A stretch of DNA of 35,170 nucleotides from Patescibacteria group bacterium. Lineage in GTDB: Bacteria > Patescibacteriota > Minisyncoccia > Phycocordibacterales > XYD1-FULL-46-19. Shown here piece after piece: positions 1-35,170 of the stretch. The DNA lies in the NCBI GenBank assembly GCA_030917625.1, contig JAUPUJ010000001.1, forward strand, positions 1 to 35,170. Reading direction: 5' to 3'. Numbering within the stretch: position 1 is the first letter of the stretch; each line of letters begins with the position of its first letter. The position numbers were made by a program, and so were the translations under genes. Under the pieces are notes generated by a model. That model saw only the letters and a program-made list of their open reading frames with translations. It made no database searches and was not told where the DNA came from.

Positions 1-24
1 GTCAGCCTAGGCTGACGGGGTTTT
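1..24. terminator. GC-rich perfect palindrome at the window edge, possible intrinsic terminator
   Basis: GTCAGCCTAGGCTGAC (1-16) is a perfect 16-nt palindrome followed by GGGGTTTT. It lies just downstream of the stop of the minus-strand CDS 43-510. The flank is cut by the window edge, so orientation is unclear. Confidence 0.35.
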
Positions 25-42
25 AAATTCTTGACCGCAATC

Positions 43-510
43 TTATTTTTTTACAAATACCAACTCAGCACCACCAGAACCCGACAAAGTTAAATTATCA
101 CCCTCTAATATCACCATTGCTCCTTCGCCTAAAATCCGACCAAAAGTTGCTTCTATTTCCATTACTCCAGTTGGTGTCTCACAATACATTAAAGTGCCCA
201 TTAAATTTGCCGTCAATTTATTTTCTTCTAAAACATATTCGCCACCCATACCATTACAAAACTTAGCGCTAATAGTTTTGTTCTCGAAAGACAAAGGATA
301 TTCTTGGTCAGCATCAATATCAGCCCCATTATATTCAACTAGCTTAAAATTTAAACCATCTAAATTAAGAGTCTTTACTACTGGATCACCATCAACATCC
401 ACCCCAGGTAAATCATTATTTAACGACGACCCTTGTCCACCACTAAAATATAGAGCAAAACCAATAATTACCAGAAGCACTACTCCACCTAAAATATATT
501 TTTTATTCAT
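43..510 (-). CDS. membrane-anchored META-domain (HslJ-like) protein
   Basis: 155-aa ORF with an N-terminal TM/signal anchor (ILGGVVLLVIIGFALYF). The remainder resembles a META/HslJ domain (FKLVEYNG..., ISAKFCNGMGGEY...NKLT..MGTLMYC). TAA stop. Confidence 0.7.
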   Translation of the reverse strand: MNKKYILGGVVLLVIIGFALYFSGGQGSSLNNDLPGVDVDGDPVVKTLNLDGLNFKLVEYNGADIDADQEYPLSFENKTISAKFCNGMGGEYVLEENKLTANLMGTLMYCETPTGVMEIEATFGRILGEGAMVILEGDNLTLSGSGGAELVFVKK

Positions 511-561
511 AATAAAATATTATTTATTAAATTTTTTAATTAAAACTTTTGTCCTAATAAT

Positions 562-1227
562 CTAAATCGTCCAATTATCTTTAGCGATGGCTCGCAATTT
601 ATACTGTCCACCTATTTGATCAAAAATTAAATAAATAGTTGTCCAATCCATACCTTCATACTGTGGGTCTATTCCTGGATAGTGAAAAGCTACAAATTCT
701 CGTGGTGCCACATCTTCTATGATCGAATTTAGACTATTGCCCTGACCTAAAATTTTATTCACCCCTACTTGTGGCGCCTTTTCATAGTCATGAGTATAAA
801 TCCACTTATCTATAAACTGAGCAGTGGTCATATTTATCGGTTCTCCTTGCCCGTCGGTATAGCCAAATAAATAAGTCTCGGTATTTGTTTTTAATTCAGA
901 CACCTCATCTTTCTTAGCGTGGATAGTTCGCAAATCGAGACTCGGAGTTAAATTTAATGTCAGACCAGAAGGACTAGTAAGTTCTTCTAACCTCTGATAA
1001 TCACGAGTTCGCAAAGCACTTAAAACCAACTTAGCGGCGGTGATCATCTCGCGTTCTCCTATTGCTGGTGTTTCCACTTGTTCATCATTTTGAGTGGACA
1101 CTTGGCTTACCACTGGAAACGCATCCTTATCTTCTGAAATATCAGCCATTAAATTAGTGCTATAAAAATACCAACCAAGCCCGGCTACCAATAAAACCAA
1201 AATAATAATTAAATATTTTTTAGGCAT
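562..1227 (-). CDS. hypothetical membrane-anchored protein
   Basis: 221-aa ORF with an N-terminal hydrophobic anchor (YLIIILVLLVAGLGWYF). No motif recognised. Tightly packed in the minus-strand gene string. Confidence 0.7.
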   Translation of the reverse strand: MPKKYLIIILVLLVAGLGWYFYSTNLMADISEDKDAFPVVSQVSTQNDEQVETPAIGEREMITAAKLVLSALRTRDYQRLEELTSPSGLTLNLTPSLDLRTIHAKKDEVSELKTNTETYLFGYTDGQGEPINMTTAQFIDKWIYTHDYEKAPQVGVNKILGQGNSLNSIIEDVAPREFVAFHYPGIDPQYEGMDWTTIYLIFDQIGGQYKLRAIAKDNWTI

Positions 1228-1236
1228 TGCGATAAA

Positions 1237-2823
1237 TTAAAATTTTAATAATCTTAATAATTTTTTCGATCTTTGTTCCATATCAGCTACATACTCAGTA
1301 AAATTGGATATTTTATTAAAAACTCCTTCAGACAAAACATACAAAACCGAACTATCTATTTTTTCCACAAAGAACCGATCATGAGTAACCAAAATAACTG
1401 TGCCTTCAAATTTTTGGAGTGTTTTTTCTAAAGCTTCTTGGGCTTCCATATCTAAGTGATTGGTCGGTTCATCCAGAACCAAAGTATTAACATTGGTCGC
1501 TGAAAAAGACGCCAACAAAAGCCGGGCTCGCCCTCCAGGACTTAAGTGTCCAATTTTTGTTTTAAATTGTTCTTCGGTAAAACCAAAATGAATTAAATGA
1601 TTAGCTAAAATCTCTGGTTCTAAATCTACTTTGTTTTTAAGAAAACCTAAAACAGTATCATCTTTACCGAGCGTCTCATGTTCTTGCATTAAATTACCAA
1701 ATTTAACTCCACTGCCAATATTAATATTGCCAGAAATAGGAGCCAGGGTTCCAGTGACAGTTTTCAAAAAAGTTGATTTCCCTGAGCCATTTAAACCAAG
1801 TACCGCCACCCGAGACCCAAAAGGAATTTCCATATTAACTGGACCCAACCGAAAGCCGGTATCATAGCCACAAATTAGATCAGAAATAAAAATATCACTC
1901 GACGAGCCATTGTCTTCCGGCTTAATTTCAATCACAAAATCTTTTCGCTCATCTGGCTTATCAATCAGTTCAATCCTCTTGATCCGATTATTAATAATGC
2001 GTGAATCTTTAAATGAATTCCCGGCCCGATCTCGGCGAAACCCTCGAAGCATATGATCATTGTCAGTCCCTTGATATTTAGAACCCTTAATAGCTTTTTC
2101 TTGCTTGTCTCTAACTACCACTTTCAAGCGACCGATATCTTCTTTTTGTAATTCATGATCAAGTAACTGTCTTTTTCTTTCTTTTTGTTTCCGTAATAAA
2201 AAATCAGAATACTTACCATTAGAAACAGCGAGGGTTCTTTTTTTCCAATCTATTTCATAAATTTTATTGGCCACATGATCCAAAAAAGTTTGATCATGAG
2301 AGACCACCATAAAAGCTGATTTAGTATTTTGCAAAAAATATTCAAGCCAAATCAGAGCCGGCAAATCTAAATTATTGGTCGGTTCATCTAACAGCATGAG
2401 GTCAACCTTTTTAAGCAATAAACCAGTTAGAAACACTTTAGTTTTTTGACCACTACTTAAATCACCAATTTTTTTATCTTTTATCTCACTTGGGAGCGCG
2501 AGCCCAGCAAACATAATTTCAACATTGCGCTCAAAGAGTTCGCCACTCGCACCAGTATAGACTTGCAAAAACTCAAACACATTTTGCTTATTATAAGCAT
2601 CTGGGTCTTGAGGCAAAAAACCAACAGTTACATCTTTATTAAATTCTACCTTACCCTTATCTGCTTCCACTTCACCAGTAATGATTTTAAGTAAGGTTGT
2701 TTTCCCGGTACCATTAAAACCCACTAACGCCACCTTAAAGCCCTTTTCCACGATAAAAGAGATCTTCTGCAAGACCTGTTCGGTGCCGTAATCTTTATGA
2801 ATATTAGTGACTCTTAGAAGCAT
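1237..2823 (-). CDS. ABC-F family ATPase (two ABC cassettes, no TM domain)
   Basis: 528 aa. Two Walker A motifs (GFNGTGKTT, GLNGSGKST) and two ABC signatures (LSSGQKTKV, LSPGGRARL). A basic ~100-aa inter-domain linker (KQKERKRQLL...RGFRRDRAGNSFKDSR) is typical of ribosome-binding ABC-F proteins. Confidence 0.9.
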   Translation of the reverse strand: MLLRVTNIHKDYGTEQVLQKISFIVEKGFKVALVGFNGTGKTTLLKIITGEVEADKGKVEFNKDVTVGFLPQDPDAYNKQNVFEFLQVYTGASGELFERNVEIMFAGLALPSEIKDKKIGDLSSGQKTKVFLTGLLLKKVDLMLLDEPTNNLDLPALIWLEYFLQNTKSAFMVVSHDQTFLDHVANKIYEIDWKKRTLAVSNGKYSDFLLRKQKERKRQLLDHELQKEDIGRLKVVVRDKQEKAIKGSKYQGTDNDHMLRGFRRDRAGNSFKDSRIINNRIKRIELIDKPDERKDFVIEIKPEDNGSSSDIFISDLICGYDTGFRLGPVNMEIPFGSRVAVLGLNGSGKSTFLKTVTGTLAPISGNINIGSGVKFGNLMQEHETLGKDDTVLGFLKNKVDLEPEILANHLIHFGFTEEQFKTKIGHLSPGGRARLLLASFSATNVNTLVLDEPTNHLDMEAQEALEKTLQKFEGTVILVTHDRFFVEKIDSSVLYVLSEGVFNKISNFTEYVADMEQRSKKLLRLLKF

Positions 2824-2833
2824 AATCTTAAAT

Positions 2834-2866
2834 TTAGCTGTTACTACACATAGTAACAGACACCAT
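2834..2866 (-). promoter_or_regulatory. candidate 10-codon leader uORF spanning a 9-bp hairpin in the ABC-F 5' leader
   Basis: Minus strand reads ATG GTG TCT GTT ACT ATG TGT AGT AAC AGC TAA (MVSVTMCSNS). It ends 10 nt before the ABC-F ATG. Inside it, CTGTTACTA/TAGTAACAG (2838-2859) forms a perfect 9-bp stem with a 4-nt loop. Confidence 0.3.
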
Positions 2867-2877
2867 TTAGATTGCTA

Positions 2878-2887
2878 CCCCCCCCCC
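2878..2887. repeat. homopolymer C10 (G10 on the coding strand of the ABC-F leader)
   Basis: Ten consecutive C residues read directly. This is the only long G/C homopolymer I see in this AT-rich window. It lies 11 nt upstream of the uORF ATG and 55-64 nt upstream of the ABC-F start. Confidence 0.95.
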
Positions 2888-3009
2888 TCGCTCTTTACCT
2901 CTTTTACATTTTTATTTTTTCAGGAGGAATATTTAAATTAGAATAAGTTAGCAAAAAAATATGATAAACTTGAGCAAATTTGACTTGTGCCATATTGATA
3001 CATAATAAA

Positions 3010-3041
3010 TAAAAACGACCGAGGCGCACCTCGGTCGTTTT
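3010..3041 (-). terminator. intrinsic terminator downstream of CDS 3062-4066
   Basis: ACGACCGAGG-CGCA-CCTCGGTCGT is a 10-bp GC-rich stem flanked by A5 and T4 runs. On the minus strand the stem is followed by TTTTTATTTATT. Confidence 0.8.
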
Positions 3042-3061
3042 ACTATTGGAAAATTTTCTGC

Positions 3062-3300
3062 CTAATCCTCGTCTTCACTTTCATCTTCCTCATCTTCATC
3101 GTCTTCATCACCATCTTCATTTACATCATCTTCATCATCATCGTCATCGTCATCGTCATTATCTTTATTATCTTTATTATCTTCGTCTTCGTCATCTTCA
3201 TTATTATCTTCACTTTCTTCATCTTCATCTTCATCCTCGTCATCTTCCTCATTTTGATCATCTTCATCGTCTTCATTTACATCATCTTCAAATTCGATAA
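3062..3300. repeat. low-complexity GAT/GAA/GAC-type trinucleotide-rich tract (encodes the acidic tail)
   Basis: Plus strand reads tcatcttcatcgtcttcatcacc...catcgtcatcgtcatcgtcattatctttattatctttattatcttcgtcttcgtc. These are imperfect triplet repeats plus a short tatctttat tandem. Confidence 0.85.
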
Positions 3301-4066
3301 CAGACTCAATCTCTGATTCGTTTAAGCCAAGCAGTGTTGAAAGCTCTGCAATAATAGCTGAGTGGTCAGTGAGATTTAATATGAAGCGAGATTCATCACC
3401 CTTCTGCTCAACATCCACACGCGCTACCCCCTCCTCTATTTCAACCTCTATTCCCAACTCATTCTCATCTTCACTTTCATCTTCCTCATCGTCATCATTA
3501 CAAATGTTTCCCTGGCCACTTGAATCACACTTAACTTCAATCTTTACCTCTTGCTTGCCGTTCTTTACCTCCACCTCGATCTTAACCCGAGAACCGAGAA
3601 GATCATTAGGAATATCACCAGTAACACCCGCGGCCCACAGAATCTCATTAATTCTTGCGAGGGTCTGAGGACCAACAGTACCAATCTGATCCAACTTGAA
3701 CTTGGCTTGGAAACGTTTTACAGCATTCTCGGTAAGCGGACCGAAAAGACCAGTCACCAAACCTTCTGGATATACAGTCGGATCGGTAGCAAGTAGTTTC
3801 TGGAGCAAACGAACGTCCTCACCACTTGAGCCTACGCGGAGCCCTGCTTCGAGTCTTAGCTGACTTAACTCACTCTCAAGGTTAGTATTGGTATTTTCGA
3901 GAGTTTTAATTTGAGCTTGGAGTGCCTCTACCTGCTTTAAGAGTTCGGCAATCTGAGCTTCAAGAGTCACATTAGCAGATACAGTGGCTTGAGCACTCGC
4001 ACTCGGTGTTATTGCCACAGAAACAATTAAAAACAAAGTAAACAATAGTATGTATATATAACGCAT
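3062..4066 (-). CDS. secreted protein: coiled coil + peptidoglycan-binding (PG_binding_1-like) domain + extreme D/E-rich tail
   Basis: 334 aa. Signal peptide with an AxA site (...ITPSASAQA). Heptad-like segment (LEAQIAELLKQVEALQAQIKTLE). PG-binding-like segment (LLQKLLATDPTVYPEGLVTGLFGPLTENAVKRFQAKFKLDQIGTVGPQTLARI). The last ~80 aa are almost only D/E/N. Confidence 0.8.
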   Translation of the reverse strand: MRYIYILLFTLFLIVSVAITPSASAQATVSANVTLEAQIAELLKQVEALQAQIKTLENTNTNLESELSQLRLEAGLRVGSSGEDVRLLQKLLATDPTVYPEGLVTGLFGPLTENAVKRFQAKFKLDQIGTVGPQTLARINEILWAAGVTGDIPNDLLGSRVKIEVEVKNGKQEVKIEVKCDSSGQGNICNDDDEEDESEDENELGIEVEIEEGVARVDVEQKGDESRFILNLTDHSAIIAELSTLLGLNESEIESVIEFEDDVNEDDEDDQNEEDDEDEDEDEESEDNNEDDEDEDNKDNKDNDDDDDDDDEDDVNEDGDEDDEDEEDESEDED

Positions 4067-4206
4067 AATTAATATAAATAAAAATTAATACATATATAAT
4101 AACATCCCTAAACACAATTGAATATAAACAAAAATTTACTAACTACGAGACCTTGACTCTAATTTAAAATAACAGACCAAAAACCCTTATTTTCATATTT
4201 TTAAAA

Positions 4207-4797
4207 TTAAATTGTTGCCCCCTCTCCCAAACCCATTTGTTCTTTATATTGCTCAATCACTTGTGGATGCTTACCTTCTTTACACTCAGCCACAAAAGCC
4301 TCAGCTGAAGCTCCGTCGGGGAAACTCATATAAGCTAGGGCTGATTCACACACTACATCAATATTAAGTTTACCATTTGCAGAATCTGGTTCGATTGTAT
4401 TTGTAATCGTAAATATGCCCTTCATATTGTATTTAGCCCACTGACCTGAACTTAAAGCTTCTTTAATTACCAGAAAGCCTTCAGCTGTAATATTCTGACC
4501 AGCTTGAAATTGGGCCATCGCCTCGACTGAGGCTCCAAAATCTACAGCATAGTAATCACCATCTGTCGTTTGCAGACCAAAAGCACATTCTTCAGTTTGG
4601 GGTCCAGTTGTATCAAGGTGAGGTAAACATACATAAGTACCAGATAGCGTAACGTTTTGAGGCGTCGCATCAAGGGGTGGCGCCACCACATCCTTATTTA
4701 AACGCATAGCAATATAGCCCACTAGAATAATAGCGATAATAATTATAGGCACAATAATTTTTTTATTTTGATAGTTCATAAGTAAATTATACATCAA
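4207..4797 (-). CDS. hypothetical membrane-anchored exported protein
   Basis: 196-aa ORF with a TM anchor (IIVPIIIIAIILVGYIAM). The true start may be the internal Met at about 4779 (MNYQNKK). No recognised domain. Confidence 0.65.
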   Translation of the reverse strand: MMYNLLMNYQNKKIIVPIIIIAIILVGYIAMRLNKDVVAPPLDATPQNVTLSGTYVCLPHLDTTGPQTEECAFGLQTTDGDYYAVDFGASVEAMAQFQAGQNITAEGFLVIKEALSSGQWAKYNMKGIFTITNTIEPDSANGKLNIDVVCESALAYMSFPDGASAEAFVAECKEGKHPQVIEQYKEQMGLGEGATI

Positions 4798-4825
4798 TAA
4801 ATCATCCTTTTAAACAACTATTAGC

Positions 4826-5332
4826 TTATTCAATATCTCCTTGATAAACCTTCATCTGCTCAGCTCTTGGTGGTATTTTGCGCTCCTTTCGCATTTCATC
4901 AGTAACACCAGATTCTTCATCCGAAAGCATAGGTGCTTGCTCTGTGCCGTATAAAAATTGTGTCCCCCACTTTTGCTTCTCACCTTTTGATAAAAGCCAC
5001 CTATCTTCAGCGGCAGCGGCAATCCATTTTCCCTCTTCGCCAGCCGATTCTCCTAATTCGTGAGCTTTCCAATAATCTTCTGTGTCCCGACTATGTTGGA
5101 ATAGAAATGCAAGCTGTACCAATTCGCCGTTAGTCAAAGATAACGAACCAGACTTATATTGTTCATATATTTCTCCAGCTCGTTGTAGACGATGTGAATC
5201 ATTTTCTACCATCTTCTGCATAAGTTCTTGATTATCTAAATCCTCATGTAGAGCCATTCGATCTGCTTGATCTGCGTCGAAAAGATTCTTGAGTTCAGAA
5301 GATATAGGATTTAGACTAGGAATTTTTTCCAT
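4826..5332 (-). CDS. hypothetical cytoplasmic protein
   Basis: 168-aa ORF with no TM segment and a helical, charged composition. The motifs DQADR...FQHS...DRWLLSKGEKQKWGTQF are not confidently assignable from memory. Confidence 0.65.
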   Translation of the reverse strand: MEKIPSLNPISSELKNLFDADQADRMALHEDLDNQELMQKMVENDSHRLQRAGEIYEQYKSGSLSLTNGELVQLAFLFQHSRDTEDYWKAHELGESAGEEGKWIAAAAEDRWLLSKGEKQKWGTQFLYGTEQAPMLSDEESGVTDEMRKERKIPPRAEQMKVYQGDIE

Positions 5333-5410
5333 ATAGTAATTATATAATTTTTGGTAAATCTACTAAATACCATATTTTAAGTAATTAAGATCTAGCAGAT
5401 AAATATAGAC

Positions 5411-5740
5411 TTATTCTTTATCTTCCACTTCAATTAAGTATTTTTGTACAGACTTAGATACTGTCTTTTCTTTTATATTTCTATCTATACAATATGCGGT
5501 TTCAAACCAATCTCTTATTTTCTTATTGCCACGACTTGAATTACAAGCCCAACAACAAATCGTAACAGTTGCTGGGTTGTTCCATGGCGGCATATAATTT
5601 AAGTGTTCTATAGTAAACCAATCAACTCGCTCATTATTAACCTCGTGACTTTTCATTTCTTTTTTACAATAAACACAGACTTTATCTCTATCAAAAATCT
5701 TTTGTAATTCAATTTTAGGCAAACCGTAATTATTTTTCAT
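5411..5740 (-). CDS. small HNH-type endonuclease-like protein
   Basis: 109 aa. Cys pairs CVYCK...CCWACN flank EH(L)N...N, giving an HNH / zinc-finger layout (CxxC...H...N...CxxC). It starts 41 nt downstream of tRNA-Gln. Confidence 0.6.
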   Translation of the reverse strand: MKNNYGLPKIELQKIFDRDKVCVYCKKEMKSHEVNNERVDWFTIEHLNYMPPWNNPATVTICCWACNSSRGNKKIRDWFETAYCIDRNIKEKTVSKSVQKYLIEVEDKE

Positions 5741-5781
5741 ATTTACTATTTTGCAAAGTATCTCATACTAATTCAACCTAG

Positions 5782-5852
5782 CTGCCGGACCTGGACTCGA
5801 ACCAAGATTAACTGGACCAGAACCAGTCGTCCTACCATTAGACGATCCGGCA
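5782..5852 (-). tRNA. tRNA-Gln(CUG)
   Basis: Minus strand: TGCCGGA-TC-GTCT-AATGGTA-GGAC-G-ACTGG-TTCTGGT-CCAGT-TAAT-CTTGG-TTCGAGT-CCAGG-TCCGGCA-G. Canonical cloverleaf. U1-A72 and discriminator G fit Gln. CCA is not encoded. Confidence 0.9.
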
Positions 5853-5965
5853 AATAAACACTATCTCAAGTAAAGTAATAGCAAAAAATAAGAGACTTTA
5901 CAATCGAAGCGAAATAAAAACAATTTTTAAAAATTTGTTTTACGGAGCGACGACCTACACCCTAA

Positions 5966-7621
5966 TTACTTTCTCTCATCACCCCGTTTTTTAGAAGCTG
6001 AAATAAAAGCTGTAAATAGAGGATGAGGATTAAAAGGGCGAGCTAGAAACTCAGGGTGAAATTGAGTCCCTAAAAAGAAAGGATGCTCTGCTTTAGGTAA
6101 TTCCGCTATTTCCATTAATTTCCCATTTGGTGAAGTTCCAGAAAAAACTAAGCCTGCTTTTTCTAACCTCTCTACAAACTCTGGATTAACTTCATAACGA
6201 TGACGATGACGCTCAGAAATTTCATCCTGGCCATACACACTGTGAGCTAAGGTTCCTGGTTTTAATTTTGCCGGGTAAGCACCGAGGCGCATGGTCCCGC
6301 CAAACTTTTTATTAACTAAATTATCTTTCTGATCAGACATAATATCGATCACTAAATTTTTAGACTCGGGATTAATCTCTCGTGAGGATGCTCCAGCGAG
6401 CTTCGCCACATGACGAGCAAACTCGATCACCAGGAGTTGCATACCATAACACAATCCAAAATATGGAATTTTATTTTCTCGTAAATATTTAATGGCTTTA
6501 ATTTTACCCTCAATGCCAGTTGTCCCAAAACCACCCGGAATTAAAACGCCATCAAACTGAGCCAAATCGGCCACTTTATATTTTCCTGTTTCAATGTCAC
6601 CAGAATTAATATACGACAACACCGGCTTCACCCCCAATTTAAAAGCCGACAGCTTAAGAGCCTCTAGGACCGAGATATAAACATCAGACAAGACAAACTC
6701 CCCCGAATTAAAATACTTGCCTACAATCGCAATATTGACCGGATCAGACACGGTTTTAGCCTTTTTTGATAGATCTTTCCATACAGAGAGGTCGGTTTTT
6801 CTATGATTACCCAGCTTTAAGATTTCACCTAAAATCTCGCCGATTTTATCGCGTTCAAAATTGATCGGCACATCATAAATACTCTCAACATCAGGAGCTG
6901 AAATTACATGTTCTCTTTTGATATTACAAAAAGTAGCAATCTTGTCTTTTCTTTTATTATCTAACGGCACTTCACTCCGAGCGATAATAATATCAGCTTG
7001 CACGCCGACACCATTTAAAGTCCGAGCGGCATATTGAGTCGGCTTAGTTTTCATCTCCCCCACTTTAGAAGGAATAGGTAGATAAGACACCATCACAAAA
7101 GCCACATCATCCGGATATTTAGTTTTCATCATTCGTCCGGCTTCGAGGAAAATAACATTTTGATACTCGCCAATTGTGCCACCCACTTCTACCACCACAA
7201 TATCAGCTTCAGCTGTTTTCCCGGCTTTTTCAATACGACGAATTACTTCTTTGGGAATATCTGGTACCACTTCCACATTTTTACCAGCGTATTCTAAATT
7301 TCTTTCTTTATTTATAACTTCCAAATAAACTCGGCCAGTCGTCATGTAGTTGAGTCGAGACAAACTCGTATCTAAAAATCTTTCATAATTACCCATGTCT
7401 TGATCACATTCATCTCCATCATCCAAAACAAAAACCTCACCGTGTTCGGTGGGGTTCATAGTACCAGCGTCGATATTAATATATGGGTCAATTTTAATCG
7501 CAGTAACTGAAAACCCACGAGCCGTCATAACAGCTCCAATAGAAGATGAGGCTACGCCTTTACCCACACCAGACATAACTCCGCCCACGACAAATATGTA
7601 TTTTGTCCTCTTTTTTTTCAT
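5966..7621 (-). CDS. pyrG: CTP synthase
   Basis: 551 aa. N-terminal synthetase domain (KYIFVVGGVMSGVGKG) and C-terminal class I glutamine amidotransferase (GLCYGMQ, HRHRYEVN). Full-length match to the PyrG architecture. Confidence 0.97.
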   Translation of the reverse strand: MKKKRTKYIFVVGGVMSGVGKGVASSSIGAVMTARGFSVTAIKIDPYINIDAGTMNPTEHGEVFVLDDGDECDQDMGNYERFLDTSLSRLNYMTTGRVYLEVINKERNLEYAGKNVEVVPDIPKEVIRRIEKAGKTAEADIVVVEVGGTIGEYQNVIFLEAGRMMKTKYPDDVAFVMVSYLPIPSKVGEMKTKPTQYAARTLNGVGVQADIIIARSEVPLDNKRKDKIATFCNIKREHVISAPDVESIYDVPINFERDKIGEILGEILKLGNHRKTDLSVWKDLSKKAKTVSDPVNIAIVGKYFNSGEFVLSDVYISVLEALKLSAFKLGVKPVLSYINSGDIETGKYKVADLAQFDGVLIPGGFGTTGIEGKIKAIKYLRENKIPYFGLCYGMQLLVIEFARHVAKLAGASSREINPESKNLVIDIMSDQKDNLVNKKFGGTMRLGAYPAKLKPGTLAHSVYGQDEISERHRHRYEVNPEFVERLEKAGLVFSGTSPNGKLMEIAELPKAEHPFFLGTQFHPEFLARPFNPHPLFTAFISASKKRGDERK

Positions 7622-7643
7622 CAGATTTAAATTTAATAACTAA

Positions 7644-8561
7644 CTAGACTTTCAGATATCTGCCGATAGCAAGCATGCTCGATACTGTCCCCAATATAAT
7701 ACCAGAGCCAAGTAAGATCACAAAAAGAAGTGGGAAATGCGAAACATAATAAGATACTAGGTCAATACCACCATACACTCCGGCGGTTGTACTGCGGACC
7801 CAGATGACAGTTGGATAAAGTAAAAACATCGCAATAAAAGACGCAATGGCTCCAGCCAGTATGCCTTCAACAATAAACGGTCCCCGGATATAAGGGTTAT
7901 CAGCTCCTACCAGGCGCATGACAGAGATTTCTTCTCTAGCACTATAGATAGTGAGCGAAATAGTGTTGAAAGTCACCAGAACTGACATTAGACCCAAAAG
8001 CACACTCAGTACTAAACTAATAGTCTGACTAGTACTAATAATGGCTAATAGCTTTTCCACAATATCTTTTTTGAAACTAATTTGATCAATCACTCCAGTT
8101 GTATCTCCTGCCCCGGATTTTTCATTATAAGTATTTAAGAAAGTGGCGACGGTATTATATTTAGTCGGATCATTGGCTAAAATCGCCAGTCTAGCTCCAA
8201 AAGGATTACCAACTTCATCTACAGATTGAATCAAAAGAATATTATCAACATGACGCTCCCTAAAAGCTGCGAGCTCATCTTCCTTTGAGGTATAGGTTAC
8301 GGATTTAACCTCTGGCAAAGCTTCCAACTCTTTTTGTAAAGACAAAACAACGTCTTCTGATACTTCTGGCTTTAATGTCACACTAATGTCCACTCGCTCT
8401 CTAATGCTGGTTAGAGTCGAATTTAAAAAAGCATTACCTAAAACTAAAGACCCGATTACAAATAATGTAATTGTCAGCACAAATATAGAAGCAATAGCGA
8501 CCGCACTATTACGCCAAAAATTTGTCATCCCCGCTTTTGCTACTCTTTTGATTTTAATCAT
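7644..8561 (-). CDS. ftsX: cell-division ABC transporter permease-like protein FtsX
   Basis: 305 aa. TM1, a large extracytoplasmic loop, then 3 C-terminal TM helices. Immediately downstream of ftsE. Confidence 0.85.
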   Translation of the reverse strand: MIKIKRVAKAGMTNFWRNSAVAIASIFVLTITLFVIGSLVLGNAFLNSTLTSIRERVDISVTLKPEVSEDVVLSLQKELEALPEVKSVTYTSKEDELAAFRERHVDNILLIQSVDEVGNPFGARLAILANDPTKYNTVATFLNTYNEKSGAGDTTGVIDQISFKKDIVEKLLAIISTSQTISLVLSVLLGLMSVLVTFNTISLTIYSAREEISVMRLVGADNPYIRGPFIVEGILAGAIASFIAMFLLYPTVIWVRSTTAGVYGGIDLVSYYVSHFPLLFVILLGSGIILGTVSSMLAIGRYLKV

Positions 8562-8576
8562 AATATTTTACAAAAA

Positions 8577-9257
8577 TTAAATAACGTAACGCCCTTCTTT
8601 ATCATCGCGCACCAAACGCCCTTTTTCTAAAGTGATAACTCTTTTGCCTAATTTATCAATCACTCCTTTATTATGTGTAGTTAAAATAACTGTTGTGCCG
8701 ATTTCATTAATTTTTTTCAACACTTCCATAATTTCATGAGTAGTTAGTGGATCAAGATTACCAGTTGGCTCATCGGCAATAATTAGATCTGGTTGATTAA
8801 CCAACGCTCTCGCAATAGCTACTCGTTGGCGCTCACCACCAGAAAGTTCAAACGGAAAATGAAATTCTTTGTCCGACAGCCCCACCAAATCTAAAACATG
8901 GGGTACATCTAGAGCGATCTCTTCGTCATCACGCCCAGCGGCTTCCATCGTAAAAGCAATATTTTCATAAGTAGTTTTATTTGGTAGTAATTTAAAATCT
9001 TGAAACACACTCCCAATACGACGTCGTAATTCCGGCACATATTTATTTTTCAACGAGTGAACATCGACGCCTTCAAAGAAAACATTACCTTTGGTTGGTT
9101 TGTCTTCGGCAATTAAAAGTTTTAACAAGGTTGATTTGCCTGCTCCCGAGTGACCAACAATCGAGACAAATTCTCCTGGCTCTACTGAAAAAGACACGTC
9201 TTCTAAGGCGTGACATTTGTCAAAGTACACTTTACTAACTTTATCGAAATGAATCAT
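8577..9257 (-). CDS. ftsE: cell-division ATP-binding protein FtsE
   Basis: 226 aa. Walker A GHSGAGKST, signature LSGGERQRVAIARA, Walker B LIIADEPTGNLD. Paired with ftsX. Confidence 0.9.
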   Translation of the reverse strand: MIHFDKVSKVYFDKCHALEDVSFSVEPGEFVSIVGHSGAGKSTLLKLLIAEDKPTKGNVFFEGVDVHSLKNKYVPELRRRIGSVFQDFKLLPNKTTYENIAFTMEAAGRDDEEIALDVPHVLDLVGLSDKEFHFPFELSGGERQRVAIARALVNQPDLIIADEPTGNLDPLTTHEIMEVLKKINEIGTTVILTTHNKGVIDKLGKRVITLEKGRLVRDDKEGRYVI

Positions 9258-9267
9258 AAATAAATTT

Positions 9268-10143
9268 TTAAGATAATGTTTTTTCGGCTTCTAGAAAATT
9301 TTCTAAGTCGCCATCGAGCACACCGTCGACATCACTAGTTTCCACATCTGTCCTATGATCTTTCACCATCTTATATGGATGCAAAACATATGATCTAATT
9401 TGATTGCCCCATTCAATTTCTGTAGTTTTAGAAACATAGAGACCCGCTTCACTTTTTTTACGATCTTCTTCTTGCTTCTTATATATCTTACCCTCAAGTA
9501 AAGCTAGGGCCTTTCTACGATTAGCCTCTTGAGTTCTTTCAGAATCAGATTCTGCCACTAAACCAGTTGGTTTATGAACGATGCGAACTGAAGTTTCTCT
9601 TTTGTTAACATTTTGTCCACCAGGACCACTCGATCGAGTGAAGTCTATTTCCAAATCATCAGGCGGTATATTTATAGTTTGCGGTTTGGGAAATTCTGGT
9701 ATTACTTCCACCATTGAAAAAGATGTATGCCTCTGACCTTTAGCATTAAAGGGTGAGACGCGTACCAAACGGTGTACTCCAGATTCGTTTTTAAGTATAC
9801 CATATGCACCTTTGCCTTCAATCCCGATAGTCACATTCCTAAATCCACCATGATCATTTTTATTTTCATGTATAAATTTAATAGCTAAATTAGCCTTTTC
9901 GGCATATTTCATATACATTTCCAATAATATTCGAGAAAAATCTTCGGCATCGGTACCACCAGCGCCAGAAAAAATAGTCATAACAGCATTTAATTTATCA
10001 AAACTACCCACTGCTGACATGGAGGTTTTAAGATCATTATATTCTTTGACTATTTTTTGAGCATTGTCTTTATCTTGCCAAAAATCATTAGCATTCATCA
10101 GAACTTCAATCTCTTCTAATCTTTTTTTATTTTCTTCGGACAT
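9268..10143 (-). CDS. prfB: peptide chain release factor 2, compact form, no programmed frameshift
   Basis: 291 aa. The SPF tripeptide (RVSPFNAKGQRHTSF) identifies RF2. GGQ is present (SGPGGQNVNK). It is about 70 aa shorter than E. coli RF2, mostly in domain 1. The ATG lies 2 nt after the stop of the upstream gene. Confidence 0.9.
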   Translation of the reverse strand: MSEENKKRLEEIEVLMNANDFWQDKDNAQKIVKEYNDLKTSMSAVGSFDKLNAVMTIFSGAGGTDAEDFSRILLEMYMKYAEKANLAIKFIHENKNDHGGFRNVTIGIEGKGAYGILKNESGVHRLVRVSPFNAKGQRHTSFSMVEVIPEFPKPQTINIPPDDLEIDFTRSSGPGGQNVNKRETSVRIVHKPTGLVAESDSERTQEANRRKALALLEGKIYKKQEEDRKKSEAGLYVSKTTEIEWGNQIRSYVLHPYKMVKDHRTDVETSDVDGVLDGDLENFLEAEKTLS

Positions 10144-10145
10144 TT

Positions 10146-10790
10146 TTAAAATTCTTGTTCGTCTCCACTAACCATCGGAATAAAATTAATACCATATTGT
10201 TTCAAAACATTTTCTGGAACCTTATGCGCTCCCCCTATTTTATCTATCTGTAACATTCCATCATGAACCGGAAAAACTTTTTTGGGTTTTAGTTTTATTG
10301 CATACCGAATCGCATCACCAACTTTACACCATGGACCAGCTACGGGAAGAGCTAAAACTTCAATTTTTTTCTTAGGATCACAATAAGAATCACCAGGATA
10401 AAATAATTTATTATCAATAAAATAACCCGTATTTTGAACTTGGCCCACATTCTCAAATACTTCTTCATGATTACCATCAAAAGCCTCTATTAAAACTCCG
10501 AGGACTTCCTCTTTGTCCAACCCCTCTAATATTTCATATTTTATATTTAAACCATCAATAATTTTACCAACAGCTGTATTTGTAAAAATTCTTACTTGGG
10601 GATTATTTTTAATAATTTCTTTTAAAGACTCCACATGAATGTGATCATTATGTTCATGGGTAATCAAAACAATGTCTATATTTTTTATATTTTTATTATA
10701 TTCCGTAGTAAAAGAACCAGGATCTGTAAGAATAGTAATTTTTTCTAATTTTATAATCAAGCAACAATGGCCAATCTTTTTTATTTGCAT
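10146..10790 (-). CDS. MBL-fold metallo-hydrolase
   Basis: 214 aa with the HxHxDH motif (THEHNDHIH) plus downstream His/Asp ligands typical of the metallo-beta-lactamase fold. Confidence 0.8.
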   Translation of the reverse strand: MQIKKIGHCCLIIKLEKITILTDPGSFTTEYNKNIKNIDIVLITHEHNDHIHVESLKEIIKNNPQVRIFTNTAVGKIIDGLNIKYEILEGLDKEEVLGVLIEAFDGNHEEVFENVGQVQNTGYFIDNKLFYPGDSYCDPKKKIEVLALPVAGPWCKVGDAIRYAIKLKPKKVFPVHDGMLQIDKIGGAHKVPENVLKQYGINFIPMVSGDEQEF

Positions 10791-10834
10791 AAATAGTTAA
10801 AATTCAGTTCGCTAAATTAGCAAACGCTAATATG

Positions 10835-11100
10835 AGCCAATGATCGGAATCGAACCGATGACCTCTCCCTTCGTTTACACCTCTATTTCACTTAAAGCTT
10901 ATAAGAGGACTAGACTGTATCTTACGCATATTGGCAAAAACCAACTTAGCGCCCCTTGTCAGTCGTTCGGGCGAGAATGTCGCCACGGTCTTATCCTAAT
11001 TCTAGGACTTTAACCGTTATTCGGGATTCACTATTTCGTTTTCAAAATAATGGGCTATTCAATAACCATGGGAGTGCTCTACCGACTGAGCTACATTGGC
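10835..11100 (-). tRNA. tRNA-Thr(GGU) gene interrupted by a 193-nt intron between positions 36 and 37
   Basis: Minus strand exon 1 (11100-11065): GCCAATG-TA-GCTC-AGTCGGTA-GAGC-A-CTCCC-ATGGT. Exon 2 (10871-10835): AA-GGGAG-AGGTC-ATCGG-TTCGATT-CCGAT-CATTGGC-T. Joined, they give a canonical 73-nt cloverleaf with anticodon loop AUGGUAA. The D and anticodon arms resemble the usual bacterial tRNA-Thr(GGU) as I recall it. CCA is not encoded. Confidence 0.85.
10872..11064 (-). ncRNA. group I intron (minimal, IC3-like tRNA-type), no internal ORF
   Basis: Hand fold on the minus strand; i = intron position.
- P1: exon GGU + UAU / AUA-GCC, with a U.G wobble at the splice site.
- P2: CAUUAUUU/AAAUAGUG (i13-36).
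- P3: UCCC/GGGG.
- P4: ACGGU/ACCGU with A-rich J4/5 UAAAG and J5/4 UAAG.
- P5: UCCUA-GAAU-UAGGA.
- P6: GGCGA-CAUUC-UCGCC.
- P7: GACUG (10960-10964) / CAGUC (10913-10917).
- J8/7 + P7': AAGAUACAGUC, versus the group I S-element consensus AAGAUAUAGUC.
- P8: CGC..UUGGU-UUUU-GCCAA..GCG.
- P9: CCUCU/AGAGG.
- The last nucleotide is G (10872). Confidence 0.75.
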
Positions 11101-11120
11101 TACAAACTTAATTTGTATCA

Positions 11121-11738
11121 CTAATACAGTATACTAATATCTTCTACTGTCTTTTTCAAGGCATCATTAATCTCGTTTCTCAATTTAACATTATTGAAAT
11201 ACACAGTCACAACACCTTCTATATTTCTTACTCTATAAGTACCCCTTTTTTTAGATGGAGTAACTATGACTTTATAAAACTGATCCTTATTGACACAAAG
11301 GCACTTAGTCCAGTAAGCCAAACTTTTATTCTTATCCATAGAACTAAAGATTTGTAATCCAAATTTTAAATCTTTCTTATCAACCCCATAAACATGATTT
11401 AGAAATATTATAAATGTTTTTATTAACAAAGGATCTGAATTACCCAATCTAACAGAATATTTGTTTGCTTTTGTGCCTTCGCCCCAATATAAGCCGATAC
11501 CCATACCAAATAGAAAAAAGTCAGTTTTATCCACTAACTTTTTAACCTGAAAAGGATCTCCTTTTGGATTCAATTTTCTATACACTGCTTCTGATATAGA
11601 ACGTTTTGGTATTTTATATTTAATGAGCCAGTAATTTATTTTACTAACAGGCATATTTAATTGAGAAGCAATCTCTGATGCAGATTTTCCTTCTTTTAGA
11701 TAAATCTTATTTAATAACTGCTTACTAAGAATAACCAT
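11121..11738 (-). CDS. free-standing LAGLIDADG-family homing endonuclease/maturase-like protein with N-terminal HTH
   Basis: 205 aa. N-terminal helix-turn-helix (GKSASEIASQLNMPVSKINYWLIKY). A single LAGLIDADG-like motif (FLFGMGIGLYWGEGTK) is followed by a ~110-aa core of the size of one LAGLIDADG domain. The stop is 20 nt upstream of the tRNA-Thr 5' end on the same strand. Confidence 0.7.
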   Translation of the reverse strand: MVILSKQLLNKIYLKEGKSASEIASQLNMPVSKINYWLIKYKIPKRSISEAVYRKLNPKGDPFQVKKLVDKTDFFLFGMGIGLYWGEGTKANKYSVRLGNSDPLLIKTFIIFLNHVYGVDKKDLKFGLQIFSSMDKNKSLAYWTKCLCVNKDQFYKVIVTPSKKRGTYRVRNIEGVVTVYFNNVKLRNEINDALKKTVEDISILY

Positions 11739-11793
11739 ACACCTATATACTAATATAGATTAGGTCTTTAGTTAAATAAATTATCCACTTATA

Positions 11794-12063
11794 CTAAAGT
11801 TTATCATCTTTTTTCTGGCCCCATTGCCATCGTGGAGATTCGCCATATTTATAAGCAATTCTAATAAAACTAATAGTCAGAAGCATGGTTGGCAAAACAA
11901 AAAATAACCACCACTCTTTTTTGTCAGCGCCTTCGGCAACAGCACTCGCTAGAGAAGCTACCGCCACCACATAAATTAAAGTCACAATCCAACCAGAGAC
12001 AGTTGCAGGGTACCAACCCCAACCATAAATTTTTCTTTTAAACCAAATTTTTTTATTCTGCAT
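11794..12063 (-). CDS. small two-TM membrane protein
   Basis: 89 aa. YGWGWYPATVSGW is followed by two hydrophobic helices. Overlaps the upstream gene by 11 nt. Confidence 0.6.
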   Translation of the reverse strand: MQNKKIWFKRKIYGWGWYPATVSGWIVTLIYVVAVASLASAVAEGADKKEWWLFFVLPTMLLTISFIRIAYKYGESPRWQWGQKKDDKL

Positions 12064-12715
12064 AGTAAACAGTTTCTTCTAAAGAATCATTTTTTATTTC
12101 AAACGCAACAGTTTTTTCTATAGTCGGCTCAGCGGTCATTGGTTCATTTTCACCTCGAACCAAAAGAGTAGCTAAAATTTTTGGCTCGATATAATTATCA
12201 TCAACTAAAAGCGAATTCAAAAACACTCTATCACCTAAAAGAGTATCGCCTAATTGCTCCCACTTGCCATTATTTTCTTTATACAAAACTAGATAAAGAA
12301 AATTTCCTGTCCCGCCAGTACCAGCCACTATCGGAGCGACTAAATATTTAACTTCACCTAAATTTACTTCAACCGCATGAGAACTTAAGTAAACAATCAT
12401 CCCATCACCTCCCGCGCCTGAAAGTTTAAAATCTTTAACTCCTTTTTCTAAAGTGACAGTATCAAATAAACCTGGAATTCTAAACTCAGTTCCTATTAAT
12501 TGATCCCCTTCCTCAGCAATAGTAAAGGGATTAGTGCTGGTGGCCACAGAATCTATAATTGGCCCATCTGGTTCTTTATCCTTCATGAAAAAGGAAACCC
12601 CAGCCACAATAACTAGTAATAGCAGAATAAAGCCTGAAATGTAATATTTGTTCATATATTTGATTATAGCAAATTTTAAGTCTAAATTTCTACCACCAAT
12701 AGATTTTCCATACAA
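12053..12715 (-). CDS. hypothetical membrane-anchored exported protein
   Basis: 220-aa ORF. The likely real start is the Met at 12655 (MNKYYISGFILLLLVIVAGVSFF), because the first 20 codons overlap the terminator-like region. No recognised domain. Confidence 0.65.
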   Translation of the reverse strand: MYGKSIGGRNLDLKFAIIKYMNKYYISGFILLLLVIVAGVSFFMKDKEPDGPIIDSVATSTNPFTIAEEGDQLIGTEFRIPGLFDTVTLEKGVKDFKLSGAGGDGMIVYLSSHAVEVNLGEVKYLVAPIVAGTGGTGNFLYLVLYKENNGKWEQLGDTLLGDRVFLNSLLVDDNYIEPKILATLLVRGENEPMTAEPTIEKTVAFEIKNDSLEETVYYAE

Positions 12716-12716
12716 T

Positions 12717-12740
12717 CACACAAAAAGCCCCCATTGGGAC
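12717..12740 (-). terminator. terminator-like hairpin, degenerate copy of the 12881-12908 terminator
   Basis: Minus strand GUCCC-AAUG-GGGGC (5 bp including one G.U) followed by UUUUUGUGUG. It shares the 17-nt string CACACAAAAAGCCCCCA (12717-12733) with 12876-12892. Confidence 0.5.
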
Positions 12741-12875
12741 ATCCTTAAGTGGTTCGATCGGACTTTCGCCCTACGGTCGCGGGTACTTTTTAACTTCATA
12801 TCGCTTCTCTCATTCAGCAATAAAAAGTCTTTCAAGTCCGGACGAAACTGAAGCAGTTCAGTTTCTTCGACCTTG
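12741..12875 (-). ncRNA. candidate structured small RNA or leader of unknown class
   Basis: Non-coding ~135-nt spacer between two terminators. Contains a perfect 9-bp hairpin GAAACTGAA-CUGC-TTCAGTTTC (12844-12865), an 8-bp long-range pairing ACUUUUUA/UAAAAAGU and GGACUU/AAGUCC. No match to any RNA family I can recognise. Strand is uncertain. Confidence 0.3.
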
Positions 12876-12880
12876 CACAC

Positions 12881-12908
12881 AAAAAGCCCCCAAAGGGGGC
12901 TTTTGTTT
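12881..12908. terminator. bidirectional intrinsic terminator after tRNA-Asp
   Basis: AAAAA-GCCCCC-AAA-GGGGGC-TTTTGTTTTG. Perfect 6-bp GC stem with an A-run and a T-run on either side. Confidence 0.85.
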
Positions 12909-12910
12909 TG

Positions 12911-12984
12911 CGCGGTCGACCGGACTTGAACCGGCAACCTCCCGCGTGACAGGCGGGTGCTCTAACCAGTTGAGCTACGACCGC
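12911..12984 (-). tRNA. tRNA-Asp(GUC)
   Basis: Minus strand: GCGGTCG-TA-GCTC-AACTGGTTA-GAGC-A-CCCGC-CTGTCAC-GCGGG-AGGTT-GCCGG-TTCAAGT-CCGGT-CGACCGC-G. Canonical cloverleaf. CCA is not encoded. Confidence 0.92.
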
Positions 12985-13033
12985 AAACTTTTAGAGACAT
13001 CCTAGTCTAGCAAAACCAATCCAAAATGTCATG

Positions 13034-13106
13034 TGTCGAGGGTGGGGCTTGAACCCACGACCCCGGGCTTATGAGTCCCGTGCTCTACCAACTGAGCTAC
13101 CCCGAC
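13034..13106 (-). tRNA. tRNA with CAU anticodon, elongator type (Met, or Ile2 if lysidine-modified)
   Basis: Minus strand: GTCGGGG-TA-GCTC-AGTTGGTA-GAGC-A-CGGGA-CTCATAA-GCCCG-GGGTC-GTGGG-TTCAAGC-CCCAC-CCTCGAC-A. A paired G1-C72 and C11-G24 indicate a non-initiator. Confidence 0.85.
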
Positions 13107-13199
13107 AAAAACTTCACTACAAATTATGCATTTTCTGAGCTTTTTTGCAATGAAAAATATTGCACTAAACTTGAAATCATGGTAGTGTTTAGACACCTT

Positions 13200-13270
13200 A
13201 GCGGGATAGAGGAGAGGTACCTCGGGAGGCTCATAACCTCCAGACGCCGGTTCGATTCCGGCTCCCGCAA
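13200..13270 (+). tRNA. tRNA with CAU anticodon, probable initiator tRNA-fMet
   Basis: AGCGGGA-TA-GAGG-AGAGGTA-CCTC-G-GGAGG-CTCATAA-CCTCC-AGAC-GCCGG-TTCGATT-CCGGC-TCCCGCA-A. Position 1:72 is unpaired (A x A) and 11:24 is A:U, both bacterial initiator hallmarks. Only 2 of the 3 canonical G-C pairs at the base of the anticodon stem are present. Confidence 0.7.
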
Positions 13271-13281
13271 CAATGCATAAA

Positions 13282-13305
13282 ATACCACCTTACCGTGGTA
13301 TTTTT
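13282..13305. terminator. intrinsic terminator between the tRNA (plus) and CDS 13309-13863 (minus)
   Basis: ATACCAC-CTTACC-GTGGTAT is a 7-bp stem followed by TTTTTATTTT and preceded by AAA. Confidence 0.7.
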
Positions 13306-13308
13306 ATT

Positions 13309-13863
13309 TTAAATATATCCAAACTCTTTAAATACTTTTTCAAATAAAGTTAAAACTCTAACGGCTTCTTTATGAGATAATTCAAAACTACTTTCATGAG
13401 CAATTTGATTTCTAACTTTGTGAGCCTCCCAAGCTTCATTTAGAGTATTAAAATCACTTGGTTCTATTGTCTTTAATCGCTCCCCCAAATTCTCTCCCTT
13501 ATAACCCATACCCAAGATCATAGAATCTAGCAAAGTATCAGCCTCCAAAATAGCTAGTTTCCAATCGGAAGGGTTGGTTGAATTTAAATAGTTAGTAATC
13601 TTTTTCCACACCAACTCTTCCCTCGTCTCGGTTTCAGTAATACTTTTAACTACAGATTTTTCTAATTCTTTAGTCTTTAAAGTAATTAATTTCTCTCTTT
13701 TCAGCCAAATCATAACAATAAAAACTATGAGCAAAATACTAAAAGACAACCAGATTACATTAAACCAAAAAATTACATAATGAGGAATAGTAAAATTTAA
13801 AACCATTTGAAACCAGTCATAAATTTTGTAATAAATATAAACAGGATTAACGTAATAAGACAT
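13309..13863 (-). CDS. hypothetical membrane protein (2 TM + soluble helical C-terminal domain)
   Basis: 184-aa ORF with two N-terminal hydrophobic helices. The C-terminal domain has no motif I recognise. It occupies the position where gatB would usually follow gatA. Confidence 0.65.
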   Translation of the reverse strand: MSYYVNPVYIYYKIYDWFQMVLNFTIPHYVIFWFNVIWLSFSILLIVFIVMIWLKREKLITLKTKELEKSVVKSITETETREELVWKKITNYLNSTNPSDWKLAILEADTLLDSMILGMGYKGENLGERLKTIEPSDFNTLNEAWEAHKVRNQIAHESSFELSHKEAVRVLTLFEKVFKEFGYI

Positions 13864-13866
13864 ATT

Positions 13867-15300
13867 TTATTTGGTAAAATTTTCTATTACTTGCCCAATT
13901 TTAAATAAAGTATTTTCCCCCCAATAATTAGCGCAAACTTGAACCCCAAGTGGTAATCCTTTTTTATTAAAACCTGTTGGTACTGACAAAGCTGGGATAC
14001 CCGCCAAATTAACTGGAACTGTAAAAATATCTTCTAAATAAGTTTTTAAAGGATCGCCATCTTTATCACCAATAGTCCAAGCCGGTGTCGGCGCAGTTGG
14101 AGTCATAATTACATCCACTCCCCCCATTTTTTCATCGAAAGCTTTCATATAATCCTCTCTGATTAGTTCACGCACAGCCACCGCTTTACCATAATAAGCA
14201 TCATAATAACCAGCCGATAACACATAGGTACCTAAAATTATTCTCCGTCTCACCTCTTGTCCAAAACCAGCCGCCCGCGCCGTTTTATAGTCTTCTAAAA
14301 GATTATCCCCTGTGCCAGCTAGTCCATAACGCAAACCATCAAAACGACCCAAATTACTAGAACTCTCAGCCGGCATTAATACATAATAAGCGGCCAAAGA
14401 ATATTTTAAATTAGGTAAAGAAACTTCTTTTATAATATGACCAGCTTCTTTTAATTTAGTTATAGTTTGATGAAAATTTTCTAAAACTTCGCCGTCAACA
14501 CCTTCCGCAATAAAATCATAAGGTACACCAATAGTTAAAACTTCTTTTTTTTGCTCACTAAATTCATACGGGGCACTAGTAGAATCCAATTCATCAGCAC
14601 CAGCAATAACCTTAAAAATAGTTTCGGCATCAGCCACATTTTTTGTAATCGGACCAATCTGATCTAGAGACGAGGCCATCGCAATCAAGCCAAAACGAGA
14701 GACTGCACCATAAGTTGGCTTTAACCCAACAACACCACAAAAGCTGGCTGGCTGGCGAATCGAACCTCCTGTATCTGAACCTAAAGAGGCTAGAGCCATA
14801 TCACCCCCCACTGCTGCTGCTGAGCCACCAGAAGAACCCCCGGCGACCTTATCAGCATCATAAGGATTTTTAGTGACTCCAAAAGCTGAGTTTTCAGTCG
14901 AACCACCCATAGCAAATTCATCCATATTAGCTCGGCCTAAAAATATCGCTCCGGCTGATTTTAATTTAGAAATCACAGTCGCATCATAAGTGGCTTTATA
15001 ACCAGCAAGAACTTTCGAGGCAGCACTTACATTTCTACCCTCAATTAAAATATTATCTTTTATCGCAAGCGGTACACCAGCCAAAGGCAAATTTTCTAAG
15101 CCTTCCTCTTTAATTTTTTGATCCACCGCTCTCGCTTGCTCTATGGCATCCGAAAAAACTTCCAGATAAACATTTAGATCTGAATTTTTTTGTTCGATTT
15201 CTTCTAAATACTTTTGCACTACAGATTCGACGGTGCCTCCCTCTTTTAGAAAAGACTGTGTGCTAGCGATGGTTAAATTTTTTAAATCAATATTAGTCAT
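13867..15300 (-). CDS. gatA: Glu/Asp-tRNA amidotransferase subunit A
   Basis: 477 aa. Amidase signature (GGSSGGSAAAVG...GSDTGGSIRQPA). Overlaps gatC by 8 nt in the usual gatC-gatA arrangement. Confidence 0.95.
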   Translation of the reverse strand: MTNIDLKNLTIASTQSFLKEGGTVESVVQKYLEEIEQKNSDLNVYLEVFSDAIEQARAVDQKIKEEGLENLPLAGVPLAIKDNILIEGRNVSAASKVLAGYKATYDATVISKLKSAGAIFLGRANMDEFAMGGSTENSAFGVTKNPYDADKVAGGSSGGSAAAVGGDMALASLGSDTGGSIRQPASFCGVVGLKPTYGAVSRFGLIAMASSLDQIGPITKNVADAETIFKVIAGADELDSTSAPYEFSEQKKEVLTIGVPYDFIAEGVDGEVLENFHQTITKLKEAGHIIKEVSLPNLKYSLAAYYVLMPAESSSNLGRFDGLRYGLAGTGDNLLEDYKTARAAGFGQEVRRRIILGTYVLSAGYYDAYYGKAVAVRELIREDYMKAFDEKMGGVDVIMTPTAPTPAWTIGDKDGDPLKTYLEDIFTVPVNLAGIPALSVPTGFNKKGLPLGVQVCANYWGENTLFKIGQVIENFTK

Positions 15301-15586
15301 TATTTAAAATCTTTTTCACTTCAATAAAACCATTCTTTGTATTAGGGGCATTAGCTAAAATCTTATCAGTAAATTGCTTTCTGTCGTGACTAGGCGTATC
15401 AGATCGCATTACATTTTTAACTAAACCAAGATCTTGTTTTTCTGGTTGAGTTTCTTGCAATTCTTGGAGTTGTGAAATGTAGCCCAAAATCGACTCCAAA
15501 TCGTGATGGAATGAATGTTTTTCTTCGGGACTTAAATCTATTCTGGCCAAATCAGATAGGACCTCTATTTCATGTTCGCTAATCAT
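15293..15586 (-). CDS. gatC: Glu/Asp-tRNA amidotransferase subunit C
   Basis: 97 aa. Typical GatC N-terminus (HEIEVLSDLARIDLSPEE) and position directly upstream of gatA. Confidence 0.88.
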   Translation of the reverse strand: MISEHEIEVLSDLARIDLSPEEKHSFHHDLESILGYISQLQELQETQPEKQDLGLVKNVMRSDTPSHDRKQFTDKILANAPNTKNGFIEVKKILNND

Positions 15587-15642
15587 ATTTTTGAATCATA
15601 ACACCTAAAAGACCATTTCTCAATCACAATGGGCATTAAATA

Positions 15643-17658
<2,016 letters not shown>

Positions 17659-17691
17659 TTAAAACAGAAAATAGGCGAAAAACAACACTTT

Positions 17692-18177
17692 TTATATGTC
17701 ACTATTATCTCTATAAATAACCTTTTCTATTCTTCTAGGATGATTCTCATCACAAATATTATACCCTTTAGCAATAACTAACTGTTCGCTAAAATCATCT
17801 ACCGGCTGTTTAATAATTAACTCAGCTTTAGTACAAGTATTGTTGTCGGTATTTATTTCAATTTCAAATTTTTGGCCACTGCCATCTTCTAAATCAGATT
17901 GCTCTACAATCCTTAAATCACATAAAAATTCATTACTCTCTCCTTCCAGAAAAATATCATCTATATAAAATCCAAAATAATCATTATTTAAACCATTCTT
18001 AATGCACTCATTAGCAACATTAGCAGCATAGTAAGCAAACTGAGACTCGCGACCAATAGAAGAAAGTATAATCTGTTTAACTATTATATTAGCCAATAAA
18101 ATACCACTAAGAGATACAACACTGGCCACTATAACAGCGTATAAAATTACAAAACCTCGTTTCTTGTTATATACCAT
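17692..18177 (-). CDS. minor pilin-like protein lacking Glu5 (GspK/PilX-like position)
   Basis: 161 aa. N-terminus KKRGFVILYAVIVASVV is a prepilin-like G-F junction, but the conserved Glu at +5 is replaced. Last gene of the minor-pilin string; overlaps its upstream neighbour by 11 nt. Confidence 0.6.
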   Translation of the reverse strand: MVYNKKRGFVILYAVIVASVVSLSGILLANIIVKQIILSSIGRESQFAYYAANVANECIKNGLNNDYFGFYIDDIFLEGESNEFLCDLRIVEQSDLEDGSGQKFEIEINTDNNTCTKAELIIKQPVDDFSEQLVIAKGYNICDENHPRRIEKVIYRDNSDI

Positions 18178-18685
18178 AATTAATATTAAAAACTTGAGTA
18201 TTTAAAGTAAAATTGACAGGCTGGGTTTTATTCATCCATTCCACCACTACCGACAAATTGGCTTTTCGATCATCAGCCTCAGATAAATATATATAACGAC
18301 TAAACAGAGACGGAGCGTCGCTCCATTCATGAGTATAACGATCATCAATAATATATAATTTACAACCATCGCCAATACACGGCTCAATTCTTAAACCGTC
18401 CTCAAAATACACTCGACAAGGATTATTTTGACTGCAATTATCAAAGGCCCCAGACCAATCACTAGGACTTTCTTCTAAATTACGATCACGTTGATTAATA
18501 AAAAGCTCCACCGCTTCTTGAGCTAAGTAATAGGCGGTTACCTGATTTTTAGCGTAATTACCATCGGCTATAGCCCTAGATAAAAGACCTAGGGGTCCAA
18601 TCACAGCAAAGACTAAAATTAAGACGGCCACAAAAGTCTCAATTAGAGTAAAGCCTTTTTCTGATTGATTAAAAAAATTTTTCAT
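18167..18685 (-). CDS. prepilin-type N-terminal cleavage/methylation domain protein (minor pilin)
   Basis: 172 aa with the class III signal peptide SEKG/FTLIETFVAVLILVFAV. Confidence 0.8.
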   Translation of the reverse strand: MKNFFNQSEKGFTLIETFVAVLILVFAVIGPLGLLSRAIADGNYAKNQVTAYYLAQEAVELFINQRDRNLEESPSDWSGAFDNCSQNNPCRVYFEDGLRIEPCIGDGCKLYIIDDRYTHEWSDAPSLFSRYIYLSEADDRKANLSVVVEWMNKTQPVNFTLNTQVFNINYGI

Positions 18686-18688
18686 GAC

Positions 18689-19231
18689 TTATGGATTCCT
18701 CTGAGATAAAGTCGATTGTAATAAAAACCTAGATTCAAGACCTTTTTTATTTGATGCAACTCCATCTAAAACCACCAAAATCTGCTTCGGAATATCAGTT
18801 CTCTGTTCTTCAAAATATAGTCTTTCTACTTTTATTTCCGATGAGGTTAAATCATTACAAGAATCATCATCTAAACTTTCATCTACGCATTGTTCTAAAA
18901 TACCACTACCATCTTCTTTTAGGCGATAAGTTAAATAACGACCACTTGGTACATATTCATTATTTTCAACAATATACTCATCAAAGCTAATTTGACCTTG
19001 TGATATATTATAATTCTTACCTTCTCTCATTTGGAGTGTCATAGTATCCATCGCTAAGTTTAGATTATCTATAACCGCTCGATTGCTTTGGATTTGACGA
19101 TAGATATCAGCTAAAACTATAAAAGCTCCACTTACTATTAGAGTAACAATAGAAAAAATAGTCACAGAAACCATCATCTCTATTAGAGTAAAACCTCTTT
19201 TTTTATTTTTTATAATATAACCAACTGACAT
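18689..19231 (-). CDS. prepilin-type N-terminal cleavage/methylation domain protein (minor pilin)
   Basis: 180 aa with KKRG/FTLIEMMVSVTIFSIV. Confidence 0.8.
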   Translation of the reverse strand: MSVGYIIKNKKRGFTLIEMMVSVTIFSIVTLIVSGAFIVLADIYRQIQSNRAVIDNLNLAMDTMTLQMREGKNYNISQGQISFDEYIVENNEYVPSGRYLTYRLKEDGSGILEQCVDESLDDDSCNDLTSSEIKVERLYFEEQRTDIPKQILVVLDGVASNKKGLESRFLLQSTLSQRNP

Positions 19232-19243
19232 ATATATATTTTA

Positions 19244-19840
19244 TTACTGATTGGAATAAATACTAATCTGGCCATTATTATGAACACCCACAGTTCTAGT
19301 CACATCAGATCTTCGCCCCTGAAGAACGATCTCCACTTTATTTTTTCCACAATCATTATTATAGCAAATATTAGCCTGCAAACTGGGCCTAGTATATGTT
19401 ATTTCGACTGTTCCACCGTCCCCTACATTTTCATCATCCACGATAAATTCTTTTATATAAACACCCTGTAAATCATAATTTTCAAAAACAGAATCAGCAT
19501 CATCGCCTTCTTCATAAAATTTAGAATTATCCTCATCAGTAAACATAAAAAATCGAGAAACATCTCCGGCTGTCATATAAATACCGTAACTTGGAATTGA
19601 ATCAATAAAACCACTATCACTACCTCCCACTCGCCCACCAGAAGCAAAAGCTTGAGCACTTCTAATATTAAGGGCCATTTCTTGAGCCACTAAATCCAAA
19701 GACGATCTATCTCTAAACTGTGGAATATAAGCGATAATAATACCGCTCATAATGAGAACAATGGCAGTGACGACCAACATTTCTAGCATCGTAAATCCCC
19801 GCTCAGCCAAATTTATTTTTTTTCTCAAAACTAAGGCCAT
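19244..19840 (-). CDS. prepilin-type N-terminal cleavage/methylation domain protein (minor pilin, GspH/FimU-like position)
   Basis: 198 aa with AERG/FTMLEMLVVTAIVLIM. Its ATG overlaps the pilD stop (TAATG). Confidence 0.8.
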   Translation of the reverse strand: MALVLRKKINLAERGFTMLEMLVVTAIVLIMSGIIIAYIPQFRDRSSLDLVAQEMALNIRSAQAFASGGRVGGSDSGFIDSIPSYGIYMTAGDVSRFFMFTDEDNSKFYEEGDDADSVFENYDLQGVYIKEFIVDDENVGDGGTVEITYTRPSLQANICYNNDCGKNKVEIVLQGRRSDVTRTVGVHNNGQISIYSNQ

Positions 19841-20643
19841 TAAAAAATATTAAAGTAACTAATAAATGCTCCTAAAATAAGGAAGGGAGCAAAAGGTATT
19901 TCACTTTTTAGAGTAAACATCGGAAACCTTCGAGACAACAAACGATTTTGACTAACTCCTATTAAAACAAGACCCACCACCGCCCCTATAATAAAAGCGG
20001 TTGCGACAGCAAAAGATGCTCCTGGTAAGCCAAGCCATAACCCAAAACCAAAGACTAATTTAGCATCTCCAAAACCCAAGAGTTTACCTTTGGATAAAAA
20101 CCACAGGAGCCAGAACAACATAAACAATAAACCACCAGAATAAACACCGTGCAAAACCCTAATCATAAACTCAGTCATCCCACTATCGAAAATAATTCCC
20201 ACTAAAGATATTCCTGACAAGATAATAAAGGTGAACACAAATTCATCAGGAATTATTTTATGTTTAAAGTCATAGACAAATATGGCGATCAATAAAGAAA
20301 CTATAGACCAAACTAATACCAAATGAATAAAACCTCCAAAAGAATAAAGGGAGGCTTCACTAATTTCAGTTATGGTAACTCCTACAAAAAGGAGTGCCGT
20401 TAAAAGCTCTACAATCGGATACTGTATAGATATTTTACTGTGGCATTTTTTACACTGACCACCTTGTATTAAATAACTGACAACGGGAATCAGCTCTACC
20501 CAAGTCAACTTATTGCCACAAGATAAACATTTGGAACGCCCATCCAACCCCCACCCTGTACCATGACGCAAAATAACTACATTTAAAAAACTACCAATAA
20601 CAAGGCCTAAAACTAGAGCGAACAAATATAGAACTATTTCCAT
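19840..20643 (-). CDS. pilD: prepilin peptidase / N-methyltransferase (A24 family)
   Basis: 267 aa, polytopic. Cys motifs CLSCGNKL...CKKCHSKI and a catalytic Asp context (PDEF; LGFGDAKLVFG). Confidence 0.9.
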   Translation of the reverse strand: MEIVLYLFALVLGLVIGSFLNVVILRHGTGWGLDGRSKCLSCGNKLTWVELIPVVSYLIQGGQCKKCHSKISIQYPIVELLTALLFVGVTITEISEASLYSFGGFIHLVLVWSIVSLLIAIFVYDFKHKIIPDEFVFTFIILSGISLVGIIFDSGMTEFMIRVLHGVYSGGLLFMLFWLLWFLSKGKLLGFGDAKLVFGFGLWLGLPGASFAVATAFIIGAVVGLVLIGVSQNRLLSRRFPMFTLKSEIPFAPFLILGAFISYFNIF

Positions 20644-20654
20644 AAGTAATGTTT

Positions 20655-22142
20655 TTACTGACCACCACCTGACTTAGGTATCAATCTTAAGATGAATTCG
20701 AAGCTATTGTCAGGACTTGTGCTTATTGTAACAATTTTAGCATAGGAACCTGGCACAGTATCACCTGACATTAATAATTCTTTTGCTTTAAGAACAAAGG
20801 ATCCGGTTCTAGAAATTGTCCCACCTGAACCAACGCTAGACACACAACTAGAATTATTTGTACTACTATTACAATCAGTAATGCGTAACCACTCCGGTAT
20901 AGGAGAACCAGTCGTACTAAAATTATAAATTACTGGTCCTTCACTATTACCTGTGTAATTTACAGTAAAATTGTCATCTGAATAAACTTCATCACCAGCA
21001 CAATCAACGCCAACTTTATCACATTGAACAACAAGGACACATCTACCAGCTATCTCGTTAGTACAACCCTCAATCGTGAAGCTGTCATCATCACCAGACA
21101 CTTCTCTATCGAAAGTAGTAGTTACTGTTTTAGACTGATCTACTACCACAGTACATTGATTTGGATTAGAACCGACCACACAGTTACTAGACCAAGTTAT
21201 TTCAGTATTGGCATCGGTAGTTGCAGTTAAAATTACAGATGAATTCCTAGTATAGATATTATTACAATCACTACCGCAGTTTATACCAGCAGGATTAGAA
21301 ACCACCAATCCAGTACCCGTACCAGTTTTAACTACTGTTAGAGTTGGGTCACTAGGGCCACCAGTGCTATTAAACAACACACTAGCAGATCTGTTAGTTG
21401 TGGCCATATTCACAGTACAAGTCATACCTGAGGTTATGTCGCACCCAGACCAATTTCCAAATTGAGAATTAGCGCCGGCTTGAGCTGTTAACACCACTCT
21501 AGTTCCGTTTGCATAAGCAAAAGAAGCAGAACCACAAGCGGCTCCACAATTTATACCAGCTGGAACAGAGGTAATTGTACCACTACCGGTACCAGTTTTA
21601 GAAGCTGTCAAAGTAGGGACAGTAGGTAATGTCGTAGCACACCCATTACAAGTCACGCGAGAAAAATCTACCCAACCCACCACATCATCACCCCAAGCAT
21701 AACCAGATAGTAGCCCAGTTGGATTAGAGACTATGCCATAAGTATTACCATTTGAGGCAGTGCCAGACATTTTTATCCAGCCATCCCAACCCCCGCCATA
21801 AGACAGAGCTCTAGCCCAACCAGTAATACTTTTATTAGTCGGGTTAAAACGAACACCAGTTTGAGGATTTTCTGGATAAGGGCCCGTTGGATTGAAATTT
21901 ATCCAACCAATATTAGAACTCCAAGCATAACCAGAAAAAACATTATTAGAAAAAGTGACTCCACCAAAAACAGGATTGGTCTGAATCCAACCAATATTAG
22001 AACTCCAAGCATAACCAGATAAACCAGAAGCTGTTTGGGCATCTACCGTCCAAAACAAAATTAGAAAACTAATCAATATTCCGGCTAGGCCGAAAATAAA
22101 AGTACTTACAGAAAAATATTTTTTAGAAGCTGTAGAAGTCAT
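20655..22142 (-). CDS. secreted/anchored repeat protein inside the pilus operon (GYAWS-NIGWI repeats + two PAGINCG Ig-like repeats + Cys-rich C-terminal domain)
   Basis: 495 aa with an N-terminal TM/signal. Three copies of SGYAW(S/G)..(I/V)GW(I/V). Two ~85-aa repeats (TLTASKTGTGSGTITSVPAGINCGAACG / TLTVVKTGTGTGLVVSNPAGINCGSDCN). C-terminal Cys-rich region. Confidence 0.8.
   Translation of the reverse strand: MTSTASKKYFSVSTFIFGLAGILISFLILFWTVDAQTASGLSGYAWSSNIGWIQTNPVFGGVTFSNNVFSGYAWSSNIGWINFNPTGPYPENPQTGVRFNPTNKSITGWARALSYGGGWDGWIKMSGTASNGNTYGIVSNPTGLLSGYAWGDDVVGWVDFSRVTCNGCATTLPTVPTLTASKTGTGSGTITSVPAGINCGAACGSASFAYANGTRVVLTAQAGANSQFGNWSGCDITSGMTCTVNMATTNRSASVLFNSTGGPSDPTLTVVKTGTGTGLVVSNPAGINCGSDCNNIYTRNSSVILTATTDANTEITWSSNCVVGSNPNQCTVVVDQSKTVTTTFDREVSGDDDSFTIEGCTNEIAGRCVLVVQCDKVGVDCAGDEVYSDDNFTVNYTGNSEGPVIYNFSTTGSPIPEWLRITDCNSSTNNSSCVSSVGSGGTISRTGSFVLKAKELLMSGDTVPGSYAKIVTISTSPDNSFEFILRLIPKSGGGQ
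21901..22019. repeat. 35-bp exact direct repeat (2 copies) within CDS 20655-22142
   Basis: atccaaccaatattagaactccaagcataaccaga occurs at 21901-21935 and 21985-22019. Both copies encode SGYAWSSNIGWI. A third, partial copy (ccaagcataaccaga) is at 21693-21707. Confidence 0.95.
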
Positions 22143-22215
22143 TTATGTACTTTTAAATTGTAACATTAAACCCAAATATTACTGACACAATATATCCACA
22201 ATGAAATAACTATAT

Positions 22216-22635
22216 TTACTCAGCAGAAGCTGAACATTGAGCATTGGTACCGGCATTATCTCCAAACCCTGTAAACCCACGACTATCTACACACCAACTA
22301 TCACCTTCTGTATTTATAGTAGCGGCTAGAGAATAATCTTGCACTCCAGGTACACATCGAGAACCACCTTCTGGTAAGGCTGCTATATATGGATTTGTGT
22401 TAGGATCACCGCATACATTTTCATAACTATTACCATTGTCTATATAAACCAGCTCAGCGGCGGTTCGAAAACCAGATAAATTACTCTTTATTTCGGCTTC
22501 AGATGCCTTACTTCTCGCTCCAGAGAGAGCTGTGATCACAATTCCAGACAAGATGCCGATAATAGCGATGACTACCAGTAATTCTATTAAAGTAAATCCT
22601 CTTTCTAAGTTTTTATATGATTTCATATAATTCAT
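22216..22635 (-). CDS. type IV pilin (paralog 2)
   Basis: 139 aa. LERG/FTLIELLVVIAIIGILSGIVITALSGARSKA with a C-terminal Cys pair. The start may be the Met at codon 4. Confidence 0.88.
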   Translation of the reverse strand: MNYMKSYKNLERGFTLIELLVVIAIIGILSGIVITALSGARSKASEAEIKSNLSGFRTAAELVYIDNGNSYENVCGDPNTNPYIAALPEGGSRCVPGVQDYSLAATINTEGDSWCVDSRGFTGFGDNAGTNAQCSASAE

Positions 22636-22678
22636 ATAATAACATTTATTAGATAAATTGTTTGAATTTTGTCCACAT

Positions 22679-22708
22679 AAAAACCCTATTTAATAAAATA
22701 GGGTTTTT
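22679..22708. terminator. intrinsic terminator between the two pilin genes
   Basis: AAAAACCCTATTT-AATAA-AATAGGGTTTTT. A ~10-bp stem flanked by A and T runs, directly downstream of pilin 22722-23120. Confidence 0.8.
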
Positions 22709-22721
22709 AATACTAATATTA

Positions 22722-23120
22722 TTATTCCAAAACACAAACACCTCCAGAATTAGCAACAACCCCAACCCCGGCATTACCACCGCTATCAACACACCAAGAA
22801 CCAGTTTTCAAATCGGCATCAATAGCATATTGCTGCTCATCAGAAGAGAAGTTACAATTCGCAGACGGACCCAAATCAGATAGATATGGTCCAGTAGTAG
22901 GGTTTTCATTACATAAATCACCGTATGAATTACCGTTATTATTGTAATATAATTCAGCTGCTGTTCTAAATCCAGCTAAATCTGCCTTCACCTTAGCATC
23001 ATAGGCCTTATCTCTCGCTCCAGACAAGGCTGTAATCACAATTCCCGACAAGATACCGATGATGGCAATAACCACCAACAGTTCGATCAACGTAAATCCA
23101 CGATTATATTTTTTTATCAT
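22722..23120 (-). CDS. type IV pilin (paralog 1, probable major pilin)
   Basis: 132 aa. YNRG/FTLIELLVVIAIIGILSGIVITALSGARDKA. It has its own terminator and is the first gene after pilC. Confidence 0.88.
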   Translation of the reverse strand: MIKKYNRGFTLIELLVVIAIIGILSGIVITALSGARDKAYDAKVKADLAGFRTAAELYYNNNGNSYGDLCNENPTTGPYLSDLGPSANCNFSSDEQQYAIDADLKTGSWCVDSGGNAGVGVVANSGGVCVLE

Positions 23121-23183
23121 AAAAACTTAAAGGTTAACTTTTAATAATTTTTAAATTTAACTTAAATTTCATTGTAACACTCC

Positions 23184-24392
23184 TTAGAAACTCGACGCAA
23201 CATTATAAATCGGCACGAGGACCGAAGTCAGCAAAATACCCACCATCAGACCAAGTAATACAATCATCGCCGGCTCGATCAAACCCACCAAAGTGTCGAC
23301 TTCATTATCAACTTCTCGCTGGTAAAACCTGGACAAAGTATCGAGAACGAAAGTTAATTTTCCCGACTCCTCACCCACTCGAATCATCTGGACCATAATA
23401 CTCGGAATCTCTTCGTGGCGATCAAAAATATCCGACACCGCATTACCAGCCTTAACCATCTCGGCGGTTTCTTCTAAAATCTCTCGATAAACTTCATTCC
23501 CTACCACTTCAGCTGTAATTTCAATTGACCGCACCATTGAAACCCCAGAAGATATTAGGGTATTTAAGTTATCGGCGATTCGAGACAAATAAAATTTACG
23601 ATACATCCGACTAATATAAGGCACGGATAATTTAAATTTAGACAAGGCCATCTGGCCATCAGCGGTTGGTAAATAGCGAAGTAAGAAAATTACTATCGCC
23701 ACCGCTATAAAAATAAAAACGAAAAAGTAATCGGCTGTAAATTGACTAATACCCACTACAATTTTAGTATAAATCGGTAATTCCTGGCCGGTGTCTAATA
23801 AAATTTCAGCTAATTTTGGAATCACAAAAGTCATCATTAAAATCATCACCACAATGAAAGAAATCACAATAAACATTGGGTAGATCAAAGCATTTTTAGC
23901 TTTCGAGACGAGAGCATAAGATCGATCAAGATAATTGGCTAAGTAGGTAAAAGTTTCGGACAATTTTCCCGACTCTTCTCCCGACCGCACCATGGCGACA
24001 TAAAAATCAGAAAAAACATCTGGATGCTTCGCTAACGAGCTAGAAATATTAACTCCACTTTTAATATCATCAACCACTTGGGTTAATTTTTTCTGCAAAA
24101 TCACACTACTGGATTCGGTGGCCAACAATCTAAAAGTAGATAACACTGAAACTTTAGCTTCAAATAAAGTGGCAATTTGCCGAGACAAAATTACTACTTC
24201 ACGAGGATTGACCCGACCAAACAAAGGCGCATTATTAAAACCCCACATTCCTTGGGTGCCTTCAGCAATCACACTAATCACTATTAACCCACGCCTCTGC
24301 AACGAAGTAATAGCTACATCCTGACTAGGTGCATCTATACTGCCATTTTGAGTTTGCCCATTTTTAGTAGTAGCTTCGTATTTAAATAACAT
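23184..24392 (-). CDS. pilC: type IV pilus platform protein PilC (GspF family)
   Basis: 402 aa. Duplicated T2SS-F domain layout with 3 TM segments. Lies adjacent to pilT/pilB. Confidence 0.9.
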   Translation of the reverse strand: MLFKYEATTKNGQTQNGSIDAPSQDVAITSLQRRGLIVISVIAEGTQGMWGFNNAPLFGRVNPREVVILSRQIATLFEAKVSVLSTFRLLATESSSVILQKKLTQVVDDIKSGVNISSSLAKHPDVFSDFYVAMVRSGEESGKLSETFTYLANYLDRSYALVSKAKNALIYPMFIVISFIVVMILMMTFVIPKLAEILLDTGQELPIYTKIVVGISQFTADYFFVFIFIAVAIVIFLLRYLPTADGQMALSKFKLSVPYISRMYRKFYLSRIADNLNTLISSGVSMVRSIEITAEVVGNEVYREILEETAEMVKAGNAVSDIFDRHEEIPSIMVQMIRVGEESGKLTFVLDTLSRFYQREVDNEVDTLVGLIEPAMIVLLGLMVGILLTSVLVPIYNVASSF

Positions 24393-24398
24393 ATTTTT

Positions 24399-25463
24399 TT
24401 ACAGTAAACGATCCAAACCTCTTGGATTCATACTAAAACGATAAGCAGTATCAGCCGAAATTTCACCTCGACGAACTAAGTCGGCTAGAGATCTATTTAG
24501 ATCAATCATGCCTTTATCGGACCCAGTTTCGATCACCACATCTATTTCAGCAGTCCGGCCTTCACGAATTAGGTTGGACACAGCACTATTATCTACTAAA
24601 AGTTCATAAGCTGGAATCAGGCCACCTGAAATCCGAGGCACCAGACGTTGCGAGAAAATACCATTTAAACTACCCGCCAATTGAACTCTAATTTGTCGTT
24701 GTTGATTGGGAGGAAAAGCATCAATAATACGATCAATAGTTTGTGAAGCGCTGTTAGTATGAAGGGTGGAGAAAATAAGGTGCCCAGTCTCAGCTGCTGT
24801 CACCGCCGTTGCAATAGTGTCTGGGTTTCTCATTTCACCAATCATGCCCACATTTACATCCTGTCGAAACATCGACTGTAAGGCCGCTTGAAAATCATTG
24901 GTATCAAAACGAACTTCTCTCTGATCAATAATAGATCTCTCATTAGTAAACAAATATTCTATCGGGTCTTCAACGGTAATGATATGCTCGGCTCGTTCTC
25001 TATTTATAAGATTAATCATAGCCGCTAGAGTTGTCGATTTACCCATACCAACTGGACCCACCACTAGAAAAAACCCTTGCTCCCGTCTAGTAAAATCTGC
25101 TAATTCTGGTGGTAAATTTAATTCTTCAAAAGTTTTAATATGAGTTGGAATCAAACGTAAAGCAATCCCCACTAAACCTCTTTGAAAAAAAGCATTGCCC
25201 CTAAAACGAGTCACCCCGTCCGGACTATAAGAAAAATCTATTTCTTTTTCTTCTAAAAAGCGACTTTTGTTACGTTCATTTAAAATTTCCATCGCCATCC
25301 CCATTGTATCGTCGGCTGATAGTTTCGGTTGATTGACTAAAGGCACCAAATCACCAGCGACTCTAATAGTAGGATAAGCGCCAGCCGTCAAATGCAAATC
25401 GGAGCCACCTTCTTTAGTGACTATCAAAATTAAATCTTCTAATTTTTTTCTAAATTCAGCCAT
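24399..25463 (-). CDS. pilT: type IV pilus retraction ATPase PilT
   Basis: 354 aa (PilT size). Walker A GPVGMGKST, Asp box and His box (GHLIFSTLHTNSA). Confidence 0.9.
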   Translation of the reverse strand: MAEFRKKLEDLILIVTKEGGSDLHLTAGAYPTIRVAGDLVPLVNQPKLSADDTMGMAMEILNERNKSRFLEEKEIDFSYSPDGVTRFRGNAFFQRGLVGIALRLIPTHIKTFEELNLPPELADFTRREQGFFLVVGPVGMGKSTTLAAMINLINRERAEHIITVEDPIEYLFTNERSIIDQREVRFDTNDFQAALQSMFRQDVNVGMIGEMRNPDTIATAVTAAETGHLIFSTLHTNSASQTIDRIIDAFPPNQQRQIRVQLAGSLNGIFSQRLVPRISGGLIPAYELLVDNSAVSNLIREGRTAEIDVVIETGSDKGMIDLNRSLADLVRRGEISADTAYRFSMNPRGLDRLL

Positions 25464-25557
25464 AGTAAAATTATACTAATGTATTTTAATTATTATCTCA
25501 CGATACCAGAATCTACGCCAAGATATTTACACACACCTGTTATTTTTTATTAAATAT

Positions 25558-27135
25558 TTAAACCTTATTAACTTCAGCAAAAGGAATTAACCCCTCAAAA
25601 GCTTTTTTCATCGCATCTTCACGCATCGACAGGTAACCTTTGGACCGAGCGTAATTGTAAATCTCCTCTTCGTTGGGATTTTTTAAAATAATCCTCTCCA
25701 ATTCTCGATCCATGGGCAACATTTCAAAAACTGCTGTTCGGCCTTTAGTGCCCGACGGGCAACTCGGAGTTGGTTTGGCCTCATAAACCATATCTGGGAT
25801 CACAATATCTTTTTTATAGTCTTCACCTAAGTCAGCAAATTGTTTATCTATCATCACTTTTATACTGCCATCAACAGGTATCGCTTCCCTGCTATCAGAA
25901 CATAATAAAGGTACTAATCTCTGACCAATAGTCATAATGAGGGTCGGCGGAATTAGATAAGGATCAACACCCATATCTATAAGCCTTGGCACCACTCCAA
26001 TCGCACTATTAGTGTGAATAGTGGAAAATACTAAGTGTCCGGTCAACGCCGCTTGAATTGCGAGCTTAGCCGTGTCTTTGTCACGAATTTCACCCACCAT
26101 AATAATGTCGGGATCCTGACGTAAAATAGACCGCAGACCATTAGCAAAAGTATAATCGAGCTCAGCTCTCACTTGAGACTGATTAATACCTTTAATGTCA
26201 TACTCAATAGGATCTTCTAAACTCACAATATTATATTTTTCTTTATCAAGTGCATTTAGCATTGAATACAATGTTGTAGTTTTTCCCGAACCAGTTGGCC
26301 CCGTCAAGAGAATCATTCCGTGAGGGCGAGTGATTATTTCTTCCACTTTTTCTCTTTGAATAGTCGACAAACCAATAGAATCTAAAGTGATCATCTTCTT
26401 TTCTGGATCCAAAATACGTAACACTACTTTTTCGCCAAAATAAGTTGGGAAAGTGGAAACACGAAAATCAATTTTACGCCCCCCTATTTTGGCTGAAAAA
26501 CGACCATCTTGTGGTTTACGTTTTTCATCTAGTTTCATATTGGTTAAAATTTTTATTCTAGCGACCACCGCTTCATGAACCGTGTTTGGTAAAAATAAAC
26601 TAGTATATAAAATTCCATCAACTCGAAACCTGACTCTGACTTTTTCTTTAGATGGCTCAATGTGAATATCTGAAGCATTACCCTCTGTCGCATGTTGCAA
26701 AAGCACGCCCACAATTTTTGTGATCGGCGCTTCTTCGACTATATTATTTTCTCCAGTAGCCACCTGCTTTCCATCTTGAATCAGTTCGGCTTCATTATTA
26801 TTTTTAGTGGCAGCATTCTCGGAAGTAAATTGATCAAGAGCCTCGTCCACTTCACCCCCCAAACCCTCATAATTTTTGATCGCCCGGCCAAAATCCTCTG
26901 GAGAAATTAGAAAAATTTTAAACGGTAAATTATTTTTAGCGGCAATAAATTGCAGAGCGTCGCGAGCTTCTATATCATCTGGGTCAACCATGCCCACATT
27001 AAGAACACCATCTTTAAAATCTAAGGGTAAAATTTTGTAGTGAGTGGCCGCATCTTCAGGTATGTACTGCAAAATATCGAACTCGATATTATTATCCCCC
27101 AACTTGGCAATTGGAATATTTTTTGGGTCACTCAT
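25558..27135 (-). CDS. pilB: type IV pilus assembly ATPase PilB (GspE family)
   Basis: 525 aa. N-terminal GspE-N domain, Walker A GPTGSGKTTT and His box GHLVFSTIHTNSA. Confidence 0.92.
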   Translation of the reverse strand: MSDPKNIPIAKLGDNNIEFDILQYIPEDAATHYKILPLDFKDGVLNVGMVDPDDIEARDALQFIAAKNNLPFKIFLISPEDFGRAIKNYEGLGGEVDEALDQFTSENAATKNNNEAELIQDGKQVATGENNIVEEAPITKIVGVLLQHATEGNASDIHIEPSKEKVRVRFRVDGILYTSLFLPNTVHEAVVARIKILTNMKLDEKRKPQDGRFSAKIGGRKIDFRVSTFPTYFGEKVVLRILDPEKKMITLDSIGLSTIQREKVEEIITRPHGMILLTGPTGSGKTTTLYSMLNALDKEKYNIVSLEDPIEYDIKGINQSQVRAELDYTFANGLRSILRQDPDIIMVGEIRDKDTAKLAIQAALTGHLVFSTIHTNSAIGVVPRLIDMGVDPYLIPPTLIMTIGQRLVPLLCSDSREAIPVDGSIKVMIDKQFADLGEDYKKDIVIPDMVYEAKPTPSCPSGTKGRTAVFEMLPMDRELERIILKNPNEEEIYNYARSKGYLSMREDAMKKAFEGLIPFAEVNKV

Positions 27136-27147
27136 AATATATAAATC

Positions 27148-27615
27148 TTAATTAGCAAAATCATCCTCTACCGCCTGGTCAGTAGCATTCATTTCTGCCT
27201 CTAGGATTTGATCGCTAGAAATATTATCATCACTAGAATTCTCTACAGTCTCGGCAGTAATAGATTCTTCAACAGCCTCCGTCTCACCTCCGAAAACATT
27301 AGCCGTACCTAAAGGCGCAAAAGGATTGGATCTGCCTTGAGGTCGACTAGGGATAGGCGTGGTGTAATTTACTAATTCTGTCGCAAAAACTGGATTATTA
27401 AAAATCTCGCCCGACAATTTAACTGACTGGAGAGACCTTAGTAAAACTAGAAATTCAGAAGTTTCTGTCGAGACATTAGGATTGGCGACGCTAGTTGAAG
27501 TTGTCGAAATACCCACCTCATCCTCGGGGCCAAAGAAGAAAAAATAACCAAATATTATTAAACCACAAACCAACAACAAGATCAGGATATTAATTAAAAT
27601 TTTAGATTGATTCAT
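27148..27615 (-). CDS. pilus-operon membrane protein of unknown function (PilP-position)
   Basis: 155 aa. One N-terminal TM, a central F..LL..L motif ending in GRSNPFAP, and an acidic C-terminal tail. Assigned only from its position between the pilO-like gene and pilB. Confidence 0.55.
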   Translation of the reverse strand: MNQSKILINILILLLVCGLIIFGYFFFFGPEDEVGISTTSTSVANPNVSTETSEFLVLLRSLQSVKLSGEIFNNPVFATELVNYTTPIPSRPQGRSNPFAPLGTANVFGGETEAVEESITAETVENSSDDNISSDQILEAEMNATDQAVEDDFAN

Positions 27616-27620
27616 AATAT

Positions 27621-28208
27621 TTATTTTAGCCAGTAAGTTTCGACATCGACTTTATAAGTATATTCTCCGGTTTCACTATCTTTGGTATCAAATTCTAATC
27701 TTGAAACATTTATCAGACGCAAACTATTTGATAAATCTCTCAGGAATGATTTCAATTCAGAATAAGAACCAGTCACATTAAAAGTAATTTTAGTAGTTTC
27801 CACAGCTGGTACTGCCCCCACACTACTCGGTGTGACATTTTTAGGATTACTATCAGCTAAAACCACTTCACCTAAAGTCATATTAGACCGGCCAGCGATA
27901 TTATTGATATCAACAATCAACTGCAAATTGTCGACGGAGTCTGGCAGAAAGTCATCTAGCCGAGCAATCTTATTTTGATCAAGACCCGCGATAACATTTC
28001 TTAAATTAGCAGCAGTTTCTTCTAATTTTCTAGCATCATTTAAAGCTTGTTCTAGAGCTATTTTTTCGGCGCGCAACTCTACAATACTAGCTTTATTATT
28101 ACCAAAAAATATAGAATCGCCACCATTAATTAAGGTGTCGGTAAAACCTAAATAAATACCGCCAGCCAGAGCTAAAAAAACAATTGGTAAAATAATATTT
28201 TTAATCAT
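27621..28208 (-). CDS. pilO: PilO-like pilus assembly protein
   Basis: 195 aa. Single TM, coiled-coil segment (ELRAEKIALEQALNDARKLEE), C-terminal alpha/beta domain. Sits after the pilN-like gene. Confidence 0.6.
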   Translation of the reverse strand: MIKNIILPIVFLALAGGIYLGFTDTLINGGDSIFFGNNKASIVELRAEKIALEQALNDARKLEETAANLRNVIAGLDQNKIARLDDFLPDSVDNLQLIVDINNIAGRSNMTLGEVVLADSNPKNVTPSSVGAVPAVETTKITFNVTGSYSELKSFLRDLSNSLRLINVSRLEFDTKDSETGEYTYKVDVETYWLK

Positions 28209-28209
28209 T

Positions 28210-28812
28210 TTAATTCGTATTAAAAACTAAAAGGTCTGAATTTGGCAATAATTTAGCAGTAAACACCACTTGCCCCGCATCATTTAAATCGACATCAGAA
28301 AATACTACGGCTTTCACTCCAGGATTTTTTTCTAAAGTTTTTACCTGAGAGGCGAGGTCGGCATAACTAGTCGCCACCCCCTCTAGAGTCACCCCACCAT
28401 CCACATTAAAAACCATCGCACTAAATCTGACAGTGTGCAGAGTTTCTGTTTCAATCAAATCAAGCAAAGGCACCAAAGAAATATGTCGATCAATCAACCC
28501 AGCAGCAGCGGTCATTTTTTTATCCAAACGACTGTAACGAATAATTTCTTCAATCCCAAGTTCTTCCCGTGTCCGATCAACGGTGGCTTTAAGTCCACAA
28601 GCACTACCATCACCACCACAAGGTTTATTCACCTGACGATCTAAAACCGCTCGGTAACCAAAACTACCAGCAAAAACTAGAAGTGATATTCCCAACAAAA
28701 GTAGAGAGATCAACAAGAGCAAACCCAAAGACGATTCCCGCCGAGCGCGTCTAGTAGACACCGCTCCTTGTTTAGGAATGAAAGAACTTGTTTGATTTTG
28801 ATCTACCATCAT
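28210..28812 (-). CDS. pilN: PilN-like pilus assembly protein
   Basis: 200 aa. Short cytoplasmic N-terminus, single TM (LLLLISLLLLGISLLVFAG) and an extracytoplasmic domain. Immediately downstream of pilM. Confidence 0.6.
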   Translation of the reverse strand: MMVDQNQTSSFIPKQGAVSTRRARRESSLGLLLLISLLLLGISLLVFAGSFGYRAVLDRQVNKPCGGDGSACGLKATVDRTREELGIEEIIRYSRLDKKMTAAAGLIDRHISLVPLLDLIETETLHTVRFSAMVFNVDGGVTLEGVATSYADLASQVKTLEKNPGVKAVVFSDVDLNDAGQVVFTAKLLPNSDLLVFNTN

Positions 28813-28845
28813 GTTTTTTTATTAAAAAATTTAACTATTTATATT

Positions 28846-30000
28846 TTAAACTCTTTTGTCTTCTTGTAACAATCGCAGTGCTAGTCCAATCGAAACCGCA
28901 AACTCTGGCCCAATATTATTTAAAGCATTTTTCAGAAAAGCAGGAGCCTCTACTCGGTCAAATGGTGTGCCTAAAATAACTGGAGCGTACAATCTTTCTT
29001 CGGCAATCGGCAATAATCCTTTAAGCATTGCTCCACCACCAATTAAAATTACTTTATCAATACTCCGACTATAATCCTTTTGATATTCTACCATAGCTTG
29101 ATTAACTTCGGAGAAAATATATTCAGTAATGGGACTAATAGTCTGTCCAATATCTTTGTCGCCAAACTTTTCCACCAGCCCAACTTCTCTTTTTATTTCT
29201 TCCGCCTTAATAAAAGGCACCGACAACGATCTTTCAATGGCTAAAGTAATATCTTGAGCGCCTTTGTTTATAGTGTGTGACAATCTGATGATACCTTGCT
29301 CTACTACCACAAGCTTCGTAGTCACCGCTCCCAAGTCTACTATCGCCGTCACCCCAAAATCACTTTGAATAGATGCTCTCATGGCACTAAAAGTTTCTAT
29401 CTCTAAAAATTCTGTATCTATTTTAGAATCTTTAGCGATCTGTTCATACTGTCTTAAGGTGTCATTATGAATAGCTACAATCAGCACCTTTAATTTTTTA
29501 ACATCCAAGACCTGATTATTTTTATCATCACCCGTAGGCTGTGGAGTTGGCGCCTGACCAGGAATATATGTGGAACGATTGGATTCAGGGATAATAGACC
29601 AATCGAGCATAACTTCAGTTATGGGTACTGGTATATATTTTCGAGCTTCAATTGGAATCATGGTTGCCAATTTATCCTCAGGCATATCTGGCACCTCAAT
29701 ATTGACGAGCAAACTAGATCGCAGGGGAATAGAAATAGCCCCTAGTTTAGTGGTGATATTGGCTTCGCGAAATAAATCTGACAGTAAAGCCGACAATTGA
29801 TCAGAAGCTAAGGTTACTGCCTGGCCCACAGCTTTATCACCATAAGGACCAGTCGCTAGTTCCCCATAGGTTTCAAGTACTGCTCGACCGTTTTCATTTT
29901 TCAATTGAATAACTTTAACGGAAGACGAACCAATATCTACACCAAGAACGCTGGTGCTCTTATTAAAAAGACCTGATAGCTTCGAAAAAGGATTGGACAT
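28846..30000 (-). CDS. pilM: type IV pilus assembly protein PilM (actin-like ATPase fold)
   Basis: 384 aa. Phosphate-1-like motif VLGVDIGSSSVKVIQL and a second DLGAVTTKLVVV motif. First gene of the pilus string. Confidence 0.85.
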   Translation of the reverse strand: MSNPFSKLSGLFNKSTSVLGVDIGSSSVKVIQLKNENGRAVLETYGELATGPYGDKAVGQAVTLASDQLSALLSDLFREANITTKLGAISIPLRSSLLVNIEVPDMPEDKLATMIPIEARKYIPVPITEVMLDWSIIPESNRSTYIPGQAPTPQPTGDDKNNQVLDVKKLKVLIVAIHNDTLRQYEQIAKDSKIDTEFLEIETFSAMRASIQSDFGVTAIVDLGAVTTKLVVVEQGIIRLSHTINKGAQDITLAIERSLSVPFIKAEEIKREVGLVEKFGDKDIGQTISPITEYIFSEVNQAMVEYQKDYSRSIDKVILIGGGAMLKGLLPIAEERLYAPVILGTPFDRVEAPAFLKNALNNIGPEFAVSIGLALRLLQEDKRV

Positions 30001-30028
30001 AGCTCATATTTTATAACAAAATTATACC

Positions 30029-30709
30029 ATGCAACACGGAAACTTGCGTGGTGTTTTTTCTAAACTTATCCACATTGGATTGGATATTTTTCTCCCCGAA
30101 CGCTGTGTTAATTGTTTTCGAGTCGGAAAAATTTTATGTGATGATTGTTTACATAAATTAACCCCAGAAAACAGATTAATTACAGAAAATATTATTGCGG
30201 TTTTCCCCTATCAAGATAAAATCATTAAAAAATTAATCTGGCATTTAAAATTTAAAAGTGCGGGCAGTGTGGCTGAAGTTTTGGCCCCTTTTTTAGAAGA
30301 AACTATCTTAGATCATCTTGATCAAAATTTTGAAAACACTCTTTACCACCAAAAAGTTTTACTAGTCCCCATCCCCCAATACTCGAACCGGACTAAAGCT
30401 CGCGGTTACAATCAATCAAAAATATTAGTAGAAAAAATTTGTACTCGCTCACCTGAAAATTTTCTAGCGGCCGAAGTATTAATTAAAACTAAAAACACCC
30501 CGTCTCAAGTCTCTTGTAAAACAAGAAGTGTCAGATTGGAAAATATAAAAAATTCTTTTGCTATAAAACCTGACGCAAATTTACAATGTAAAATTGTTTG
30601 TGTAATAGATGACGTGACCACAACTGGCGCCACCTTAAGTGAAGCCATTAAAATTTTACAGAGCAGTCGCCCCGCCCACATTTTTGCAGTGACTGTAGCA
30701 CATGGGTAA
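30029..30709 (+). CDS. comFC: ComF-family phosphoribosyltransferase (competence protein ComFC-like)
   Basis: 226 aa. N-terminal Zn-finger Cys pairs (CVNCF...CDDC) and a PRPP-binding loop (VCVIDDVTTTGATL). Confidence 0.85.
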   Translation: MQHGNLRGVFSKLIHIGLDIFLPERCVNCFRVGKILCDDCLHKLTPENRLITENIIAVFPYQDKIIKKLIWHLKFKSAGSVAEVLAPFLEETILDHLDQNFENTLYHQKVLLVPIPQYSNRTKARGYNQSKILVEKICTRSPENFLAAEVLIKTKNTPSQVSCKTRSVRLENIKNSFAIKPDANLQCKIVCVIDDVTTTGATLSEAIKILQSSRPAHIFAVTVAHG

Positions 30710-30716
30710 ATACGCG

Positions 30717-30745
30717 TTGTCTAAGACTATAAAAACTGCTACTAT
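30717..30745 (+). promoter_or_regulatory. putative sigma70-type promoter for tRNA-Ser
   Basis: TTGTCT, a 17-nt spacer, then TACTAT. The -10 element ends 12 nt before the tRNA 5' end. Confidence 0.4.
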
Positions 30746-30757
30746 CATACGGTAAAT

Positions 30758-30849
30758 GGAGGGTTGGCTGAGTGGCCGAAAGCGCCTCACTGCTAACGAG
30801 GTAGGGGTTTTAAAGCTCCTCGAGGGTTCGAATCCCTCACCCTCCGCCA
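30758..30849 (+). tRNA. tRNA-Ser(GCU), CCA encoded
   Basis: GGAGGGT acceptor, anticodon loop CTGCTAA, long variable arm (TAGGGGTTTTAAAGCTCCTC), T arm GAGGG-TTCGAAT-CCCTC, then ACCCTCC-G-CCA. Confidence 0.9.
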
Positions 30850-30871
30850 TTAGTTTTAATCAAATATTATT

Positions 30872-30985
30872 ATGAAAAACTCAAGTCACAATAGTAAGTC
30901 ATCAAGTTTTAAAAACGGTAATTCAATGAAACCAACCAAGAATAATTTTTCTCGGCCGACCATCAGAAACAACCGTAAACCTTAA
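30872..30985 (+). CDS. possible 37-aa basic S/N/K-rich micro-ORF
   Basis: ATG...TAA translated by hand: MKNSSHNSKSSSFKNGNSMKPTKNNFSRPTIRNNRKP. It fills the gap between tRNA-Ser and a strong terminator. No Shine-Dalgarno is seen and the composition is low-complexity. Confidence 0.2.
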   Translation: MKNSSHNSKSSSFKNGNSMKPTKNNFSRPTIRNNRKP

Positions 30986-30993
30986 ATAAAAAA

Positions 30994-31027
30994 ACCGCGG
31001 AGCGACAAGCGCCCGGCGGTTTTTTGT
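30994..31027. terminator. bidirectional GC-rich intrinsic terminator
   Basis: AAAAAAA-ACCGCGGAGCG-ACAAG-CGCCCGGCGGT-TTTTTGTTG. About 10 bp of stem with two bulges. Lies between convergent units. Confidence 0.8.
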
Positions 31028-31043
31028 TGTGATTCCTCAATTC

Positions 31044-31340
31044 TCAGCTGGCAACTCTAACCCTGTTTCCAACAGAGATAACGAGACCCAATTCGTGGGT
31101 ATCTGCCCAGGTCCTAAGTGATAGCCCAGTTCGCTGTTCAACTGTAAATATAGGAATACCTTTTAGATCATACCGAAGAAGGACAGCACCTAACGGAAGA
31201 TCGGGAGCACTAAAAATCCTAGCGTAGGGCTCAATCACTCCCGTTAGCCAATCTTCGACGGATGAAACAAATACTCTTCCCCCAACCAAGATCCCTTCAA
31301 ACCAAAATGGTGTAAACAGCGCAACCTCTGCATTCGACAT
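31044..31340 (-). CDS. hypothetical protein (98 aa), GC-richer than its neighbours, TGA stop
   Basis: I prefer the ATG at 31340 (MSNAEVALF...), which is preceded by GGAGAG 7 nt upstream, over the TTG at 31370 given in the ORF track. No recognisable domain. Confidence 0.55.
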   Translation of the reverse strand: MSNAEVALFTPFWFEGILVGGRVFVSSVEDWLTGVIEPYARIFSAPDLPLGAVLLRYDLKGIPIFTVEQRTGLSLRTWADTHELGLVISVGNRVRVAS

Positions 31341-31471
31341 TTTTACTCTCCATATTCCGCTTTGGGCCAATGTGAATCACAACAAAAAAAGAACTCCATC
31401 TATAATTATAGCATAAATAAACCCAAAGTCAATTTAAAATATCTGGATAAAAATAAGTTATAATATTAGCC

Positions 31472-33610
31472 ATGCAACCTCATGACCTTATTACCGCTCA
31501 CTTTCGGCTCAAAATTGACCAGAAAAAAGCCCTGGAACGCCTTAAAATTTTTACTTTGGCTGATCTTCTACTGTACCCACCTCAAAAATACATCCACCAA
31601 GGCGACCTCCAGCATGTTTATAATTTAATAGACGGTCAGACAGCTGTCATTTGGGGTAAAGTCGTAAGAGCTGGCACTAAAAAAGCTTTTAAATCTGGCG
31701 TACCCATGGCTGAAGCGGTGATCGAAGATGAGACTGGGAAAATAAATGCTATTTGGTTTAATCAAGCTTTTTTAGGAAAAAAATTAATCCCCGGTATGGC
31801 GGTTAAACTGTCGGGTAAAATTAGCGAGCGATCAGGTAAACTTTATTTCACCAATCCTGATGTTTCTTTCGAAGACACTCCCGAGTGGGGTGGCCAAACT
31901 ATTTTTAGCACAAATACGGCGACTAATTATTTAATTCCGGTTTACCCAGCTACTGCTCACCTCTCGTCTGGTTGGATCTACTATCATATTCAAAAAATTT
32001 TAAGCGCCGGCGTTCATAAAGATATGACCGACCCCATCTCGCCGACTATTTTAAAAAAATATCATCTACCAACCCTCGCCACAGCTTTAGTTTGGCTTCA
32101 TAGTCCTAAAAATGACAAAGATGCCGACATGGCAAAAAAACGTTTTGCTTTCGAAGAAGTTTTTTATATTCAAATTGACAAAGGACTGGCCCGGCGTGAA
32201 TACCGAAAACACGGAGCGCGTAAAATAAATACCCCAGATAAAGATATTAAAAAATTTATTGACCGCTTCCCTTTTAAATTTACAAACACTCAAGGTGAAG
32301 TCACTCGGCAAATTGTTTTAGATTTAAAGAAAGCCGAACCCATGACGAGACTTTTAGAAGGTGACGTGGGTTCAGGTAAAACTGCTATTGCCGCCGCCGC
32401 CACTTTTGCTACTGTCGCTTCTGGCTTGGAAGTTGCCTATATGGTGCCGACAGAAATTTTAGCTCGCCAACATTTTGAAAGTTTTATTACCTATTTCGCC
32501 CATCTAGGTATTTCAGTCGGCCTTATGACCGGCAAAGAGTGTCGTAAATTTCCCTCTAAAGTTGACCCCCATGAGCACACTCATATTTCTCGGCCCCAAC
32601 TTCTAAAATGGGTGGCTAGTGGTGACATTCCTATTGTTATTGGTACTCATACCCTAATGCAAAAAAGTGTTATCTTCCGCAAACTAGGCCTGGCTATTAT
32701 CGACGAGCAACATCGGTTTGGAGTGATGCAAAGAAAAAATTTACTGAAAGATAAAGACGACAGTCAAACTGTCCCCCATCTTTTATCAATGACCGCGACT
32801 CCCATCCCCCGTACTCTGGCACTCGCCATTTTTGGCGACTTAGATTTATCTGTTTTAGATGAATTGCCACCAGGCCGTAAACCGATTATAACCAAAATTA
32901 TTTCACCCGATAAAAGACAAGATATTTATGAACAAATTAGAAGCGAACTGCGGGCTGGGCGCCAAGCTTATGTCATTTGCCCTCGAATCGACGAACCTGA
33001 CCCGGAAAAAGTTTCTGCCATGCAAATGAAAGCGGCTACCACCGAAGCTCGCGTCTTACAGACAAAAGTTTTTCCTGAATTTAAAGTTGGTCTTATTCAT
33101 AGCAAAATGTTGCCGGCCAAAAAAGAATCAGTGATGGAAGATTTTATCGCGGGTGATATAGATATTTTAGTCGCAACATCTGTGATTGAAGTCGGAGTTA
33201 ATGTGCCGAACGCCACAGTTATTATTATTGAGGGCGCCGAGCGTTTTGGTCTAGCCCAAATTCACCAGCTTCGAGGCCGGGTCATGAGATCATCGTACCA
33301 ACCATATTGTTTTTTATTTTCTGATACTAATAACAAAAATTCTTTTAAAAGATTGGAGGCTCTGACTTCAGCTAAAACTGGTTTTGATTTAGCAGAACTC
33401 GATTTGTCGCTCCGAGGCACGGGCAGCCTGTCGTCCACCGGCAAACAATGGGGCGTCTCCGACATCGGCATGGAGGCCATTAAAAATATTAAAATGGTCG
33501 AAGCCTCCAGGCAAGAAGCCCGTCTTATTGTCGACACTGACCCTGAATTCAAAAAACATCCCCTACTTAAAATAAAATTAGCTAAGCGCAAAGATGTGCA
33601 TTTGGAATAA
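31472..33610 (+). CDS. recG: ATP-dependent DNA helicase RecG
   Basis: 712 aa. N-terminal wedge/OB domain, helicase motif I GDVGSGKT, motif II DEQHRFG, and the C-terminal helicase lobe. Confidence 0.95.
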   Translation: MQPHDLITAHFRLKIDQKKALERLKIFTLADLLLYPPQKYIHQGDLQHVYNLIDGQTAVIWGKVVRAGTKKAFKSGVPMAEAVIEDETGKINAIWFNQAFLGKKLIPGMAVKLSGKISERSGKLYFTNPDVSFEDTPEWGGQTIFSTNTATNYLIPVYPATAHLSSGWIYYHIQKILSAGVHKDMTDPISPTILKKYHLPTLATALVWLHSPKNDKDADMAKKRFAFEEVFYIQIDKGLARREYRKHGARKINTPDKDIKKFIDRFPFKFTNTQGEVTRQIVLDLKKAEPMTRLLEGDVGSGKTAIAAAATFATVASGLEVAYMVPTEILARQHFESFITYFAHLGISVGLMTGKECRKFPSKVDPHEHTHISRPQLLKWVASGDIPIVIGTHTLMQKSVIFRKLGLAIIDEQHRFGVMQRKNLLKDKDDSQTVPHLLSMTATPIPRTLALAIFGDLDLSVLDELPPGRKPIITKIISPDKRQDIYEQIRSELRAGRQAYVICPRIDEPDPEKVSAMQMKAATTEARVLQTKVFPEFKVGLIHSKMLPAKKESVMEDFIAGDIDILVATSVIEVGVNVPNATVIIIEGAERFGLAQIHQLRGRVMRSSYQPYCFLFSDTNNKNSFKRLEALTSAKTGFDLAELDLSLRGTGSLSSTGKQWGVSDIGMEAIKNIKMVEASRQEARLIVDTDPEFKKHPLLKIKLAKRKDVHLE

Positions 33611-33684
33611 TTTAGACAGAGTCGCCCAATGTAAATCAGGAAACAAAAGACTGTAGTAGAGAACGGGAAAAATTTTATTGTGTA

Positions 33685-33719
33685 TAAAAAAGCCCCGCGA
33701 TGCTGTAAGCACGCGGGGC
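33685..33719 (-). terminator. intrinsic terminator downstream of CDS 33753-34868
   Basis: Minus strand GCCCCGCG-UGCUUACAGCAU-CGCGGGGC (8-bp GC stem) followed by UUUUUUAUACAC. Confidence 0.8.
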
Positions 33720-33752
33720 AATAAACTAAAGAACTAATTTGTGGGCTAAAAC

Positions 33753-34868
33753 TCAGCCCATACCTCCCTCACCGGTGTAGAAGGAGGCCAGGAATTTGCC
33801 ATCATAGTCTTCGTCGCCATAGAAGACAACGATGAGCTTACCCGGCCCAGCAGGGATAGTGTATTCTCCGTAACTACCCTCTTGAACGAGTAAGGGCTCC
33901 ATCTCTCCTTGATCTTGGTGGACTTTAACGACGAAGTCGCCGTGAAATCCCTCCAAGTACAAGTAAGTGTTGGCACCTTCTTCCCGTTCCAAGATAAACA
34001 CCTTGGCAGGGATAATAACATTGTTCACTTCTTCTTGTCCGGGAAATTCTCGGTAGAAGTATTGACTGTTGTTACCTATAAGATCAACAACCTCAATGCC
34101 GTCATCGAGAGCAATACCCAGAACATGGCCTTCGGCGACCTCAGGGTTGTCAACAGGACTCAACTCTCCCACCTGAAGTATCTCCCCCGTCCACTGATGA
34201 CGGATTTCATATTCGACTACACCCAGATTGGGGTCGAGCCAAATCCTGAAAGCTTGCAAGTCACTATCGTAATAGCCAACCTGCCCGCCATTGACCCAGA
34301 CAGTCAGATCTTCCCCCGCCACATCTTCCGACGAGAACTCCAGGATATGAGATTGATACCCCAACCGTAAAACAAAACTAACTCCCTCATCGTCCTGGAG
34401 ATACTGATTGTCGGACCAGGCCCAAGCCACTTCTCGTCCGTCCTGATGCGCCGAAAGATAAGCGTAGAAATTTCTGGCATTACCCACATTGTTTTCAGGG
34501 ATGACAGCCGGCCGAGGATTGGCGTAGTCCCGAAAGATTTCCACGCCATTAACCTTGAGTAGAGTCATCCGGAGATCGGTATTGAGACGAAAATTCCCAC
34601 GAACGACGGTCGTCGCTCCATTTTGGACTCTTTCGAATCCGAATTCCCCGACGTACTCCGTAATGTGGAGTCGCCCGAAAATTTGAGCCTTCATTGAGGT
34701 CGGAGCTGCCAACTCCCTTTCTTCGACTTCGGCGGCGGCCTCCATTTGCATCTCAGCAATCGAATCCTGAAGTGCCTGTATTTGCGCTTCGAGCTCCTCG
34801 ACAGTTGGCATTTGAGCCCCAACTGAGCCCGCGGCCAAGACAAAAAGTACCAGAAAAATTTTCTTCAT
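33753..34868 (-). CDS. secreted hypothetical protein (371 aa) in a GC-rich block, TGA stop
   Basis: Signal peptide MKKIFLVLFVLAAGSVGAQ and an N-terminal coiled-coil-like segment (VEELEAQIQALQDSIAEMQ). The remainder looks beta-rich with no domain I recognise. An AAGGA-type RBS lies upstream. Confidence 0.75.
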   Translation of the reverse strand: MKKIFLVLFVLAAGSVGAQMPTVEELEAQIQALQDSIAEMQMEAAAEVEERELAAPTSMKAQIFGRLHITEYVGEFGFERVQNGATTVVRGNFRLNTDLRMTLLKVNGVEIFRDYANPRPAVIPENNVGNARNFYAYLSAHQDGREVAWAWSDNQYLQDDEGVSFVLRLGYQSHILEFSSEDVAGEDLTVWVNGGQVGYYDSDLQAFRIWLDPNLGVVEYEIRHQWTGEILQVGELSPVDNPEVAEGHVLGIALDDGIEVVDLIGNNSQYFYREFPGQEEVNNVIIPAKVFILEREEGANTYLYLEGFHGDFVVKVHQDQGEMEPLLVQEGSYGEYTIPAGPGKLIVVFYGDEDYDGKFLASFYTGEGGMG

Positions 34869-34926
34869 GTTCCTATTCCTTTTCTCTGTTTTTTGAGGTT
34901 TATTTAAGTAGCCAACCCAATGCCAA

Positions 34927-35169
34927 CTACTTGTCTTTCACGTTAACCAAGATCGGCATTGCCCCTTCGAAAGTCATACCAACCGATCGAGCTTTCCTCT
35001 CTTCAGCCGACAAAACTTCCTCCTCCTCGGATTCAACGGGACTAGACCCCGGAACCAAATTTTCTTCAGGCCCCCGAGCATTGCCCAGGGTGGTTCGAGT
35101 TGGTGCTGGGACGAAAACGTGACGTCTTTCAACTTCAGCATCTTTCGTTACAACCAGCAACACAAGCAC
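34927..35169 (-). CDS. 3' end of a CDS that continues beyond the window (partial)
   Basis: The reading frame is open from the window edge to TAG at 34927. The 80-aa C-terminal fragment (…EEEEVLSAEERKARSVGMTFEGAMPILVNVKDK) has the same GC-rich composition as 33753-34868. Confidence 0.5.
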   Translation of the reverse strand: MLVLLVVTKDAEVERRHVFVPAPTRTTLGNARGPEENLVPGSSPVESEEEEVLSAEERKARSVGMTFEGAMPILVNVKDK

Positions 35170-35170
35170 A

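Follow-up and report, generated by a model that had tools for sequence, protein, structure and literature searches.

How might a tRNA-Thr(GGU) gene that is interrupted by 193 nt directly after its anticodon still give rise to a tRNA, and what kind of element is it that interrupts it? The locus raising this question lies on the minus strand of what is called here the window, i.e., the whole 35,170-nt stretch of DNA that was analyzed, which belongs to a Paceibacteria-class member of the Patescibacteria (CPR), an affiliation agreeing with the reduced genome that had been supposed in an earlier reading made from the letters alone (hereinafter, the sequence-only reading). The window has a G+C content of 38%, and its RF2 matches proteins of Candidatus Paceibacterota (the closest by name) at 78% and those of Taylor-, Vogel- and Zambryskibacteria at approximately 65%. 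The answer favored here, to which a probability of roughly 0.87 might be assigned, is that the insert is a working group I intron residing in what is, as far as the window shows, its sole tRNA-Thr(GGU) gene, and that it represents a compact (approximately 170-266 nt) family of introns found in Patescibacteria at one and the same site.

The 5' exon (nt 1-36, the 3' end of which is the anticodon GGU) occupies positions 11065-11100 of the minus strand, the 3' exon (nt 37-73, CCA not being encoded) positions 10835-10871, and, when ligated (11100-11065 + 10871-10835, minus strand), the two are called as tRNA-Thr(GGT) by ARAGORN, a run with the insert removed being one of the checks that the sequence-only reading had proposed. 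Between the exons lies the 193-nt intron (10872-11064, minus strand; U1 to the terminal, or omega, G193), for which the empty site of a related genome, a family model, the predicted fold and a helix map all speak. That related genome, GCA_943349055.1 (L212), is the closest relative found (96% aa identity in RF2 and 91% DNA identity in prfB) and has an uninterrupted tRNA-Thr(GGT) gene at the syntenic place, identical to the window exons at 36/36 and 44/44 positions. Because the exons flanking this empty site are identical, the limits of the intron can be set at exactly 11064-10872, and both the tRNA halves and the 193-nt insert as delimited by the sequence-only reading thus stand unchanged. Judging by the same pair of genomes, the intron was gained or lost after the window genome and L212 had split, and, compared to L212, the window also has two extra genes flanking the tRNA, namely, a 205-aa ORF upstream and a gene for a metallo-beta-lactamase-fold protein downstream.

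Run without its intron mode, ARAGORN does not detect the split gene in the window, and with the intron mode on it reports one split tRNA, c[10834,11100], having a 193-nt insert and bearing the label tRNA-Pro(ggg), since the boundary had been placed one base off. A second tRNA-Thr gene was not found within the 35 kb of the window, and ACU and ACC together make up 74% of the threonine codons in its long ORFs; the gene is therefore very likely needed, which would make the removal of the intron obligatory. An identical sequence has been assembled independently in two samples, thus excluding an assembly error for the intron-bearing locus.

The 266-nt precursor has a predicted folding energy of -87.1 kcal/mol (z = -4.18; 0 of 200 shuffles fold as well), and its MFE fold contains the four tRNA arms together with P1, P2, P4/P5, P6, P7 enclosing P8, and P9, all in the expected order. 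In the P1 hairpin (11053-11067, minus strand, as are all the elements that follow), exon nucleotides G34, G35 and U36 and intron nucleotides U1, A2 and U3 pair with the intron segment AUAGCC, so that the U36.G10 wobble marks the 5' splice site and GCC serves as the internal guide of the window copy. P2 (11029-11052) is a helix of 10 bp, nine of which show compensatory changes within the family, closed by the loop L2 = AAAA (11042-11039). The 5' strand of P3 (CCC, 11023-11025) finds its partner in the GGG at 10955-10953, and this helix is unusually short, comprising 3 bp only; a longer P3 was considered and rejected, as the base 3' of GGG pairs inside P8. The P4-P5 unit (10985-11017), recovered by RNAalifold, consists of P4 ACGGU/ACCGU, the A-rich joining segments J4/5 UAAAG and J5/4 UAAG, and P5 UCCUA/UAGGA, and is followed by P6 GGCGA/UCGCC (10970-10984; compensatory changes at 4/5 pairs, with GC, AU and CG). 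Next come J6/7 CGAAC, the P7 5' strand GACUG, J7/3 ACAA and the already mentioned P3 3' strand (10953-10969), then P8 (10924-10952), which carries an 11-nt tetraloop-receptor motif (CUAAG...UAUG) and has four closing pairs that are 97.3% paired across the family with 3-6 pair types each, and then J8/7 AAGAUA with the P7 3' strand CAGUC (10913-10923), i.e., the guanosine-binding helix. The GACUG/CAGUC pairing named by the sequence-only reading as P7 is predicted by both the MFE fold and RNAalifold. The 3' part of the intron (10872-10910) comprises P9.0 (GU 10910-10909 with AC 10874-10873) and P9 (CCUCU/AGAGG) and ends with the terminal G (10872); here it is covariation that speaks for the pairings. 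In group I introns, the P9.0 pairing sets the 3' splice site.

A complete group I core in the correct order had been traced by hand in the sequence-only reading, and P1, P2 and P4-P9 are predicted in this order by both the MFE fold and RNAalifold, with P5, P6, P8 and P9 covarying within the family; P3, however, proved to be only 3 bp long, P9.0 had been overlooked, and the AAAA loop of P2 is atypical. According to the helix map, neither a P5 extension nor peripheral domains are present in the window intron. All of the family-invariant bases are retained in the window copy, and the first base of L2 is its sole departure from the positions conserved in at least 90% of the copies: in at least 90% of the relatives, this loop starts with a G (GNRA), whereas the window has AAAA opposite a P8 that keeps the canonical 11-nt receptor, which could weaken one tertiary contact in this particular copy.

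The first homologues of the intron were found beside homologues of the upstream ORF, and a pattern scan (GACTRACAAGGG-N(8-38)-AAGATAYAGTC) of one genome per species then matched at least 120 loci. Insert boundaries were established by a brute-force boundary search combined with ARAGORN on the ligated exons, which resolved 113 loci among the matches listed, and in 112 of these 113 the host is called as tRNA-Thr(GGT), with the insert placed after nt 36. The anticodons gcg, gtg and ggg that ARAGORN had assigned to split genes were rejected as boundary artefacts, 112/113 of the genes becoming Thr(GGT). Among the matches listed, the hosts are nearly all Patescibacteria (Pacei-, Saccharibacteria, Kaiser-, Yanofsky-, Komeili-, Uhr-, Peregrinibacteria and others), accompanied by at least one copy from a cultured representative of the Bacteroidota, Niastella populi (CCTCC AB 208238), where it resides on a 300-kb contig (L056, positions 5196-5450). 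The shortest resolved insert has 171 nt and the longest 266 nt, the median being close to 192 (113 loci among the matches listed; an apparent 168 nt at one locus, L097, was taken as 180), and a second set of introns, reached via the upstream ORF, spans 170-216 nt. The 193 nt that had seemed a new length to the sequence-only reading are, therefore, close to the median of a family spanning approximately 170-266 nt among the matches listed. A covariance model built from 26 relatives, with the window left out, gave one match in the window, 10872-11067(-), full length, with a score of 165.5 bits and an E of 1.4e-57; other members score 138-171 bits with the same model, and no match was obtained with it in the intronless loci L212, L214 and L008.

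An alignment of the 113 resolved precursors (among the matches listed) allows the fold to be judged comparatively. Unguided RNAalifold recovers the tRNA arms along with P1, P2 and P4-P9, and 42 of the 64 pairs show compensatory changes. When the named structure is counted, i.e., this fold supplemented with the P3 pseudoknot and the 2-bp P9.0, 96.9% of the cells are paired, versus 77.9% after shuffling the partners (0/500 shuffles as high) and 35-42% after sliding the partners by 1-3 columns, and 44 pairs have changed on both sides, among them all four counted pairs of P5 and all five pairs of P9. An anchored, alignment-free count gives a similar separation helix by helix, with 96.5% paired versus 72.7% in shuffles for the P1 extension, 84.5% versus 55.1% for P2, 94.7% versus 68.3% for P5, 94.3% versus 73.9% for P6, 97.3% versus 50.6% for P8, and 98.2% (222/226 cells) versus 76.6% for P9.0. 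P3, P4 and P7 are invariant across the 113 copies, except for six C-to-U changes in P3 that keep a G.U pair (no other change being seen in this helix), and, as they hardly vary, these three helices provide no covariation evidence; the J6/7-P7-J7/3-P3' block is identical in 113/113, which is partly because P7 and P3' formed part of the search pattern.

Both splice sites bear the marks of the class as well. At their 5' splice site, 113/113 copies among the matches listed have the U.G pair, in line with the P1 hairpin, U36.G wobble and GCC guide that had been drawn by the sequence-only reading, and the terminal G that it had pointed out (position 10872 in the window) is likewise found in 113/113 homologues among the matches listed. 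Covariation links intron nt 1 to the base 5' of GCC (GU, AU, UA, GC), and P9.0 covaries too, its main combinations being GC/GC, AU/AU, GU/AC and AC/GU. The type of L2, in turn, goes together with the type of P8: family members with an L2 of GAAA have a P8 with a CUAAG...UAUG-type receptor, and those with GUAA, GCAA, GCGA or GUGA have a plain P8 helix (58/59 cases). GNRA loops are seen in nearly all relatives, and an A as the first loop base occurs in only 2 of the 113 copies among the matches listed. These patterns show that the helices, P9.0 and the L2-P8 tertiary contact have been under purifying selection.

The general Rfam model is of little help with these introns. RF00028 (Intron_gpI), with which a cmsearch had been proposed as a check by the sequence-only reading, has no match in the whole window at the gathering threshold and none in 10750-11180 even at E <= 10, and so this check failed to deliver for the window copy. 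Three relatives are matched by the same model over their full length at sub-threshold scores (17.8-22.8 bits, with the gathering score being 50), and it is in P1, P2 and the J8/7-P7' segment AAGAUAcAGUCUAA that they are aligned with confidence. In one of them (L017), the posterior probability is high where AAGAUACAGUC is aligned with the RF00028 consensus AAGAUAUAGUC, and the window has the same string as L017; this alignment also upholds the earlier remark that the U-to-C difference in J8/7-P7' is matched by an A-to-G change on the other P7 strand. [quoted passage not shown]

The possibility that the 193 nt fall outside the group I class and are a structured insertion of another sort, be it a small mobile element or an intron of the archaeal bulge-helix-bulge type that a protein endonuclease would cut, could draw on the Rfam threshold not being reached, yet is exceedingly improbable. 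The predicted folds place the 5' splice site inside a continuous P1 helix with no 3-nt bulge and the 3' site in a single strand after P9, which is not the archaeal-type arrangement, where each splice site lies in a 3-nt bulge and the two bulges flank a 4-bp helix; the insertion is at 36/37, whereas the canonical site of such introns is 37/38; and the U.G pair, the terminal G, P9.0, J8/7 and the sequence of P7 are all group I features. Only slightly less improbable is that the intron is a group I intron decaying in a dead tRNA gene, the ACY codons being covered by another gene or by a wobble-reading tRNA-Thr. Only 35 kb of the genome are visible, L2 of this copy deviates from the family consensus and Rfam has no match, all of which would suit such a case; against it stand the score of the window copy (165.5 bits, mid-range of the 138-171 of the family), the complete set of family-invariant bases, exons that do not differ from those of the intact gene in the sister genome L212, the same sequence having been independently assembled from two samples, and the role of ACU and ACC as the main threonine codons.

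The rival deserving most attention, albeit still an unlikely one, is that the intron is group I by origin and has lost self-splicing, being dependent on a maturase-like helper that might be encoded by the 205-aa ORF or supplied by the host. A very reduced core with a 3-bp P3 and no peripheral domains, as well as the AAAA of L2 in the window copy, would make such a dependence understandable, and the ORF in question (11121-11738, minus strand), which encodes a protein with an N-terminal HTH and an alpha/beta domain, is a possible intron partner, with just 20 nt between it and the tRNA downstream. This ORF is conserved, its relatives at about 50-60% identity number over 1,100, and the split gene and the ORF do often adjoin each other: among the matches listed, 101 intron-bearing genome loci extend far enough upstream, and 40 of them have the ORF directly upstream, while 51 of the 73 metagenomic ORF homologues with enough downstream DNA are directly followed by a split tRNA, which in 47 cases was confirmed as tRNA-Thr(GGU) after intron removal. 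However, approximately 60% of the intron-bearing loci (among the matches listed, those with enough upstream DNA) have no adjoining ORF, including that of Niastella populi, and approximately 30% of the ORF copies are beside an intronless tRNA-Thr(GGU), i.e., 21 of the 73 are directly upstream of an intact gene, with the single remaining copy lying between tRNA-Thr(GGU) and tRNA-Thr(CGU). As the ORF and the intron each occur alone, neither depends on the other in cis, and the ORF, moreover, has no detectable match to an RNA-binding or maturase family.

With these rivals weighed, the reading of the insert as a working group I intron can be followed through to the steps that the removal of the 193 nt would take. 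The precursor would be transcribed, probably on one RNA with the ORF that lies 20 nt away on its 5' side, and the intron would fold into a compact P1-P9 core with a P3/P7 pseudoknot, braced by L2 docked on the P8 receptor. The wobble that U36 forms in P1 with a G of the internal guide GCC would mark the 5' splice site, which a free guanosine bound in P7 would attack; P9.0 would then bring the terminal G193 to the same pocket and the exons would be joined into a 73-nt tRNA-Thr(GGU), the expected ligated junction being ...CCCAUGGU|AAGGGAG.... Such guanosine-initiated two-step chemistry, as well as independence from protein helpers, is what we infer.

How does this intron relate to the ones already described? 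Self-splicing, which is predicted for the window intron, has been demonstrated for that of Azoarcus. To our knowledge, the Azoarcus intron is the usual benchmark for the smallest self-splicing example, and its L2 tetraloop docks on P8. Like the window family, it has no P5abc, a P2 with a GNRA loop (the window loop itself being AAAA) and compact dimensions; the core sequences, however, differ, and the window P3 is shorter. With the Azoarcus intron being 205 nt long (PMC13168695), the window copy is 12 nt shorter, and the family minimum is approximately 170 nt. As given in the available part of Williams 2020, the intron of Azoarcus sp. BH72 tRNA-Ile(CAU) (subgroup IC3) occupies the same position of the anticodon loop as the window intron, designated "5Ug" in Williams' numbering. 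The Tetrahymena-type J8/7-P7 region, as represented by the RF00028 consensus, shares AAGAUA(C/U)AGUC and the GACU of P7 with the window, whereas the window family lacks peripheral domains and has a total score far below the threshold of that model.

Among the bacterial tRNA introns, the number of known types of which was raised from 4 to 21 according to the accessible portion of Williams 2020 (bioRxiv 10.1101/2020.01.27.920355), the same portion putting the frequency of interrupted tRNA genes at 0.49 per genome for "metagenomic assemblies from unnamed phyla", the nearest counterpart is a tRNA-Thr intron designated "Rba53.Thr.5Ug" in the seed alignment of that preprint. As represented there, it resembles the window intron in its tRNA-Thr host, its site after the third anticodon base, the U at -1, the terminal G and a guide, GCC, that pairs with GGU. 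Since Thr.5Ug is already present in this part of the preprint, the intron host and site are not new, contrary to what the sequence-only reading had thought of a tRNA-Thr host, and the size of the window copy is typical of its family. The cores are a different matter: Thr.5Ug has the classical GUAGAGACCA ... AAGGGAUGGUCC and a 6-bp P3 in the seed alignment as available, whereas the window family has CGAACGACUGACAAGGG ... AAGAUACAGUC and a 3-bp P3, and neither CGAACGACUGACAAGGG nor AAGAUACAGUC occurs as a string in the Williams seed alignment or model file. The classical IC3 tRNA introns (Leu, fMet, Arg, Ile) are similar to the window family in being compact, in having no P5abc and in combining GNRA loops with receptors (in the window family, the L2 type covaries with the P8 receptor); their P7 AGAGACUA, J8/7-P7' AAGGGAUAGUCC and longer P3, as seen in the part of the alignment available, are what the window family lacks. 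This comparison, made by eye, covered the 13 seed sequences with which Williams' alignment opens, and the window family differs from them in both the J6/7-P7-J7/3-P3' block and J8/7. As the core thus differs from those of the classical Leu, fMet, Arg, Ile and Thr seeds in this part of the alignment, no subgroup is assigned to the family. Group I introns have also been given as the cause of some CPR tRNAs being hard to detect (Lui et al. 2021, PMC8172020), a passing remark that, together with the accessible portion of the Williams preprint, is all that was found in the literature on tRNA-Thr introns in CPR; a published description of a compact tRNA-Thr(GGU) intron family, or of the small size of its members, was not found.

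What else might the 205-aa ORF be? A tie between the ORF and the intron itself was considered and rejected, as the ORF is found upstream of tRNA-Thr(GGU) with or without the intron: 72 of the 73 metagenomic ORF homologues with enough downstream DNA sit directly upstream of tRNA-Thr(GGU), and, being beside split and intact genes alike, the ORF is linked to the 5' flank of the tRNA and not to the intron. The alpha/beta domain of its product is predicted well (pLDDT 88.6) and contains no fold that could be confidently named: a PDB sequence-profile search returned nothing relevant, Foldseek against PDB nothing significant (the best match being IspF, E 5.5e-3, TM 0.2), and Foldseek against BFVD gave weak top matches (E 3e-3 to 4e-2, TM 0.24-0.31) that include phage LAGLIDADG proteins and DNA endonucleases. 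The protein has a motif GLYWGEGTK, which by eye suggested a LAGLIDADG endonuclease; Pfam LAGLIDADG_3 matches 7 of the 52 ORF family members weakly (best E 0.018), and this assignment was left unconfirmed by Pfam, NCBIfam, PDB profiles and Foldseek against both PDB and BFVD.

The anticodon stem of the host gene adds a further detail. A C30-G40 pair is near-universal in the intron-bearing genes (45/47, and 110/112 among the matches listed) and is present in only 7 of the 21 ORF-linked intronless ones; the Fisher p of 9e-8 for this association between C30 and the intron comes from a statistic that ignores relatedness. The nearest ORF neighbours share their intron state in 57/68 cases, and, with relatedness uncorrected, the C30 association is therefore to be taken as a lead only.

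Collaborative homing, in which an intron is paired with a free-standing homing endonuclease, has been described for cyanophage psbA, and the window resembles that system in having an ORF-less intron and a conserved protein gene beside the interrupted gene, while differing from it in that the ORF has no assignable nuclease family and that the ORF and the intron also occur apart. One might tentatively suggest, at odds that we would still put well below even, that the ORF-less intron and the HTH protein form a two-part mobile unit, in which the protein would act as a free-standing homing endonuclease cutting uninterrupted tRNA-Thr(GGU) genes at the intron site or close to it, with the carrier genome being shielded by its intron or by a variant anticodon stem. 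Such a unit would fit the data because of the fixed position of the ORF (72/73), the joint absence from L212 of the ORF and the intron, both of which are present in the window, and the C30-G40 pattern.

For the genomes of this group, the most immediate consequence is one of annotation: standard tools miss the gene or misname it (ARAGORN being silent or calling Pro, Arg or His, and Rfam being silent), and these genomes thus appear to be devoid of tRNA-Thr(GGU), a tRNA which reads about three quarters of the threonine codons here, yet goes unannotated. The family model along with a simple core pattern would mend this gap. The family also offers natural group I cores of about 170-200 nt with rich comparative data for ribozyme work, and, should its introns prove to self-splice, those of 170-193 nt would undercut in size the Azoarcus intron with its 205 nt. 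Lastly, an HTH gene that is linked to the 5' flank of one particular tRNA gene may be a new homing system.

The 193-nt group I intron of the window (11064-10872, minus strand) is 82% similar to its counterpart in a Nomurabacteria MAG (L131), whereas the exons of the same two tRNAs are only 72% similar (both values taken from A1, an alignment of 113 intron-bearing tRNA precursors), and yet the genome closest to the window has identical exons and no intron at all, which together suggests that the intron has either moved horizontally or been held under very strong constraint. In that closest relative (L212, GCA_943349055.1) prfB comes immediately after the tRNA, and neither the 205-aa helix-turn-helix protein gene, ORF-205 (11121-11738, minus strand), nor the metallo-beta-lactamase-fold gene that lies between the tRNA and prfB in the window (10146-10790, minus strand) is present, so that the window carries three additional pieces at this locus: ORF-205, the intron and the metallo-beta-lactamase-fold gene.

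The product of ORF-205 combines an N-terminal HTH with an alpha/beta domain to which fold searches assigned no family, and bears the motif GLYWGEGTK. Its relatives number more than 1,100; tRNA-Thr(GGU) was found directly downstream of 72 of the 73 that were checked, irrespective of the presence of the intron. ORF-205 may encode a free-standing homing endonuclease. A C30-G40 anticodon-stem pair is near-universal among the intron-bearing tRNA-Thr(GGU) genes (columns 30/420 of A1; loci L132-L211) and is seen in only 7 of 21 intronless ones adjoining ORF-205, a bias that could mark the site recognized in homing, reflect a need of the splicing reaction or stem from lineage. The window copy itself is unusual in the loop of its P2, which reads AAAA (11039-11042, minus strand) where relatives have a GNRA tetraloop, an A as the first base of this loop being present in just 2/113 copies; the canonical 11-nt receptor in its P8 is nevertheless retained.

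A member of the family is also found outside Patescibacteria (CPR), as tRNA-Thr(GGU) of Niastella populi CCTCC AB 208238 (contig NZ_LWBP01000002.1; L056:5196-5450) harbors a 181-nt intron scoring 171 bits with R1, a covariance model built from 26 relatives with the window excluded. No ORF-205 homologue adjoins this tRNA gene, and the host, being a cultured Bacteroidota isolate, is a practical choice for splicing tests.

Among the fetched loci, further CPR tRNA genes are split by inserts of ~185-240 nt (L210:1135-1419; L026, L074 and L120, tRNA-Tyr; L019 and L082, tRNA-Ser; L052, tRNA-Asp), and the Tyr, Ser and Asp inserts among these are matched by the tRNA-Thr intron model, the matches being weak but significant (13-33 bits, E-values of 4e-10 to 5e-3). 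The tRNA-Tyr insert contains ACGGU/ACCGU, AGACUA and AAGAUAUAGUC, which, together with these matches, points to a wider set of compact tRNA introns related to the tRNA-Thr one. ARAGORN indicated additional split genes for tRNA-Met (L063, L097), tRNA-Leu(CAA) (L049) and another tRNA-Ser (L121), for which the model gave no such match. The window has two tRNA-Met(CAT) genes. In the one at 13200-13270 (plus strand), whose neighboring tRNA-Met and tRNA-Asp are on the opposite strand, the first base pair of the acceptor stem is mismatched when aligned with Rfam, as is typical of bacterial initiator tRNA.

The intron mode of ARAGORN gives the split tRNA-Thr(GGU) genes (window 10834-11100; loci L012-L211) wrong names, among them Arg(gcg), His(gtg) and Pro(ggg), because it misplaces the intron boundary, and automatic annotation of genomes with such split genes will consequently have isoacceptors that are wrong or missing.

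What the first reader, a model, noticed from the sequence alone, without database searches (positions are those of the whole stretch)
11101..11738. Free-standing HTH + LAGLIDADG gene 20 nt upstream of the intron-containing tRNA rather than inside the intron
Seen in the sequence:
- A 205-aa ORF carries a helix-turn-helix and a single LAGLIDADG-like motif (GIGLYWGEGTK).
- It ends at 11121, and tRNA-Thr starts at 11100 on the same strand.
- The 20-nt spacer is itself a small hairpin (TACAAA-TTAAG-TTTGTA).
- The intron has no ORF.

Established knowledge: LAGLIDADG proteins are normally encoded in peripheral loops of group I introns. They act as homing endonucleases and/or splicing maturases. ORF-less introns mobilised by an adjacent free-standing endonuclease (collaborative homing) have been described in T4-like phages and cyanophages.

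Inference: the gene and intron could form a two-part mobile module. Alternatively the protein could be a trans-acting maturase co-transcribed with its substrate, which would make sense for such a stripped-down intron. I am not aware of either arrangement being described for a chromosomal bacterial tRNA gene.
Basis: partly seen in the sequence, partly recalled or inferred. Interest (0 to 1): 0.8.

Follow-up and report, generated by a model that had tools for sequence, protein, structure and literature searches.

The report
Nuclease-like gene family docked on tRNA genes
The gene belongs to a large, unnamed family of probable site-specific DNA-cutting selfish genes in ultra-small (CPR) bacteria and huge phages that always sit right next to a tRNA gene, so its partner here is the tRNA-Thr gene and not the intron inside it.

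Summary
A 205-aa ORF (11121-11738, minus strand) ends 20 nt before an intron-split tRNA-Thr(GGU).

- **Linkage is to the tRNA.** In 81 loci, 78 place the ORF directly 5' of tRNA-Thr(GGU): 50 with the intron, 28 without. In 30 of those 78 the ORF's stop codon is tRNA nucleotides 8-10.
- **The rule is family-wide.** Diverged sister clades sit before tRNA-Thr(UGU), Tyr, Met, Gln or Trp. Seven relatives on IMG/VR viral contigs lie inside tRNA clusters.
- **The intron does not need the ORF.** Of 108 intron-bearing loci, 59 lack an intact ORF, and 12 of those keep a 3' stub of it. One pair is 99.6% identical in tRNA plus intron yet differs by deletion of the ORF.
- **LAGLIDADG status is partial.** Profiles hit only I-DmoI's second LAGLIDADG motif (E 4.5e-5), and the residues aligned to its catalytic Glu and Lys are near-invariant. 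There is no Pfam hit, and Foldseek finds no LAGLIDADG fold even for a pLDDT-95 model.

Best reading: a dispensable, free-standing, homing-endonuclease-like gene that targets tRNA genes. The maturase idea is rejected. Collaborative homing with the intron is possible but not required. It is a new variant of a known kind.

The parts
11121..11738 (-). 205-aa ORF, a member of an unnamed HTH + LAGLIDADG-like family found in Patescibacteria (CPR) and in contigs that IMG/VR classes as large phages
   Evidence: 1164 homologues, all 'hypothetical'; 1957 clusters at 50% identity with E<1e-3.
11571..11723 (-). N-terminal helical HTH DNA-binding module (residues about 6-56)
   Evidence: AlphaFold helices H6-15, H20-26, H31-40, H48-56. 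Pfam HTH_23/HTH_28 hits across family members. PHROG 7545/8446 'HNH endonuclease' DNA-binding module, E 1e-5.
11127..11528 (-). C-terminal domain (residues 71-204): alpha / short beta hairpin / alpha / beta / alpha / beta / beta / alpha
   Evidence: Domain model pLDDT 94.9, pTM 0.88. No significant PDB fold match. Sequence profile hits only I-DmoI.
11469..11513 (-). LAGLIDADG-like motif LFGMGIGLYWGEGTK, with Glu87 and Lys90
   Evidence: Aligns to I-DmoI GLYVAEGDK (E117, K120). Acidic residue in 57/57 and K/R in 54/57 diverse members. Catalytic roles of the I-DmoI residues are taken from PMC3384342.
11101..11120 (-). 20-nt spacer between the stop codon and the tRNA; contains a weak A/U hairpin
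   Evidence: Hairpin is not above shuffles. In relatives the gap ranges from -84 to +218 nt, with a mode of -10 (overlap).
11065..11100 (-). tRNA-Thr(GGU) 5' exon (nt 1-36)
10872..11064 (-). 193-nt ORF-less intervening sequence with a group-I-like core (P2, P4-P9; U before the 5' splice site, G at the 3' end); not recognised by Rfam
   Evidence: No RF00028 hit. RNAalifold on 102 non-redundant homologues recovers the helices, with many compensatory pair types.
10835..10871 (-). tRNA-Thr(GGU) 3' exon (no encoded CCA)
11744..11757 (-). A/T-rich -10-like hexamers (TATATT, TATATA) 6-13 nt before the ATG; possibly a promoter for a leaderless or short-leader ORF-tRNA transcript (inferred)
   Evidence: In many homologous loci a TGGTATAAT-like box lies 6-10 nt before the start codon. 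The consensus scan of the window is not above chance.
11131..11159 (-). Promoter-like TTGAAA-17-TAGTAT inside the ORF's 3' end, about 30 nt before the tRNA (weak, inferred)
   Evidence: Would explain why deletion remnants keep the ORF's last ~80 nt.
10807..10825 (-). Terminator-like hairpin plus T-run just after the tRNA

Best explanation
The ORF is one member of a large, unannotated family of free-standing, homing-endonuclease-like genes that use tRNA genes as their genomic niche.

**The protein.** It joins an N-terminal HTH DNA-binding module to a single LAGLIDADG-like catalytic domain that resembles the I-DmoI C-terminal domain. Glu87 and Lys90 align with I-DmoI's catalytic residues. A single-domain enzyme of this kind would be expected to act as a homodimer (inferred).

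**The family.** Each lineage is tied to one cognate tRNA gene. In CPR bacteria the gene sits in the 5' leader of that tRNA. It appears to carry its own promoter immediately before the start codon, and its stop codon is often tRNA nucleotides U8-A9-G10.

**Shown here:** the gene is dispensable, is present or absent between near-identical relatives, and decays by deletion.

**Inferred mechanism:** the protein cuts ORF-less alleles at or near the cognate tRNA gene, and recombinational repair copies the ORF in together with the adjacent tRNA sequence.

**The intron** in the window's tRNA-Thr(GGU) is an independent group-I-like element. At most it hitchhikes by co-conversion.
For: **Family and linkage**
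- 1164 homologues, all labelled hypothetical, in Patescibacteria.
- 78 of 81 loci place the ORF directly 5' of tRNA-Thr(GGU), with or without the intron. The gap is -10 nt in 30 of 78.
- 138 of 147 family ORFs are followed by a same-strand tRNA.
- Clades track the cognate tRNA: Thr-GGU, Thr-UGU, Tyr and Met, plus single Gln and Trp cases.
- Seven relatives with 26-59% identity over the matched segment lie on 100-500 kb IMG/VR contigs, all within 1.5 kb of tRNA genes. Full ORFs were read for four of them; these share the HTH + GLYWGEG architecture, and the 3' ends of three abut or overlap a convergent tRNA while the fourth lies 62 nt after a same-strand tRNA. This points to a DNA-level association rather than one based on a shared transcript.

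**Nuclease signature**
- Profiles hit only I-DmoI among non-HTH PDB entries: E 1.3e-3 with A2 and 4.5e-5 with A3. hhalign gives E 8.6e-5.
- One phage relative scores just below threshold on Pfam LAGLIDADG_3.
- The acidic residue is conserved in 57/57 and the basic residue in 54/57 diverse members. The domesticated relative WhiA has lost both (PMC3384342).
- The HTH resembles the DNA-binding modules of phage families annotated 'HNH endonuclease'.

**Selfish or accessory behaviour**
- Syntenic tRNA clusters occur with and without the ~0.65-0.85 kb ORF.
- L172 and L198 are 99.6% identical in tRNA plus intron, but L198 keeps only the last ~80 nt of the ORF.
- 12 of 48 ORF-less loci keep a 3' stub ending at tRNA nt 10.
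- Identical duplicated tRNA 5' fragments lie upstream of the ORF in L066 (28 nt) and L057 (25 nt).
- The ORF has the lowest GC of 35 window ORFs (29.1% against 37.5%, z = -2.0).
Against: - No enzymatic evidence exists, and the target site could not be derived.
- The window protein has no Pfam, NCBIfam or PADLOC hit outside weak HTH matches.
- Foldseek finds no LAGLIDADG structure for either model; the best TM-score is below 0.4.
- The ORF tree largely follows local synteny. Long vertical inheritance with strong purifying selection (46 invariant columns) would also fit a host-beneficial gene.
- No clear horizontal-transfer event was demonstrated.
- ORF-bearing and ORF-less alleles show no diagnostic difference within the tRNA itself, so how the host allele escapes cleavage is unexplained.
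Confidence: 0.5

Rival explanations
1. Domesticated DNA-binding factor. Like WhiA (a LAGLIDADG scaffold plus an HTH), the protein would be a sequence-specific regulator or protector of its cognate tRNA gene, for example autoregulating the ORF-tRNA promoter. It would be retained for host benefit and would not be mobile.
For: - Strong conservation over a whole phylum, with a tree that tracks synteny.
- Constant position in the tRNA leader with a shared promoter.
- The HTH + LAGLIDADG combination has a precedent in WhiA (PMC3384342).
Against: - The catalytic-type Glu and Lys are almost invariant, whereas WhiA has lost them.
- The gene is absent from most syntenic relatives and is repeatedly deleted, without loss of the tRNA.
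- The phage relatives that abut a tRNA lie convergent to it, so a promoter-level role does not generalise.
Confidence: 0.15
2. Collaborative homing. The endonuclease cuts intron-less tRNA-Thr(GGU) at the intron insertion site. The intron protects the host allele, and ORF and intron move together.
For: - 50 of 78 ORF-linked tRNA-Thr(GGU) genes carry the intron.
- 49 of 108 intron-bearing loci carry an intact ORF and a further 12 carry remnants. This looks well above the ORF's apparent overall rarity: 250 hits among 185,579 GTDB species genomes.
- The intron starts only 36 nt beyond the tRNA 5' end, which lies within 40 nt of the ORF's end in most loci, so any conversion tract would carry it along.
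- The anticodon arm is palindrome-like, which would suit a homodimeric enzyme (inference).
- The mechanism has precedents in phages (PMC3984707).
Against: - 28 of 78 ORF-linked genes are intron-less.
- L047 has an intact ORF next to an intron-less allele identical in its anticodon arm to the exons of intron-bearing alleles.
- Sister clades flank intron-less tRNAs.
- The intron occurs without any trace of the ORF in many loci.
- Intron state changes within ORF clades.
- The base rate of the intron among ORF-less tRNA-Thr(GGU) genes could not be measured.
Confidence: 0.12
3. Other RNA-level role. The protein acts on its own transcript, for example in pre-tRNA leader handling, or it has an unrelated enzymatic function in a novel fold.
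For: - Same-strand, overlapping arrangement with the tRNA in CPR genomes.
- The C-terminal domain has no significant structural neighbour in the PDB.
Against: - The phage relatives that abut a tRNA are convergent with it.
- The protein is built from DNA-binding modules.
- The gene is dispensable in near-isogenic relatives that keep the tRNA.
Confidence: 0.08
4. Trans-acting maturase for the stripped-down tRNA intron.
For: - LAGLIDADG proteins can act as maturases (PMC3384342).
- The ORF is adjacent to the intron in the window and is probably co-transcribed with it.
Against: - The ORF persists intact beside intron-less tRNAs in 28 of 78 loci, and beside other intron-less tRNA species.
- The intron persists, essentially unchanged, after deletion of the ORF.
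- 59 of 108 intron-bearing loci lack an intact ORF.
- Catalytic residues are conserved.
Confidence: 0.04

Closest known systems
I-DmoI and other LAGLIDADG homing endonucleases
   Same: The motif helix ends in an acidic residue followed by G-x-K, then a short beta hairpin and an amphipathic helix. I-DmoI's second motif region is the only non-HTH PDB match, at E 4.5e-5. The residues aligned to its catalytic Glu and Lys are conserved.
   Different: - No Pfam LAGLIDADG hit for the window protein.
- Foldseek does not retrieve any LAGLIDADG structure.
- An extra beta-alpha unit lies between alpha2 and the second hairpin.
- An N-terminal HTH is added.
- The gene is free-standing, not encoded in an intron or intein.
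Phage T4 SegB (free-standing homing endonuclease in the tRNA gene cluster; PMC2330249)
   Same: A free-standing endonuclease gene embedded among tRNA genes that promotes inheritance of the neighbouring tRNA region. The IMG/VR relatives of this family also sit in tRNA clusters.
   Different: - SegB belongs to the GIY-YIG family.
- It is phage-only.
- It is not fused to a tRNA's 5' end.
- It is not split into lineages each dedicated to a single tRNA.
Collaborative or trans homing (F-CphI with the psbA intron; MobE with I-TevIII; PMC3984707, PMC2790892)
   Same: [quoted passage not shown]
   Different: Here the ORF and the intron each occur frequently without the other, and the ORF family is tied to tRNA genes in general.
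I-Ssp6803I, the endonuclease encoded in the tRNA-fMet intron (Bonocora & Shub 2001, cited in PMC3984707)
   Same: A bacterial endonuclease whose target is a tRNA gene (the anticodon region).
   Different: That enzyme is encoded inside the intron and belongs to a different fold family. The gene here lies outside the tRNA and is independent of the intron.
WhiA/DUF199
   Same: A bacterial protein that combines a LAGLIDADG scaffold with an HTH.
   Different: WhiA has two degenerate LAGLIDADG domains, a C-terminal HTH and no catalytic residues, and it is a core gene (PMC3384342). The family here has one domain, an N-terminal HTH and retained Glu/Lys, and it is dispensable.
LAGLIDADG endonucleases in CPR rRNA insertions (Tsurumaki 2024, cited in PMC11809585; also noted in PMC8172020)
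   Same: The same host phylum, and the same general kind of selfish nuclease exploiting a conserved structural-RNA gene.
   Different: Those are encoded inside rRNA intervening sequences and are recognised by standard LAGLIDADG models. This family is free-standing, sits beside tRNA genes and is unannotated.

Membership tests
LAGLIDADG endonuclease superfamily | LAGLIDADG-type helix ending in a conserved acidic residue (the metal ligand), with a nearby conserved basic residue | tested here: met
   GLYWGEG-K is present. Acidic residue in 57/57 and K/R in 54/57 diverse members. These align to I-DmoI E117 and K120.
LAGLIDADG endonuclease superfamily | Significant match to curated family models (Pfam LAGLIDADG_1/2/3) | tested here: not met
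   No hit for the window protein even at E<=10. Among 57 members only HTH families recur. One phage relative scores 20.1 bits on PF14528, below the 22.5-bit cut-off.
LAGLIDADG endonuclease superfamily | Sequence-profile match to a solved LAGLIDADG enzyme | tested here: met
   Profile A2 hits I-DmoI at E 1.3e-3 and profile A3 at E 4.5e-5. All I-DmoI entries are hit and nothing else outside HTH proteins. hhalign gives E 8.6e-5 at 60% probability over 41 columns.
LAGLIDADG endonuclease superfamily | [quoted passage not shown] | tested here: inconclusive
Free-standing homing endonuclease gene | Presence/absence polymorphism at a fixed site among close relatives, plus degenerate copies | tested here: met
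   Syntenic loci occur with and without the ORF. The L172/L198 pair is 99.6% identical in tRNA plus intron. 12 of 48 ORF-less loci carry 3' stubs.
Free-standing homing endonuclease gene | Site-specific cleavage of ORF-less alleles and gene conversion | not testable with these tools
   Requires biochemistry or genetics.
Free-standing homing endonuclease gene | Horizontal spread (phylogeny discordant with the host) | tested here: inconclusive
   The ORF tree mostly follows synteny. Relatives are present in both CPR bacteria and IMG/VR viral contigs. Duplicated tRNA 5' fragments hint at recent insertion events.
Collaborative-homing pair (endonuclease + ORF-less intron) | The endonuclease gene and the intron co-occur, and the target is the intron insertion site | tested here: not met
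   The ORF occurs without the intron in 28 of 78 loci, and the intron without an intact ORF in 59 of 108. The L047 counter-example applies. The cut site itself is not testable here.
Intron maturase | The protein is required by, and distributed with, its intron | tested here: not met
   The splicing assay itself is not testable here.
Group I intron (the tRNA insert) | Match to Rfam RF00028 | tested here: not met
   No hit at E<=10 in the window or at E<=1 in 10 loci. A tRNA-Asp intron in L008 does hit, at 42.5 bits.
Group I intron (the tRNA insert) | Conserved P3-P9 core supported by covariation, U at -1 and a terminal G | tested here: met
   RNAalifold on 102 sequences gives P2, P4, P5, P6, P7 (GACUG/CAGUC), P8 and P9. 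P2, P5, P6, P8 and P9 show 3-6 pair types per position. P1 pairing with the guide sequence was not resolved.
WhiA-like domesticated LAGLIDADG regulator | Loss of catalytic acidic and basic residues; core-gene distribution | tested here: not met
   The residues are retained and the gene is dispensable.

The most novel reading that the evidence does not exclude
A previously unrecognised class of tRNA-gene-homing elements shared by CPR bacteria and huge phages.
- A LAGLIDADG-derived nuclease family has split into lineages, each dedicated to one tRNA gene.
- In CPR bacteria it lives inside the pre-tRNA 5' leader with its stop codon inside the tRNA, so RNase P processing would sever the mRNA from its stop codon.
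- It holds the tRNA's promoter hostage.
- Through co-conversion it helps to spread ORF-less group-I-like introns through single-copy tRNA genes of naturally competent bacteria.
Probability: 0.35. Interest if true: 0.75.

Novelty: new variant of a known kind. Interest (0 to 1): 0.6.

Why it matters
- **Annotation.** It would give a function and a name to a family of more than a thousand 'hypothetical' proteins in Patescibacteria. It would also define a simple genomic rule: the gene is always docked on a tRNA gene.
- **Selfish nucleases beyond rRNA.** It would show that selfish nucleases in CPR genomes exploit tRNA genes as well as rRNA genes.
- **tRNA introns.** It offers a testable route for how ORF-less tRNA introns move.
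- **Practical uses.** The arrangement, together with the Rfam-invisible intron, explains missed tRNA-Thr calls in CPR genome annotation. A set of natural nucleases, each apparently specific for a different conserved tRNA gene, would be a useful specificity panel.
- **Fold evolution.** The C-terminal domain is predicted with high confidence yet has no structural neighbour in the PDB, which is of interest for how the LAGLIDADG fold evolves.

Tried and rejected
- **Family libraries on the window protein.** Pfam, NCBIfam, PADLOC and PDB phmmer returned only weak HTH or spurious hits, such as papillomavirus L1 and LolA.
- **Foldseek.** Searches of the full-length and domain-only models against the PDB, and of the full-length model against BFVD, gave no significant match.
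- **Rfam.** Neither the window's intron nor the tRNA-Thr introns of 10 other loci hit the group I model.
- **Spacer hairpin.** It is not better than shuffled sequence.
- **Promoter scan.** Not above chance.
- **Remnant of a 5' tRNA half upstream of every ORF.** Most apparent similarity is extended -10 promoter sequence or a neighbouring true tRNA. Only L066, L057 and L009 are real duplications.
- **Immunity differences.** No diagnostic tRNA differences separate ORF-bearing from ORF-less alleles.
- **Other copies.** There is no second family member in the window.
- **Phage searches.** tblastn against GenBank phages found nothing. The A2 alignment was too diverse for the viral-contig scan, so A1 was used instead.
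- **Literature.** Searches found no description of this arrangement.
- **Maturase hypothesis.** Rejected on distribution.
Full report
**1. What is in the window**

On the minus strand, an ATG-to-TAG ORF of 205 aa occupies 11121-11738. Twenty nucleotides further on, at 11100, a tRNA begins. Default ARAGORN and Rfam miss it. ARAGORN with introns allowed finds c[10834,11100] with a 193-nt insert in the anticodon loop. The program labels it Pro(ggg), but the sequence reads CTCCC-AT-GGT | insert | AA-GGGAG. This is tRNA-Thr(GGU) interrupted between positions 36 and 37.

- The insert follows a U and ends in G.
- The insert is too short to encode a protein.
- The surrounding window is 38% GC, with compact genes almost all on one strand.
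- All homologues of the ORF come from Patescibacteria/CPR metagenome-assembled genomes.

**2. The ORF belongs to a large, unnamed family**

- The word-indexed search found 1164 proteins, about 200 aa long and typically 50-57% identical to the query. All are labelled 'hypothetical'.
- The exhaustive search found 1957 clusters at 50% identity with E<1e-3.
- An alignment of 31 close members has 46 invariant columns, including GLYWGEG-K and RLGN-DP.

**3. The gene's partner is the tRNA, not the intron**

I fetched 80 loci from GTDB species genomes and re-annotated their tRNAs with introns allowed.

- 78 of 81 loci (80 plus the window) have tRNA-Thr(GGU) immediately after the ORF on the same strand.
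- 50 of these carry a 165-215-nt insert at 36/37 and 28 have no insert.
- The commonest spacing is -10 nt (30 of 78). In those loci the ORF's TAG stop codon is tRNA nucleotides U8-A9-G10, and the C-terminal 'LP[KRT]' residues are encoded by the acceptor stem. Overlaps of -21 and more also occur.

Divergent family members in the same or other loci sit in the same way before other tRNAs:

| Downstream tRNA | Family ORFs |
|---|---|
| Thr(GGU) with intron | 91 |
| Thr(GGU) without intron | 29 |
| Met(CAU) | 6 |
| Thr(UGU) | 5 |
| Tyr(GUA) | 4 |
| Thr(CGU) | 1 |
| Gln | 1 |
| Trp | 1 |
| none called | 9 |

Overall, 138 of 147 family ORFs have a same-strand tRNA within -130..+300 nt of the stop. 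Most of the other nine lie at contig ends. A neighbour-joining tree groups the proteins by their cognate tRNA.

Seven relatives (26-59% identical over the matched segment) lie on IMG/VR contigs of 100-500 kb. All are inside tRNA clusters. I read full ORFs for four of them, and these have the same HTH + GLYWGEG architecture. Three have a 3' end that abuts or overlaps a convergent tRNA. The fourth lies 62 nt after a same-strand tRNA. Adjacency to tRNA genes in both orientations argues that the association is with tRNA DNA rather than with a shared transcript.

**4. The intron is independent**

A scan of metagenome contigs for the exon-intron junction of the commonest intron type returned 120 loci.

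- 108 of them have enough upstream sequence to judge. Of these, 49 have the ORF and 59 do not.
- The ORF-less loci are syntenic with ORF-bearing ones. Examples are Asp, Thr(GGU)-intron, Thr(CGU), and Thr(UGU), Tyr, Thr(GGU)-intron, Trp. The ORF-less versions have only a 25-60-nt spacer and a promoter-like box before the tRNA.
- Twelve of 48 ORF-less loci, representing about eight lineages, still carry the last 20-30 codons of the ORF, ending at tRNA nt 10. L118 also keeps the N-terminus.
- L172 (ORF+) and L198 (ORF-) are 99.6% identical over tRNA plus intron. L198 retains only the final ~80 nt of the ORF.

So the ORF is dispensable, is lost by deletion, and the intron stays intact without it.

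Conversely, L047 combines an intact ORF with an intron-less tRNA whose 5' 36 nt and anticodon stem are identical to the exons of intron-bearing alleles such as L049. On the ORF tree the intron state is partly structured by clade but changes several times.

The insert itself is a real structured RNA. It does not hit Rfam RF00028, whereas a tRNA-Asp intron in L008 does. RNAalifold on 102 non-redundant copies recovers the tRNA arms plus P2, P4, P5, P6, P7 (GACUG/CAGUC), P8 and P9. P4 and P7 are invariant, and the other helices show abundant compensatory changes.

**5. What the protein is**

*Structure prediction.* AlphaFold gives an N-terminal four-helix HTH module and a C-terminal alpha/beta domain (pLDDT 83.3 for the full length; 94.9 and pTM 0.88 for the domain alone).

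*HTH module.* It matches generic HTH families. It also matches the DNA-binding modules of two PHROG families annotated 'HNH endonuclease'.

*C-terminal domain, evidence for a LAGLIDADG relationship:*
- A profile of 42 diverse members hits only I-DmoI in the PDB (E 1.3e-3).
- A broader profile of 57 members, including the phage relatives and the paralogues, improves this to 4.5e-5.
- hhalign gives E 8.6e-5 at 60% probability.
- The aligned stretch is I-DmoI's second LAGLIDADG motif plus the following strand and helix. Glu87 and Lys90 fall on E117 and K120.
- According to PMC3384342, those I-DmoI residues are catalytic and are lost in the domesticated relative WhiA. In this family the acidic residue is present in 57/57 and a basic residue in 54/57 diverse members.
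- One phage relative scores just below threshold on Pfam LAGLIDADG_3.

*Evidence against:*
- The window protein has no Pfam LAGLIDADG hit.
- Foldseek retrieves no LAGLIDADG structure for either model; the best TM-score is below 0.4.
- BFVD gives only weak hits, several of them to endonuclease- or LAGLIDADG-annotated phage proteins.

The secondary-structure order is alpha, short hairpin, alpha, beta, alpha, beta, beta, alpha. This fits a LAGLIDADG core with an inserted beta-alpha unit. I therefore call it LAGLIDADG-like: homology of the motif region is supported, and fold membership is unresolved.

**6. Mechanism**

*Shown:*
- A sequence-conserved protein with a nuclease-type signature.
- A strict physical association of each clade with one tRNA gene.
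- Dispensability, deletion remnants and near-isogenic presence/absence.
- Occasional identical duplications of the tRNA's first 25-28 nt upstream of the ORF (L066, L057).
- The lowest GC content among the window's ORFs.

*Inferred:*
- The protein, probably a homodimer, cleaves ORF-less alleles at or near the cognate tRNA gene, and repair copies the ORF in.
- A -10-like box 6-10 nt before the start codon in many loci suggests a leaderless ORF-tRNA transcript. RNase P would then separate the mRNA from the tRNA, and in the -10 configuration from its own stop codon.
- The retained 3' stub may survive because it carries a tRNA promoter.
- Natural competence of CPR bacteria (established knowledge, not tested here) would supply the opportunity for allele encounters.

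*Unexplained:* the target site and the basis of self-immunity. The tRNA sequences of ORF+ and ORF- alleles do not differ diagnostically.

**7. Rivals**

- **WhiA-like domesticated regulator.** Fits the long vertical history but not the retained catalytic residues, the dispensability, or the convergent orientation in phages.
- **Collaborative homing.** Not required and is contradicted by L047 and the intron-less clades. The intron is nevertheless over-represented next to the ORF and lies within any plausible conversion tract, so hitchhiking remains possible. I could not measure the base rate of the intron among ORF-less tRNA-Thr(GGU) genes, because the genome and metagenome scans were exhausted.
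- **Maturase.** Rejected on distribution.

**8. Comparison with what is known, and novelty**

Free-standing homing endonuclease genes in tRNA clusters are known from phage T4 (SegB, GIY-YIG; PMC2330249). An endonuclease targeting a tRNA anticodon region is known from a cyanobacterial tRNA-fMet intron (cited in PMC3984707). LAGLIDADG genes in CPR rRNA insertions are known (PMC8172020, PMC11809585).

Four literature searches aimed at this arrangement found no description of a free-standing HTH + LAGLIDADG-like family docked on chromosomal tRNA genes, nor of its tRNA-specific clades. CPR tRNA group I introns are mentioned only in passing.

I rate it a new variant of a known kind, of moderate to high interest. 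The stronger and more general finding is the ORF-tRNA rule.

Noticed in passing
window 10872-11064 (-); homologous inserts in L001-L080 and L089-L208: The tRNA-Thr(GGU) insert family is invisible to Rfam RF00028 even at E<=10, although it has a covarying P2/P4-P9 group-I-like core. Default ARAGORN and Rfam therefore miss this tRNA-Thr gene, and ARAGORN -i mislabels it as Pro, Arg or His. The P1/guide-sequence pairing was not resolved: a conserved GCCCAU lies near the intron's 5' end but gives a U-C pair, not a U-G pair, at the splice site.
   Followed up: partly
L066 2866-2930; L057 2929-2953; L009 1459-1470: Fragments identical to the first 28, 25 and 12 nt of the downstream tRNA-Thr(GGU) lie 50-130 nt upstream of the ORF start codon. 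In L066 the fragment is fused to the T-arm and 3' acceptor of a different tRNA, with a shortened anticodon arm. This may be a recombination or repair scar.
   Followed up: partly
L025 2685-3682: A rearranged order: the intron-bearing tRNA-Thr(GGU) lies upstream of the ORF, and tRNA-Thr(CGU) follows the ORF by 14 nt, although the protein belongs to the Thr(GGU) clade.
   Followed up: no
L008 688-975 (-), L038 3-283, L080 2632-2926, L202 (tRNA-Asp about 1.3 kb upstream of tRNA-Thr): Other CPR tRNAs (Asp-GUC, Tyr-GUA) also carry ~205-215-nt inserts. The L008 tRNA-Asp insert scores 42.5 bits on Rfam Intron_gpI (below the cut-off of 50). In L080 the ORF is flanked by two intron-bearing tRNAs.
   Followed up: no
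proteins P0184, P0195, P0198, P0200, P0212, P0213 and others: Proteins of 300-820 aa contain 5-10 tandem copies of a unit resembling the ORF's N-terminal HTH module (residues ~5-55). PDB entry 2lvs, with two such repeats, is the nearest natural solved relative; a designed repeat protein, 8vd6, scores higher.
   Followed up: no
window 12910-13271: A tRNA cluster lies upstream of the ORF: tRNA-Asp(GUC) and tRNA-Met(CAU) on the minus strand, and a second, divergent tRNA-Met(CAU) on the plus strand (13200-13271). The same Met-Met-Asp context recurs in several ORF-bearing and ORF-less relatives.
   Followed up: partly
window 11794-12063 (-) and 12053-12715 (-): Two small ORFs that look like membrane or secreted proteins (89 and 220 aa) lie between the tRNA-Asp and the HTH-LAGLIDADG-like ORF and overlap each other by 11 nt. 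They were not characterised.
   Followed up: no
window 11131-11159 (-): A TTGAAA-17-TAGTAT promoter-like site lies inside the ORF's last 40 nt. Together with the conserved retention of the ORF's 3' stub after deletion (L198, L118, L130 and others), this suggests the tRNA's promoter is embedded in the ORF's end.
   Followed up: partly
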